Shown here: piece by piece, positions 1 to 64,000 of the stretch | Layout: every line of letters starts with the position of its first letter | Position numbering within the stretch: position 1 is the first letter of the stretch | DNA from: Alphaproteobacteria bacterium | Lineage (GTDB): Bacteria; Pseudomonadota; Alphaproteobacteria; UBA828 | Direction of reading: 5' to 3' | Assembly: GCA_963422645.2 (NCBI GenBank) | Contig: CAXXVO010000017.1 | Location: forward strand, 96,001 to 160,000 | DNA length: 64,000 nucleotides | Translations under genes and position numbers: made by a program | The notes under the pieces: generated by a model | Told to the model about the DNA's origin: nothing | What the model saw: only the letters and a program-made list of their open reading frames with translations | Databases searched by the model: none

Positions 1-2
1 AC

Positions 3-359
3 TATCGCGGCACGCCCGTCGCCGTGCATTTCTGGGCCACCTGGTGCTTTCCCTGCCGGGCCGAGATGCCGACCATGGACGCCCTGCAGCGCGAGCTTGG
101 CGATGACCTGGTGATCCTGCCGCTCTCGCTCGACCGCGGCGGCGCCGAGCTCGTGCGCAGGTATTACACGGACCATGACCTGACCACGCTCCCGATCTTC
201 ATCGACGAGAAGATGGCTGCAGGGCGCACGCTCCGGGTGCACGGCATTCCGGCCACGGTCTTCTTCGACGGCGAGGGGGCGGAGGTCGCGCGGGTGCTCG
301 GCGATCGTGACTGGGACGACCCGGACGTGATCGAGCTGGTGCGCCACATCGCCCAGTAG
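3..359 (+). CDS. TlpA-family thiol-disulfide oxidoreductase (5' partial)
   Basis: HFWATWCFPCRAEMP active site and GIPAT cis-Pro motif; frame open to the window edge; next to ccdA. Confidence 0.9.
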   Translation, partial: YRGTPVAVHFWATWCFPCRAEMPTMDALQRELGDDLVILPLSLDRGGAELVRRYYTDHDLTTLPIFIDEKMAAGRTLRVHGIPATVFFDGEGAEVARVLGDRDWDDPDVIELVRHIAQ

Positions 360-399
360 CGACGCGGGCCGGAGCGCAGCCGCCACAGGGCCAGCAAGC

Positions 400-1140
400 A
401 TGGAAATCTCCGCCATCGGCATCGTCTCGGTCTTCGCCGCGGGGCTGATCTCGTTCCTCTCGCCCTGCGTGCTGCCGCTGGTGCCGGGGTACGTCTCCTA
501 CGTCGCCGGCGGCTCGCTGGAGGAGCTGCGGGACGAGGCGGGGCTCTCCCGCCGACGCATGGCCGCGATGATGCTGAGCGCGTTCTTCGTGCTCGGCTTT
601 ACCGCGGTCTTCGTGGCGCTTGGCGCGAGCGCGAGCGCCGTGGGCGGTTTCCTGCTCCAGCACAAGGTGATCTTCGAATATGCCGCAGGCGGGTTGATCA
701 TCGTCTTCGGCATTTACCTCACGGGCCTGGTCAGAATCCCGTTATTCGGGCGCGAGGCGCGCTTCGCCGGTCGTCTCGCGGGCGGCAGGCCGGCGAGCGC
801 GTTCCTGCTCGGCGCCGCCTTCGCCTTCGGCTGGACGCCCTGCATCGGACCGGTGCTGGGTGGCATCCTCACGCTCACCGCGACGTCAGCCGATGTCGGC
901 CGCGGTATCGCCCTGCTGGCGGTCTATTCGCTGGGGCTCGGAGTCCCGTTCCTGATCGCGGCCGCGTTCACCGGCTTCTTCCTCCGCCACATGAGGCGCA
1001 TCCGCAGGGTCAGCAAGCCACTTCAGATCGGCGCCGGTGTCATCATGGTGGCGATGGGTGTCGCGCTGATTACCGGTTACCTCAGCTCGGTCGCCTTCTG
1101 GCTCCTCGAAGCCTTCCCCGCCCTCGCCGCCATCGGTTAG
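400..1140 (+). CDS. ccdA: cytochrome c biogenesis protein CcdA
   Basis: SFLSPCVLPLVPGY and GWTPCIGPVL motifs, multi-TM. Confidence 0.93.
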   Translation: MEISAIGIVSVFAAGLISFLSPCVLPLVPGYVSYVAGGSLEELRDEAGLSRRRMAAMMLSAFFVLGFTAVFVALGASASAVGGFLLQHKVIFEYAAGGLIIVFGIYLTGLVRIPLFGREARFAGRLAGGRPASAFLLGAAFAFGWTPCIGPVLGGILTLTATSADVGRGIALLAVYSLGLGVPFLIAAAFTGFFLRHMRRIRRVSKPLQIGAGVIMVAMGVALITGYLSSVAFWLLEAFPALAAIG

Positions 1141-1209
1141 CCCGTAGTTTCACACGGCTCTTGCGGCCCGCGGTTGTTCGCAAGTCGTGACAGTCTCGAG
1201 AAATGCGGG

Positions 1210-1623
1210 TCAGGCCGTCGAGCGGCCGCGCAGCAAGTCACGCAGGGTGCAGAGCTCGTCGAGGACCCGGGTGGCCTTGGCGCGGTCTTCGGGGCTGAGA
1301 GAGCTTTCCGTCTCGATCCGATCGGGTTCTGCGAGTGCGGCGACGGGTTTCGCCGCCCGCTCGCGCAGCAGCTTCTGCACGCCCCGCACGGTGTATCCTT
1401 CGGCGTGTAGCAGGTGCTGGATGTGCCGCAGCAGCGCCACATCCTCGGGCCGGTAGTATCGCCGGCCGCCGCCCCGCTTGAGCGGCCTGATCTGGGGGAA
1501 TTTGGTCTCCCAGAATCGCAGAACGTGCTGCGGCACGGCAAGCGCCTCCGAGACCTCGCCGATCGTGCGGAATGCGTCCGGCGATTTCGGAACGCCCGCG
1601 TTCGCGGGCTCGGCACCCGGCAT
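1210..1623 (-). CDS. MerR-family transcriptional regulator
   Basis: FRTIGEVS...[27 protein letters not shown]; conserved position after ihfA. Confidence 0.92.
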
Positions 1624-1626
1624 CGC

Positions 1627-1995
1627 CTAGAAGGAGGCCGGCCCGCCGGGCCGTTCGCTATCCAGGGCCGTTTCCACGCCCTCGCCCTCATCGGCGGGCG
1701 CGAGCGAGCCGTTGATGCGATCCTTCAACACGTGGGAGGCGCGGAAGACCAGGACACGGCGCGGCAGGATGGGCACCTCCTCGCCGGTCTTCGGGTTGCG
1801 GCCGATGCGTTGGCCCTTCATCCGCGCGCTGAAGCTGCCGAAGGAGGAAATCTTCACCGGCTCGCCGCGCGCCAAGGCGTCGGCAATCAAGCCAAGGACG
1901 GATTCAACCAGATCCGCCGATTCCTTGCGCGATAGGCCGATTTCGCGGAAGACAGCCTCGGCGAGATCGGCGCGGGTGACCGTTTGCCCGGCCAT
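1627..1995 (-). CDS. ihfA: integration host factor alpha
   Basis: TVTRADL...VKISSFGSF...[23 protein letters not shown]. Confidence 0.96.
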
Positions 1996-2110
1996 TGTCT
2001 CCCGCCTCCCCTTATGTCTGTGTCACGGTACTGCCTTGGCGCCCAAGCGTCAACCGTCGCCCGCAAGCCGAACCGGGGCCCATGCACAATTGTTGGCCCG
2101 GTACAGCGCT

Positions 2111-3082
2111 TTAGAGGCGAATGACGCCGGCGCCCCATACCAGCCCGCCACCGATCGCCTCGATCACCAGCAGGTCGCCCGGCGTAATCCGGCCATCGTC
2201 GATACCAGCCTTGAGCGCGAGCGGGATGGAGGCGGACGAGGTATTGGCGTGGCGGTCCACGGTCACGATCGTCTTTTCCGCGGGGATTCCGAGCTTCTTG
2301 CCGGTCGCGTCGATGATCCGGCGGTTCGCCTGGTGAGGCACCAGCCAGTCGACCTCGTCGGCGCCGACGCCAGCGGCATCCAGCGCCTCGCCCGCGATCT
2401 CCGCCAGATTGGCCACGGCATGGCGAAAGACCTCGCGCCCCTGCATTCTCAGATAGCCGGAGGTCTGGGTGGAGGAAACGCCGCCGTCCACATAGAGCGC
2501 CTGGTAGTGGCGCCCGTCGGAGCGCATGCGAACCGCGAGCACGCCCCGGTCCGCCGTGGTTCCGGCGCCTGGCTCCGCGTGCAGCACGGCGGCGCCTGCA
2601 CCGTCGCCGAAGAGCACGCAGGTCTGGCGGTCGTCCCAGTCGAGGATGCGCGAATAGGTCTCGGCGCCGATGATGAGCGCCGTCTCAGCAGCGCCGCTGC
2701 GGACCATGCTGTCGGCCACCGAGAGCGCGCAGACGAAGCCCGCGCACACGGCCTGGACGTCGAAGGCGATGCCGCCGGTCATGCCGAGCCTGGCCTGCAC
2801 CTTGGTCGCGGTGGCGGGAAAGGTGTTGTCCGGTGTCGACGTCGCCAGCACCAGCAGATCCAGCGCCTCGGCCCGCACGCCGGCCGCCTCCAGCGCCGCT
2901 TGGCTGGCCTCATAAGCGAGATCGGAGGTCAGCTGGTCATCGGCGGCGACATGGCGCTGCCTGATGCCGGTGCGGGTCTTGATCCACTCGTCGCTGGTGT
3001 CGATGCGCGTGCTGAGCTCTTCGTTGCTGAGCACGCGCTCAGGGAGGTAGGCGCCGCAACCGACCAGCCGGGAGCGGCGCAT
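2111..3082 (-). CDS. fabH: beta-ketoacyl-ACP synthase III
   Basis: [37 protein letters not shown] motifs. Confidence 0.97.
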
Positions 3083-3084
3083 GG

Positions 3085-4137
3085 CTAGAGCGCGGCCCTC
3101 TTCGGCTCCGGCAGGGCGGCGAGTTGGAGGCGCGACAGCTCCTCGATGATCTTGGGATTGATCCCTTGGCTCACCATGTCGAAGGCGACGCCGATGGCGT
3201 TGGCAAAGCCCTTGTGATCGGTGCCGCCGTGGCTCTTCACCACGACCCCGTTGACGCCCAGGAACATCGCGCCGTTATAGGCGCGGGGGTCAACCCGCTC
3301 CCGCAGCAGGCGCAGCGCCGGCCGCGCCAGCAGGTAGCCGAGGCGCGAGAAAAGCGAACGCCGGAAGGCGCTCTTCAGATACTCGGTGTAGAGGCGCGCC
3401 GTGCCCTCGGCCGACTTGAGCGCGATGTTGCCGGCAAAGCCATCGGTGGCGATCACATCGACCGTGCCGGCCGCGATGTCATCGGCCTCGACGAAGCCGT
3501 GGAACTTGATGGGCAGGCCGGAATTCCGCAGCGTTGCAGCGGCGGTGCGGATGGTCTCCGAGCCCTTCAACTCCTCGGTGCCGATGTTGAGCAGGCCCAC
3601 GGTCGGCTCGCGAACGCCGAGGACGTTGCGTGCGAAGACCTCGCCCATCACCGCGAACTGCGCGAGCACCGTCGAATCGCAGTCGATATTGGCGCCGAGA
3701 TCGAGCATCACGCTCTCGCCCCGCACCGTGGGCACGATCGACCCCATCGCAGGGCGCCCGATGCCCGGCAGGGTCTTGAGCATGATCTTGGCCAGCGCCA
3801 TCAGCGCGCCGGTGTTTCCCGCCGAGACCACGCCGTGTGCCGCGTTCTCGCCCACGGCGTCGATGGCGAGCCGCATGCTCGAGCCCTGGCGCCGGCGCAG
3901 CGCCTGGACCGGCTTGTCGTCGTCGGCGATCACCTCCTCGGCATGGTGGACGGTGCTCACCGACTTCAGGCGCTTGAACTTCTCCAGGCCCGCGGCGATA
4001 GCCGACTCCTTGCCGAAGAACATAAAGCGGAGCTGGGGATGGCGCACACGGGCGATGTTGGCGCCCCGGATCACCACGTCGGGAGCCCCGTCTCCGCCCA
4101 TCGCATCGAGGGCGATCACGATCTCCGATTTGTTCAT
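3085..4137 (-). CDS. plsX: phosphate acyltransferase PlsX
   Basis: [26 protein letters not shown] motifs. Confidence 0.97.
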
Positions 4138-4168
4138 CCGCGGGCCTTCGCCTCGGCCTGGTGTTCGG

Positions 4169-4348
4169 CTAGGCCTCGCCCTCGATCACCTCGCGGCCCC
4201 TGTAGTAGCCGCAGGCCCGACACACATGGTGGGGCAGCTTGTGCTCGCCGCAATTGGGGCACTCCCCCAGGTTGGCCTTCGCCAATCCGTCATGGGAGCG
4301 ACGGCTCCCGCGCCGCGCACGGGATACTTTCTTTTTTGGGACAGCCAT
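4169..4348 (-). CDS. rpmF: 50S ribosomal protein L32 (not in ORF track)
   Basis: Manual translation [20 protein letters not shown]...[30 protein letters not shown]; between yceD and plsX. Confidence 0.96.
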
Positions 4349-4442
4349 GGACAGCTTCTCACCGCTTGATTGTGCCGGCGCTGCGCTCTCGCCTCAGCAG
4401 AATCGCGCCAGCCGCGCCGGCACTACACGATCGACTCGCACA

Positions 4443-5015
4443 TTACAACTTGCTTTTCAATTGGCCAAGCGCCGCGAAGGGTCCAGCGCCTCCGTCGTCG
4501 CCCGATGTGTCCTTTTTGGGCCCATCTTCGCCTGCCGTGTAGGTGAGCGGATCGGCCGGCGCATCCGGGTGGCGCGGATAGGGGTCGAGGAGGAGCGCAA
4601 GATGCTCCGCCACCACCTCGCCCACGTGGATTCCCTCCTCCGGCAGCGGCTCGGCCTCGTCGCCCTCCGCCAACACCTCGACCTCTTGCGCGGGCTGATC
4701 GGCAGGCAAGGGCGCGTAGAGGGCCGAGATGGACTCGCTTACCCTTCGGGGCACGGGCTCAAGCGTCACGACGCAGCTCTGAACCAACCCCGCCCGGATA
4801 ATCCCGGTCACACGGATTGCCCCTTTGGCCTCGTCGGCCACCTCAAAGCGGAGCTGCGCCGAGAGCGCCTCCAACGATACCAGGTCGAGACGGCGCGCGA
4901 GCGCCGCCTTCTCCTCTGCATCGGCCTCGAACGCAATGGTGAGGCCCCGCGGGCCCACCTCGTCCGCTGCGATCAGGCGCCGGCCCCCGGCTCCGGCGCG
5001 AGCGGCGGCGCTCAC
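4443..5015 (-). CDS. YceD/DUF177 family protein
   Basis: QSCVVTLEPV, LALLLDPYPR, GPFAALGQLK; upstream of rpmF. Confidence 0.9.
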   Translation of the reverse strand: MSAAARAGAGGRRLIAADEVGPRGLTIAFEADAEEKAALARRLDLVSLEALSAQLRFEVADEAKGAIRVTGIIRAGLVQSCVVTLEPVPRRVSESISALYAPLPADQPAQEVEVLAEGDEAEPLPEEGIHVGEVVAEHLALLLDPYPRHPDAPADPLTYTAGEDGPKKDTSGDDGGAGPFAALGQLKSKL

Positions 5016-5602
5016 TGGCCACCCTCCTCGGCAGCGGCCAGCGGAGGCACCGGCGGCAGTCCAACCTCGCCACCGAGCAGCGCCGCGGGACTGTGATCGT
5101 CGAGCGCGTCCAGCAGCGTCTCGACATAGCCGGCCATCGCCTGCACGCGTGCGGCGGGCGGCGGCACGTTGTTGAAGACGTTGCGCTCAAGCGCCTCGGC
5201 GATGGCGCGGCGGCGCTTCGCCCCCGGCGCCTGGTCGAAGGCCTGGTCGTAGGCCTTGGCGCGCCCGTAGAAGGCACGCGCCATCTGCTTCACCCGCTTG
5301 CCAACGCGCAGATCGCCGACACCCATTTCCCGCAGGCTCTGATCCATGTCGTCGAACATCACGTCGAAGAGCGCCTGGCTCAGCTGCCGGCCCGCGTCGT
5401 CGCACTGGCGCAGCCTGCGCATCAGCGGCACGACGTGCAGGACGATCAGATCGAAGCGGCCGTCGAGCGTGTCCGCGACCCCGCCCTCGGTGTAGAGGAT
5501 CGGCTGACGCGCCTGACGCACCGCCGCCGTGTAGAGACGGCGGGCCGCCTCGCGCCGGCGCTTGCGCCCCTTCAGATGGCGCCAGAGGCGCACGACTGCC
5601 AT
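5012..5602 (-). CDS. ubiquinol-cytochrome c chaperone (Cbp3-like)
   Basis: VADTLDGRFDLIVLH, DMDQSLREMGVGDL, FYGRAKAY; start ATG 5602 inferred. Confidence 0.9.
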   Translation of the reverse strand: MAVVRLWRHLKGRKRRREAARRLYTAAVRQARQPILYTEGGVADTLDGRFDLIVLHVVPLMRRLRQCDDAGRQLSQALFDVMFDDMDQSLREMGVGDLRVGKRVKQMARAFYGRAKAYDQAFDQAPGAKRRRAIAEALERNVFNNVPPPAARVQAMAGYVETLLDALDDHSPAALLGGEVGLPPVPPLAAAEEGGQ

Positions 5603-5685
5603 GACGATCCCTCGCCCCCGACCCCGCGTAACCCGTTGACACGCCCCGGCAACGCGCGCAGTTTGGCGCGGCTCGGCGAACGGAG

Positions 5686-6186
5686 GTGGCGTCCATGAGG
5701 CATCGGCGCGGTCATGCTGAATTCGTCCCGGCGCGCGGGCGAGGCCGGCGCGCCCGGCGCATGGTTCTCGGCTGCGCCCTGGCGGCGGCCCTGCTCGCCG
5801 GCTGCGCACCGATCGTCCACCAGCAAGGCCACATCCGCAACGCGGAAGTGCTGGCCCAGATCGAGCCCGGCGAGCAGACCCGCGAAGAGGTCGCACGACT
5901 GCTGGGCACGCCGTCGGCGGTGGGGACGTTCGACGCCAAGCGCTGGTACTACATCAGCCGCCGGACTGAGACGACGGCGTTTTACGAACCCGAGCTGGTC
6001 GACCAGAGCGTGACCGTGATCGCCTTCGACGAAAACGGTGTCGTGGCGGAGGTCGCCTCGGTGTCGATCGAAGAGGCGCGCGCGATCGCGCCGGTCGAGG
6101 AGGAGAGCCCGACGCGCGGCCGCGAGCTCAGCTTCTTCGAGCAGATCTTCGGCAACATCGGCCGGCCGGTCGCGACCAACCAGTAG
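5686..6186 (+). CDS. bamE: outer membrane assembly lipoprotein BamE (start may be 5761)
   Basis: lipobox LAGC, TREEVARLLGTPS, WYYIS, LSFFEQIFGNIGR. Confidence 0.92.
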   Translation: MASMRHRRGHAEFVPARGRGRRARRMVLGCALAAALLAGCAPIVHQQGHIRNAEVLAQIEPGEQTREEVARLLGTPSAVGTFDAKRWYYISRRTETTAFYEPELVDQSVTVIAFDENGVVAEVASVSIEEARAIAPVEEESPTRGRELSFFEQIFGNIGRPVATNQ

Positions 6187-6227
6187 GACGCCTCCTTCCG
6201 TCGCTCCCCCTTCGGCGCTCAGGCGCA

Positions 6228-8321
<2,094 letters not shown>

Positions 8322-8588
8322 GGTGGCAACCTCATTGAGCGATGGGGAGAAAGGCGCGTGTGCGCGCAGTAACGCACGCCGGGGCGGCCCCGCCGGCGCG
8401 GCGGAAATTAGAAGAAGAGCGCGGCGAGCGCAACCTGAGTAGCGCAGACGCGTCGCTCGGCAGCCTACGGGCCTGAGCATAGGATGAACCGGGCAGCAAA
8501 GCGGACCGGAGCGCGCGACTGCGCGCCGCGCCGAACGGCGCGTAGCCAAGCAAGCGGAGCGCGCGCCCGGCGACTGAGGGAAATGAAC

Positions 8589-10476
8589 GTAACTGCCCAG
8601 GTCGTCTGATTTGTCATTTTGGGCCAGTGGATTGAGGCGTTTCTCGTTCGGAGTTGGTGGAAAGGGCTTGACGGGAATTTCGGGAAATGACTCAACAACG
8701 ACATGAGCAATCCCGAGTCGCCGCGCGGCCCTTCGACGGGAGCAGCGCCCGAAACGCCCGCGCAGAAGATCGCCCGCCTGGAGGAGGAGAACGCCCGGCT
8801 TCGGGAGGAAAATGCCTGGCTTCGGCAGCAGAACGCGCGGCTGGAAGAGCAAGTCGCGCGTCTCGTCGAGCGCATCGAGGAGTTGGAGCGCCGTCTCGGC
8901 CTCAACAGCGGCAACAGCGGCAAGCCGCCTTCGAGCGATGGGCTGAGGAAGCCGAATTCGAAGCGGCGAACCCGAAGCCTGCGCGGCAAATCGGGCCGCA
9001 AGCCCGGTGGCCAGCCCGGCCACAAGGGCAAGACGCTGCGCCGCGCCGATCACCCGGATCGGGTGAAGGATCACGTCCCGGCTTCCTGCAAGGGATGCGG
9101 TTCGCCGCTTTCGGACGCGGCCAGGGCGGGAACGCCCGTCGCCCGCCAGGTGTTCGATCTGCCCGAGCCGAGCCCCCTGGAGGTGACCGAGCACCGGGCG
9201 CATGCCAAGTGCTGCGGGCATTGCGGGACGGTGACCCGGGCGGCGTTCCCCGACGGGGTGTCGGCGCCGGTGCAGTACGGCCCGCGCATTGCCGGGGTGG
9301 CGGTCTACCTTCAGCACGCTCACTTCCTGCCGGAGGATCGGCTGTCGCAGGTGATGGCCGAGCTCTTCGGCGCGCCGGTGACGGCTGCGACGTTGGCGAC
9401 GATGAGCGAGAGGGCGGCCGAGCGGCTGCGGGACGCGGCCTTGCACATACAGGACCTGGCGGCGGGCACGGCGCGGGTGAAACACATGGACGAGACCGGC
9501 TTGCGGATCGGCGGTCAGACGCAGTGGCTTCATGTGATCTGCACGCCGCTGCTGGCGGCGTACCGGGTCAGCGGCAAGCGCGGCGCCCTGCTCTCGGGTG
9601 TCTCCGGCATCGTCGTGCACGATCACTGGAAGCCGTACTTCGCGATGGAAGGGGTGGAGCACGGCCTGTGCAACGCCCATCACCTGCGGGAGTTGCAGGC
9701 GCTGGTGGACATCGAAGGGGAGGCTTGGGCCCGGCGGATGCAGCAGCTCCTGCGCCGAGCCAATCGCGCCGCCCGCATCGCGCTGGACAAGGATATCGCC
9801 GTTCCGGCGAGGCTTGTGGCGCTGATCGAGCGCCGATACGACGAGATCATCGCCGATGCGCTGGCCTTTCACGAGAGCCAACCACCGTTCTCGCCTGGCA
9901 AGAGGAAGAAGCGCCGGAAGCGAAGGATCGGTCACAATCCGGCCTTGAGGCTGCGCGACCACAAATGCGCGGTGCTCCGGTTCCTGATCGACCTCGAGGT
10001 CGGGTTCACGAACAACGAGGCCGAGCGCGACCTTCGGATGATGAAGCTGCGCCAGAAGATCTCCGGGGGCTTCCGGTCCGCGCAGGGGGCCGAGAACTTC
10101 GCCATCCTGCGCAGCGTCATCACCACCGCCAGAAAGCAGGGCTGGAATATCATCGAAGCCCTGACCAGCCCATCGGATCGGCTCATCGCCACCGTCAAGT
10201 GCGCGTAAGCTCACCTGGCACGGGTTCTCCAACAGCGGAGCCATTCTCATAAACGATCATGGTCGACGCCGTGCTGGACCACCCCATAGAATGAAAATCG
10301 GTGCCCGTCGCGCGGGCGGACTTCGGGCCACATCGGGGTAGCTTACCGGTCGCAGTCCGCAAGAGGGGCATCGTGAGCTGTGAAACCCGGCGACCACAGA
10401 GGAGCACACGGGCGTCGCGTGGGTAGCGTTGTGCCGAATCCCAGAGAATTTTCACAGCAAGAACCTGGGCAGTTAC
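8589..10476 (+). mobile_element. IS66-family element, single-ORF (ISBst12-like), copy 1, 1888 bp
   Basis: 14-bp TIR GTAACTGCCCAGGT at both ends; 8-bp TSD AAATGAAC at 8581-8588 and 10477-10484. Confidence 0.95.
8703..10208 (+). CDS. tnpC: IS66 transposase TnpC
   Basis: leucine zipper, [12 protein letters not shown], Cys zinc finger, [29 protein letters not shown]. Confidence 0.95.
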
Positions 10477-10554
10477 AAATGAACAGGGCCCCGGGCTGGT
10501 ACAGCCCGGGGCCGCTGGTATAGTGCGCGCGGTTTCAGACCCGGGAGAGGACGA

Positions 10555-11409
10555 ATGAAGCTGTTGCGTGTGGGCGAGGCAGGCGCCGAGCGGCCGGCCG
10601 TGATGCTGGATGACGGAACCATCATCGACGTATCGAGCGCGGTCGGCGAGATCGACGGCGCCTGGCTCGATAGCGGCGGCGTGGACCGGCTGGCAAAGAC
10701 CTTGTCCGAAGGCACCGATCGCTTCCCCAGCGTCGACCCCGGCACACGGATCGGCCCGCCGGTGGCGCGGCCCGGCCATATCATCGCCATCGGCCTCAAC
10801 TATGCCGACCACGCCAAGGAAGCCGGCATGGACCTGCCGACGGAGCCGATCATCTTCACCAAGGCGCCGAGCTCCTACAGCGGGCCGGACGACGACGTGC
10901 TGATCCCGCGCGGCAGTACGGAGACGGACTGGGAGGTGGAGCTCGGGGTGGTAATCGGCCGCACGGCTGAGTACCTGCCGGACGAGGACACGGCGATGGG
11001 CCACGTCGCCGGCTACTGCATCTGCAACGACGTCTCCGAGCGGGACTTCCAGCTCCGGCACGGCCCCACATGGGTCAAGGGCAAGTCGGCCCGGACCTTC
11101 TGCCCCACCGGCCCGTGGCTGGTCACGCGCGATGAGGTTCCCGACCCGCAAAGCCTCGCCATGTCGCTCACGGTCAGCGGCGAGGTGCGCCAGAGCGGCA
11201 CCACCGCCACGATGATCTTCGGCGTCGCTCACCTCGTCTGGTATGCCAGCCAATTCATGGTGCTGGAGGCGGGCGATCTGATTGCGACAGGGACCCCGCC
11301 CGGCGTCGGCATGGGCATGAAGCCGCCGGTCTTCCTCAAGCCGGGCGACGTGATGGAGCTCGAGATCGAGAGCCTCGGCCGCCAGCGGCAGACGCTGCGC
11401 CAAGCGTAA
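10555..11409 (+). CDS. fumarylacetoacetate hydrolase family protein
   Basis: IGLNYADHAKE, DWEVEL, NDVSERDFQ, TGTPPGVG. Confidence 0.93.
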   Translation: MKLLRVGEAGAERPAVMLDDGTIIDVSSAVGEIDGAWLDSGGVDRLAKTLSEGTDRFPSVDPGTRIGPPVARPGHIIAIGLNYADHAKEAGMDLPTEPIIFTKAPSSYSGPDDDVLIPRGSTETDWEVELGVVIGRTAEYLPDEDTAMGHVAGYCICNDVSERDFQLRHGPTWVKGKSARTFCPTGPWLVTRDEVPDPQSLAMSLTVSGEVRQSGTTATMIFGVAHLVWYASQFMVLEAGDLIATGTPPGVGMGMKPPVFLKPGDVMELEIESLGRQRQTLRQA

Positions 11410-11419
11410 GCAGCGCCGA

Positions 11420-11448
11420 TTGACAGGGGTGCGGGCGCTCCCTATGGT
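11420..11448 (+). promoter_or_regulatory. sigma70-like promoter of rpmJ
   Basis: TTGACA-N17-TATGGT, ending 26 bp before the ATG. Confidence 0.65.
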
Positions 11449-11474
11449 GCGCCGCCCCTCGAAGAGAGGATGAG

Positions 11475-11600
11475 ATGAAGGTCTTCAACTCGCTGCGCGC
11501 CGCCAAGAATCGCCACAAGGATTGCCAGATCGTGCGCCGCAAGGGCCGCGTCCTGGTCATCAACAAGCGCAACCCGCGCTTCAAGGCGCGCCAGGGCTGA
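11475..11600 (+). CDS. rpmJ: 50S ribosomal protein L36, type B (not in ORF track)
   Basis: Manual translation [41 protein letters not shown]. Confidence 0.95.
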
Positions 11601-11724
11601 CCGCGCCCGGTCGCTTCGGCCGATCCAGCACAGCGCCGGCTCGGATTGACGAGCGGCGCGCGCGCACCGACAATCCGCCACGCTCACAAGGGAGGGTCCA
11701 CGCCGGGTCCCGAAAGGTGCTGCC

Positions 11725-13215
11725 GTGATCGCCATGCCTGAGCCCGATGCGGGCGTCATCAGCCAGCGCCAGTCTCTGGTTGCGGCGCTGCACAAGCTGC
11801 TGCCCGCGGACTGCGTGATCGACGACGAGCGCGGGCTTCGCCCCTTCGAGTGCGACGGCCTCAGCGCTTACCGGTCGTTGCCGATGGTCGTCGTGCTGCC
11901 GCGCGATACGCGCGAGGTCAGTCGCGTGCTCTCGCTTTGCCACGAGCGGGGCGTCAAGATCGTGCCGCGCGGTGCCGGCACCGGGCTTTCGGGCGGCGCG
12001 CTGCCGCTCGCCGACGGGGTCACCGTGGGCCTCGGCAAACTCAACCAGGTCCTCGCAATCGACACCGCCAACCGCTGCGCCGTGGTCCAGCCTGGTGTCG
12101 CCAATCTCGCCATCAGTACGGCAGTCAGCCCCTATGGCTTCTACTATGCGCCGGACCCCTCCAGCCAGATCGCCTGCTCGATCGGGGGCAATGTCGCGGA
12201 GAATTCCGGCGGCGTGCACTGCCTCAAATACGGGCTCACCACCAATAATCTGCTCGGCGTCGAGATGGTGCTGATGGACGGCGAGGTCCTGCGCCTCGGC
12301 GGCAAGCAGTTCGACGCCGAGGGCTACGATCTGCTCGGCGTGGTGACCGGCTCCGAGGGGCTGCTCGGCGTCGTGACCGAGGTGACGGTCCGGCTGCTCC
12401 CCAAGCCCGCCACGGTGCGCGCGTTGCTGCTCGGGTTCCCCGACAACGCGTCGGCCGGTGCTTGCGTGGGTGAGATCATCGCCGCCGGGATCATTCCGGC
12501 CGGGCTGGAAATGATGGACAAGCCGGCGATCGAAGCGGCGGAAGCCTTCTGCCAGGCCGGCTATCCCATGGACGTCGCGTCGATCCTGATCTGCGAGCTG
12601 GACGGGCCCGAGGTGGAGGTCGACGAGCTCGTCGCCCTGGTCGGAGACCTCGCCCGCAAGTCGGGCGCGACGACGATCCGCACGAGCAGGGACGAGGCGG
12701 AGCGGGAACGCTTCTGGCTCGGCCGCAAGTCCGCCTTCGGCGCCGCTGGCCGCATGGCGCCCGACTACTACGTCATGGACGGCACGATTCCCCGCGCGCG
12801 CCTGCCCGAAGTCCTGACCCGGATCGGCGAACTTTCACGCGAATACGATCTGCCCGTCGCAAACGTCTTCCACGCGGGCGACGGCAACCTGCATCCGCTC
12901 ATCATGTACGATTCCAGCATCCCCGGCGCCCTGCAGCGCACCGAGGAGATGGGCTCGGAGATCCTCAGGCTCTGCGTCGAGGTGGGCGGCGTGCTCACCG
13001 GCGAGCACGGTGTCGGCGTTGAGAAGCGCGACCTGATGGGCACGATGTTCACCGACGACGACCTCAAGCAGCAGCAGCGGATCAAGTGTGCCTTCGATCC
13101 GGACCAGCTGCTCAACCCGGGAAAGGTCTTCCCAACGCTCCACCGCTGCGCCGAGCTCGGCCAGATGCACGTCCACCGCGGCGAGACGCCGTTCCCCGAC
13201 CTGCCCCGCTTCTGA
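11725..13215 (+). CDS. glcD: glycolate oxidase FAD subunit GlcD
   Basis: PRGAGTGLSGG, YAPDPSSQIACSIGGN, HAGDGNLHP, GEHGVGVEK. Confidence 0.94.
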   Translation: MIAMPEPDAGVISQRQSLVAALHKLLPADCVIDDERGLRPFECDGLSAYRSLPMVVVLPRDTREVSRVLSLCHERGVKIVPRGAGTGLSGGALPLADGVTVGLGKLNQVLAIDTANRCAVVQPGVANLAISTAVSPYGFYYAPDPSSQIACSIGGNVAENSGGVHCLKYGLTTNNLLGVEMVLMDGEVLRLGGKQFDAEGYDLLGVVTGSEGLLGVVTEVTVRLLPKPATVRALLLGFPDNASAGACVGEIIAAGIIPAGLEMMDKPAIEAAEAFCQAGYPMDVASILICELDGPEVEVDELVALVGDLARKSGATTIRTSRDEAERERFWLGRKSAFGAAGRMAPDYYVMDGTIPRARLPEVLTRIGELSREYDLPVANVFHAGDGNLHPLIMYDSSIPGALQRTEEMGSEILRLCVEVGGVLTGEHGVGVEKRDLMGTMFTDDDLKQQQRIKCAFDPDQLLNPGKVFPTLHRCAELGQMHVHRGETPFPDLPRF

Positions 13216-14432
13216 TGGCCGACAGTCTGGCGCCGACGGATGCGGACGGCCTCGCGGATGCCGTGCGCTGGGCCGTCGCGGGCGAGCACCCGCTGGAGGT
13301 CGTCGCCGGCGGCTCCAAGCGGAACTTCGGCCGGCCGGTGCAGAGCGCGGCCACCCTTTCGCTCGCCGCGTTCGATGGCATCGTCGAATATCAACCCTCT
13401 GAGCTGGTGCTGACGGCCAAGGCAGCGACGCCTCTCGCAACCATCCAAAGTGCGGTCGAAGCCGAGAGGCAGATGCTGGCGTTCGAGCCTGCGGACTATG
13501 CGCCGCTGTTCGGCTCGGCCGAAGGCGCCACTCTGGGCGGTGCCCTCGCCTGCAACCTCTCAGGCCCGCGCCGGATCAAGGCGGGTGCGGCGCGCGATCA
13601 CTTCCTCGGCGTGCACGCGGTGAGCGGGCGCGGCGAGCGCTTCAAGGCCGGCGGCCGCGTGGTTAAGAACGTGACCGGCTACGATGTCTGCAAGCTGCTC
13701 GCGGGCTCCTGTGGCACGCTCGCGCTCATGCACGAGGTGACAGTCAAGGTCCTGCCTGCGCCGGAGCGGACGCGCACGGTGCTGGTCTATGGGCTCGAGA
13801 CGGCCCACGCCATGGATGCCTTGGGCGCGGCGCTCGGGAGCGCGCACGAGGTCTCGGGCGCGGCCCACATGCCGGCTGAGGTGGCGGCGCGCTCAGGCGT
13901 TTCCTACGTCGCGGGCGCGGCCACTGCGGTCAGCGCGGTCCGGGTCGAGGGCTTTCCCGCCTCGGTGGAAGCACGCTGCGGGGCGCTGCGCGAGCTGCTC
14001 GGGCGCTTCGGTGCGGTCGAGGAGCTTCACTCCAGAAACTCGGCGACGCTCTGGCGCGAGATCCGGGACGCCCGGGCCTTCGCCGACGACAGCGGGCCAC
14101 TATGGCGCCTCTCCGTGCCGCCGGCATCCGGTGCGGTCGCAGCCGCACGCGTCACGGACGCAACGGATGCGCGCGTCCTTTTCGATTGGGGCGGCGGGCT
14201 CGTCTGGCTCGCGGTCGACGGGACGCCGGATGCGGGGGAAACTGCCGTGCGAGCCGCCGCTGCGGCTGTGGGCGGGCACGCGACCCTGGTCCGCGCCGAT
14301 GCGCCGACACGGGCGGCGCGTGCGGTCTTCCAGCCCCAGACGGCGGGCCTCGCGGCGCTGACGGAGCGCATCAAGCGCGCTTTTGATCCGGCAGGCGTGC
14401 TCAACCCCGGGCGCATGTACGCGGGCGTGTAG
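13215..14432 (+). CDS. glcE: glycolate oxidase subunit GlcE
   Basis: TGATG overlap with glcD; GGRVVKNVTGYDVCKL, FDPAGVLNPGR. Confidence 0.93.
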   Translation: MADSLAPTDADGLADAVRWAVAGEHPLEVVAGGSKRNFGRPVQSAATLSLAAFDGIVEYQPSELVLTAKAATPLATIQSAVEAERQMLAFEPADYAPLFGSAEGATLGGALACNLSGPRRIKAGAARDHFLGVHAVSGRGERFKAGGRVVKNVTGYDVCKLLAGSCGTLALMHEVTVKVLPAPERTRTVLVYGLETAHAMDALGAALGSAHEVSGAAHMPAEVAARSGVSYVAGAATAVSAVRVEGFPASVEARCGALRELLGRFGAVEELHSRNSATLWREIRDARAFADDSGPLWRLSVPPASGAVAAARVTDATDARVLFDWGGGLVWLAVDGTPDAGETAVRAAAAAVGGHATLVRADAPTRAARAVFQPQTAGLAALTERIKRAFDPAGVLNPGRMYAGV

Positions 14433-14437
14433 CGGCG

Positions 14438-15742
14438 ATGCAGACCCAGTTCACAGAGAGTCAGCTTGCGCTCCCGGCACTGGCGCAAGCCAACGAGGTG
14501 CTCCGTACCTGCGTCCATTGCGGGCTCTGCCTCTCCACCTGCCCCACCTATGCGCTGCTCGGCGACGAGCGGGACAGCCCGCGCGGGCGCATCTACCTGA
14601 TCAAGGACATGCTGGAGCAGGACGCGCCGGCCGACGCCACGGTAACCCGCCACATCGACCGCTGCCTCTCCTGCCTTTCGTGCATGACCACCTGCCCGGC
14701 GGGGGTCGACTACATGCACCTGGTCGACCATGCACGCGGCCATATCGAGCGCACCTGGAAGCGACCGCCCGTCGAACGTGCGATTCGCACTCTGCTCGGT
14801 GTCGTGCTGCCCCGCCCTAGTCTGGCGCGCCTCGCCCTTCTCGCCGCGCGGGGGCCGGCGCTGCTGGCGCCGCTCTTCAGTGGAAAACTCGGTGCTCTGC
14901 TCCGCCTCGCCGGCCGGCCTTCGTATGGGCCGAGCTGGGTCGAGCGGCCGCAGGTCATCCCCGCCCAGGGTCATCGGCGCAAGCGGGTGGCGCTGCTCAC
15001 GGGTTGCGTGCAATGCGTGCTGGCGCCGGAGATTAACGAGGCGGCGGTGCGTGTTCTCACCCGCCACGGCTGCGAGGTGGTGGTGCCGCGCGGCGCCGGC
15101 TGCTGCGGTGCGCTCTCCCACCATCTGGGCGACGAGGCGCGCAGCCAGGCCCGAGCCGCACGCACGGCGGCCGCGTTCGCGCGCGAGGCAGCCCAAGACG
15201 GGTTCGATGCCGTCGTCGCCACGGCGTCAGGCTGCGGGACGATGCTCAAGGACTACGGCCACCTGCTCAAGGACGACGAGACCCACGCCGCAACGGGGGC
15301 GCAGGTGGCAGCGCTCGCCCGCGATATCAGCGAGGTACTCGACGAGCTGGGCGTCACCGGCCTCGGGTCGCCACCCTTGAGCGCGCCTGTCGCCTATCAC
15401 TCGGCCTGCTCGCTCCAGCACGGCCAGAAAATCGACCGGCAGCCAATGGCGCTCCTTGCCGCCGCCGGCTTTGACGTGCGAAGGGTGCCGGACGGTCATT
15501 TCTGCTGCGGCTCGGCGGGCACCTATAATATGCTTCAGCCCGACTTGGCCGGTGCGCTCGGCGCGCGCAAGGCATTAGCGATCGAAAGCACCGGTGCTGC
15601 GCTGGTGGCTGCGGGCAATATCGGCTGCATGGTGCAGATCGCCGGCCACACTGCGTTGCCGGTGGTGCACACGGTCGAGCTACTCGACTGGGCAACCGGC
15701 GGGCCGCGTCCGGCGGCGCTGCAGCGGCTTGCAGCCGCGTGA
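14438..15742 (+). CDS. glcF: glycolate oxidase Fe-S subunit GlcF
   Basis: MQTQF, CVHCGLCLSTCPTY, CLSCLSCMTTCP, CCG domains. Confidence 0.95.
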   Translation: MQTQFTESQLALPALAQANEVLRTCVHCGLCLSTCPTYALLGDERDSPRGRIYLIKDMLEQDAPADATVTRHIDRCLSCLSCMTTCPAGVDYMHLVDHARGHIERTWKRPPVERAIRTLLGVVLPRPSLARLALLAARGPALLAPLFSGKLGALLRLAGRPSYGPSWVERPQVIPAQGHRRKRVALLTGCVQCVLAPEINEAAVRVLTRHGCEVVVPRGAGCCGALSHHLGDEARSQARAARTAAAFAREAAQDGFDAVVATASGCGTMLKDYGHLLKDDETHAATGAQVAALARDISEVLDELGVTGLGSPPLSAPVAYHSACSLQHGQKIDRQPMALLAAAGFDVRRVPDGHFCCGSAGTYNMLQPDLAGALGARKALAIESTGAALVAAGNIGCMVQIAGHTALPVVHTVELLDWATGGPRPAALQRLAAA

Positions 15743-15824
15743 TATCGGGAAGGCGCGGCGAGTCCGGATCGGACGGCTTCGGGTCGGGCCATCGTTTGCA
15801 GGACTCACGGCTGAGAAAGACGCC

Positions 15825-16163
15825 ATGGACGTGACGACGGAGCGGAAGGACGGCGTGGTATCGGTGCGGGTGGAAGGCCGCATCGACGGCTCCACCGCGC
15901 GCGCGTTTCATGAGGCGATCGAAACCCAGATCGCCGACAGCGATCGCGCCGTGATCGTGGACTGCGAAGAGCTGAGCTACATCGGCAGTGCGGGTCTTCG
16001 TACCGTACTCTCGATTGCCAAGACCCTATCGAACCGGGACACGCGGTTTGCGCTCTACTCGCTTTCGGAACCGGTCCAGAAGGTCTTTGAGAAGATCGGT
16101 TTCGACACGATCATCACGATTCGTCCGTCACAGGCCGAAGCACTCGCTGCCGTCGAGGTCTGA
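15825..16163 (+). CDS. STAS-domain anti-sigma factor antagonist (RsbV-like)
   Basis: GRIDG...VDCEELSYIGSAGLR with the phosphorylatable Ser; start ATG 15825. Confidence 0.9.
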   Translation: MDVTTERKDGVVSVRVEGRIDGSTARAFHEAIETQIADSDRAVIVDCEELSYIGSAGLRTVLSIAKTLSNRDTRFALYSLSEPVQKVFEKIGFDTIITIRPSQAEALAAVEV

Positions 16164-16182
16164 CCGCACTGGCCAGTCGGGA

Positions 16183-17124
16183 CTAGCCGACCGCTTTTCG
16201 CGCTTCCTCCGTGAGCGCCTTGCCGGCGCTCGACGCGGCCTCTGCCAGCAGATCGATCCACGGTTGACCATGGGCCGCGACGCGATGGGTGAGGCCGATC
16301 CGCCGTGAGGGCTCAGGCGCGGCAAAGCGGAGAAAACTCAGGTCAGGGACGGCCGCGCGTTCGGACAGCGCAGCGGTTTCCGGAAGGAGCGTCAGCCCCG
16401 CGCCGCTTGCCGCGAGCCTCGATAGTGTGGCGAGCGATTCGGCGCCGCGGCGAACCTCTTGCATGCGCCACATCAAGCACGCGCCCAAGACCTGGTCTGC
16501 CAGGCAATGACCGTCGCCCAGCGTGAGAAGCGGCCCGATATCGGCCCGGGCCAGATCCGCAGGTCCCAGTTCGTCGCTGAGTGTGCGGCGGATCGAGACG
16601 AGACGCTCGGTGCGACCGGCGAGCACGAGGCGGTCCTCGAAGAGCTCTCGCTCGGGCAGCTCCAGCATGCCGAGTGGGAGCGAGACGATGGCTGCGTCAA
16701 GGCGACCGGCCAGGAGACTGGACACAAGAACCTGGCCCGGCGCCTCCGCGATATCGAGCTCGACGCGGGGCGAGGCATCGTGCAAGTAGGTCAGGATTCC
16801 TGGAAGCAGGTAGGGCGCAAGCGTGGAGACGATCCCGACGGCGACCCTGAGCGGACCGGCCTCGTATCGCTGCCCTATCGTCTCCAGCAGCAGTGTCTCG
16901 TCCAGAATCCTGAGCGTCTGCTCGTGCGCCTCTCGGCCGAGCGGCGTGAGGAGAACGCCGCGGCTCTCGCGCTCTACCAGCGGCCCGCCGAGCGAGGCCT
17001 CGAGCTCGCGGATCTGGAGCGAAAGCGCGGGCTGAGAGACGTGGACGCTCTCGGCCGCGCGGCTGAAGGAGCCGTGCTCGATCAAGGCCTGAAAGTAGCG
17101 CAACTGACGCAAGGTAACGGGCAT
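16183..17124 (-). CDS. oxyR: LysR regulator, OxyR-like
   Basis: TLRQLRYF...VSQPALSLQIRELE HTH; DGHC-X8-C redox cysteine pair. Confidence 0.8.
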   Translation of the reverse strand: MPVTLRQLRYFQALIEHGSFSRAAESVHVSQPALSLQIRELEASLGGPLVERESRGVLLTPLGREAHEQTLRILDETLLLETIGQRYEAGPLRVAVGIVSTLAPYLLPGILTYLHDASPRVELDIAEAPGQVLVSSLLAGRLDAAIVSLPLGMLELPERELFEDRLVLAGRTERLVSIRRTLSDELGPADLARADIGPLLTLGDGHCLADQVLGACLMWRMQEVRRGAESLATLSRLAASGAGLTLLPETAALSERAAVPDLSFLRFAAPEPSRRIGLTHRVAAHGQPWIDLLAEAASSAGKALTEEARKAVG

Positions 17125-17842
17125 GGTCGGTCCTTGTGGGCGCGATCGCGGCGATGCAAGTGTGCGCGCCGCGCTATGCCAGAGAGCCTGTGCGTGGTCG
17201 GCGAGGCCGCAAGACAGCAGCCGGTGCCGCGCACCCAGGCTTAGCGTGTCTTAATCGGCCCCGTGAAGCCCTGCTGCGGTTGGGAGATGGATCGGTCGCC
17301 GGCCCGGGCAGTCCGCTGGCCCTCCGCTTGTGGCCGGAGCGGGGCCGGAGCCGTTTCCCATCCGCCTCAGGTCATGGCGTCGAACGATCGGCCGTGGCGC
17401 CCGGGTCCCATACGGTCGCAGGACGCACTTGGACAAGTGGCATTGTCCTTAGGTCTAGCAAGACAGCCAGGCAGATCCGTTAAGAAAGAGCCGGGACTTC
17501 AGCCGCCGGTGGCATACGTGGTCTCTTCTTCCGTCGACTGGCGCTGATTGGGCTTCGTCGCCCGATCGCGCCGACGGCTCCTTCCGCTTCGGTATCGCCG
17601 ATCGCCTTCACCCTCGCTGCCCTTACGGGAGCACCTTCTCCTCTTCGCTCATAGCAGTTTCCTCCCTGTGTCGTAGTGTCTGATACTCGCTAGGCTGACA
17701 CCTGTTATCCAAAACCGGCTCCACGCTGCACATCGTCCCTCATGGCAGCGTGGGAGAGCAATCTTCAATGCCCGATTCTTCGTCAACCAAAAGATTTCAC
17801 CTGTTCGTCGCGCTGCTCGCAGTGCAGCACACTTGATTATCG

Positions 17843-19828
17843 TTAGCCGGTCGCACCATCATCCATCGCACCATCATAGCGTAGCACAACGCAAGTGATA
17901 TCGTCAGACTGCTCCGCCTCGCCGACGAACTTAACCACCGCACTGGTGACATTCTCAAGCACTGAATCGACAGGCAAGTCGCGGGCTTCGGCCAAAACCA
18001 CCTCCAGACGCGCCTCGGTGAACTCCTCGTGATTAACATTCATGGCTTCGGTAATGCCGTCCGTGTAGAGGAACATCGTGTCTCCGGGCGCCAGTGTCAT
18101 CGCGTCTTCGTCGTAGGGCATTCCAGGCATGACGCCCACGGCCATGCCTCCTGTCATCGGCAGAGGCGAGACATCGCCGGGGTGCTTGACGACAAACGGC
18201 GGGTTGTGCCCGGCATTGGCATAGACGAACTCGCCTGTGTCGGGATCCAGAATTCCGTAGAAGAGGGTCACGAACAGATCCTGAGGGTTTTGCTCGCAGA
18301 TGGCGTCGTTGACCTCCTGCAGACAGGGGCCCGGGTTAGGGTGCCGCGCAGCGGCGGCGCGCATGACCGTCCGTGCGATCGCCATGAAGAATGCCGCGGG
18401 TACCCCTTTGCCCGAAACATCTGCCATCACCACGCTGAGACGACCATCGTCCAAAGTGAAGAAGTCGTAGAAGTCGCCGCCCATCTCACGTGCGGGAGTC
18501 ATGACCGCGTGTCCTGAATAAGTCGGATATTCCGGCATCGTCTTGGGCAAGATCGCACCCTGCAGGGCGTGCGCGATCTTGAGCTCCGATTCCATCCGCT
18601 CCTTGGCTTTTTCCAACTGCGCGTTCGACGCCTCTAGTTCGCGGGTGCGGGCGCGGACCATGCTTTCCAGATATTCCTCGCGCGCCTGAACTTGGCGCAC
18701 CATGTTTTGAAACACACGGACAAGTGTGCCGAGCTCGTCCCGCCGGACGGCGACGGAGTCCAGCGTCTCCGGGGCGAAACTTAGCGTATCGGTGTCCACC
18801 TCCGCTGCGGCTGTGGTCAACGCCGTGACCGGCTGCACGATGCGGCGCGCGGAGACTGCTGCGATGATGGAGCCGATGGCGAAGGCTGCTGCGGCTACGA
18901 TCAGACCGTACTTGATGTGGTCCTCAAAGAGCTGATCCAGATGATCCCGCTGCATGTGGATCACTGCAGCGCCCGTGGCGACGCCGCCGCGATCGAGGAT
19001 GGGCGCCGCGACATGGAGAGCGTTTTCGCCGAGATACGATTCCGCGCCGTCGACGCCAAGAACGCGTGTGGCAAGATCCTGGTCGTCCGCAGACAGCGCC
19101 GCGTCGTCCTCGGAGCCGTTCCTACCCTCGAAAGTGGCCATGCCGATGAGGTGGAGAAGGTCGTTGACCACCCAGATCGAGCGAATCGCCTCGCGCCCGG
19201 CCAGCGAGTCCAGCGCCGCCCCGATGCCGATGACGTCGCCGGGGCCGCCGGTCTCGGCTGCCAGCGTGCCGACCAGCACGGTCTCTCGTGTGCCGGCGCG
19301 AACGCCGACGTACCTGATCGGCTTTTCCCACCCCATTGGAGGGACCGACTTAAAGGAGACAGAGAAACGTCGACCCGATACCAGCGCCTCCACGACACGG
19401 GAATCGATTCCGGCGGACGCCAGATCCAGCGCACCGCTCTCGCTGAGGCCACCGACAGCGCGCACCAGCGGCCGACCCGTTTCGCCCAGCAGCCAGATGT
19501 CGTCGACGGCGCTGTCCGCCGTCAACTTGGCGAAATAAATGCCGAGGGTATTCCTGCTCTCCCCCTCATGTGAGTGCTCGTCCAGATGACGAGCGATGGC
19601 CAGAGCCTGCGCTTCCATCTGCGTGACGATCATGCGGTCGATTTCGTCGGCGGTGTGCTCCGCCCGGTTGGCCTCACTAGCGATGAGCCCGGCGACAAGC
19701 AACGCCTGGTCTTCGGCCTGCTCGATCAGTGCGTCGCGCGCGAGAAATCCCATCGCCAGCGCGACACCGACAATCGCCACGCCGACGGACGCCGCAACCG
19801 TGATGATCAAGCGTCTGGAAAGGGTCAA
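17843..19828 (-). CDS. membrane HAMP-domain SpoIIE/PP2C phosphatase (RsbU-like)
   Basis: two TM segments around a large extracytoplasmic region, HAMP (RRDELGTL), GGDFYDF, ADVSGKG, NAGHNPP, YTDGITEA, DDIT. Confidence 0.93.
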   Translation of the reverse strand: MTLSRRLIITVAASVGVAIVGVALAMGFLARDALIEQAEDQALLVAGLIASEANRAEHTADEIDRMIVTQMEAQALAIARHLDEHSHEGESRNTLGIYFAKLTADSAVDDIWLLGETGRPLVRAVGGLSESGALDLASAGIDSRVVEALVSGRRFSVSFKSVPPMGWEKPIRYVGVRAGTRETVLVGTLAAETGGPGDVIGIGAALDSLAGREAIRSIWVVNDLLHLIGMATFEGRNGSEDDAALSADDQDLATRVLGVDGAESYLGENALHVAAPILDRGGVATGAAVIHMQRDHLDQLFEDHIKYGLIVAAAAFAIGSIIAAVSARRIVQPVTALTTAAAEVDTDTLSFAPETLDSVAVRRDELGTLVRVFQNMVRQVQAREEYLESMVRARTRELEASNAQLEKAKERMESELKIAHALQGAILPKTMPEYPTYSGHAVMTPAREMGGDFYDFFTLDDGRLSVVMADVSGKGVPAAFFMAIARTVMRAAAARHPNPGPCLQEVNDAICEQNPQDLFVTLFYGILDPDTGEFVYANAGHNPPFVVKHPGDVSPLPMTGGMAVGVMPGMPYDEDAMTLAPGDTMFLYTDGITEAMNVNHEEFTEARLEVVLAEARDLPVDSVLENVTSAVVKFVGEAEQSDDITCVVLRYDGAMDDGATG

Positions 19829-19883
19829 CGGCGATATCCCGCCGTGGCGTACGACCGAAGCCGGTGCCCGGCGCGGGGTGCCC

Positions 19884-20561
19884 TCACGGCAGCGGCCCGC
19901 CGGTAAGGTCGGTGGCCTCCTCCAGCGGACGATAGACGCGCCGCTTGATGTGCCTGCTGAGCCGATTCATTCCGAACGTCAATAGAAGGCTGAACCCGAG
20001 GAACCAGATCATAGCCCAAAGATAAACCCAGAGCGCGAGCCCCACCTCATCGACCGCGCCGATAACCGTGTCTGCCCGACGCACGAGCTCGGGCACGCCG
20101 ATCACCGAGGCCGTGCTGGAGGCCATGACGATGATCAGGAAATAGCTGGTCCAGGCCGGAACGAACAACAGCGCCTCCGCCATCTCATGGCGGCGTAGAT
20201 GTCGTATGGCCGCGAGCGCGTTGTCGGACACGTAGCCGGCAACGGCGATGCCCAGCGCGAGTGCCGCCTTGATCCAGGCCGGGAAGGTTGCGGCAGCACC
20301 GAAGAGCGTGAACTCGGTGGGAATGATGTAGGCGAGGTAGAAGAGCATGACGAAGGTCGGCGCATTGCGCGCGAGCGTCGTCACCGCGCCTCCGCTGTGC
20401 CTCACGCCCCAGTGAGAGCCGCCCCGCAGCAGAGCCAGCACCAGACCGACGATGGTGCCGACGGCCATGGCGAAGAGGGAGACGATGATGTTCCAGCCGA
20501 AGCCTTCCGCCAGATAGGGCGACCATGCCCACAGGACGTCGACTGTCTCCTGCGCGGTCAT
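19884..20561 (-). CDS. polar amino acid ABC permease-like protein lacking the EAA loop
   Basis: EGFGWNI, RNAPTFVMLF, SSTASVIGVPEL; cytoplasmic loop shortened. Confidence 0.8.
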   Translation of the reverse strand: MTAQETVDVLWAWSPYLAEGFGWNIIVSLFAMAVGTIVGLVLALLRGGSHWGVRHSGGAVTTLARNAPTFVMLFYLAYIIPTEFTLFGAAATFPAWIKAALALGIAVAGYVSDNALAAIRHLRRHEMAEALLFVPAWTSYFLIIVMASSTASVIGVPELVRRADTVIGAVDEVGLALWVYLWAMIWFLGFSLLLTFGMNRLSRHIKRRVYRPLEEATDLTGGPLP

Positions 20562-22159
20562 AGCGTGGCGGCCTTGCCTCGCTCGAAGCGCCGGAAGAGC
20601 TGGACCGTGATGATGACCAGAACGAAGTAACTGATCAGCAGCAGGTTCATCATCACGTCAGCATTGCCCTTCTCGGCCACGATCGACGTGCTGGCGTGGA
20701 CCAGCTCCGGCAGAGCGAGCGTGCTGGCCATCCCGGTGGCCTTAACGATGTTGGCGGAGTTGCCCATCACCGCGGCGTAGCAGAGCACCAACGCTCGCTG
20801 CACATCCCGCGGCGTAAATCGGAGCTTGCGCCCGCCCGCCGCGGCAACATCCGCCGCCAGCGAGAATGCGATCGCATTGCTCGATGCCGCGTAAAGCGAC
20901 AGCACCACCGCAGCGACCAGGAACGCATCGACGGTGAAGCCCACAGCCAGCAGCACGCCGCCCAGACCGAAGAACACGATATAGAGCTGGAGCAATGGGG
21001 GCGTCATGCGCATGAACTCGCTGAACGCCCGCAGGAAGTGGCTCACTCCCAGCACTCGCCGGTGCATCAGCCATCCGAACACGACGCCTAGGACGACGCT
21101 GCCGACCACCGTGATCAGAGACAGCAGCGCCGTTAGCCCCAAACCATAGAGGAATACGTCTCGGTCGAGCGGGTCGTACAGAATGCTGATGTCGAGGCCC
21201 GTCACCTCCATGATTGTCAGCGAGAAGCCCGAGAGGCCGCCGATGCCGCTGCCGGTGACGAGGGCGACCTCGCGGCATCCCAGTGGCCATTGACCCTGCT
21301 CGTTGCGCCGGCATTTCAGTTCGCCGGTCTCGTCGACCTCCTGCCAGGTAGTGCGCGCGTCCCGCAGGAACGGAGACGGCGGCAGGCCCCACTTCTTTTC
21401 CAGCGACTGCAGAAAGCCGTCGCGATGCCATTGCGCCACCGTATTGCCCATCAGCTGGTCGAGCGGGCCGCCGCCTTCCTCCTTGGCGATGGCGACGGCC
21501 CAGGGCAGCACGAAGCGAGTCGGCAGCGAGACGCTGAAGCCGTCCCACTCGCCGCTCTCGATCTCGTGGAGAAGGAGGACCTCGTCGTAGATCCAGCCGA
21601 CGCAACGCTCGTCGCGCAACGTCTGGCCGGCCTCGCGGGTGCTTTTGTGCGCGGTCACGTCGAGCAGCAGCCGCTGCTTGGCCAGCCGGTTCCATAGCGA
21701 GCCCTGAAGACCGCAGACGGTGTGCCCGCGCAGGTCGGCCCAGGTGCCGATCCTGGCGCTATCGCGCAGCAACACGTTTGCGCCGTCGCCGTAGTACTGC
21801 GGCTCGATCATGGTGACTAGCTCGCGGCGGCTGCGGGTGTCGCCCATGGTGGCGGCGACGATGTCGATCTCGCCCCGCTGCACCATCTGCAGCCGGTTGG
21901 CGCTGGTCACCGGAACCAGCTCGACGTCGACGCCGATGGACTCTGCGAAGCCCCGCGCCACGTCCACGTCGTAGCCCACGAGCGTGCCTTCGGCATTGCG
22001 GAAGCCGAAGGGCGCGTAGTCCTCCTTGACGCCGACGATGACGTGGCCGCGGTCCTGTATCTCTTGCAGCCGGTCGGCGAGCGCAGGAGCGGCCACGCCT
22101 GCCCAAGCGGTGAGCAAGACCGCGAGAAGAAGCCACCACTTGGGAAGTCGCCGCTTCAT
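20558..22159 (-). CDS. family 3 solute-binding protein fused to a permease domain
   Basis: signal peptide, VGVKEDYAPFGF, GYDVDVA, VTSANR; C-terminal RMTPPLLQLYIVFFGL; ATGA overlap with next gene. Confidence 0.85.
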   Translation of the reverse strand: MKRRLPKWWLLLAVLLTAWAGVAAPALADRLQEIQDRGHVIVGVKEDYAPFGFRNAEGTLVGYDVDVARGFAESIGVDVELVPVTSANRLQMVQRGEIDIVAATMGDTRSRRELVTMIEPQYYGDGANVLLRDSARIGTWADLRGHTVCGLQGSLWNRLAKQRLLLDVTAHKSTREAGQTLRDERCVGWIYDEVLLLHEIESGEWDGFSVSLPTRFVLPWAVAIAKEEGGGPLDQLMGNTVAQWHRDGFLQSLEKKWGLPPSPFLRDARTTWQEVDETGELKCRRNEQGQWPLGCREVALVTGSGIGGLSGFSLTIMEVTGLDISILYDPLDRDVFLYGLGLTALLSLITVVGSVVLGVVFGWLMHRRVLGVSHFLRAFSEFMRMTPPLLQLYIVFFGLGGVLLAVGFTVDAFLVAAVVLSLYAASSNAIAFSLAADVAAAGGRKLRFTPRDVQRALVLCYAAVMGNSANIVKATGMASTLALPELVHASTSIVAEKGNADVMMNLLLISYFVLVIITVQLFRRFERGKAATL

Positions 22160-22620
22160 GCGCCCACGCGCGGGCGCCATGCCCCCGGCCCGGGAATTGA
22201 AGAGTCGATGGAAAGGCCGCCGTGCCTGGCTACCTCCCGGATGGCGAGGAGCGGCTCGGGCGCGCCCGCGCATCACCCTGTCCGCGCCGAGGCGGAATCC
22301 ACCATAGAGGCCCGGCGAGACGCCATGACCGCAGCGCATAAGGTGTCGATGATCGTCGCGCAAATCATCGTGCCAACCCGATTTGACGTAGCCGGGCGGG
22401 GATCAGCGGAAAGGACCCTGGCCCTCCCGGCCTTTGCCGCGGAGCCGCTAGCCGCAGCGACTCGAAAGCCTATCCGATATGTCAACGAGGCGAAATAGAG
22501 TATCGTTCCGTGAGGGAAGAGTTAGTTTCTGGTGTCGCTCCTTCGGTGCCTGCGCGGCGCGGCGTGCTTGAGCGGGGCGCCGAAATCTGCGGGGACCGGC
22601 AACAGGCTTTTGAGGGAAGA

Positions 22621-23565
22621 ATGACCGGCTTCGGTGATCGTCGATATCTCTCTCGGCCGCGCCACCTGGCACTAATTCGGTGCGCGGGCCTTGTGATTAC
22701 GCTTATCGCCCTGACGCTGGCCTCGCCGCGCCTCGCGCCGCCAGCACAGGCCGCGGCTGACGGCGTCCTCGCCAAGATCGAGGCCGGAGGGGTCATTCGT
22801 GCCGGCACCAGGGCGAGCGCGCCGCCCTTCGCGCGGAAGCTGGAAACAGGCGGGTTCGAGGGCTTCTCGGTCGATCTGCTGGAGGCCATCCGGGCCTCTG
22901 CGGAGGAGAAGGTCGGCCGGCCGGTCACGCTGGACATTCAGGAAGTAACGCCCGCAGACCGGCTGGAACGGGTTGCCGCAGGCGAGCTCGACATCGTCTG
23001 CGGCATCACGACGCCGACCTGGGATCGGGAGGTGCTGGTCGACTTCTCGGTGCCCTTCTTCCGCGACGGCACGCGCATTCTGATTTACCGGGAGAAAGCC
23101 ACCGGCGGCGTGGACCTCGGAAAGCTGGATATCGGGGTGGTCGAGGGCACGACCACCGTGACAATCGTCCAGGACCAGCTGCCCACGGCGAACCTGCACC
23201 TCTTCCCCTCGATGAAGGATGCCATGTCCGCACTTGCGGCAGGCGAGGTGAGCGGCGTCGCCAACATCGGCATCACGCTTCTGGGGCTCGCGGCGAAGGC
23301 GGAGCCGCGCCGCAGCGTGGTCTTGCTCCCGCGCACCTTCGCGCTCGCCATGGAAACGTTGGCCTGCGTAGTGCCGCAAGACGACAGTCCCTGGCGCGAC
23401 GTCGTCAACCGGGTCCTCATCGACATGTTCTCCGGGGTCAAGGACTCCAACAGCCGCTACGACGAGATTTACGAGCGCTGGTTCGGGCGCGACAGTGAGA
23501 TTTTCTATCCTCTCGACCGGGCCAACCGGAACTACTTGAGCACCGTATCCATCTGGGCGCGCTGA
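22621..23565 (+). CDS. amino acid ABC solute-binding protein (GltI-like; start uncertain)
   Basis: GTRASAPPF, GFSVDL, VDFSVPFF, IYERWF. Confidence 0.85.
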   Translation: MTGFGDRRYLSRPRHLALIRCAGLVITLIALTLASPRLAPPAQAAADGVLAKIEAGGVIRAGTRASAPPFARKLETGGFEGFSVDLLEAIRASAEEKVGRPVTLDIQEVTPADRLERVAAGELDIVCGITTPTWDREVLVDFSVPFFRDGTRILIYREKATGGVDLGKLDIGVVEGTTTVTIVQDQLPTANLHLFPSMKDAMSALAAGEVSGVANIGITLLGLAAKAEPRRSVVLLPRTFALAMETLACVVPQDDSPWRDVVNRVLIDMFSGVKDSNSRYDEIYERWFGRDSEIFYPLDRANRNYLSTVSIWAR

Positions 23566-23655
23566 GGTCTCGGCAAGAATCGCAGGCCCCACACCGGGCG
23601 CCCCCGAGAAGACGACGCAAGCGCTGCGCGCCGCGCCACTGAAGACCTACGTTCG

Positions 23656-23678
23656 GATATGCTATAGTGTAACCTGTC
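23656..23678. promoter_or_regulatory. putative Zur box
   Basis: GATATGCTATAGTGTAACCTGTC resembles proteobacterial GAAATGTTATANTATAACATTTC; ends 46 bp before zur. Confidence 0.6.
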
Positions 23679-23724
23679 GCGTTCGCCGCACGACGCTGGT
23701 TCCGGCGGCGAGAACGAGGAACGA

Positions 23725-24231
23725 ATGAAGAGCCCGCAAGGCGATGAGCCGGCCTTCCTCGAAGGCGGGCACAAGCATCAGAGTTGTATCGAGGGCGCGC
23801 TTGCCCGCGCCGATGAAGTGTGCCGCGAGCGCGGCGCCCGGCTCACTCCGCTGCGGCGCAGGGTCCTTGAGCTGGTCTGGGGCAGCCATCGGGCGATCAA
23901 GGCCTACGACCTGCTCGCCGCATTAAGTGATGGGGAGGGCGCGGCGAGGCCGCCGACGGTCTATCGCACCCTCGAGTTCCTGATGGCCCAGGGCCTGGTT
24001 CACCGCATCGACAGTCTCAACGCCTTCGTCGGCTGCCCTCAGCCCGACCGCCGCCACAGCGCCCAGTTTCTCATCTGCGGGGACTGCGGCGACGTGTCGG
24101 AGATGAATGCGGCCAGCATCGATCGCGCCGTCGCGGATCAGGCGGCCGGCTCCGGCTTCGCGCTCTCGCGCAAGATCATCGAATTGCACGGCAAGTGTCC
24201 GCGCTGCACGACGCTTCCGCAGACCCCCTGA
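23725..24231 (+). CDS. zur: zinc uptake regulator Zur
   Basis: RLTPLRRRVL, PPTVYRTLEFL, CGDC, CPRC; precedes znuCB. Confidence 0.92.
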   Translation: MKSPQGDEPAFLEGGHKHQSCIEGALARADEVCRERGARLTPLRRRVLELVWGSHRAIKAYDLLAALSDGEGAARPPTVYRTLEFLMAQGLVHRIDSLNAFVGCPQPDRRHSAQFLICGDCGDVSEMNAASIDRAVADQAAGSGFALSRKIIELHGKCPRCTTLPQTP

Positions 24232-25034
24232 CCCCCCGGCCGCACGCCGCCGCCGAGCCGCCGCTCGCTTCGGGCCGCGACCTGGTGGTGCGCTACGGCG
24301 GGCGCACCGTGCTGGACCGGGTCTCGATCGAGGTCCGCCGCCGCGAGGTGGTGAGCGTGATCGGACCCAACGGAGCCGGCAAAACGACCGCCGTGCGCGC
24401 GTTGCTCGGACTGATCAAGCCAAATGCGGGTGTCGTTGAGCGTGCGCCGGGCGTCGTGGTGGGCTACGTGCCCCAGCGCATCGCACCGGAATCACTTCTG
24501 CCGCTCACCGTGCGCCGCTTTCTGTCCATGGCGGGGCGTCGGGCCCGCGCCCATGCCGCCGCGGTGCTGGACGAGGTGGGCACCGGGGCGGTGATCGACC
24601 GTCAGCTCAGCGGGCTTTCCGGCGGCGAGTTCAGGCGCGTCCTGCTCGCCCGCGCGCTGCTGCGAGACCCCGACCTGCTGGTGCTCGACGAGCCGATCCA
24701 GCAGGTCGACTTCGCAGGCCAGCTGGCCATGCACCAATTGATCGGCCGCCTGCGGGATCGGCGCGGCTGCGGCGTGCTGATCGTCTCCCATGACCTGCAC
24801 CTCGTGTTGGGCGCGACCGACCGCGTGGTGTGCATCAACGGGCACGTCTGCTGCGCCGGCGAGCCGGAGGCGGTGAGCCGACACCCTGAGTACATTTCGC
24901 TGTTCGGCCCGCGTGCCGCAGCTGGGCTCGCGGTCTACACCCATGACCACGACCACAGTCACGGCCTGCCCGCCGCACTTTCGCCTGTCGATACCGACTC
25001 ACCCGAGGCGGGATCGACAGGCGAGCACAACTGA
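24195..25034 (+). CDS. znuC: Zn ABC transporter ATPase (start uncertain)
   Basis: GPNGAGKT, LSGGE, LDEP, HVCCAGEPEAV, His-rich tail. Confidence 0.92.
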   Translation: MSALHDASADPLTPRPHAAAEPPLASGRDLVVRYGGRTVLDRVSIEVRRREVVSVIGPNGAGKTTAVRALLGLIKPNAGVVERAPGVVVGYVPQRIAPESLLPLTVRRFLSMAGRRARAHAAAVLDEVGTGAVIDRQLSGLSGGEFRRVLLARALLRDPDLLVLDEPIQQVDFAGQLAMHQLIGRLRDRRGCGVLIVSHDLHLVLGATDRVVCINGHVCCAGEPEAVSRHPEYISLFGPRAAAGLAVYTHDHDHSHGLPAALSPVDTDSPEAGSTGEHN

Positions 25035-25041
25035 GCGCACG

Positions 25042-25875
25042 GTGTTCGACGACTTCTTCGCGCGCGCGCTCGCGGGCGGCATCGGCATCGCGCTCGCTAC
25101 GGGACCGCTCGGCTGCTTCATGGTGTGGCGGCGCATGGCCTATTTCGGCGATTCGGTGGCCCACAGCGCGCTGCTGGGCGTCTTGCTCGGCGTCGGCCTG
25201 GGTATCGACCTCAACGCCGGCATCGTCCTCATGTGCATCGCGCTTGCCCTGCTGCTGCTCCTGCTCCAGCAGCAGCAGCGGCTGGCCACCGACACGCTCC
25301 TCGGCATCCTCGCGCACGGCGGTCTGGCCCTCGGCCTCGTCGGGATCAGCTTCCTGGAAAACGTGCGCGTGGACCTGATGAGCCTCCTGTTCGGCGACAT
25401 CCTGGCCGTCAGCGGCAGCGACCTGATCTGGATCTACGGCGGCGCCGGCGCCGTGCTGGCGGCGACGGTGTTGATCTGGCGGCCGCTGCTGGCCGTTACA
25501 GTCCACGAGGAGCTGGCCCGGGCGGAAGGCGTGCGTGTCGGCCTCGTCCGCATCGCCTTCACCCTCTTGATCGCGCTGGCGGTCGCCGTTGCCATGAAGA
25601 TCATCGGCCTGATTCTGATCGTGGCGCTGCTGATCATCCCGGCGGCGACGGCGCGACGGCTCGCGCGCTCACCGGAGCAGATGGCGCTGCTCGCGAGCGC
25701 GACCGGGGCGGTGGCGGTGGCTGGCGGGCTGCACGGCTCCCTCGCCTGGGATACGCCGTCGGGCCCGTCGATCGTGGTCGCGGCGCTCGCGCTCTTCGCG
25801 CTCTGCCATGGCGGCGCCGCGCTGGCCTCGGTCTTCAGCGGACGGGTCGTTGATTCGGCGCGGGCGGAGCACTAG
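25042..25875 (+). CDS. znuB: Zn ABC transporter permease
   Basis: GPLGCFMVWRRMAYFGDSVAHSALLG, DTPSGPSIV; GTG start inferred. Confidence 0.93.
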   Translation: MFDDFFARALAGGIGIALATGPLGCFMVWRRMAYFGDSVAHSALLGVLLGVGLGIDLNAGIVLMCIALALLLLLLQQQQRLATDTLLGILAHGGLALGLVGISFLENVRVDLMSLLFGDILAVSGSDLIWIYGGAGAVLAATVLIWRPLLAVTVHEELARAEGVRVGLVRIAFTLLIALAVAVAMKIIGLILIVALLIIPAATARRLARSPEQMALLASATGAVAVAGGLHGSLAWDTPSGPSIVVAALALFALCHGGAALASVFSGRVVDSARAEH

Positions 25876-25904
25876 TTTCGCGCATTCGTGCAAGGAGACG
25901 GCAA

Positions 25905-26285
25905 ATGGCGGCCAGCGCCGACCTGGCCCAAGAGGTGATCGAGCGGCTGCGTTTCGGCGATGCCGGCCTCATTCCCGCGATCGCGCAGTCGCACGAGAGC
26001 CGCGCGGTCTTGATGCTCGCCTGGATGAACGCCGATGCGGTGCGTGAAACGCTGGAGACGGGCCGCGTCTGCTACTGGTCGCGCTCGCGCCAGAAGCTGT
26101 GGCGCAAGGGCGAAAGCTCGGGCCATACGCAGCGGCTGGTCGAGCTGCGTTTCGACTGCGACAGCGACGCCCTGCTTCTGTTGGTCGAGCAGACCGGCCC
26201 CGCCTGCCACACCAACCGCCCGGTCTGCTTTTACAACGCCGTGCAGGGCGACGAGATTCGCGTGATCGCCGAGCCCGTCGAGTAG
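25905..26285 (+). CDS. hisI: phosphoribosyl-AMP cyclohydrolase
   Basis: YWSRSRQKLWRKGESSGH, DCDSD, ACHT. Confidence 0.95.
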   Translation: MAASADLAQEVIERLRFGDAGLIPAIAQSHESRAVLMLAWMNADAVRETLETGRVCYWSRSRQKLWRKGESSGHTQRLVELRFDCDSDALLLLVEQTGPACHTNRPVCFYNAVQGDEIRVIAEPVE

Positions 26286-26286
26286 C

Positions 26287-27411
26287 TCAGAGCAGGCGGC
26301 CGGGGCCGAGCTGCGCGGCGGTGATGCCGCGCGTCGCGGCCGCTTCCGGCAGGGGATCGCCTGCGGCAAGTGCCGCCGTTATGGCGCCGAGCGCCGGCGC
26401 GGTCATGATGCCGGCGCCGCCCTGGCCCGCCAGCCAGAAGAAGCCCTCGGCGGCAAGGTCGAAGCCCGCCACCGGCATGCGGTCCGCGACAAAGCTCCTG
26501 AGGCCCGCCCACTTGTTGCGGATGTGGCGGATTTCCAGCGTCGTCGCCTGCATGATGCGATCTGCGCCGAAGGCGATGTCGAGCTCTTCCGCGTAGGCGT
26601 CGCAGGGGTCCGTCGGCGTCTCGTCGGCGGGCGAGCCCAGAACCCGGCCGGCGTCGGGCTTGAGATAGAAGGCGTCGTCGATGTCGTGGATCATCGGCCA
26701 ATCGCCCACGTTGTCGTCCGCCGGCCCGTCGAAGATGAAGGCCGTCCGGCGTTTCGGCTGAAGGCCGATCGGCGCGATACCGGCGCGCGCGGCGACAACG
26801 TCGCACCAGGCGCCGGCAGCGTTCACCACGACCGGCGCGGCGAAGGCGCCCGCCGGCGTCTCCGCGTGCCAGAGGTCGCCGGTGCGCGCGAGCGCGGTCA
26901 CCTCCGCCTCCGTCATCAGCGTGCCGCCGCGGGCGCGCAAGCCCCGAAGGTAGCCCTGGTGCAGGGCGGCCACGTCGATCTCCTCCGACACCGGTTCCAG
27001 GACCGCGCCGGCGACATAGTCCTCGCGCAGCGGCACCGGCTGGCTGAGGGTCTCCGCGGCATCGAGGCGCACCAGAGTCGGCACGAGGGAGCGGCACTCC
27101 TCGTAGAATCGGTCCAGCGCGTCGAGCTGATCGGTGCGGCCGATATAGAGCACCTGGTGCGGGCTGAGCAGCGGCATGTCTGCAAAGCCCGACGGCGGGT
27201 TGGCCAGGAAGGCCCGGCCTGCGGTGGCCAGCCCCCGCGTCAGCGGGCCGCCGTAGGTCTCCATGTACATGGCGGCGGAGCGCCCGGTGGAGTGATAGCC
27301 GGCCGTGTCCTCCTGCTCGAGAACAACGACGCGACCCCGCTCGGCAAGCCAATACGCCGCCGAGGCCCCCGCCATGCCGGCGCCGACCACCAGAAAGTCA
27401 CATCGTTCCAT
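26287..27411 (-). CDS. FAD-dependent oxidoreductase (DAO family)
   Basis: VVGAGMAG, HSTGRSAA, WAGLRSF, GQGGAGIMTAP. Confidence 0.9.
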   Translation of the reverse strand: MERCDFLVVGAGMAGASAAYWLAERGRVVVLEQEDTAGYHSTGRSAAMYMETYGGPLTRGLATAGRAFLANPPSGFADMPLLSPHQVLYIGRTDQLDALDRFYEECRSLVPTLVRLDAAETLSQPVPLREDYVAGAVLEPVSEEIDVAALHQGYLRGLRARGGTLMTEAEVTALARTGDLWHAETPAGAFAAPVVVNAAGAWCDVVAARAGIAPIGLQPKRRTAFIFDGPADDNVGDWPMIHDIDDAFYLKPDAGRVLGSPADETPTDPCDAYAEELDIAFGADRIMQATTLEIRHIRNKWAGLRSFVADRMPVAGFDLAAEGFFWLAGQGGAGIMTAPALGAITAALAAGDPLPEAAATRGITAAQLGPGRLL

Positions 27412-27543
27412 CGCGCCCATTCTATGCAGCGCGCCCTGCAGCCGAAATGGCCCATCACCACGTTTGCGGGTAGGGCATCGCCGCTCTCGGCAAGCCGCGT
27501 CGGGCTCGCTAATCTGGCGCCTGTTCAGCAGTGGGAGCGGATC

Positions 27544-28359
27544 ATGGAGATATCGTGCAAGGGCCGGCGTGCGGTGGTCACCGCCGGCGGCTCCGGCATC
27601 GGGCGCGTTATTGCGGAGACGCTGGCGGCCAACGGCGCCGCGGTCTTCACTTGCGACGTCCAGCCCGGCCTGGTCGAGGACGTGCAGGGCGGCGGGATCG
27701 GTGCGGTCGTGGCCGATGTCGGCGACCCGGCCCAGGTCGACCGGCTGTTCGAGGCTGCGGCGGACGCCATGGGCGGTGTCGACGTCCTGGTCAACAATGC
27801 AGGAATCGCCGGCCCCACGGCGCGGGTGGAGCAGATCGAGCCCGCCGACTGGGACCGCACGATCGCGGTCAACATCTCCGGCCAGTTCTATTGCGCCCGC
27901 CGCGCAGTCCCGCTGATGCGCGAGGCCGGCCGCGGCGCCATCGTGAATATCTCGTCCACCGCCGGCCGCCTCGGCTTCCCGCTCAGGCTCCCCTACGCCA
28001 CCTCCAAGTTCGCGATCACCGGCCTGACCAAGACGCTGGCGATCGAGCTCGGCCCCGCCAACATCAGCGTCAACGCCATCCTGCCGGGCTACATCCTCAA
28101 CGAGCGGGGCAGACGCGTGGTCCGTGCCAAGGCCGAGGCCGCGGGCCGCACGGTGGCAGAGACGGAGGCCGCGATCCTCGGCAACATCGCCATGCGCACC
28201 GGCATCGCCGAGCAGGAAATCGCGGACCTCGCGCTCTACCTCTGCTCCGACTCCGGCCGCCACATCTCGGGCCAGCTGCTCGGCGTCGACGGCGCCTTCG
28301 ACACTTACATGGGCATGGACAACCTCGACGACCCGGCGCCCGGCGCAGGCGACGCGTGA
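27544..28359 (+). CDS. SDR oxidoreductase
   Basis: TAGGSGIG, NNAG, YATSK. Confidence 0.92.
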   Translation: MEISCKGRRAVVTAGGSGIGRVIAETLAANGAAVFTCDVQPGLVEDVQGGGIGAVVADVGDPAQVDRLFEAAADAMGGVDVLVNNAGIAGPTARVEQIEPADWDRTIAVNISGQFYCARRAVPLMREAGRGAIVNISSTAGRLGFPLRLPYATSKFAITGLTKTLAIELGPANISVNAILPGYILNERGRRVVRAKAEAAGRTVAETEAAILGNIAMRTGIAEQEIADLALYLCSDSGRHISGQLLGVDGAFDTYMGMDNLDDPAPGAGDA

Positions 28360-29099
28360 TCGTCCTCTTCACCGATTTCGGGCCGGGCGGGCCCTACACG
28401 GGCCAGATGAAGGCCGCACTCGCGCGCGAGGCGCCGGGCATTCCCGTGATCGATCTCGCGGATGATCTGCCGGCCTGCAATCCGGAGCCTGCGGCCTATC
28501 TGCTCGCGGCCGTCGCGCCCGCGTTTCCGCCGGGTGCGGTCTTCGTCTGCGTGGTCGATCCGGGCGTCGGCAGCGACCGGGCGCCGGTCGCGCTCAGCGC
28601 CGATGCGCGCTGGTACGTGGGCCCCGACAACGGGCTGCTCGCCATCGCCGCACGCCGTGCAGACGATGCGCGCTGGTTTACCATCGACTGGCGGCCGGCA
28701 GCCCTCTCCGCCTCCTTTCACGGCCGCGATCTCTTCGCGCCGGTGGCGGCGCGGATCGCCCGCGGTGAGGATGTGCCGGGCACGCCGCTCGACGGCGCGG
28801 CTACGGTCGGCGCCGACTGGCCTGCCGACCGCGCCGCGATCGTCTATATCGACCCTTACGGCAACGCGATGACGGGGCTGCGCGCGGCCCATCTGCCGAC
28901 CGACACAACGATTGTTGCAGGCGCCCGGTGCTTCGCGCGGCTGCGCACGTTCTCCGATGCGGAGCCGGGCGCCGCCTTCTGGTACGAGAACGCGAACGGC
29001 TTGGCCGAAATCGCGGTAAACCGGGGCCGGGCGGACCGCGTGCTGGGGCTTCAAGTGGGAACGCCCGTCCGCATCGAGACGGCAGGTGGTGACGTATGA
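28356..29099 (+). CDS. DUF62 SAM hydroxide adenosyltransferase
   Basis: LFTDFG, VVDPGVGSDR, GPDNG, SFHGRDLFAP; GTGA overlap. Confidence 0.9.
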   Translation: MIVLFTDFGPGGPYTGQMKAALAREAPGIPVIDLADDLPACNPEPAAYLLAAVAPAFPPGAVFVCVVDPGVGSDRAPVALSADARWYVGPDNGLLAIAARRADDARWFTIDWRPAALSASFHGRDLFAPVAARIARGEDVPGTPLDGAATVGADWPADRAAIVYIDPYGNAMTGLRAAHLPTDTTIVAGARCFARLRTFSDAEPGAAFWYENANGLAEIAVNRGRADRVLGLQVGTPVRIETAGGDV

Positions 29100-29824
29100 T
29101 GGGCTGGCGACCGAACGGGGACCAGATTCGAGCCGGCAAGCTCGCCGGTGCCGACCTCACGCGCTTCGACCTGCAAGGCTTTCACTTTCGCCAGGCCGAT
29201 CTGCGCGGGGCGAGCTTTGCCGGCAGCATCCTTCGCGAGGTCGACCTGTGGGGTGCGGACCTTACAGACGCCGACCTCACGGGGGCGAACCTTCGGCTCG
29301 CGACCTTCAAAGGCGCAACCCTGATCGGCGCACGGCTCGCGGGCGCCGATCTCTGGAGCGCCGATCTCAGGGTCGCCGACCTCGGCCGCGCTGTGCTTTC
29401 CGAGTGCAACCTGGCTCAGGCCGAGCTCGCCGGCGCCAAGTGCCAGGCTGCCGACTTCAGCGGCGCCGAGCTCTACTGCGCCGACCTTCGTCTCGCCGAT
29501 CTGGAGGACGCCAATCTCGGCCGTGCCGACGGGCGCCTCGCCAAGCTGGAGGAAGCGGTGTTGATTGGCGCCAACCTGCGCGAGGCGAATTTTTCCGGGG
29601 CGAGCTTCAAGCGCGCGCGCCTAGCCACGGCCGACCTGGGCGGGGCCAACCTGCGCGAGGCGAATTTTCGCGAGGCCGACCTGATACGCGCCGACTTTCG
29701 CGGGGCCGAGGTGGCGGACGCCTTCTTCGGCCAGGCCAATCTCGACGGCACCGTAATGCCGGACGGCACCATCGAATCGGCGAGCCTCCGCCACTGGGCG
29801 CCGCGTGACGAAAGCGAGGAATAA
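29096..29824 (+). CDS. pentapeptide repeat protein
   Basis: tandem A(D/N)LxG-type repeats over about 200 aa; ATGA overlap. Confidence 0.9.
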   Translation: MMGWRPNGDQIRAGKLAGADLTRFDLQGFHFRQADLRGASFAGSILREVDLWGADLTDADLTGANLRLATFKGATLIGARLAGADLWSADLRVADLGRAVLSECNLAQAELAGAKCQAADFSGAELYCADLRLADLEDANLGRADGRLAKLEEAVLIGANLREANFSGASFKRARLATADLGGANLREANFREADLIRADFRGAEVADAFFGQANLDGTVMPDGTIESASLRHWAPRDESEE

Positions 29825-29836
29825 TAGGGGCTAGGC

Positions 29837-30475
29837 GTGTGCGCGTGGGAGGACAGTCATGGTCTGCGTGCGGACCCCGAAGCGATGGCCGCCGCTCTTG
29901 AGCGCGTCGCGCGCCAGGACGCCGCCGTGGTGCCGCTGCTCACGCAGGCGCAATGCCAAGAGCTCATCGACGCGGGCGCGGACCTCTCGTTCCGCTCCGC
30001 CAAGCCCGTCATCGGCGAGGGCGAGCGCGCGGTCTATCAGGATTTCGATATCTGCCTCTCGATCCCGCAGGCGCATCGGCTCTGGCAACTAACCCAGGCC
30101 GTCGAGGGGCTCATCGCTGCCGCGCTCGGCACCATGACCGAACCGCCGCTGGAGACGCTGCCGCTGAACGACCTGGTGCTGCAACGCTACCCGCCCGGTG
30201 CGCGCGGCATCACGCCGCATCGGGACCACGTGCGCTATGTCGGCCTGGTGGTAATCGTTCAGATGAGCGGAGACGGACGCTTCGGCCTCTGCGCCGACCG
30301 CAGCGGCACCGGCGCCCGCGTGCTCGACGCGGGACCGGGCGATGGAATCCTGATGCGTGCGCCCGGCTTCGGCGGCAGCAAGCACCGGCCCTTTCACTTC
30401 CTCGACGGGATCACGGCCGAGCGCTACAGCCTCGGCATCCGCAGCGACAAGACGACGGAACCAGAGGCCGGTTGA
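29837..30475 (+). CDS. 2OG-Fe(II) oxygenase-like protein
   Basis: GITPHRD...PFH...RYSLGIR (HxD..H..R). Confidence 0.65.
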   Translation: MCAWEDSHGLRADPEAMAAALERVARQDAAVVPLLTQAQCQELIDAGADLSFRSAKPVIGEGERAVYQDFDICLSIPQAHRLWQLTQAVEGLIAAALGTMTEPPLETLPLNDLVLQRYPPGARGITPHRDHVRYVGLVVIVQMSGDGRFGLCADRSGTGARVLDAGPGDGILMRAPGFGGSKHRPFHFLDGITAERYSLGIRSDKTTEPEAG

Positions 30476-30544
30476 ATACCCTCCGCCCGGCGGGCGGCAG
30501 GCGTGCCCGTGCTATAGTGAACGACTCGTCCCGCACCGTGGTCC

Positions 30545-32842
30545 ATGAGCGAACCATTCGATCCCGCGCCCGATCTGCCCGCCGCGCCTGACACGCCGCC
30601 GGCTAGTCCACCGGCGACTGCGTCGAGCTACCTCGACGACCTGAACCCGGAGCAGCGCCAGGCGGCGGAAGCGCTCGACGGCCCGCTGCTGGTGCTCGCG
30701 GGCGCCGGCACCGGCAAGACCCGGGTGCTGACCACGCGGCTCGCCCATATCCTCGCCACCGGCCGCGCCCGGCCGGGGCAGGTGCTCGCGGTCACCTTCA
30801 CCAACAAGGCGGCGCGCGAGATGATCGACCGGGTGGAGCGCCTGATGGGCCGCTCCGCCGCCGGCCTCTGGCTCGGCACCTTCCACGCCATCGCAGCGCG
30901 CATCCTGCGCCGCCATGCCGAGCTCGCCGGGCTCAAGCCGGACTTCACCATCCTCGATACCGACGACCAGATCCGCCTGCTCCGACAGCTCATCCAGGCG
31001 GCGGATATTGACGAGAAGCGCTGGCCGGCACGCACCCTCTCGATCATCATCCAGCGCTGGAAAGACCGCGGGCTCACGGTCGACAAGGTGGCGGGCGCCG
31101 ACGGCGCCGACTATGCCAACGGGCGTGCGCCGACGCTCTACGCGGCCTATCAGGAGCGGCTGCGGACCGTGAACGCCGTCGATTTCGGCGATCTGCTGCT
31201 GCACAACCTGACCCTCTTCACGGGCCACAAGGACGTGCTCGCCGACTACCAGCGGCGCTTCCGCTATCTGCTGGTGGACGAGTATCAGGACACCAACGTC
31301 GCCCAGTATCTCTGGCTCCGGCTGCTGGCGCAGGCCCATCACAGCATCTGCTGCGTCGGCGACGACGATCAGTCGATCTACGGCTGGCGCGGTGCAGAGG
31401 TCGGCAACATCCTCCGCTTCGAGCAGGATTTCCCCGGCGCTCAGGTGGTCAGGCTGGAGCGCAACTACCGCTCCACCGGGCACATCCTCGCCGCCGCCTC
31501 GGGCCTGATCGCCCACAATGCGGGCCGGCTCGGCAAGACGCTCTGGACCGAGGGTGAGGACGGCGAGAAGGTCCGCATCACCGATACCTGGGACGGCGAC
31601 GAGGAGGCGCGTAAGGTCGGTGAGGCCATCGAGGCGCTGCAGCGCGGAGGCGAGAGCCTCGACGACATCGCCATCCTGGTCCGCGCCGGCTTCCAGACCC
31701 GCGCCTTCGAGGAACGCTTCCTCGCCATCGGCCTGCCATTCCGCGTGATCGGGGGCCTGCGCTTCTACGAACGTCAGGAAATCCGGGACGCCGTGGCCTA
31801 CATCCGCGCCGTCGTGCGCCCGGACGACGACCTCGCCTTCGAGCGAATCGTGAACCTGCCCAAGCGGGGACTTGGCGAAGCCTCGCTCCGCCCGGTCCAC
31901 GAGCTCGCGCGCGCGGCCGGCGTCTCGTTATATTGGGCGACGGAGCGGTTGATCGAGACCGACGAGCTGAAGCCTCGCGCCCGCACCGCGCTTGCCGGGC
32001 TGATCGGCCGGCTTCGCGGCTGGCGTGCGGCCCTTGCCGAGACACCGCACGCCGAGGTCGTAGGCAGGATGCTCGACGAATCCGGCTACACTGAGATGTG
32101 GCAGAAGGACCGCTCGCCCGCCGCCCCCGGCCGGCTCGAGAACTTGCGGGAGCTGGTCGGCGCGCTCTCCGAATTCGAGGACCTCGCAGCCTTCCTCGAC
32201 CACGTGAGCCTGATCATGGACCGCGAAGGCGAGGCGGGCGAGGAGATGGTCAACATCATGACGCTCCACGGCGCCAAGGGCCTGGAGTTCGGCACCGTGT
32301 TCCTGCCCGGGTGGGAGGAAGGGCTGTTCCCGCACCAGCTCGCGCTCGACGAGTCCGGCCACGCCGGCCTGGAGGAGGAGCGGCGCCTGGCCTACGTCGG
32401 GCTCACCCGCGCCCGCCGCCGCGCCCACGTCCTCTTCGCGGCGAACCGGCACCGGCACGGACAGTGGGTGAGCGCGATCCCTTCGCGCTTCGTCGACGAG
32501 CTCGCGCCGGATCATGTGATGCCCGCCGAAGGCACGGGCATGCAAATGGCGCCCGGCGGGCTCTACCGCGGTCACGGAGGGGCCGGCCCCGCGCGGCGGC
32601 TGATGTCCGAGCACGCGGCCTTCCGCAGCCGGCGGACGCCATCGGTCATCGACGCAACGCCCATGCCAGCCGGGGGCGGGGCGGGGTCGGCGGGCTATAG
32701 GGCCGGCGATCGCGTCTTTCACCAGAAGTTCGGCTATGGGCGAATTCTGACGGTGGACGGCGACAAGCTGGAGATCGCCTTCGACAAGGCCGGCGCCAAA
32801 AAGATCATCGACCGCTTCGTTCAGCCCGCCGACAGCGTCTGA
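30545..32842 (+). CDS. uvrD: UvrD/PcrA DNA helicase
   Basis: AGAGTGKT, TFTNKAA, VDEYQD, TLHGAKGLEF, EEERRLAYV, C-terminal Tudor-like domain. Confidence 0.96.
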   Translation: MSEPFDPAPDLPAAPDTPPASPPATASSYLDDLNPEQRQAAEALDGPLLVLAGAGTGKTRVLTTRLAHILATGRARPGQVLAVTFTNKAAREMIDRVERLMGRSAAGLWLGTFHAIAARILRRHAELAGLKPDFTILDTDDQIRLLRQLIQAADIDEKRWPARTLSIIIQRWKDRGLTVDKVAGADGADYANGRAPTLYAAYQERLRTVNAVDFGDLLLHNLTLFTGHKDVLADYQRRFRYLLVDEYQDTNVAQYLWLRLLAQAHHSICCVGDDDQSIYGWRGAEVGNILRFEQDFPGAQVVRLERNYRSTGHILAAASGLIAHNAGRLGKTLWTEGEDGEKVRITDTWDGDEEARKVGEAIEALQRGGESLDDIAILVRAGFQTRAFEERFLAIGLPFRVIGGLRFYERQEIRDAVAYIRAVVRPDDDLAFERIVNLPKRGLGEASLRPVHELARAAGVSLYWATERLIETDELKPRARTALAGLIGRLRGWRAALAETPHAEVVGRMLDESGYTEMWQKDRSPAAPGRLENLRELVGALSEFEDLAAFLDHVSLIMDREGEAGEEMVNIMTLHGAKGLEFGTVFLPGWEEGLFPHQLALDESGHAGLEEERRLAYVGLTRARRRAHVLFAANRHRHGQWVSAIPSRFVDELAPDHVMPAEGTGMQMAPGGLYRGHGGAGPARRLMSEHAAFRSRRTPSVIDATPMPAGGGAGSAGYRAGDRVFHQKFGYGRILTVDGDKLEIAFDKAGAKKIIDRFVQPADSV

Positions 32843-32936
32843 AGGTTGTATCCGCCGGACTGACCGTGCAGGCGCTTGCCCGGCCCGTGAGCCCGCGCCA
32901 ATATCGCTGGCGCCACCACCGACCGGGATCCGCTCC

Positions 32937-34847
32937 ATGACCAGCCGCTACGACGATATCTACGCACGCTCGCTTGCCGAGCCCGAGGCCTTCTGGGCCG
33001 AAGCGGCCGAGGGCATCGACTGGGAAAAGCGGTGGGACCGCGTGCTCGACGATTCGCGGCCGCCCTTCAACCGCTGGTTTGTCGGCGCCGAGGTCAATAC
33101 CTGCCACAACGCGCTGGACCGCCACGTGGCCGCCGGCCGGGGCGCGCAGACGGCGCTGATCTACGACAGCCCCGTCACCGGCACCGTGAAGAGCTTCACC
33201 TATGCCGAGCTGCAGGCTCTCGCCGCGCGCTTCGCCGGCGCGCTCTCGGCCGGGGGCGTGGGCCGGGGCGACCGCGTGGTGCTCTACATGCCGATGGTCC
33301 CGGAGGCCGCCATCGCCATGCTGGCCTGCGCACGCATCGGCGCTGTCCATTCCGTGGTGTTCGGCGGCTTCGCGGCGAATGAGCTTGCGACCAGGATCGA
33401 CGACGCCAAGCCCGAGATCGTGGTCTGCGGCTCCTGCGGCATCGAGGGGGACCGCGTCATCGCCTACAAGCCCCTGCTCGATGCCGCGATCGAGCTCGCC
33501 AGCCACAAGCCGGAGCGCTGTATCGTGCTGCAACGGCCCGAGCTGGAGGCGCCGCTCACTGCCGGGCGCGACGAGACCTGGGGGGAGGCGATGGCCGGGG
33601 CGGAGCCGGCGGATTGCGTGCCCGTCGCCGCCACCGATCCGCTCTACATCCTCTACACCTCCGGTACCACGGGCGATCCCAAGGGCATCGTGCGCGACAA
33701 CGGCGGCCACCTGGTGGCACTCAATTGGACCATGAGTGGCGTCTACAACCGGGCGCCAGGCCAGGTGTGGTGGACGGCGTCGGATATCGGCTGGGTGGTC
33801 GGCCACTCCTATATCGTCTACGCACCGCTGATCTATGGCTGCCCGTCGATCCTCTACGAGGGCAAGCCGGTCGGCACGCCGGACGCCGGCGCCTACTGGC
33901 GGGTGATCTCGCAGCACGGCGTGAGCGCCATGTTCACGGCGCCGACCGCGTTTCGCGCAATCAAGCGTGACGACCCCCAAGCGACCCGCCTCGCGGACTA
34001 CGACATCTCCTGTTTCGACACGCTCTATCTTGCCGGTGAACGGACCGACCCCGACACCCTCGCCTGGGCCGAGGGGCATCTTGAGCGACCCGTCTACGAC
34101 CACTGGTGGCAGACCGAATCCGGCTGGCCCATGGGCGCCAACTGTGCCGGCCTCGGCGCCCTGCCGGTGAAGCCCGGCTCGCCGACCAAGGCGGTGCCGG
34201 GCTATCGCATCGAGGTGGTGGACGAGGGAGGTGCGCAGGTGCCAGCGGGCGGCATCGGCGCGATCGTGGTCAAGCTGCCGCTGCCGCCCGGCTTTACGCC
34301 GACGCTCTGGAACAACGACAGACGCTTCGAGGAGGCGTATTTCACGCGCTTCCCCGGCTACTACCTCACCGGCGATGCCGGCGTCGTCGATGAGGACGGC
34401 TATCTCTGGATCATGAGCCGCACCGACGACATCATCAATGTGGCTGGCCACCGTCTCTCCACCGGCGCCATGGAGGAGGTGCTGGCGGCGCACCAGGACG
34501 TGGCGGAATGCGCCGTCGTCGGCGTCGCCGACACGCTGAAGGGGCAGCTCCCATTGGGTTTCGTGGTGCTGAAGGCGGGCGTCAACCGGCCGTCAGACGA
34601 GATCGTGGTCGAGCTCGTGCACATGGTGCGCGAGAGCATCGGCCCGGTCGCCGCCTTCAAGCAGGCCGTGGTGGTGGAGCGGCTGCCCAAGACCCGCTCG
34701 GGCAAGATCCTGCGCGGCACCATGGCGAAAATCGCTGACGGCGAAGAGTTCAAGGCCCCGGCGACCATCGACGACCCGGCGATCCTGGGCGAGATTGCGG
34801 ACGCGGTGCGGCCGATCGGCTACGGCGGCGCGTCGGCTGAAGACTAG
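32937..34847 (+). CDS. prpE: propionyl-CoA synthetase
   Basis: YILYTSGTTGDPKG, DHWWQTE, LPKTRSGKILR. Confidence 0.9.
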   Translation: MTSRYDDIYARSLAEPEAFWAEAAEGIDWEKRWDRVLDDSRPPFNRWFVGAEVNTCHNALDRHVAAGRGAQTALIYDSPVTGTVKSFTYAELQALAARFAGALSAGGVGRGDRVVLYMPMVPEAAIAMLACARIGAVHSVVFGGFAANELATRIDDAKPEIVVCGSCGIEGDRVIAYKPLLDAAIELASHKPERCIVLQRPELEAPLTAGRDETWGEAMAGAEPADCVPVAATDPLYILYTSGTTGDPKGIVRDNGGHLVALNWTMSGVYNRAPGQVWWTASDIGWVVGHSYIVYAPLIYGCPSILYEGKPVGTPDAGAYWRVISQHGVSAMFTAPTAFRAIKRDDPQATRLADYDISCFDTLYLAGERTDPDTLAWAEGHLERPVYDHWWQTESGWPMGANCAGLGALPVKPGSPTKAVPGYRIEVVDEGGAQVPAGGIGAIVVKLPLPPGFTPTLWNNDRRFEEAYFTRFPGYYLTGDAGVVDEDGYLWIMSRTDDIINVAGHRLSTGAMEEVLAAHQDVAECAVVGVADTLKGQLPLGFVVLKAGVNRPSDEIVVELVHMVRESIGPVAAFKQAVVVERLPKTRSGKILRGTMAKIADGEEFKAPATIDDPAILGEIADAVRPIGYGGASAED

Positions 34848-34895
34848 AGCGTTTTGTCGCTCACGGCAGCCGGCCTCCGGCCGGCGCCTCCGCGT

Positions 34896-34951
34896 CGCGC
34901 GTCGACGCGCGCGGGCGCGCCGCATTTGCGGCAGGCCGCGGTCGCGGCCTG
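34896..34951. terminator. GC-rich palindrome plus hairpin between convergent prpE and rsmD
   Basis: 16-bp palindrome CGCGCGTCGACGCGCG and stem CAGGCCGCG/CGCGGCCTG; no clear U tract. Confidence 0.35.
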
Positions 34952-34979
34952 TCGCGCGTCCGTCAAGAACTGACGCGCT

Positions 34980-35543
34980 CTAAGCCCGCTCCGAGGCCGG
35001 CGAGAGAAAGGTGAGCGCGCTTCTGCCGTAGCGGCGCTGGTCTTGCACCGTGAGCGACGCCGGGGGCTCGAAGGGGTCGTCCACCCCCTGCTCGACCACG
35101 ACGGTTGCCTCGGCATGGAGCCAGCCGCCTTCCACCAGCGCGCCCAGCGCCGGTACCGCGAGGCCGGAGCGGTAAGGCGGGTCGAGCAGGGCCAGGTCGC
35201 AAGTCTCGGCCGCCGGCGGCAGGCGGGTCGCGTCGCGAGCAAGGACGGTGGCTCGTGCGCCGCAGCCCAGGGCCTCGATGTTGGCGCGCAGCACCCCGCG
35301 CACGTCGGCTTCGCTTTCGACGGCGGTCAGGGACGCGGCGCCGCGGGAGAGCGCCTCCAGGCCGAGCGCGCCGGTGCCTGCGAACAGATCGACGACATGG
35401 GCGCCTTCGAGGGATCTCGCCATCGCGCCGTGGAGCAGGATGTCGAACAGCGCCTCGCGCACCCGCTCTCCGGTCGGGCGCACCCGCACGCCGGCCGGGG
35501 CCCGCAGCCTGCGGCCGCGCAGGCTACCGCCGACGATCCGCAC
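34980..35543 (-). CDS. rsmD: 16S rRNA m2G966 methyltransferase
   Basis: VRIVGG, RPTGERVREALF, DLFAGTGALG, DPPY, RRYG. Confidence 0.94.
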   Translation of the reverse strand: MRIVGGSLRGRRLRAPAGVRVRPTGERVREALFDILLHGAMARSLEGAHVVDLFAGTGALGLEALSRGAASLTAVESEADVRGVLRANIEALGCGARATVLARDATRLPPAAETCDLALLDPPYRSGLAVPALGALVEGGWLHAEATVVVEQGVDDPFEPPASLTVQDQRRYGRSALTFLSPASERA

Positions 35544-36318
35544 GCACCGAGCTCCGCTTGCTGCCGAGTTGCTCGCGAAGCACGCGCGGCGGGATTTCGG
35601 CGATCTCCCCGCGCGCAAGCCCGCCCAGTTGGAAGGGCCCGTAGGCCGTGCGGATGAGGCGGTTCACGGACAGGCCGAGATGCGCGAGCACGATGCGGAT
35701 CTCGCGGTAGCGGCCCTCGGTGAGCGCGAGGGTGAGCCAGGCATTCTGCCGGTTTTGGCGGTCGAGGTGAGCTTCGATCGGCCCGTAGCGGACGCCCTCT
35801 ACCGTGATTCCCTGCCCGAGGTCGGCGAGCGCTCTCTCCTCGGGGATGCCGCGCACGCGCACGCGATAGCGCCGCCGCCAGCCCCGCGACGGATGCTCCA
35901 GCTCGCGGGCGAGCGCGCCGTCGTTGGTCAAGAGCAGCAGACCCTCGGAATTGAAATCGAGCCGCCCTATGGAGACGACGTAACCGAGCTGTGTTGTCAC
36001 CTTCTCGAACACGGTCGGGCGGCCTTGCGGGTCGCGGTGGCTGGTGATGAGGCCGGGCGGCTTGTGATAGCGCCACAGCCGGGCAGGCACCGGCGCCGGC
36101 AGGGGCGCGCCATCCACGGTGATGAGGCTGGCGTCATCGACGTTGGTCGCGGGATTCCGCACGATTGCGCCGCCGAGAGCGACCCGGCCGGCGGCGATCA
36201 GCCGCTCGGCGTCGCGGCGTGAGCAGAGCCCGGCCCTGGCGATGCGCTTGGCGATGCGCTCACCGGGTTGGGCCGCGCCCGGCCGCTGGCGCTCAGCTGC
36301 CATGTCGCTATCTCTCAT
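35524..36318 (-). CDS. rluB: rRNA pseudouridine synthase (RsuA/RluB family)
   Basis: S4 domain AGLCSRRDAE, GRLDFNSEGLLLLTNDG. Confidence 0.85.
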   Translation of the reverse strand: MRDSDMAAERQRPGAAQPGERIAKRIARAGLCSRRDAERLIAAGRVALGGAIVRNPATNVDDASLITVDGAPLPAPVPARLWRYHKPPGLITSHRDPQGRPTVFEKVTTQLGYVVSIGRLDFNSEGLLLLTNDGALARELEHPSRGWRRRYRVRVRGIPEERALADLGQGITVEGVRYGPIEAHLDRQNRQNAWLTLALTEGRYREIRIVLAHLGLSVNRLIRTAYGPFQLGGLARGEIAEIPPRVLREQLGSKRSSVRADRRR

Positions 36319-36597
36319 CGTGAGGGCCGATTATGCCGCGCTTGCGCCCGCGTATGGCGCAAATTGCCGCCTTGGGGCAGTTCATCGTGGCACGAGGTGG
36401 CCCGGCAATCCAGCGAGAGAACGAGCCTAAACCAATTGCGCGAGCCGGGGTCTCGCTCTAGTGTCGGGGTCCGGCTTCGAACCAGCCGGCATCGCCCTCC
36501 GTGTCCGCCCCAGCGGCCGTCATGGCCGGCGGAGGCGGCGCGCCAACAGAGCGGAGTGGGCCGGCAGCAGTGCCGCAATCGAATAGCGGAGGAAGGG

Positions 36598-37269
36598 ATG
36601 TTCCGACGCAAAGGCGGAGATCAGGAAGAGGACGGGCGGGGCCAGGAAGGCGGCGAGGAGCGTCGCGCGCCCACCGTCATCGTCGAAGGAACGCGACGGA
36701 ACGTGCCCAACAAGACCGTCGTATTCCACCCGGATGTGCCGCGCGGCGCGCCCGACCCCGTGCCGGCGGATGCGCCGGGGCGCGTGGAGAGCGACCCCAA
36801 GCGGCTCACCGTCGGTCGGGAGACGACCATCAGCGGCGGCACGGTCCTCGATTGCGAGCGCCTGACCGTCGAAGGCACCGTCGAAGCCACGATGCCCGAC
36901 GGGCGCTTGCTCGAGATCGTCAAGGGCGGCATGTTCAAAGGCACCGTGACGGTGGATAGCGCCGACATCGCAGGCTCGTTCGAGGGCGATCTCAGGGTCA
37001 AGAAGAGGCTCTTCATCAGGGCGTCCGGCCGCGTCAACGGCACGATCCGCTACGGCCAATTCGAAGTCGAGCGGGGCGGGCGAATCGAAGGGAGAGCCCA
37101 GTACGATCCGGCGGATCGCGAAGCCGACCTACAGCCGGTGGCAATGCCGCAAGTCGTCGAGGAACAGGCGGAGGCAAAGGAGGGCTCGGACGGCGGCGGC
37201 GTGCGGCCGAGCGCGAGCCCGATCGAACTCCCCTCCGTGGCTGCGTCCAGCAAGCTGCGCGCCGACTAA
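36598..37269 (+). CDS. bactofilin (polymer-forming cytoskeletal protein)
   Basis: LTVGRET...CERLTVEG...GRVNGTIRYGQFEVERGGRIEG beta-helix; ATG after GGAAGGG. Confidence 0.88.
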   Translation: MFRRKGGDQEEDGRGQEGGEERRAPTVIVEGTRRNVPNKTVVFHPDVPRGAPDPVPADAPGRVESDPKRLTVGRETTISGGTVLDCERLTVEGTVEATMPDGRLLEIVKGGMFKGTVTVDSADIAGSFEGDLRVKKRLFIRASGRVNGTIRYGQFEVERGGRIEGRAQYDPADREADLQPVAMPQVVEEQAEAKEGSDGGGVRPSASPIELPSVAASSKLRAD

Positions 37270-37277
37270 GGGGCCGA

Positions 37278-37910
37278 TTAAGTGGTCTTGCCCTTGTAGC
37301 GGCAGAGGTCACGCACGACACAGGCTGGGCAGTCCGGCGTCCTTGCCTTGCAGACGTAGCGCCCGTGCAGGATCAGCCAATGATGCGCGTGCTGCTTGAA
37401 GCGCGCGGGCACGATGCGGTTGAGGCCGTCTTCCACCGCACGGGGGGTCTTTCCGGGAGCGAGGCCGCTGCGGTTCGCGAGCCGGAAGATGTGGGTGTCG
37501 ACCGCGATGGTGGGCTCGCCGAAGACCGTGTTGAGCACCACGTTCGCCGTCTTGCGGCCGACCCCGGGGAGCGCCTCGAGCGCCGCCCGGTCGCTCGGCA
37601 CCGCGCTGCCGTGTTTCTCGATCAGAGTCTGGCTTAGCGCGATCACGTTCTTGGCCTTCATGTTGTAGAGGCCGATGGTCTTGATGTGCTCCTTGAGGCG
37701 TGCCTCGCCGAGGGCGAGCATCTCCGCTGGCGTCGCGACCTCGGCGAAGAGCGCCTTGGTCGCCTTGTTGACGCCCTTGTCGGTCGCCTGCGCAGACAGC
37801 ACCACGGCGACGAGCAGCGTGTAGGGATTTCGGTAGTCGAGCTCGGTGGTCGGCGCCTCGATGCGCGCTGCGAGCCGTTCGAAGAATTCGGTGACCGCTG
37901 CCTTTTTCAT
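37278..37910 (-). CDS. nth: endonuclease III
   Basis: LSAQATD, LPGVGRKTA, AVDTH, C-X6-C-X2-C-X5-C. Confidence 0.96.
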   Translation of the reverse strand: MKKAAVTEFFERLAARIEAPTTELDYRNPYTLLVAVVLSAQATDKGVNKATKALFAEVATPAEMLALGEARLKEHIKTIGLYNMKAKNVIALSQTLIEKHGSAVPSDRAALEALPGVGRKTANVVLNTVFGEPTIAVDTHIFRLANRSGLAPGKTPRAVEDGLNRIVPARFKQHAHHWLILHGRYVCKARTPDCPACVVRDLCRYKGKTT

Positions 37911-38065
37911 GGCAGACGGAGAGTATCCCGCCAGGCGGGCGGGGCAAGAGGCGAGGGGTCGGGAAAGGAGCCCACGGCGCTTGCGGCCTCCAGAGGGGGC
38001 GGGTAGCCTCTCGCCCGGTTGCCGAGCGCGGGCGTGAGCCGTGCCGCGCGGCGCCCACGAGCCCG

Positions 38066-39433
38066 GTGCCCATGCAAAAGCTCCTGATCGCGAACCGGGG
38101 CGAAATCGCCTGCCGGATCATGCGAAGCGCGCGGTCGCTCGGCATCGCGACGGTCGCGGTCTATTCGGAGGCCGACGCCGCCGCCCGCCATGTCGCCGAG
38201 GCCGACAAGGCGCTGCCCATCGGCCCGCCGGCAGCCAAGGAGAGCTACCTCGTCGCAGACAAGATCATCGCTGCGGCGCGCGAGAGCGGCGCCGATGCGA
38301 TCCATCCGGGCTATGGCTTCCTCGCCGAGAACCCGGCCTTTGCGCAGGCGGTGGAGGACGCCGGCCTCGTCTGGGTCGGGCCGAGGGCGGAGAGCATCGC
38401 CGCCATGGGCGACAAGGAGCGCGCCCGCACGATCGCCCGCGACACGGGCCTTCCCATCGTCCCCGGCAGCGCGCGGCTCACGGCGGACGATCCCTCCGGC
38501 CTCGAGGAAGCGGCCGAGGCCGTGGGCTTCCCGCTGCTGGTGAAGGCGTCGGCCGGCGGCGGCGGCATCGGGATGCGGCAGGTGGACGATCGGGCCAAGC
38601 TCGCGGACGTCGTCGGCGCCACCCAGACCATGGCCGAGCGCGCGTTCGGCGACGGCACGGTCTACCTGGAGAAGCTGGTGCTCCAGCCGCGCCACGTCGA
38701 GATTCAGGTCTTCGGCCACGGCGACGGACGCGGCTTCCACCTGATGGAGCGCGAATGCTCGGTGCAGCGGCGCTTCCAGAAGATCGTGGAGGAGGCGCCT
38801 TCGCCTGCGGTGGACTCGGCGCTCCGAGCGCGCATGGCGGAGGCGGCGCTGGCCTTGGTGGAGCGGGAGCGCTACCGCGGCGCCGGCACGGTCGAGTTCA
38901 TCCTGGCGCCGGACGGCGAGTTCTACTTTCTGGAGATGAACACGCGCATCCAGGTCGAGCACCCGGCGACGGAGATGATCACAGGGCTCGATCTGGTGGG
39001 GCTACAGCTCCGGCTTGCGCAGGGCGAGGACCTATCGGGGCACTCCGCGCCGGCAGATGGGCCCGACGGCAACGCCATCGAGTGCCGCATTTATGCCGAG
39101 AACCCGGTCAAGAATTTTCTCCCCTCGCCGGGCCTGCTGGAGCGCTTCGCTCCGCCGCCGGAGGGTGACGGCATCCGTCTGGATACCGGCGTGACGGAAG
39201 GCGACCGGATCACGCCCTTCTACGACCCGATGATCGCCAAGCTCGTCGCCCACGGCAGCGCCCGCGACGGCGCCATCGACAGGATGCTGACGGCGCTCGG
39301 CGAATTCCGTATAGAGGGGATCGCTACTAACATCGACTTTCTGCGCCGCGTGATTGACCATGATGCCTTCCGCGCAGGCCATACCCACACCGGCTTCGTG
39401 GACGAGCATCGGTCCGATTTGATGGGCACCTGA
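38066..39433 (+). CDS. stand-alone biotin carboxylase domain protein
   Basis: IANRGEIACR, HPGYGFLAEN, GGGGIGM, EMNTRIQVEH, YDPMIAK. Confidence 0.92.
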   Translation: MPMQKLLIANRGEIACRIMRSARSLGIATVAVYSEADAAARHVAEADKALPIGPPAAKESYLVADKIIAAARESGADAIHPGYGFLAENPAFAQAVEDAGLVWVGPRAESIAAMGDKERARTIARDTGLPIVPGSARLTADDPSGLEEAAEAVGFPLLVKASAGGGGIGMRQVDDRAKLADVVGATQTMAERAFGDGTVYLEKLVLQPRHVEIQVFGHGDGRGFHLMERECSVQRRFQKIVEEAPSPAVDSALRARMAEAALALVERERYRGAGTVEFILAPDGEFYFLEMNTRIQVEHPATEMITGLDLVGLQLRLAQGEDLSGHSAPADGPDGNAIECRIYAENPVKNFLPSPGLLERFAPPPEGDGIRLDTGVTEGDRITPFYDPMIAKLVAHGSARDGAIDRMLTALGEFRIEGIATNIDFLRRVIDHDAFRAGHTHTGFVDEHRSDLMGT

Positions 39434-39457
39434 ACGCCCGCCTGAGAAAGCAGCGCC

Positions 39458-40327
39458 ATGATCTACGACGAGCCCAAATTCCTTCCCGGCGGTGACCGCT
39501 ACGTCCTGATCGAGTTTGGCAACGAGATGAATCTCGAGCTGAACTTCATCGCCCAGGGGCTGGCGGCGCACATCGTCGCCGACAAGACCAAGGGCATCGT
39601 CGAGACCGCGCCCTGCTTCGCCTCCATGCTGGTTCACTACGAGCCGCGCGAGATTTCCTACGACGACGTGGTCAAGGAACTGAAGGCGCTGATCGCGAGC
39701 CTCGGCTCCTCCGACGGCATCGAGCTCGACAGCCGGCTCTTCCTCTTCGAGACCATGTATCTCGACCCTTGGACCAGGGAATGCATCGAGGACTACAGCG
39801 AGAAGATCACGCCCAAGGAATACGACCCGGACATGGTGGCGCGGCTCAACGGCCTCGCCGACCGTGACCAGCTCGTCCGCGTCCATTCGAGCTCCGAATA
39901 CTGGGTCGCTTCCCTCGGCTTCTGGCCGGGCCTGCCCTTCCTCCAGCCGCTGGACCCGCGGGCGATGATCACCGTGCCCAAGTACAACCCGCCCCGCACC
40001 TGGACCCCCCGGGGCACGGTCGGCATGGGGGGCTCGGCGAGCGCGATCTATCCGGTCAACACGCCGGGCGGCTATCAGCTTCTCGGCCGCACCCCGGTAC
40101 CGATCTGGGACACGGAGAAGCGCTTCGACGCCTTCGGCGGCGACATCGTGCTCTTCCAGCCGGGCGATCGGATCAAGTTCGTCCCCGTGACCCAGGACGG
40201 CTACGAACAGGCGGCGGCGCGGATTGAAGAGGGCACCTACCTCTACAACGTGGTCGAGTATCAGCGCTTCTCGGTGCACAACTACAGGACCTGGGTCGCG
40301 AAGCTGGACCAGAGCCAACGGTTCTGA
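39458..40327 (+). CDS. AHS1/PxpB-like carboxyltransferase subunit
   Basis: GGDRYVLIEFG, LGFWPGLP, VPKYNPPRTWTPRGTVG, PGGYQLLGRT. Confidence 0.85.
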   Translation: MIYDEPKFLPGGDRYVLIEFGNEMNLELNFIAQGLAAHIVADKTKGIVETAPCFASMLVHYEPREISYDDVVKELKALIASLGSSDGIELDSRLFLFETMYLDPWTRECIEDYSEKITPKEYDPDMVARLNGLADRDQLVRVHSSSEYWVASLGFWPGLPFLQPLDPRAMITVPKYNPPRTWTPRGTVGMGGSASAIYPVNTPGGYQLLGRTPVPIWDTEKRFDAFGGDIVLFQPGDRIKFVPVTQDGYEQAAARIEEGTYLYNVVEYQRFSVHNYRTWVAKLDQSQRF

Positions 40328-40359
40328 TCGAGGCTCCGGAGGGCGTCGGCGCCGTCACG

Positions 40360-40545
40360 TCACCATCTGCTGTACCGGTCGATCCGTCTCGCGCGCTCAG
40401 CATCGCCGGTCAACCCTGAATCGATATCCGTCCGAGAAAGGCCGATATCGGCAAGGTCGCGGTCGCTGAAGCCAGCGAGCTTGTTCGTGGTCAGGCTGAC
40501 CTCCCGCAAGTTGCGGACACCTCGAAGGATGGCTGCAACGTTCAT
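40360..40545 (-). CDS. DUF1127 (YjiS-like) small protein
   Basis: LAGFSDRDLADIGLSRTDI motif; GAGGAG SD. Confidence 0.82.
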   Translation of the reverse strand: MNVAAILRGVRNLREVSLTTNKLAGFSDRDLADIGLSRTDIDSGLTGDAERARRIDRYSRW

Positions 40546-40618
40546 GGTCTCATCCTCCTCTTCCATATGTTCGCAGGAACAACCAAGCCCACTGCAAGGG
40601 CGGTTCCTCTTGATTTTG

Positions 40619-42506
40619 GTAACTGCCCAGGTTCTTGCTGTGAAAATTCTCTGGGATTCGGCACAACGCTACCCACGCGACGCCCGTGTGCTCCTCTGGG
40701 GTCGCCGGGTTTCACAGCTCACGATGCCCCTCTTGCGGACTGCGACCGGTAAGCTACCCCGATGTGGCCCGAAGTCCGCCCGCGCGACGGGCACCGATTT
40801 TCATTCTATGGGGTGGTCCAGCACGGCGTCGACCATGATCGTTTATGAGAATGGCTCCGCTGTTGGAGAACCCGTGCCAGGTGAGCTTACGCGCACTTGA
40901 CGGTGGCGATGAGCCGATCCGATGGGCTGGTCAGGGCTTCGATGATATTCCAGCCCTGCTTTCTGGCGGTGGTGATGACGCTGCGCAGGATGGCGAAGTT
41001 CTCGGCCCCCTGCGCGGACCGGAAGCCCCCGGAGATCTTCTGGCGCAGCTTCATCATCCGAAGGTCGCGCTCGGCCTCGTTGTTCGTGAACCCGACCTCG
41101 AGGTCGATCAGGAACCGGAGCACCGCGCATTTGTGGTCGCGCAGCCTCAAGGCCAGATTGTGACCGATCCTTCGCTTCCGGCGCTTCTTCCTCTTGCCAG
41201 GCGAGAACGGTGGTTGGCTCTCGTGAAAGGCCAGCGCATCGGCGATGATCTCGTCGTATCGGCGCTCGATCAGCGCCACAAGCCTCGCCGGAACGGCGAT
41301 ATCCTTGTCCAGCGCGATGCGGGCGGCGCGATTGGCTCGGCGCAGGAGCTGCTGCATCCGCCGGGCCCAAGCCTCCCCTTCGATGTCCACCAGCGCCTGC
41401 AACTCCCGCAGGTGATGGGCGTTGCACAGGCCGTGCTCCACCCCTTCCATCGCGAAGTACGGCTTCCAGTGATCGTGCACGACGATGCCGGAGACACCCG
41501 AGAGCAGGGCGCCGCGCTTGCCGCTGACCCGGTACGCCGCCAGCAGCGGCGTGCAGATCACATGAAGCCACTGCGTCTGACCGCCGATCCGCAAGCCGGT
41601 CTCGTCCATGTGTTTCACCCGCGCCGTGCCCGCCGCCAGGTCCTGTATGTGCAAGGCCGCGTCCCGCAGCCGCTCGGCCGCCCTCTCGCTCATCGTCGCC
41701 AACGTCGCAGCCGTCACCGGCGCGCCGAAGAGCTCGGCCATCACCTGCGACAGCCGATCCTCCGGCAGGAAGTGAGCGTGCTGAAGGTAGACCGCCACCC
41801 CGGCAATGCGCGGGCCGTACTGCACCGGCGCCGACACCCCGTCGGGGAACGCCGCCCGGGTCACCGTCCCGCAATGCCCGCAGCACTTGGCATGCGCCCG
41901 GTGCTCGGTCACCTCCAGGGGGCTCGGCTCGGGCAGATCGAACACCTGGCGGGCGACGGGCGTTCCCGCCCTGGCCGCGTCCGAAAGCGGCGAACCGCAT
42001 CCCTTGCAGGAAGCCGGGACGTGATCCTTCACCCGATCCGGGTGATCGGCGCGGCGCAGCGTCTTGCCCTTGTGGCCGGGCTGGCCACCGGGCTTGCGGC
42101 CCGATTTGCCGCGCAGGCTTCGGGTTCGCCGCTTCGAATTCGGCTTCCTCAGCCCATCGCTCGAAGGCGGCTTGCCGCTGTTGCCGCTGTTGAGGCCGAG
42201 ACGGCGCTCCAACTCCTCGATGCGCTCGACGAGACGCGCGACTTGCTCTTCCAGCCGCGCGTTCTGCTGCCGAAGCCAGGCATTTTCCTCCCGAAGCCGG
42301 GCGTTCTCCTCCTCCAGGCGGGCGATCTTCTGCGCGGGCGTTTCGGGCGCTGCTCCCGTCGAAGGGCCGCGCGGCGACTCGGGATTGCTCATGTCGTTGT
42401 TGAGTCATTTCCCGAAATTCCCGTCAAGCCCTTTCCACCAACTCCGAACGAGAAACGCCTCAATCCACTGGCCCAAAATGACAAATCAGACGACCTGGGC
42501 AGTTAC
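40619..42506 (-). mobile_element. IS66-family element copy 2, 1888 bp, inverted
   Basis: same TIRs; 8-bp TSD TGATTTTG at 40611-40618 and 42507-42514. Confidence 0.95.
40887..42392 (-). CDS. tnpC: IS66 transposase TnpC
   Basis: same as copy 1 except GHNLAL vs GHNPAL. Confidence 0.95.
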   Translation of the reverse strand: MSNPESPRGPSTGAAPETPAQKIARLEEENARLREENAWLRQQNARLEEQVARLVERIEELERRLGLNSGNSGKPPSSDGLRKPNSKRRTRSLRGKSGRKPGGQPGHKGKTLRRADHPDRVKDHVPASCKGCGSPLSDAARAGTPVARQVFDLPEPSPLEVTEHRAHAKCCGHCGTVTRAAFPDGVSAPVQYGPRIAGVAVYLQHAHFLPEDRLSQVMAELFGAPVTAATLATMSERAAERLRDAALHIQDLAAGTARVKHMDETGLRIGGQTQWLHVICTPLLAAYRVSGKRGALLSGVSGIVVHDHWKPYFAMEGVEHGLCNAHHLRELQALVDIEGEAWARRMQQLLRRANRAARIALDKDIAVPARLVALIERRYDEIIADALAFHESQPPFSPGKRKKRRKRRIGHNLALRLRDHKCAVLRFLIDLEVGFTNNEAERDLRMMKLRQKISGGFRSAQGAENFAILRSVITTARKQGWNIIEALTSPSDRLIATVKCA

Positions 42507-42638
42507 TGATTTTGGATGTGGAGGGAAGGGTTTCCAATAGCGATTCCCTTGAATCTTCATAAGAAATTCTGGGGTTTGCCTCTAAAGCGAGTGGTCGGAA
42601 GTGGCGCTGCGTTTGAGCCCGGCGAGAAAGGCGGCCTA

Positions 42639-42848
42639 GTCACGTGACTCTAAAGTTCGTGGCATAAGTTTTGTTCGACCCTGAGGCAGAAGCGCTTGAC
42701 GGCGGCGAGGATGTCGTCAGCGGACTTGGCCCACTTGAAGGGCTTGGGGTCTTCGTTGTGCTTATCGATGAAGGCCCGGATGTCGGCTTCGAGTTGGCGG
42801 GTCGAGCGGTGCACGCCGCGCTGCAGTTGCTTCCGCGTCAACTCGGCG
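42639..42848 (-). pseudogene. IS630 transposase C-terminal fragment and right end
   Basis: AELTRKQLQRGVHRS...HNEDPKPFKWAKSADDIL; ends at a CTAG site (42636-42639). Confidence 0.85.
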
Positions 42849-42854
42849 TGTAGC

Positions 42855-42898
42855 CGGCCGAAAGTCTTTGCGAATCGCGGCCGGAAGTCTTTGCGAAT
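42855..42898 (+). repeat. two tandem 21-bp end sites CGGCCG(A/G)AAGTCTTTGCGAAT
   Basis: copies at 42855-42875 and 42878-42898. Confidence 0.9.
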
Positions 42899-43020
42899 GG
42901 CCTGGAAAATCGGCTGGTTTTCGGGGCTGAATCGGGCTGGAAAAACCGGCCTGTGCATGGGCCGTGAAGGAGCGCTGCGCGGGGGGTTCAGGGCCCGTGC
43001 ACGGGCGGTGCGTGAGGGTT

Positions 43021-43690
43021 TCAGGCGCGGTCGGGACCGGGGCGGGCGCCGGGGCGGCACGGGCGTTCGAGTTCGGCCTTCCACCATTCGGGGTCTTCGA
43101 CGGCGCGTTCTGCGGCGTCGTATCCGTCGTGACCGGTCCATCTTCCGGGGTCGGCGTCGGCGTACCATCGGCCTGCGCCGCGGTGTCGTTCGAGGGCGTC
43201 GTCGATGCGGGCGATCCCGTCCGCCGGGCGTCCCCGGCAGAAGCGCTCGAAGAAGGCGTTGAGGCGGCATCGGGGGCAGCGTCCGCAGGGCTCTGCCGCG
43301 ACGGTGCATCGCCAGGTGAGCGCCTCCAGCCCGGGCGGGAGCAGGGCCTGGAGCATGAAGCGCCCGGCGACGGGTCCGAAGGGGTCGTCCCGCGACGGCG
43401 GCCACTGCGCGCCGTCCTCCCAGCCGGGGAAGAAGGGGAGTTCCATGGGGACGGCGGTGCGCGCGCGGTAGGCCGGATGCCAGTACATGCGGTGCATGTC
43501 GTCGGCGGTGTCCCACGAGGTGATGCCGAGCATCACCCGGTCGGCGCGGTGCCGTTCGGCCTCGTCGGCGTGGGTTGCGTACCGGTCGAGGCCCCAGGGA
43601 CCGAAGGTGGGGTCGCAGACGCCCTCCCACCCTCTCCCGTCCCTGATCGGGTATCCGGCGCCGGCGTCGAGGTCGAGGCGCAGGGCCACG
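43021..43690 (-). pseudogene. 5'-truncated QueC-like protein
   Basis: LTWRC-TVAAE-PCGRCPRCRL resembles the QueC Zn site TWSCY..PCGxCxxCRLR; PP-loop N-terminus absent; junction position approximate. Confidence 0.5.
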
Positions 43691-44309
43691 GCGCCCACGC
43701 CCGGAACCGTCCGCGTCCACAACGAGAGCGAGACATGGCAGGCGCTCGCCCCGGACCTCGGCGGCCGCGACCTCGACGCAACATCCCGCCTCTTCCGCAA
43801 CCACCTGCTCGGCGGCGCCGGCATGCCCGAGCACTGGTTCGGCGGCGGCGGCGACGTCAACCGCGCAACCGCCGCAGAGATGGGCGATCCCGCCTTCAAG
43901 ACCCTCAAGATGCGCCAGAGGCTGTGGACCGAGATCCTGCGCCGGGCCGCAGACTACGCCATCGCCCGCAGGCTCGACCCCTCCGGCGCATCATGGCCCG
44001 ATCCCGCAGACCCCGCCCTCGCCGTCTCCGTCTCCGTCGAATGGCCCGAGATGGTGGTCGCCGACGCCTCCCGACACGCCGCCGCGCTCGCCCAGACCGC
44101 AGGCGCCGCGGCGCTGGCCATCGAGCGCGGCCTGCTCTCGGACGCCACCGCGCTCCGCGTCATCGCCGCGCTCACCGGGCGCCTCGGCGTCGAGATCGAC
44201 GCCGACGCCGAACTCGAGGCGGCGCGCGAAGACGCCGCCGGACGGGCCGAAGAAGACGCCTTCCGCGAGCCCCCGCAGGACGAGGACGCCGACGACGGCG
44301 AGGCGTAGC
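43690..44309 (+). pseudogene. phage portal protein C-terminal fragment
   Basis: PGTVRVHNESETW...GMPEHWFGGGGDVNRATAAEM; directly upstream of a gpF-like gene; no start codon. Confidence 0.6.
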
Positions 44310-44311
44310 AC

Positions 44312-45250
44312 GTGGCTACCGACCGTCAGCGCGAGCGCAGGCTCAAGGGCGAGCGATCCCGCCGTGCCCGCGCCCTGCCCCGCATCCAGAAGGACACCGC
44401 CGCCGAGGTCGGCCGCATCCTCGGGCGCGCCGAGCGCGACATCCGGGCCACCCTCGCCGGCGCGCCCTCCGATTACCAGGCATGGGCGCTGCCATCCCTC
44501 CAGGCCTCCGTCCGGGACGCCCTCGACAGCCTCGGCGCAGACGCCGGGCAGGCCATGGCCGAGGGCGCAACCCGCGCCTGGGACGCCGGCATCGATACCG
44601 TGGACGCCCCCGTCAACGCCGCCATGCGCCTCGATGCCCCCGACTTCCGCATCGCCGCCGTCCTGCCCGAGGTCGACACCCGCCAGCTCCTCGCCATGCG
44701 ATCCTTCCTCACCGCCAAAATGAAGGACGTCTCCACGACGCTTGCCGAACGCGTCAATACCGAACTCGGCCTGACCATGATCGGAACCCGCAGCGTCGGC
44801 GAGACCACCGGCCGCGTCGCCGCCATCCTCAAGACCGGCGGCAGGTCCCGCGCCCTGACAATCGTGCGGACCGAGCTCGGCCGCGCATACTCCATGGCCG
44901 GACAGCAGCGCATGGAGCAGGCCGCCGGGATCCTGCCGGGGCTGAGGAAGCAGTGGCGACGCTCCGGAAAGCTCAGAAGCCGCATCGCCCACGACGCCGT
45001 CGACGGACAGACCAGGGAAGCCGCCAGGCCCTTCGACGTCGGCGGCGCCTCGCTCATGTACCCCCGCGATCCCGCCGGACCCGCCGCCGAGACGATCAAC
45101 TGCGGATGCCAGTCGCTGCCATGGATGGAAAGCTGGGAGGTCGAGAACCCCGGGCGAAAGCCGTTCTCCGACGAGGAGATCGCACGCGACCCGCGGCGCG
45201 CCGATCTCGAAGGGAAGGAGGCCGGCGCGGGGACAACGCCGGCATCGTAG
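44312..45250 (+). CDS. phage head morphogenesis protein (Mu gpF / SPP1 gp7 family)
   Basis: RALTIVRTELGRAY, KQW, R-x-x-H-x-x-x-DG, LMYPRDP, ETINCGC. Confidence 0.85.
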   Translation: MATDRQRERRLKGERSRRARALPRIQKDTAAEVGRILGRAERDIRATLAGAPSDYQAWALPSLQASVRDALDSLGADAGQAMAEGATRAWDAGIDTVDAPVNAAMRLDAPDFRIAAVLPEVDTRQLLAMRSFLTAKMKDVSTTLAERVNTELGLTMIGTRSVGETTGRVAAILKTGGRSRALTIVRTELGRAYSMAGQQRMEQAAGILPGLRKQWRRSGKLRSRIAHDAVDGQTREAARPFDVGGASLMYPRDPAGPAAETINCGCQSLPWMESWEVENPGRKPFSDEEIARDPRRADLEGKEAGAGTTPAS

Positions 45251-45397
45251 ACCGGGCGAGGCGAAGCACCGCGCCGCACCCCGATTTACCGGCGAATCCG
45301 CACCCCCGGAACCGCGCCGATTTACAGGCCTTTCAGCACCCCTGAAACGCCCCGAAAATCACCGTTTCCAGCCAATTCACGGCCCTTTCCGGGCCGG

Positions 45398-45514
45398 ATT
45401 CGCAAAGACTTTCGTCCGGCCCGCCAGACCCCGGAAACGCCGCCAACCCCTTGACCGTCCGCCCTCTTCCGCCTTCTTCCCGGCATCTTCCGGATTCGCA
45501 ATGACTTTCGTCCC
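45398..45514 (-). repeat. two inverted 21-bp end sites, 75 bp apart
   Basis: 45398-45418 reads CGGACGAAAGTCTTTGCGAAT and 45494-45514 reads GGGACGAAAGTCATTGCGAAT on the minus strand. Confidence 0.9.
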
Positions 45515-45520
45515 CCTACA

Positions 45521-45661
45521 CGGCGAACCAGCGCTCGACCTGATTGATCCACACTTGCCGATGACGGAGCCGGTGGCGACATCGAGGGCGGCGAATAGCG
45601 AAGTGGTGCCGTTGCGCTTGTAATCGTGGGTGCGCCGCTCGGGCGCGCCCGGCAGCATCGG
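45521..45661 (-). pseudogene. IS630 transposase central fragment with internal deletion
   Basis: [37 protein letters not shown] joined out of frame to [10 protein letters not shown]. Confidence 0.85.
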
Positions 45662-45828
45662 CGTATGTCTGACTTGGCTGCTTGCGCCGGCCCGGCGGCG
45701 CGGCCCCTTTGCCAGGGTGTCCCGTCGCGCCGGGGCGCTTGCTCGCAAGGCGCGGCGCTGGACTCGGAACACGCAGCACAGGGAGAGCCGAAACCCGTGG
45801 CTCGTCAGCTTCGCTCGGGTTCGGAGCT

Positions 45829-46676
45829 TCACTTCATGCCCTGGAACCGATCGTCGTTGGTGGATAGCAGCCTTGCCCGATACTCCAGGATCGTCTCGAT
45901 GAGATATCTGTCCAGTTCCACGGTCAGCCCAAGGTTGTCTCGCTCCAGCGATCGGCGGGCAGACGGCGTCATCAGCGCGGTCCGGCAAGGCTCAACCGCC
46001 AAGACCGTCATCTCGGCCGCCTGATCTCCGAAAGCAGCCTCGGCGACCAATACGTCGCCGGGTCCGTACTCGTCCATTCGTGCCCCGGCATCTTCCTCGC
46101 GCGCCATGGCCCGGCCCTGGGTCAGAAACTGCAGGCCCTCCTGCTCCTCGCCTCGCACCACGATGGTATCGCCAGCCTCATACGCGCGACTCCGTAGCCA
46201 GGGCTTGAGCCGTTCCGTCAGGGCCTCGAAACGGGCCTGCCTCTCCACTTCGCGCAACGCGTGGTCGACGGAAAGACCGAACAAGGCGTCCCTCGCGTCG
46301 TCCGACGCATCTTGCAGCCGATCCCACTCGGCGATGACGAGGTCCTCGCAGCGCTCGAGGCCGCGGTCGAGGTCCTCTTCGAAGATCAGACTACGCCACT
46401 CGCCCTCGGGGAGGCCGCGCCGCAGGATCGAACGGACATGCTCCGCCACGGCGCTCAGGACAATGTGCGTCCCCTGGGCGCGCGCCGTCCGGACGGCGCG
46501 GAAAACGATATTCGCGGCCGAAACATCGAAGCCGGAGACCGCGGCGAAGTCCAGCAACAGGCACAGCGGGGCCGGGTCGGCACTGAGGGCTTGCTTGAGA
46601 CGATGCCCCATGGGGGAGGCGTTGCCGAAAATGATGTAACCACGCAGCCTGTAGGCGCGCACACGCTCGCCGTGGT
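45829..46676 (-). pseudogene. C-terminal STAS + cNMP-binding part of a SulP-type transporter, cut by IS21
   Basis: YRLRGYIIFG, LLLDFAAVSGFDVSA, EDLDRGLERCED, cNMP beta-roll (GDTIVVRGE, YGPGDV). Confidence 0.75.
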
Positions 46677-46878
46677 TGTCAATCGGCTTTCAATACTGAC
46701 CCCCGATCGGCGTGCAAAATTGACCCCCCTGAGTGGCACGGCGGAGGTTGTCCCGGTAGCCAATAGGGGGGACCCGCGCGGCTTCGTGTGGCGCCCTGCG
46801 CTACGCGGAGCGAAGCCGCGTGGGGGGTCCCTGTTGGCCCACCGGGGCAACCGGGCCGCAAGGGAGGCCGGCGGCGGG

Positions 46879-47607
46879 TCAGGAGCGGTTCTTGAAGCGC
46901 CAGCTCTCGTTGCCGGTCTCGATGATCTCGCAATGATGGGTGAGGCGATCGAGCAGCGCTGTGGTCATCTTGGGGTCGCCGAAGACGGATGGCCATTCGC
47001 CGAAGGCGAGGTTTGTGGTGATGACGATCGAGGTGCGCTCGTAGAGCCGGCTCATCAGATGGAAGAGCAGCTGCCCACCGGCCTGGGCGAAGGGCAGGTA
47101 GCCGAGCTCGTCGAGGATGACGAAGTCGCGGCGGACGAGCTGGTCTGCAGTGCGGCCCTGGCGTCCGGCGCGAAGCTCGGCCTCGAGGAGGTTGACCAGG
47201 TCGACGACGTTGTAGCACCGGCCGCGCGCGCCCTTGCGGATGCAGGACCGCGCGATGGCGACGGCGAGATGGGTCTTGCCGGTACCGGTGCCGCCGACCA
47301 GCACGATGTTGCGTTTGCCCTCGAGGAAGCCGCCGCCGGCGAGCTCCTGGATCAGGGGCTCGTTGACCGGCGAGGCGGCGAAGTCGAAGTCGGCCAGCTC
47401 CTTGACCGTCGGCAGCTTGGCGGAGGCCATCTGGTACTTGATCGAGCGGGCCCTCTTGTCGGCGATCTCGACCTGCAGCAGCGTACCGATGATCTGTTGC
47501 ACCGGATGGCGGCGCTTGAGCCCGTCGGCAAGGATGTCGTCGTAAGCGGCGCGCATACCTGCGAGCTTCAGCTGGGTCATCATCTCCAGCACATCATGAC
47601 GCTCCAT
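46879..47607 (-). CDS. istB: IS21 ATPase IstB
   Basis: [29 protein letters not shown]. Confidence 0.96.
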
Positions 47608-49108
47608 GACCGGCCTCCCTCAGGCTGTCGTAGCGCTGACAGTCGGCTACCGGCTTGTGGCGAAGCTGCAGGCCCTCGGGCGTCGGGATGATTGCCGGCG
47701 GTGCCGGCTGGCGCTGCCGGGCGAGGATGTTGAGCACCACGTCGGCGCTGCAGGCACCGCAGTCGAGCGTCTCGGCACAGGCCGCCTCAACCGCCTCCAG
47801 TCCGTCCTCCAGCACCGCCGCGAGCACCTTGACGAACTGCCGGTCGCCGTCGTCGTGGCCCGCGAGCCGGGTTCGCAGGCGGCCGAGCGCGTTGGGCAAC
47901 TGCCAGTCCTTGAAGGGCGCGCCATTGCGTAGCGCGCCGGGCTTCCGCGTCAGGATCGGCACGTAATGCCACGGATCGTAGACGAACCGGCCGCGCCCGA
48001 AGCTGCGGGGGTGCTCGGCAACGGTCTCGCCGTCCTGGCGGATGACGATCCGATCGGCATAGGCCCGCACGTCCACCGGCCGGCCGACGGCGCGGGCCGC
48101 GACGCTGTACTGGTTGTTGTCGAAGCGCACCAGACAGGTCTTCGAGACCGACACCTCGCTGGCATGGAAGCCGTCGAAGGGGCCGCGATACGCCATCAGG
48201 AAGGGCTGCTCCTCCTCGAACACCTGCCACACCGTCTTGCCCGGGATTGTCGGATGCGGATGCTTCTTGGCGTCCTCGATGCACCGATCCATCAGCCACT
48301 CGTTGATCTCGGCGTAGGAGCGGCCCCGCGGGATGGGCACGAACAGGCGGCCGCGAAGGTCACCCACCTGCTTCTCGACCTGCCCCTTCTCCCAGCCAGC
48401 CCCTGGCGTGCACGCCACAGGCTCCACCAGATGGTGCGAGCACAGCTCCTGGAAGCGGCGGTTGTAGTCCCGCTTCTTGCCCACGAAGATCGTGCTCACC
48501 GCCGTCTTCATGTTGTCGTAGATGCCCCGCCGGCAGACCCCGCCGAAGAAGCGGAAGGCACGCTCGTGCGCCTCGAAGACCATCTCCTGGCTCTCGCGGG
48601 GAAAGATCTGGACCAGATACATCCGGCTGTGGCACAGCCGCATGTGCGCCGCCTTCACCCTGGTCGTCGCGCCCGACAGACGCGCGTACTCGTGGCTCCA
48701 GTCGAACTGGTAGGCCTCGCCGGGATCGAAGATCAGCGGCACATAGGCCTGCGCCGGCGACAACAGCCGCCACCGGCGCCGCCAGGCCCTGGCATAGCGG
48801 CGAACCGCGTCATAGCCGCCCTTGTAGCCCAGCGACACAAGGTCTTCATGAATCCGCAGAAGAGACAGCCGATCCTTGCGTGCCTTCTTCTCGTTGGCCT
48901 TCAGCTGGCGCTCAAGCTCCTCCACCCACAGCCCAAGCTTCGGCATCGGCTGGATCTTGCGCTCGTAGCTGTGCGAGGTCGCATCGCCCCGCACCACCTT
49001 GCGTATCGTGTTCTTGGAAACCCTCAAATCCCGGGCGAGCTTCTTGATCGGAACGCCCTTCACCAGATGATCCCGACGGATCTTCGCGATCGTTTCCACA
49101 ACCAGCAT
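47594..49108 (-). CDS. istA: IS21 transposase IstA
   Basis: [35 protein letters not shown]. Confidence 0.96.
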
Positions 49109-49377
49109 CTCCCCCACCACCCCGTCCGTCCAAACGACGAGGTGTGTTCATGGACACAAATCCAAGGGGGTCAATTTTGGACGCCGATCACCCCCAATAG
49201 GGGGTCACTTTTCCACGCTTAACAACAGTCCGACTCGCGCACGTGTCCCCGGCGCCTCGACGATCGGAGCTCGCACGTCGGGATCGCCGCCGCACGAGAC
49301 CGTCAGGTGGCCGCCACGAGCAAGAGGGGGCCGGTCGAGTGTCGCGGACGGGCTCCCGTCCGCATCCCCGCCTGCGC

Positions 49378-50484
49378 TCAGGTGCGAGGCGCGACCAGTT
49401 CGTAGCTGGTGCTACGTCCGCCCGCCGCACCGCGGACCAGGATGCCGCGTTCGACCAGATCGCGGATGTCGCGGTTCGCCGTGTCCTGCGAGCAGCGGTT
49501 CATCCTCGCCCACTTCGACGAGGTGAGCTTGCCCTCGAAGCCGTCGAGAAGCCGGTTGAGGATCTTCAGCTGGCGCCGGTTGAACACATCGGAGGCGTGG
49601 GCCTCCCAGAATGCGGCCTTCGCCAGGACGGCGGCGAGAGTGTTGCGGGCGTTCCCGATCGCGCGCCCGAGGCACTCAAGAAACCAGACCTGCCAGGCGG
49701 TGATTTCCAGGCCGCCCTTCTGGGTGGCCTCGAGAATGTCGTAGTAGGCGCTCCGCTCCAGGCCGATCTGCGCCGACATGCTGTAGAAGCGCTCGGGGCT
49801 CTTCTCCGAGCGGGCCAGGGCCATGTCCGCGAGCGCCCGCGCGATGCGCCCGTTTCCGTCTTCGAAGGGATGGACCGTGACGAACCAGAGATGGGCAACA
49901 CCGGCGGCCAGCACCGGGTCCATGGTGTGCGAGCCTTCGAACCATCCCAGGAAGGCGGACATCTCGTCTGCGAGGCGTGCGGCAGGCGGAGCGGCATAGT
50001 GAACGCGTTGCCGTCCGACGGGGCCGGAGACCACCTGCATCGGCCCGTCCGCGTCGTCGCGCCATTGGCCGACGCGAATCGGGCGCATGCCGCTGTATCC
50101 GGTCGGGAAGAGCGCGGCATGCCAGGAGAACAGCCGCTCTGCAGACAGCGGCTCGGTGTAGTTGCGGGTGGCGTCGAGGGTCATCTCGACGACGCCGTCG
50201 ACGTTGCGGTCGGGCGCGACCAGGCCGCCGGCGTCCAGGCCGAGGCGGCTTGCAATGGACGAGCGCACCCGGTCGCGGGCGAGGATCTCGCCCTCGATCT
50301 CGCTGGTCTTCACCACGTCCTCGGTGAGCGTGCGCAAGGTGGCCTCGCTGCGCATCTTGAAGCCCAGGGCGTCCATGCGGCCGAGCAGCTTGCCCTGGGC
50401 GTGGCGTGTCTCGGCCAGGGCTGCGGAGAGCCGGGCCGTGTCCTGCTCGAAGCGTGGCCATTCGGGACGTTGCCATATGTACAT
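49378..50484 (-). CDS. Fic-family protein with DUF4172-type N-terminus and C-terminal HTH
   Basis: MYIWQRPEWPRF, TSEIEGE, HPFEDGNGRIAR, GGRSTSY. Confidence 0.92.
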   Translation of the reverse strand: MYIWQRPEWPRFEQDTARLSAALAETRHAQGKLLGRMDALGFKMRSEATLRTLTEDVVKTSEIEGEILARDRVRSSIASRLGLDAGGLVAPDRNVDGVVEMTLDATRNYTEPLSAERLFSWHAALFPTGYSGMRPIRVGQWRDDADGPMQVVSGPVGRQRVHYAAPPAARLADEMSAFLGWFEGSHTMDPVLAAGVAHLWFVTVHPFEDGNGRIARALADMALARSEKSPERFYSMSAQIGLERSAYYDILEATQKGGLEITAWQVWFLECLGRAIGNARNTLAAVLAKAAFWEAHASDVFNRRQLKILNRLLDGFEGKLTSSKWARMNRCSQDTANRDIRDLVERGILVRGAAGGRSTSYELVAPRT

Positions 50485-51211
50485 GGGTCATGCTCCGCAC
50501 GAGTTGCGGTGAATGTAGGCCTATTCCCCGCAGCGGCAAGGCCGTCCGGGCCTGCATGGCGAAGAGCCGGCCTTCGATCCGGCCTGTGTTGGCGAGCGCG
50601 TCAGAGCGCGCTCGTTCGCTGAAGTTCGGCAGCCGGGTGTCTTTGTCCGGCGATCGGTGTACGCCGATCCCGTGTACTTGCCGCCGTGGTGGCCCTCTCC
50701 GTCCGCGGCCCATGACGGCCGGCGCGGCGTCCTCTGCGACGGGACGCCCGCCCGGCGCCCGCGTCACGGCCGCCCTTCGCCTCTCTGCGTCGCTCGGGCG
50801 CGGTGGGAATCGGGCAAGAGGAGCGCGGCGCCAGGCGGGATCGATCGCGCGAGCGCCGGGGATCGGCGGAAAGGGCACGCAGCGCTGGGAGGCGGAGGCC
50901 GCGCCGTGAAGTGACGGTGACCACCTGCCGGCAGAATACCGTGGCGGTCAGGCGCGCAGACCGAAGATCGCCCTGCTGTGCGGCAGCGGCGCGAGCTGTT
51001 CGACGATCGCGGCTGGATCGGCGCGGCGCGGCGCGCAGAAAGTCACCGCGGTCACCAGAGAGGCGGCGACGGGACCGCCACATGTTGCGCAAGGCCGGCC
51101 GCAGCCGCTCCGCGTTGGCGGGACCGCCGTCGCACAAGCGGTGCTGTTCGGAGGGTGGCGCGAGCCCTTCGCATTGGCGGCGGGAGGACCGCCGTCCGCG
51201 TGCACGGGCAG

Positions 51212-52159
51212 CTACATGGTCCCGTCGAAGAAGCCGAGGCACGCGCGAGCCTGCGGCCTCTGCCTTCCCTCCGGTGTGAGCGCGGCAGTGAAGCACCGGG
51301 CGGTCTCGACAAAGCCGTCGCCCAGCGCCACCAGAGCCCCGCTCTCCACGTACCGCCCGATCAGGTGACGCCAGCCCAGCACCAGGCCGCGGCCGGCAAC
51401 CGCTGCCTCCAGTGCGTACAGATGAATGTCGAACTCTTCATAGCATTGCCTGGAGGCCGGGCGGCCGGACGCGGCAAACCATCGCTTCCACGACGAAGCG
51501 CCCTCCCCGGGGCGGGCGAAGGCGAGAAAGGTCAGGCCGCCCCAGCCCGCCACCGGCCCGCTCAGGGTCTCTGCATGCTCAGCCGCGTAGCCGGGCGAGC
51601 AGAAGGGCCTCAACGCCTCCCGGGCGACGACAACGCGGTCCCCGGGTGTGGAGATCCCGGCGTCCCAGGCCAGGACCACGTCGGCGGGCGGCCGGGGCGG
51701 AACGTGGCCCATGGCGGGGGAGTGGACCTGGATGCGGAGGCGGACATGCTCCCCCAGGGCCTCCCTGAGCGCCTGGTAGCGTGGCATCAGGAAGAGATGC
51801 GACACCTCGTCCGCGCAGGCGATGGCCACCTCCGGCCGGGCCTCGCCCGAGAGCGATGCCGCGTCCGCCGCCCCCGCGCGAAGGGCGCCGAGACCCACGT
51901 GCACGGCGTCGCGAAAGAGCCGGCCGGGCTCGGTCAGGCGTACGCCCGTCCGGGAGCGCTCGAACAGCCGCGCGCGGAGCTGAGTCTCGAGGCGCGCCAT
52001 GTGGCGGCTGATCACGGATTGCGTGGTGCCGAGTTCCGCCGCCGCCCTCGAGAAGTTGCCGTAGTGCGCGGCGCTCTCGAAGGCGATCAAGGCGCTCGCG
52101 GGCGGTATCGAGTATGGCCCGCGATCGCTCACGGTCGTGCCCGCGTGCTCAGTGTGCAT
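51212..52159 (-). CDS. LysR regulator (GcvA-like); start uncertain
   Basis: PPASALIAFESAA..NFSRAAAELGTTQSVISRH; AAVAGRGLVLGW. Confidence 0.85.
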   Translation of the reverse strand: MHTEHAGTTVSDRGPYSIPPASALIAFESAAHYGNFSRAAAELGTTQSVISRHMARLETQLRARLFERSRTGVRLTEPGRLFRDAVHVGLGALRAGAADAASLSGEARPEVAIACADEVSHLFLMPRYQALREALGEHVRLRIQVHSPAMGHVPPRPPADVVLAWDAGISTPGDRVVVAREALRPFCSPGYAAEHAETLSGPVAGWGGLTFLAFARPGEGASSWKRWFAASGRPASRQCYEEFDIHLYALEAAVAGRGLVLGWRHLIGRYVESGALVALGDGFVETARCFTAALTPEGRQRPQARACLGFFDGTM

Positions 52160-52276
52160 GGGCTCGACCGGGCCCTGGTCCGGACGTCGCTGCGCCGTGC
52201 CGGCCGCGGCGAGACGCTGCCCGCCGGGTAGTATTGCCCGAACCACCGCCATCTCCGGGGCACCGGGCTTGCAGCG

Positions 52277-52699
52277 TCATGAGGCATCGTCCGGCGCGGT
52301 GCGCTTCGTCAGCGTCACGACGTTGCGGCCGTCCTGGCGCCGCCAAGCCGCGCCGTCTATGGTCTTGCGTACGAGATAGGTGCCGAGGCCGCCCCTGGCG
52401 TGGTCTACCAGCGGAGCGGACGAATCTCGCTTCGGCGCCTGCAGTGGGTCGAACGCCCTGCCGTCGTCTGCGATCTCAACGACCGGGGTGCCGCCTTCAA
52501 GGCGCAGGACGAGGTCGATCAAGTGCTGCCTGCCGTCGTCGTGGCCGTAGCCGATCGTGTTGGTCACCAGCTCATCAACCGCCAGAGTGGCGTCGAAGCA
52601 GATGCCGGGCGCCAAGCCGTGTGCCGTGCAAAATGCGTCAATCCTGGCGGCAGCGCTGCTAGTGCCACGCAGGTCGCTGGCAACCGAGAACTCAAGCAT
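52277..52699 (-). CDS. RsbW-like anti-sigma factor / Ser kinase
   Basis: DELVTNTIGYG, DDGRAFDP, GGLGTYLVRK. Confidence 0.82.
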   Translation of the reverse strand: MLEFSVASDLRGTSSAAARIDAFCTAHGLAPGICFDATLAVDELVTNTIGYGHDDGRQHLIDLVLRLEGGTPVVEIADDGRAFDPLQAPKRDSSAPLVDHARGGLGTYLVRKTIDGAAWRRQDGRNVVTLTKRTAPDDAS

Positions 52700-52787
52700 G
52701 TCGCCGCAGTTGTCGGTAATCGTCCGCCCGATGCTTCGATCCCGATCGACATTACGCGCGGCAACAGCGTCCGTCCCGCGCGCGGCC

Positions 52788-53063
52788 CTAACGCTGTGCC
52801 GGCTCGACGATGATGCGCCCCCGGCCGCGCCTGAGCAGATACCCGCCGCGCGGGATCGCGAGTGTGCCCTGCTGCACCAGCGGCCAGAGGGTGTCGACGA
52901 TGAGTTCGGCATTCCCGTCCGGCGCCGCTCCCGCAGCTGCCGGCTGCGACGACAGCCATTCGACGAAAGCACGATCGCCGATCTCGTCGCCTATGGACTT
53001 CCTCAGCGCATTGAGCTTCCTGTGCTGGCCCTTGGTCAATGCGGATTCGTTGATTGCGGACAT
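52788..53063 (-). CDS. hypothetical small protein, 91 aa
   Basis: SD GGAGAAGGGG, protein-like composition; no family recognised. Confidence 0.65.
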   Translation of the reverse strand: MSAINESALTKGQHRKLNALRKSIGDEIGDRAFVEWLSSQPAAAGAAPDGNAELIVDTLWPLVQQGTLAIPRGGYLLRRGRGRIIVEPAQR

Positions 53064-53101
53064 GCGATCCCCTTCCTCCGATGGCTGAAGCGTTGCCGGC
53101 G

Positions 53102-53266
53102 TCATATAGCAGGCTGAGCGGATTCCGGCGAACCTCGCCGGCCCGTCGCGGCGGCTGGACCGGTATCCGCGGCAGTCTTGCCGCCCAGCAGGTCGGCGCT
53201 GATACTGGCGGCGATCCGGGCCGCCGCATCATGCACGGAATCCCGCGCGAGGTGGGCGTAGCGCGC
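53102..53266 (-). pseudogene. tyrosine integrase C-terminal relic
   Basis: ARYAHLARDSVHDAAARIAASISADLL (catalytic Tyr region). Confidence 0.7.
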
Positions 53267-53353
53267 GCCCTGGTCGCTTGCGGCGGTTCACGCCCTGCCG
53301 CACATTCATTGCCTGACGAAACTCATGGAAATGCGCGAATTTGAATGATTTTC

Positions 53354-53367
53354 GTAACTACCCAGGT
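53354..53367. repeat. orphan IS66-type terminal repeat
   Basis: GTAACTACCCAGGT, 13/14 match to the IS66 TIR. Confidence 0.6.
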
Positions 53368-53495
53368 ACCCCAATCCTGAGTTGAGGACGGTGATTATGG
53401 CGGCGGCCGCGGTCTGGTTCTGCCACCGCGATTGGTTCTTGACCTCATAGAGTTGCGGGACTATGGACTGCTCTCTCGCGTGACGGGAGCGGTCC

Positions 53496-54160
53496 ATGGG
53501 GTATTTCGGCTCGAAGGCGACAGCAGGTCTGTGCCAAGCGCTGATTGCGCTGATGCCGCCGCACTCCGTCTACATCGAGAGCCACCTTGGGGCGGGGCGC
53601 TGACGAAGCGCAAGCCGCCGGCCGTGCGTTCGATCGGCATCGACCGCGATGCGCAGGCGCTCGAGGCCTTCGTCTGCGACTACCCGGTCGATCTGGTTCA
53701 CGGCTGTGCCCATGACTTCCTGGCCTCGTTCCCGTTCCTGGGCCCGGAGCTGGTTTACAGCGATCCGCCCTATCTGCACGCGACCCGCCGCTCGGCGCAG
53801 CGCTACCGCTTCGAGTACGAGGAGGCCGGCCACGTCGCGCTTCTCGCGCTGCTCAAGGCTCTGCCCTGCCAGGTCATGATCTCGGGCCATCCGTCGGCGC
53901 TCTATGACGAGGTGCTGGCGGGATGGCGCCGGCTGGCGCTGCAGGTCACGACCCAGGGTCTGGTGCGAACCGAGGTCGTCTGGTTCAACTACGCCCCCGA
54001 CCGGATGCATTGGGCCAGCCACGCAGGCCGGAACTTCACCGACCGCCAGCGCATCAAGCGCAAGGCAGCCAACTGGGGCCGGCGCTACCAGGCCTTGCCG
54101 CCGGGCGAACGCCTCGCCGTGCTCGCCGCCATGATGGCCGTCGAGGCCGAAGACACGTGA
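53496..54160 (+). pseudogene. N6-adenine DNA methyltransferase (Dam/D12-like), frameshifted
   Basis: MGYFGSKA...YIESHL, 1-nt loss in the G run near 53589-53592, then GGAL.KRKPP...SDPPY. Confidence 0.8.
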
Positions 54161-54315
54161 CGGTGTCGCACTGGCACGAAGACCTCGCCGCCCGTAACGA
54201 GGCCTTCTGCTGCCTGTGAGCGTGCGCCCAGCATTTGATGGTGCGGTTTTCGGATTATTTGATGTTCGTGATGCGGCGCTTGGTTGATCTGCGAGAGCGG
54301 TGAGTGGCCTGGCTT

Positions 54316-55185
54316 TCATCGAGACCGCAGGAGCATCTCGTTCCAGTCCTTGGCGTGTCGTGGGCGCAACCTTTTCACCCTTGGATCGTTGAGCACGAGA
54401 TGCTCGGCGGCAGTGTCGCCGGCGCTGTCTGCGTCGTAGGCACAGACGATGCGACGTGGCTTCCACTCCTTGATCCAGGGCGGGACCGAGCTGGCGATGC
54501 CGGCGGTTGAGGCGACGACGGCGCCGTTCTCGCGCGTCCCCTCGACGCGCAGGCTTCGTGCAGAGATGGCGTCGACGGCGCTCTCGGTGAGGATGACGAG
54601 GGCGGGCTGGTTTCGGTCGCAGTGGAGCCAGAAGCCGCCACGCGCCTTGCGCGATCCCGGGGCCATGCCCCTGAAGCGTTTTGTTCCGGGCTGCGGCGCG
54701 GTGCCGAGGATCTCGGCGCCGGTCGTGTGCCCGCTGGCGTTTCGGCAGATGAAGACGGCGTTGATCCTGTCATCGGCGTAGAGGAGGCCTCGGCCGTGGC
54801 AGGCTTCGAGCACGTCGGTGCCGATAGCGCGTTGGCGGATGAGGGCGTCCCGGACCCTGGGCCAGGCGCGGGGACTGGGCCTTGGCAGCCGCAGGCGTCG
54901 CGGGGCGGCTGGGATGGTGGTGATCTCCCTCCGCCCCTCATGGCTTCCGAGGAAGCGGAGGGCTTCCGGGAAGCGGCATCCCGTCGCATGGATGACGAGG
55001 TCGATGGCGCCACCCCCTCCCGTGCCGCGCAGGTGATCGAAGAACTTCTCGCCGTTGATGCTGATGACCGAGCCCCCGCGCTTGAAGCGCGCCCGGTCGG
55101 TCGGGTCTCTGCGGTAGCCGAGGGCGGCGGCGACCCGGTCGAGGGGGATGTTGCGGCAGGTGGCCAGGGGATCGCCGCCGCTCAT
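54316..55185 (-). CDS. primase-like protein (DUF3991 + Toprim)
   Basis: GGGAIDLV, LTESAVDAIS, CAYDADSAG, KDWNE. Confidence 0.8.
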   Translation of the reverse strand: MSGGDPLATCRNIPLDRVAAALGYRRDPTDRARFKRGGSVISINGEKFFDHLRGTGGGGAIDLVIHATGCRFPEALRFLGSHEGRREITTIPAAPRRLRLPRPSPRAWPRVRDALIRQRAIGTDVLEACHGRGLLYADDRINAVFICRNASGHTTGAEILGTAPQPGTKRFRGMAPGSRKARGGFWLHCDRNQPALVILTESAVDAISARSLRVEGTRENGAVVASTAGIASSVPPWIKEWKPRRIVCAYDADSAGDTAAEHLVLNDPRVKRLRPRHAKDWNEMLLRSR

Positions 55186-55226
55186 TGCCGGGTCCCGGCG
55201 AAGGTCTGCTTGGAAGGGAGGCTGAC

Positions 55227-55287
55227 GGCGTTCCCGTTCCTGTACCCTTCAACGCTTAAGAGTTCCGGGAACGGGAACGGGAACGCC
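55227..55287. repeat. 14-bp perfect inverted repeat with (CGGGAA)x3, origin-like
   Basis: GGCGTTCCCGTTCC 55227-55240 / GGAACGGGAACGCC 55274-55287. Confidence 0.75.
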
Positions 55288-56286
55288 TCATCCCGCACTT
55301 CCGTTGATGGCGGCAGGGGATTGCGGCTCCCGGTGCGCCTCGGCGGCTGCGAGGCGATAGCCACCCCTGGGCGCCCGTTCGATGCGCCCCTCCCTGGTGA
55401 GGCTCTCGATGGCGGCAACGACGGTGGCGTTGCGGGCAGCGGCGCGTGAGCGGATCTGGGCTTTCGAGAGCGGCTTTTCGGCCTGCTCGATCGCCTTGAA
55501 GACGCGCTGCTCGACGGTGGCGGGCTCGTGCCTGTCTTCATCTGCCGCGTCCTGGTGCAGACGGAAGGCCGGCCCATGTCCGCCGTCGACGAGTTCCAGC
55601 TCGATGTCGTTGAGGCCCCGGGCGTCGCGCTGCTCGACCGTCATGACGATCTTCTTGTCGCGCCGGCGCAGGTACAGATTTGAGTCACCCCAAGCGTGCA
55701 GCTCGCTGCTCCCGCGCAGGGCCTGCCCCGGCCGGGTGCCGCCGCTCTTGCGGGCGTGGTGGACGAGGAGGACGGCGGTTTCGAAGCGGCGCTGCAGTTC
55801 GCGCAGGAAGCCGAGGATGGGGGCGATCTCTGCGACGGCGTTCTCGTCGACGCTGTGCAGGCGGACCAGGGGATCGAGGATCAGGAGGCGCGGTTCGATG
55901 CGCTCCACGGTCTGCTGCAGGCGTTGACGGTCGCCGGGCCGGTCGAGACGCAGGGTGGGCACGTCGATGACGGCGATGTCGAGTTCGTCGAAGGGGGTGG
56001 CGGCGGCGCGGGCGATCCCCTGCAGACGCTTGCGCACCCTGTGGCCGGCGTCCTCGGCGGCGAAGAGCAGCACGGTGCCGCTTGCGCTGGGGCGGTAGTG
56101 GCGCAGGCATGGGACGCCGGTGGCCACGGCGACGGCGAGATCGAGCGCGAGCAGGGATTTGCCGCACTTGGGCTCGCCGCCGACGATGCCCACGGCCTGC
56201 TCGGCCCACAGCGTGTCCACCATCCACTGTTGCGCCCGGGGGCGATCCTCGAGCTGCATCGGCGCCCGTGTCGGGAAGCCCTTCAC
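55288..56286 (-). CDS. AAA_25 / RepA-like SF4 helicase with C-terminal wHTH
   Basis: GGEPKCGKS, FAAED, LILDPL, LVHHARK, LRGSSEL; GTGA overlap with upstream ATPase. Confidence 0.82.
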   Translation of the reverse strand: MKGFPTRAPMQLEDRPRAQQWMVDTLWAEQAVGIVGGEPKCGKSLLALDLAVAVATGVPCLRHYRPSASGTVLLFAAEDAGHRVRKRLQGIARAAATPFDELDIAVIDVPTLRLDRPGDRQRLQQTVERIEPRLLILDPLVRLHSVDENAVAEIAPILGFLRELQRRFETAVLLVHHARKSGGTRPGQALRGSSELHAWGDSNLYLRRRDKKIVMTVEQRDARGLNDIELELVDGGHGPAFRLHQDAADEDRHEPATVEQRVFKAIEQAEKPLSKAQIRSRAAARNATVVAAIESLTREGRIERAPRGGYRLAAAEAHREPQSPAAINGSAG

Positions 56287-56995
56287 CGCCGTGCCCTCTT
56301 CGGCTTGGCGGGCTCGCCCAGGATCTCCATGAAGAGCTTCTCGTCGAGAACCTCGCGGTTCTTCTCGGCGCCGGCGGCGAGCAGCATGTCGCCCATGACG
56401 GTAAGCGCCCTGGGGTTGCCGCCGGCGTGGGTGACCAGGGTGTCCTTGAGCTCTGCGCTCATGAGGCCCGGATTGCCGGCCTGCTCGACCAGATGGTCGA
56501 GCAGGGCCGCGAGGTCGCCGGCGTCTGCCTGGGTCATGACCAGGCGCTGGCGCAGGCGCGAGGCGATGGGCTGCAAGTCGGGCTGGCGGAGCCTGTCGAT
56601 CAGGCGGCTGTCGCCGGCGAAGACGACCGAGAGGATGGCGCGCGAGTCGAAGTCGGTGGACGCCAGCAGGCGGATCTCGGAGATCACCGAGGGCAGCAGC
56701 TCCTGGGCCTCGTCGATGAGCACCACGGGCCGCATGCGGGTGTCGTCGACATGGGTGAGCCATCGCTCGCGCAGGTTTTTGAAGCTGGCCCAGCGGTTGT
56801 TGTACATCAGGTCGACGCCGAACATCCCGCCGATCTCGCGGTAGAAGTCGGACAGCCTGGAAGAGGGGTGGGTGATGGCACAGACCCTGAGCCCGTCCGA
56901 GCGGCCGAGGCGGTCGGCGAGCACGCGCAACGCCACGCTCTTTCCGGTGCCGGGCTCGCCGGCGATCAACGCGAAGCCGCCCTGGCTGAGCTCCG
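56283..56995 (-). pseudogene. ExeA/TniB-like AAA ATPase, 5'-truncated
   Basis: GFALIAGEPGTGKS, VLIDEAQE, SRL, GGNPRAL. Confidence 0.75.
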
Positions 56996-58045
56996 GCTCG
57001 TCGGCGCCTGCCAGCGCCTGGCAAGGGCGAGCTGCCACGCCCGCACGCCGGCCTCGTCGTCGGCGATGAGAGCGATCTTGCGGCGCAGCGTCTTGACCTC
57101 GGGGCAGCGATCGAGGCCGAGAATGGCGCCCCATTCGCCCGGCGCCTGGTAGCGCAGGCTCTCGGGGTTGCGCACCCGCGCCAAGGTCATGAAGGCCAGG
57201 AAGAGCAGGATCGTAGGCAAGCCGTAATAGCCCTTCGGCAGCAATGGCAGGAGACCGGTCTCGGAGAGAAGACCTTCCTTCAGCAGGGCCGGCAGGGCGG
57301 CGAGCACGCCGCCGAAGCGGACACCGCGGGCGGCGGCGGCGAACTGCGGTTCGACCGGCCCCGCCTGTCCACAACTGGCCAGAACCCGAGCCGGAACATC
57401 GCAAGTCGCACGCCCCATCGGCGCCTGCCGGTCCCGCCGATCGCGCGCGCTGCGATCCGTTTGCGGCTGCGCTTCCAGCCCCGGCGCCGTCTCCGGCCCC
57501 GGGGCACCGGTACTCTCTTCATCGACACGGCCTTCAGGAGCCGCACCCGCGTCAGGCGGCGCAGCCAGCGCTGAGCGTCCGGGCTCCCCATCCGCCTCCG
57601 TGTTGCCGATCAGTCCCTGACGGCGCCACTTGTTGACCGATGGCGCTGACACGCCGAGAACCCGGGCCGCCGCAGAGCCGCTCAGGCCCGATGCCAGCAA
57701 CGCCGTCGCCTTCTCCGCCAACTCCGGAGTGAACACCGACGGCCCGCGACCGCGCCGGGGCTTCATGAACCCCGCTTCGCCCTCGGCCAGGTAGCGCCGT
57801 CGTGCGCGCTGCACCGTCGCGCGCGAGACAGCGAAAGCGTCAGCCAGTTCCTGCGGCGAGACCGCGCTGATCGCCGCGAGGCGGCCGATCCGCAAGAGCA
57901 TGGCCGTGCGGTCATCGGCGGCGTGGCTGTCAAAGGGAATGAGGTTGGAAAAGTAGGTGAAGGTGTCGTCCGAGATCAGGACGGCGAAGCAGCTGTTGCC
58001 GATCGAGACCGCCTCTGGAGGGCACATTGGGAGGGTACTGGGCAT
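56996..58045 (-). pseudogene. putative transposase N-terminal half (two HTHs), 3'-truncated
   Basis: GGVLAALPALL..GLL, LRYQAPGEWGAILGLDRCPEVKTLRRKI; catalytic half missing. Confidence 0.65.
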
Positions 58046-58309
58046 GGTTGAGACCGTGCAATTGGTATCAAATTATACTATCAGACCTCGGGCGCGACAC
58101 CCAGCGAAAAACCGCCTGAAACAACCGAAATGTATCAGAATTCAAGGAGTTCCCGGCACGCTGCCCAGAACAGCCAGCATCACGAGGTCAGGAAGTCTGA
58201 TATTTTGACAGGAAAGAGAAAGAACGATGAGGAAACAGGAAATGGCAACCGAGTCCGCCGAGGTCATATCCCTGCGCCCCCGGGGCGGCGCAAAGGCTTC
58301 CGAGCAAAA

Positions 58310-60077
58310 CAGTCATGGTCCCCGCGGTTCTGAGCCACCCCGTGGCATGAAACAGGAGCGGTTCGGCTGACGTTTTCCTTGCGCTTGCACCCATTTGCCG
58401 TGTCAGGATGGGTATTGGCGGAGGTGGGGACGTGTGAGCGTCGTTATATCGGTGACGTAGTTCCCGATGACAAAACTGCTTCCGGCGGCCGGCTCCGCAC
58501 CCCGTATTGTACCCGGCCCGTGGCCGTGGACGCGCGGCAAATTGCACCGCACCCGCTCGTCGGATGCGTGTTCTTCCGACCGCTGTCCCCGCCTCCACCG
58601 TGGCGATGCCACGGCGTGATCGTACGCCGCCGTGGCGAGAGCGCAAATGAGGAGGAAGGCGATGAAGACGGAAGGCTTGCACGTCGTCCGGCCGCGCGCG
58701 GCGGGTCTGGACGTGCACAAGATGGAGATCACCGCGACGGTTCGCCTCTGTGAGGGCGAGGGTGAGCCGGTGGTGGAGACGCGCTGCTTCGGCACGCTGC
58801 CGAGCGGTCTGGAGGAGATGGTCGCGTGGCTGACCGGTCACGGCGTCGAGGCTGCGGTGATGGAAGGGACCGGGGTCTACTGGCAGGCGCCCTTCGCGGC
58901 CCTGGAGGCGGCCGGGCTCGAGGCGATCCTGGTGCATGCGCGTCAGGTGAAGCAGTTGAAGGGGCGCAAGACCGACGTGGCGGACAGCGTGTGGCTGGCC
59001 TGCGTGTGCCAGTTCGGGCTCTGCACGCCTTCCCACGTTCCGCCTGAGCCGTTCCGGGAGCTGCGCGCACTGAGCCGCCAGCGCCGCGTCCTGGTCAGGC
59101 AGCGCTCCGCCGTGCGCAACCGCGTGCAGAAGATCATCGACCGCGCCGGTGCGCGCATCGGCGGCATCCTCTCCGACGTCTTCGGCGTCAACGGCCGGAA
59201 GATCCTCGACGGCCTGGCGCAGGGGACGGCGCGCGAGGTCATCCTCGCCTCGCTCACCAGCCACGTTGCGAACAAGCTGGAGGGGCTCGGCGAGGCGCTC
59301 ACCCTGAGCCTGGGCGACAACGACCGCTTCATGCTCAACGACCTGCTGGAGGAGCATGACGCGCTTGAGGCGCGCATCGCGTCCTACACCAGGAAGATCG
59401 ACGGGCAGATGACACCGTGGGAGGAGCAGCTCCGTCTGCTGACCACCATCCCCGGCATCGACCGCACCGCCGCCTCGACCATCCTCATCGAGATCGGCCC
59501 CGACATCGGCGTGTTCGCCTCCAAGGAGCACTTCGCCGCCTGGGCCGGGCTCTGCCCCGGCAACAACGAGAGCGGGGGCAAGCGCCGCAACGCACGCACC
59601 CGCATGGGCTCCAAGACCCTGCGCGCCTGCCTCGTCGAGTGTGCCCACGGCGCGGCCCGAACCAAGGGGTGCCAGTTCGAGGCTCATCACCGCGCCCTCG
59701 CCGCCCGGCGCGGCTACAAGCGCGCCATCGTCGCCGGCGCTCACAAGATGCTGCGCATCATCTATGTGGTGCTCAAGACCGGCAGGCCCTACTACGACCG
59801 CACGGCCGACTACGACGCTCTGATGGTCAAGCGCAACGCTCCTCGGTGGATCCGCATGCTCCGCCGCTACGGCTACATCGAGCCCGTAGGCGCGGAACTC
59901 AAGGCCGCCTGAGCGGCCCGCATCTCGTCAGCCGGCTACGCGGGACCGCTTCGGACCACATCGGGGAAGTCCACCGCTCGTCTCCGCCGCGCCGACCCTG
60001 GCGGTCTCAGCCAACGCCGTGACCTCGGGGTTGGAGCGTCACCGCGCGTCCCTCGCCAGAATCTGTTTCACGGCAAA
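58310..60077 (+). mobile_element. IS110-family element, 1768 bp
   Basis: boundaries from the restored reading frame; shared AAA core (3-bp ambiguity); long non-coding ends. Confidence 0.85.
58662..59912 (+). CDS. IS110 DEDD recombinase
   Basis: GLDVHK, MEGTGVYW, KTDVADS, TIPGI, GLCPGNNESGGK. Confidence 0.95.
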   Translation: MKTEGLHVVRPRAAGLDVHKMEITATVRLCEGEGEPVVETRCFGTLPSGLEEMVAWLTGHGVEAAVMEGTGVYWQAPFAALEAAGLEAILVHARQVKQLKGRKTDVADSVWLACVCQFGLCTPSHVPPEPFRELRALSRQRRVLVRQRSAVRNRVQKIIDRAGARIGGILSDVFGVNGRKILDGLAQGTAREVILASLTSHVANKLEGLGEALTLSLGDNDRFMLNDLLEEHDALEARIASYTRKIDGQMTPWEEQLRLLTTIPGIDRTAASTILIEIGPDIGVFASKEHFAAWAGLCPGNNESGGKRRNARTRMGSKTLRACLVECAHGAARTKGCQFEAHHRALAARRGYKRAIVAGAHKMLRIIYVVLKTGRPYYDRTADYDALMVKRNAPRWIRMLRRYGYIEPVGAELKAA

Positions 60078-60725
60078 GTGGGGCAAAGCCGTCATGGATC
60101 TAGGCTTCTGCATTGTGCCCTCCCTGCTGCTTCGGGCTCAGGCGAGATTGAGGCTGAGTCCGACTCAGCTGGCGGTGTTGATGCACCTGGCCGATTATTG
60201 GTGGGACGTAGAGCGCAAGCCATGGCCCAAGAAGCAGACGCTCGGCGATCGCCTAAACCTGAGCGCCCGGCAAGTGCAGCGCCATATCGCCCAGCTTGAG
60301 GAAATGGGATACGTCAAGCGAATCGAACGCACAGCCCCCCACAAGGGCAAGCTCAGCAACGAATACGACCTTAGCGGCCTCGTGCAGCGGCTCCAGGAGA
60401 TCGAGCCAGAATTCCGAAGAGTCGAGGAGGAAAACAAAAGGCGTCGTCGGGAAGTGGCTCGCCCAGGTTTCCGTCGGCGACCAGTTGAGGCCCCTGGCTA
60501 GGGCTTCACCCTAGACTGAGGACCCTGTACGCCAAGATCACAGCCCTGAATGTTTGTTGGCAGACCGACATGTCGGGGAGATGTTTCCAGGGTCCGAGGG
60601 CTTCATATAGGGGCTTCCGGCTATGGCAGGAAGCCCCTATTTCAAATTCGTGGATCAGAATAGGGAGTGCCTTGAGCCGAGAGAGGATCGACACCGACCG
60701 AGTGTTGCGCTGATGTAAACTCGGC

Positions 60726-62015
60726 TCATTCCACCTTGGAAGGGCCCTGGCGCACGAGCTTGGTGCCGAAGCCGCGGCCCCTGACGATGGCGTCCTCCCC
60801 GAACTTTTCGCGCACTGCATCCAGCGCCTTGTTGACCTTGTCCTCGGCGGGTGCGGCACTACTAAAGAGATCGCCCTGGACGGCTTCTGCGGCCGGGGCG
60901 AGGTCATGGGCGCCTATGCCGATCAGGCGGAACGCGCGGCCGTCCGCCTCGCGCGCGAGCAGCGGCTCGGCCGCGCGGAACATCTCGTCCGCCGATTGGG
61001 TGGCGGCGCCGAGGCGGCGGGCGCGGGTGAGGATGCGGAAGTCGGCGGTCTTGAGCTTGAGCGTGACGCCACCGCCGGCGAGGCCAGCTTTCTTCAGGCG
61101 CCGTGCCACCGTCTCGGTAAGGCGCCACAGGATCGGGCGGAGTTTCTCAGGATCGGACAGGTCCTCGTCGAGTGTGATCTCCGAGGAGATGCTCTTGGTC
61201 TCGCGCTCGGGATTGACCGGGCGGTCGTCCTCGCCGCGCGCGCACAGATGGAGCCGCTTGCCGATCTTGCCGTAACGCGCGACGAGCGTCGCCTCGTCGA
61301 GGCGGGCAAGCTCGCCGATCAGCGTGATGCCGTCGCGGGCGAGGCGCCGCTGCATGGCCGCGCCCACACCCCACAGCAACCCCACCGGCTTGTCGGCGAG
61401 GAAGGCGCGGGCCTCGGCCCGGCCGATCATCGCGAAGCCGCGCGGCTTGTCGAGATCGGAGGCGATCTTGGCCAGGAACTTGTTGTAGCTGAGGCCGATG
61501 GAGACGGTGATGGAGAGCGCCTCCTCCACCCGGAGTGCGAGGGCCGCGAGCGTCTCGACCGCGCTCGCGCGGTGGAGCGCTTCGGTGCCGGAGAGGTCCA
61601 TGAACGCTTCGTCGATGGAGAGCGGTTCCACCAGCGGCGTGCACTCCAGCATCATCGCCCGGACTTCGCGGCCGACCGCCGTATACTTCTTCATGTCGGG
61701 CTTGATGACTTCGGCCTCGGGGCAGGCACGAAGCGCCTTGAACATGGGCATCGCAGAGCGCACGCCGTAGGTGCGGGCGATGTAGCAGCAGGCGGCAACC
61801 ACGCCCCGGTGGCGGCCGCCCACGATCACCGGGCGGTCGCGGAGCTCCGGGCGGTCGCGCTTCTCGATGGCAGCGTAGAAGGCGTCGCAGTCGAGATGGG
61901 CGATGGCGAGATTGCGAAGCTCGGCGTGGCTCAGGAGGCGTGCGGAACCGCAGGCCGGGCAGGTGCCGGCTGGGCCGAGCGGCCGGTGGCCGCAGTCGCG
62001 GCACAGTGTCTCCAC
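60726..62015 (-). CDS. dinB: DNA polymerase IV
   Basis: HLDCDAFYA, GVRSAMP, SIDEAF, KIASDLDKP; N-terminal CRDC/CPAC. Confidence 0.95.
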   Translation of the reverse strand: METLCRDCGHRPLGPAGTCPACGSARLLSHAELRNLAIAHLDCDAFYAAIEKRDRPELRDRPVIVGGRHRGVVAACCYIARTYGVRSAMPMFKALRACPEAEVIKPDMKKYTAVGREVRAMMLECTPLVEPLSIDEAFMDLSGTEALHRASAVETLAALALRVEEALSITVSIGLSYNKFLAKIASDLDKPRGFAMIGRAEARAFLADKPVGLLWGVGAAMQRRLARDGITLIGELARLDEATLVARYGKIGKRLHLCARGEDDRPVNPERETKSISSEITLDEDLSDPEKLRPILWRLTETVARRLKKAGLAGGGVTLKLKTADFRILTRARRLGAATQSADEMFRAAEPLLAREADGRAFRLIGIGAHDLAPAAEAVQGDLFSSAAPAEDKVNKALDAVREKFGEDAIVRGRGFGTKLVRQGPSKVE

Positions 62016-62297
62016 GGGGCGATCATAGGACTCGAAGCGTGCCGTGCGAAGGCGAATGGAACGCGCCCTGGCATGCGTCGTCCCCAACGAATGACCGCCA
62101 AGGCATGAAATTCGCGGCGCAGGGCATTTCCTCTATCAGCTGTCGCTTGCTATTGCGGGCAGCGTGCGAGGGAGAACCCTGGGAGGGCGTCTCCAAACTG
62201 GCGCCGGCAGCCGCCGGCGCCAGTGTTTGAGCCCTCGGCGACAACAGATGCCTGCCAATCGTCCCGAGATTCGGGGACGTCACCGCTTGGGAGAGCC

Positions 62298-62978
62298 ATG
62301 ACAGTCAAATTCCTCCTGCTCGATGCGATGGATGAATTCCCGGCGCAGCTCAAGGACGACGTCACGGGCGAGCTTGAAGCAGCGAACGGGCAGATCGCGG
62401 ATTTCGTTCAACTGGACCGCCTCGATATCGTCGTGGCGCCCGATGCCTGGGTGGGGCAGGCCTACGGTTTCAGCGGCTATCCGAACAGTCCCGGTCGAAT
62501 CACCATAGGTTTGGACCCGACTTCTCCCCGGCTGCACGACCCTGAGCGGTCCGACAGGCTTCTCGGTACGCTCGCACACGAAATGCACCACGTGGCGCGG
62601 CTTCGAAGCGGTGTCGAGACCTATACCCTGGGCGGTCGCTTCGTCAGCGAGGGGCTCGCCCAATGCTTCGAGGAGGAGGTTGGCGCGCCCACGCCCTTCT
62701 ACGCGGTGGCCCTCGACGACACGGCTCTAAACACGATGGCGGAGCGCGCTCGTCCGCTCCTTTCAGCGACCGACTACGATCACGACGCCTGGATGTTCGG
62801 TCGCAAGGGCGATCCCGATTGGCCCCGAAGTGCGGGGTATTCCCTGGGGTATGCGCTGGTGAGTGCGTGGCTTGCCGAGAGGAATATGTCCGCCATCGAC
62901 GCCGCCGGCGTCCCGGCCACCGAGATAACCGACGACTGGCTGTCCGGTCGGTTGTCTGTCTTCGCCGCGTCCGGCTAG
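62298..62978 (+). CDS. DUF2268-like Zn-dependent protease
   Basis: HEMHH, VSEGLA..F, AGYSLGY. Confidence 0.8.
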   Translation: MTVKFLLLDAMDEFPAQLKDDVTGELEAANGQIADFVQLDRLDIVVAPDAWVGQAYGFSGYPNSPGRITIGLDPTSPRLHDPERSDRLLGTLAHEMHHVARLRSGVETYTLGGRFVSEGLAQCFEEEVGAPTPFYAVALDDTALNTMAERARPLLSATDYDHDAWMFGRKGDPDWPRSAGYSLGYALVSAWLAERNMSAIDAAGVPATEITDDWLSGRLSVFAASG

Positions 62979-62982
62979 GGCG

Positions 62983-63999
62983 CTACTCGAAGCCGCAGGC
63001 CGCCGCCGTCGTCCCGATCGAGGCCCAGCGGCCCTCCCGCTCGCCGAAGCAACCGTCGCGCCAGTCTCCCTCGAAGATGGTGCCGTCGGCTTGCGCGTAG
63101 GTGCCGTGGCCGTGTGGCCTGCCCTCGCGCCATCCACCCACGTAGCGCGCGCCGGTGGCTTGGGTGAGTGTCCCCTGCCCGTGCTGCTTCCCGTCGCGAA
63201 GCTCGCCCTCGTAGCGGAGGCCGTTGGCCCAGTCCAGAACCCCGCGTCCGTGCATCTTGCCGCCCTGCATGGCGCCGTCGTACACGCCCTCGCCGCTACG
63301 AAAAACCAGGCGCCCGCTGCCTGAGGCCTTGCCGTTCATGCAAGGGCCCGACCAGGTGAGCGGCTCGTAGTCCGTGTTGCCGTAGTTCCACACCTCGCAG
63401 GGCTGGTTCTCCGCGATCGACCAGCTCGAGCCTGAGGCCTGAGGAGAGGCTGACGCCTCGTCCGCCGATGGGGTCGACGCGCTTTCCGTCGCGCGCGGCA
63501 GCTGCTTCACCAATCTCAGGAGTGGACCGTAGATGTACGCCTCATCGCCGCTGCGCGGGTATTCCACCCGCAGCCAGTCTCGCCCCCGGACCTCGCCGGT
63601 CACGTGCAGCTCGTCGCCGGACCTCACCGTCCCCACGATGTCGTAGTCGGGGCTGGGGCCGGTCCTGACATTGGCCGCTTCTCTCGCCGACATCAGGCGA
63701 TTCACCGGCTTTACCCTGTGGCGTCCCCCCAGCGTGGTTTCCAGTGCGCCTTCATCTTCCTGCTCACCGGCAACGTCATCGACCGGGAGAGGATCTTCGG
63801 TCCCGCACTTGGAGCGCTCGAACGAGAAGTGCCCGACGCACGCGCGCGCCTGGTCTCGGAACTTGGGCAGACAGTCGGCGAACTCCTGGTTCTCGGCCTC
63901 GGTGGCGAACCGGTTGTTCTCCCAGCAGAGCGCGATCTTGCGGTCGATGGTGCCGAGGCACTGCGCCCGCTGGGCGGGGAGGTCGGTGTACGTGCCGCC
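62983..63999 (-). CDS. Cys-rich domain + SH3 + MORN-repeat protein (5' partial)
   Basis: frame open to window end; ANVRTGPS SH3 motif; YxGxxxxGxxHGxG repeats. Confidence 0.85.
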   Translation of the reverse strand, partial: GGTYTDLPAQRAQCLGTIDRKIALCWENNRFATEAENQEFADCLPKFRDQARACVGHFSFERSKCGTEDPLPVDDVAGEQEDEGALETTLGGRHRVKPVNRLMSAREAANVRTGPSPDYDIVGTVRSGDELHVTGEVRGRDWLRVEYPRSGDEAYIYGPLLRLVKQLPRATESASTPSADEASASPQASGSSWSIAENQPCEVWNYGNTDYEPLTWSGPCMNGKASGSGRLVFRSGEGVYDGAMQGGKMHGRGVLDWANGLRYEGELRDGKQHGQGTLTQATGARYVGGWREGRPHGHGTYAQADGTIFEGDWRDGCFGEREGRWASIGTTAAACGFE

Positions 64000-64000
64000 T

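Follow-up and report, generated by a model that had tools for sequence, protein, structure and literature searches.

A Mu-type prophage relic with intact ends, probably deleted in place, in an alphaproteobacterial genome rich in related relics

The element described here occupies 2,672 bp of a 64-kb window, the whole stretch of DNA that was analysed (G000:C18:96001-160000). It is probably what is left of a Mu-type prophage that lost its interior in place, a non-autonomous relic that is now immobile. The genome that carries it holds at least 43 relics of the same phage family, either flanked by a target-site duplication (TSD) or one-ended, and none of them has a transposase.

Results

The left terminus of the element, read directly from the sequence, is TGTAGCCGGCCGAAAGTCTTTGCGAATC from position 42849, and the reverse complement of 45493-45520, TGTAGGGGGACGAAAGTCATTGCGAATC, forms its right terminus. 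Both had been quoted in the first-pass annotation of this DNA, together with a flanking CGGCG repeat, exactly as we read them. The element therefore displays two hallmarks of Mu-type insertion, 5'-TG...CA-3' termini and a 5-bp TSD. A 15-nt core, GAAGTCWTTGCGAAT, was found with at most one mismatch at four sites, 42861 (+), 42884 (+), 45398 (-) and 45494 (-), with no match in the rest of the 64-kb window; no match was obtained in any of 100 shuffles, that is, 0 were expected by chance and 4 were seen. The two sites at the left end abut one another (23 bp start to start), while those at the right end begin 96 bp apart, their cores being separated by 81 bp. The adjacent pair had been correctly described, but the spacing of 75 bp given for the other pair hinges on where the edges of the sites are drawn. 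Judging from their sequence pattern these repeats resemble transposase sites and are putative MuA sites, arranged differently at the two ends of the element.

The insertion target was a degenerate IS630-type transposase gene, which the element splits into two halves, the longer of which, at 45521..45988, matched DDE_3 at only E=0.26 (Table 1). All five IS630-type paralogs examined (85-90% identical), an intact example of which encodes a 367-aa HTH + DDE_3 transposase, read ...CTCGGCGAACCAGCG... without interruption and with a single CGGCG. Because the paralogs run straight through the site with one copy of these five letters, the element must truly have inserted here, duplicating 5 bp in the process. 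One Logan contig from run X5 joins 42843 to 45521 (2677 letters skipped, 5 shared letters, side 28, depth 7.4); this joint looks like an empty site, and its source could be a near-identical paralog.

Table 1 Coordinates of the element, its parts and its target gene, and structures of three sister elements.
Feature	Position	Strand	Length	Basis or remark
3' part of interrupted IS630-type (DDE_3) transposase pseudogene	42650..42848	-		comparison with paralogs
Left TSD copy, CGGCG	42844..42848	.		direct reading; paralogous empty sites with single CGGCG
Whole element	42849-45520		2672 bp	ends TGTAG...CTACA
R-like end, type La	42849..42900	+		terminal TGTAG and two abutting site-like repeats (cores 42861, 42884)
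La298 remnant, 5'-truncated (aa 43-298 of 298)	43021..43686	-		tblastn with proteins of longer sister copies
Deletion junction	43682..43686	.		5-bp microhomology AGGGC, common to both parental sequences; alignment to L-side and R-side parent-like copies
Portal gene remnant, 5'-truncated (aa 271-476 of 476, C-terminal 206 codons)	43687..44308	+		tblastn
Intact Mu F-like head-morphogenesis gene	44312..45250	+	312 aa	Pfam, PHROG
L-like end, type Ra	45251..45520	-		terminal core 45494-45508, spacer, inner core 45398-45412, ending ...CTACA
Right TSD copy, CGGCG	45521..45525	.		direct reading and empty-site comparison
5' part of interrupted IS630-type transposase pseudogene	45521..45988	-		own internal deletion of ~180 bp relative to paralogs
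Sister element Ra-FΔ/La298Δ-La			893 bp	
Sister element Lb-p146/FΔ-Ra			1127 bp	
Sister element Ra-F-portal-TerLΔ/2OG-p146-Lb			4539 bp	

Within the element, a Pfam search of the three internal ORFs and the two flanking fragments returned only Phage_Mu_F, in agreement with the earlier observation that no transposase is encoded there. The F-like gene, which had been recognised as intact, encodes a protein that matches the PHROG head morphogenesis family at 2e-31 and PF04233 with 25.6 bits, below the cut-off of 29.6; the F protein of a sister copy (L012) reaches 34.8 bits. The portal remnant was assigned by comparison with a full-length homologue that matches PHROG portal at 3.3e-57. La298, for which no family was found in Pfam or PHROG, is in every case the final gene ahead of the La end and is present in 14 near-full copies in the genome. 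Mu-like morphogenesis genes are thus found both in this element (F and portal) and in its sister elements (gp27, GemA, gp36, G and Portal_Mu).

Two 5'-truncated genes do meet head to head inside the element, as had been noted, but the position of their junction is 43682-43686 and not 43690. No other locus of the genome spans this interval, whereas every other interval of the element is spanned somewhere else, and exactly one internal junction explains the structure, which bears out the proposed derivation from a transposable prophage by one large deletion. A second locus with the same junction but a different TSD, sought on the advice of the first-pass annotation as a sign of movement, did not emerge: the junction is present at one locus only in the genome, and its 31-mer had 0 matches in a scan of metagenome contigs. 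The left 838 bp of the element are 100% identical to a copy at C8:583393, and the right part reaches at best 98% identity to any genomic copy over long stretches, so that the element is a mosaic, or has undergone gene conversion, or has lost its donor.

A motif scan of the genome recovered 86 termini of this family, 29 of type La and 12 of type Lb (abutting sites) together with 24 of type Ra and 21 of type Rb (spaced sites); a separate pattern search gave 85 matches, against 0 for a reversed control pattern. The terminal letters are TGTAG in 83 of the 86 and TGTGG in the other three. When facing ends less than 70 kb apart were paired, a perfect 5-bp TSD was found in 20 of 36 pairs, compared with 0 of 36 in a shifted control in which the next 5 bp outward were compared. 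All 20 pairs join an L to an R type (9 La-Ra, 6 Lb-Ra, 3 Lb-Rb and 2 La-Rb), range from 893 to 22,672 bp in size and carry 19 distinct TSD words between them. Every one of these 20 elements has at least one private junction, found nowhere else in the genome, and none shares its structure with another locus; many are, like the element in the window, simple central deletions (three are listed in Table 1). The 46 unpaired ends allow 525 L-R combinations across different contigs; 6 of these have a TSD word in common, against 0 in the control, and from these cross-contig matches we conclude that recombination between copies has rearranged the chromosome.

The longer copies preserve more of the phage. 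Pfam identified GemA, SLT, Mu gp27, large terminase, Portal_Mu, Mu F, a cement protein, a major capsid protein (weak), Mu gp36, a Mu G-type virion morphogenesis protein, a J-like tip protein, glycine-rich proteins and a 2OG-Fe(II) oxygenase, to which PHROGs adds a head maturation protease. Gene direction is constant, the genes of the tail side always being read toward L-type ends and terminase, portal and F toward R-type ends. The dN/dS ratios among copies are 0.52 for F (43 pairs), 0.53 for La298 (35 pairs) and 0.28 for portal (5 pairs), intermediate values that do not separate serial lysogeny from spread within the genome. In the phage database a single close record was found, Microcystis phage Mae-JY22 (portal 52%, F 43%).

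We then looked for a transposase that could act on these ends. Neither the element nor the genome has a MuA-type DDE transposase (PF02914) and MuB: profile searches of the genome with PF02914 and PF09299 gave no match, the PF02914 search detected the MuA of G006, its positive control, at 8.1e-46, and tblastn of the genome with this MuA had 0 matches at 1e-6, whereas other phage proteins of G006 found their counterparts (7 matches for TerL, 9 for F and 5 for portal). Remnants of the early region are kept at two loci (C8 ~89-95 kb and C16 ~156-160 kb), with an IS21 copy where G006 has MuA. Given that MuA and MuB are absent from both element and genome, the element is a non-autonomous derivative and not a phage.

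Two other candidates for a mobilising enzyme were rejected. A pair of rve and AAA_22 genes is part of an independent 5189-bp transposon, whose ends read TGAGCG...CGCTCA and which encodes orf205, the transposase, AAA_22, AAA_25 and DUF3991/Toprim; its copies are ~99.7-100% identical and many stand alone. The IstA/IstB proteins of IS21 were set aside as the ends of IS21 have no site-like motif. With up to 4 mismatches allowed in 17 bases, the site motif is absent from both the 5189-bp transposon and IS21. The genome has 66 full copies of IS21, and for 16 of them a Mu-type end is less than 700 bp away. Two elements, at C9:570772 and C19:136610, carry an IS21 copy inserted 198 bp from the Ra tip in the same orientation, which was weighed as a possible sign that a derived element had moved; the opposite ends of these two elements differ (La in one, Lb in the other), and a target preference of IS21, which lies less than 700 bp from 16 ends at many positions, is possible. 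At a further locus (L014) the 5189-bp transposon abuts a portal remnant 2 bp from the position of the window's junction. The window sequence is not derivable from that arrangement, which was therefore dismissed as its source, leaving coincidence or a fragile spot.

Among 40 relatives searched, a matching end was found only in G006, of the same genus. Its contig C30 has an R-like end at 8585, followed by DUF6950, 2OG oxygenase, gp48, baseplate J, gp46, PAAR, gp45, gp44, tape measure, sheath, gp37, gp36, Mu gpT and Mu protease I, and in its far part by a D12 methylase and an HTH repressor-like gene at the contig end. Contig C24 carries early genes, MuA (DDE_2 + HTH_Tnp_Mu_2 + Mu-transpos_C), Gam, GemA, SLT, gp27, terminase, Portal_Mu and F, and has an L-like terminus at 17925, ~245 bp beyond the stop of F. 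The outer flanks of both contigs read GCGGT, a 5-bp TSD, and the two are one prophage of at least 45.4 kb. The parent-type prophage that the first-pass annotation had hoped for thus has a full-length representative, with related ends, its own TSD and a MuA.

Because this relative shows the same arrangement, F running into the L-like end is the native layout of the phage family and not a result of the collapse. Terminase, portal, F and the end follow in the same order at a G041 locus (L061). According to the gene table of the Burkholderia transposable phage KS10, gp1, 'virion morphogenesis' (F-like), adjoins the left end (205-1437, minus strand), the portal, terminase and lysis genes and the repressor follow on its strand, and the protease, head and tail genes run toward the right end (PMC2628397). 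F is therefore the last gene before one end, read outward, in the window, in more than 12 sister copies, in G006, at the G041 locus and in the KS10 table. The head-gene order that had seemed odd does set the parent family apart from Mu, but it is native in G006, G041 and KS10.

A scan of genome contigs found the end pattern in two further alphaproteobacterial MAG chromosomes, with 20 occurrences in G041 and 5 in G042 at up to 3 mismatches (0 in the control); PF02914 had no match in either. G041 contains small elements of 1284 bp and 1291 bp, 93% identical end to end, with perfect but different TSDs (GCGAT and ACGAG), and a 1081-bp element with TSD GTGTC, which is the same 1.3-kb element with an internal deletion. 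A second pair consists of elements of 918 bp (TSD GCCAG) and 993 bp (TSD matching in 4 of 5 letters), 95% identical over 649 bp, and G042 has a 3999-bp element with TSD AAGAG. Since the 1.3-kb minis of G041 occupy several loci, each with a TSD of its own, minis with this type of end can move. The earlier suggestion of a mini-Mu movable in trans is accordingly supported for these other minis, in G041 only; recurrence of one structure at separate loci with unlike TSDs is a property of the G041 element, while the junction in the window is single-copy and neither Pfam nor tblastn detected a helper MuA in the genome around it.

Discussion

The structure of the element shows that a phage genome bounded by both ends inserted by DDE (MuA-type) transposition into the IS630-type transposase gene, with duplication of 5 bp. 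In full length, the layout of the family runs from the R-like end through tail, head, regulator, MuA/early, terminase, portal and F genes to the L-like end. One deletion at the 5-bp microhomology removed everything from La298 codon 43 to portal codon 271. It presumably took place in situ, after the insertion of a longer copy and by illegitimate recombination, and at least 19 other copies in the genome presumably met the same fate. Private junctions in all 20 paired elements are what independent decay in place predicts. As its junction is single-copy, the element is, by the yardstick of the first-pass annotation, an in-place deletion relic and not a proven mobile mini. It is immobile at present because the assembly holds no MuA/MuB-type gene, although, with both ends and site arrays kept, it could in principle still be mobilised by cognate MuA and MuB acting in trans. 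Some considerations weigh against deletion in place: the order of insertion and deletion is unreadable from one genome, so that a mini that had moved a single time would look identical; the minis of G041 show movement in this family; the unequal identity of the left and right parts to other copies speaks for a mosaic, gene conversion or a lost donor; and, Mu-type lytic growth being lethal, it is difficult to see how one lineage could have taken up dozens of full-length insertions.

It is conceivable, if unlikely, that the element arrived already 2.67 kb long, as a natural mini-Mu mobilised in trans by the MuA and MuB of a since-lost helper prophage or of an infecting relative. The two ends and the four sites have all remained intact, the G041 minis have spread (GCGAT and ACGAG copies, 93% identical, and the 1081-bp GTGTC derivative), at least 43 insertions in one genome would be more survivable if most inserts were defective, and a left arm 100% identical to another copy suggests a recent event. 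The single-copy junction, the lack of any structure shared with another locus among the 20 paired elements (0/20) and the absence of a helper from the assembly favour deletion in place instead.

Two further readings question the element itself. We hold it very improbable that the 43686 junction came about as an artefact of assembly, in which a longer element was collapsed by the joining of two repeat families. Both halves are high-copy repeats, and the Logan contigs of four public runs end at 43682/43686 and go on as the parental sequences, with none bridging 43686 among those listed; however, unitigs necessarily break at such repeats, so this blank is uninformative, and the evidence for the junction is this assembly alone. 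A 5-bp overlap is too short for an assembler to join, and the element is bordered by the halves of a single gene and by TSD copies that match. It is scarcely credible that the ends are those of a Tn7/Tn5053-type transposon unrelated to phage, with the phage genes as incidental cargo. TGT ends, a 5-bp TSD and multiple subterminal repeats would fit such a transposon as well, and the rve transposase and AAA_22 ATPase pair lies inside several longer elements, but this pair forms the separate 5189-bp transposon, with different ends and no site motif. Moreover, in the full-length relative these end types bound a complete Mu-like prophage, which has a DDE_2 MuA, and tail genes are always at L-type ends and F and portal always at R-type ends. 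The Mu-type phage origin put forward in the first-pass annotation thus withstands this alternative, which the unrelated ends of the rve pair and the G006 prophage contradict.

Defective prophages are ordinary; what is notable here is the presence in one genome of at least 43 relics with usable ends and no transposase. A transposable phage has here behaved, over evolutionary time, like an insertion-sequence family, and its relics supply dispersed homology through which the chromosome has been rearranged (6 TSD matches between contigs, 0 in the control). Together with the minis of G041, these relics make it possible to test if non-autonomous elements resident in a genome are moved by phage transposases in nature, and the defined ends of 50 bp and ~130 bp, combined with the MuA of the G006 relative, would be raw material for a mini-Mu-style tool for high-GC Alphaproteobacteria. 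A broader idea, possible but on the doubtful side, is that mini-Mu elements are natural, recurrent hitch-hikers consisting of two site arrays only, moved by pulses of MuA and MuB from helper phages that are incoming or transient and accumulating like MITEs, with unique deletions that perhaps come from template switching. It is based on the 86 ends found here and the pattern matches in G041 (20) and G042 (5), with no MuA gene in any of the three genomes. If it is true, deletions could even be made during replicative transposition by microhomology template switching, so that most new copies would be born defective and the cell would survive. No listing returned by the literature searches pointed to a description of natural mini-Mu families.

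Like the element, Tn7 and Tn5053-Tn402 duplicate 5 bp, have TGT ends and carry their subterminal repeats in arrays; unlike these transposons, it has ends to which no TnsB/TniA-TnsC/TniB-TniQ module belongs, and its full-length relative is a phage. Mu itself has TG...CA ends, makes a 5-bp TSD and carries abutting sites at attR and, at attL, a spaced terminal site and inner site(s). The element matches it in its TG...CA termini, its 5-bp duplication and its putative sites, which abut at one end and are spaced at the other, and its sister copies add homologues of F, portal, gp27, GemA, gp36 and G; it differs in the gene order of its parent family and in MuA sites that are putative, from sequence alone. 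As in laboratory mini-Mu both ends are kept and the A and B genes are absent, but the origin is natural, gene debris takes the place of a marker and no helper resides in the cell. In KS10, too, head-packaging genes read into one end (PMC2628397). That report describes a phage without TG...CA termini or flanking direct repeats and with a D3112-like transposase (PMC2628397), whereas the G006 relative has a DDE_2 MuA on the same arm as terminase, portal and F. Non-autonomous DNA transposons with internal deletions, such as Ds, the non-autonomous P elements and bacterial MITEs, likewise keep their ends, have lost the transposase and show varied deletions with short microhomology, a likeness that extends to the multi-copy ~1.3-kb form in G041; here, however, the parent is a ~45-kb phage and not a small transposon, and every derivative in this genome is unique.

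Mobile DNA at the Mu-type relics

The 2672-bp Mu-type relic of the window is nested among other mobile DNA, lying between an IS66-family transposase gene and a STAS/cNMP-binding gene which is probably truncated. The genome as a whole (G000) carries 66 full IS21 copies, 16 of which are no more than 700 bp away from a Mu-type end and differ widely in their positions, and in one case (C10:36829-39703, 2875 bp, target-site duplication (TSD) ACCAT) two Mu-type ends enclose scarcely more than one IS21 copy. This suggests either that IS21 prefers to insert near Mu-type ends or that IS-IS recombination removes the interiors of the elements.

Coordinates of mobile elements and neighbouring genes.
Feature	Coordinates	Remarks
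IS66-family transposase gene	window 40887-42392	about 460 bp left of the Mu-type relic
STAS/cNMP-binding gene	window 45829-46662	276 aa; right of the Mu-type relic
IS21	window 46879-49120	IstA (508 aa), IstB (242 aa)
5189-bp transposon, remnant	window 54217-56986	
5189-bp transposon, full copy (example)	G000:C8:135589-140777 = L080:190-5378	
Mu-like prophage	G006:C30:8585-36107 and G006:C24:1-17925 (L041, L042, L048)	two contigs

A 5189-bp transposon with the ends TGAGCG...CGCTCA is also often located within or beside the Mu-type relics and is present in approximately 13 full and 25-30 partial copies that are 99.5-100% identical, except for one at 89%. Besides an rve transposase (matching PHROG transposase at 1e-33) and an AAA_22 ATPase, it codes for proteins of the AAA_25 and DUF3991/Toprim types and for one of 205 aa, and the primase-like and RecA-like genes aboard make this transposon worth separate study. 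At locus L014 (G000:C8:812891/812892) it directly adjoins a portal remnant, the boundary being only 2 bp away from the position that the deletion junction has in the window (43686). Two independent breaks, in L014 and in the window, fall at almost one spot of the portal gene (codons 267 and 271).

Rearrangement and a possible empty site

Among the unpaired ends of G000, six pairs of L- and R-type ends split across contigs have a TSD word in common (for example C5:244783 and C6:164266, both flanked by CACAT), against 0 in the control, which indicates that dispersed relic copies, or transposons nested in them, recombined and so rearranged the chromosome. In the public sequencing run X5, a single Logan contig (depth 7.4) fuses the two flanks of the relic (window 42843/45521) exactly, with 5 letters in common. 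This joint has the form expected of an empty site, and represents either a strain or subpopulation lacking the insertion or a near-identical paralog.

Related elements in other genomes

In the approximately 1-kb minis of the alphaproteobacterial chromosome G041 (such as L064:335-1252) there is a poly-G tract, 10-18 bases long depending on the copy. The minis also include internal segments with matches at many further loci of G041, and they yielded no convincing ORF. The Mu-like prophage of the same-genus genome G006 is at least 45.4 kb long, is flanked by the TSD GCGGT and is apparently intact. Its tail is of the myovirus type, whereas the relics of G000 encode a J-like tip protein, and the tail module of the phage family is thus a mosaic.
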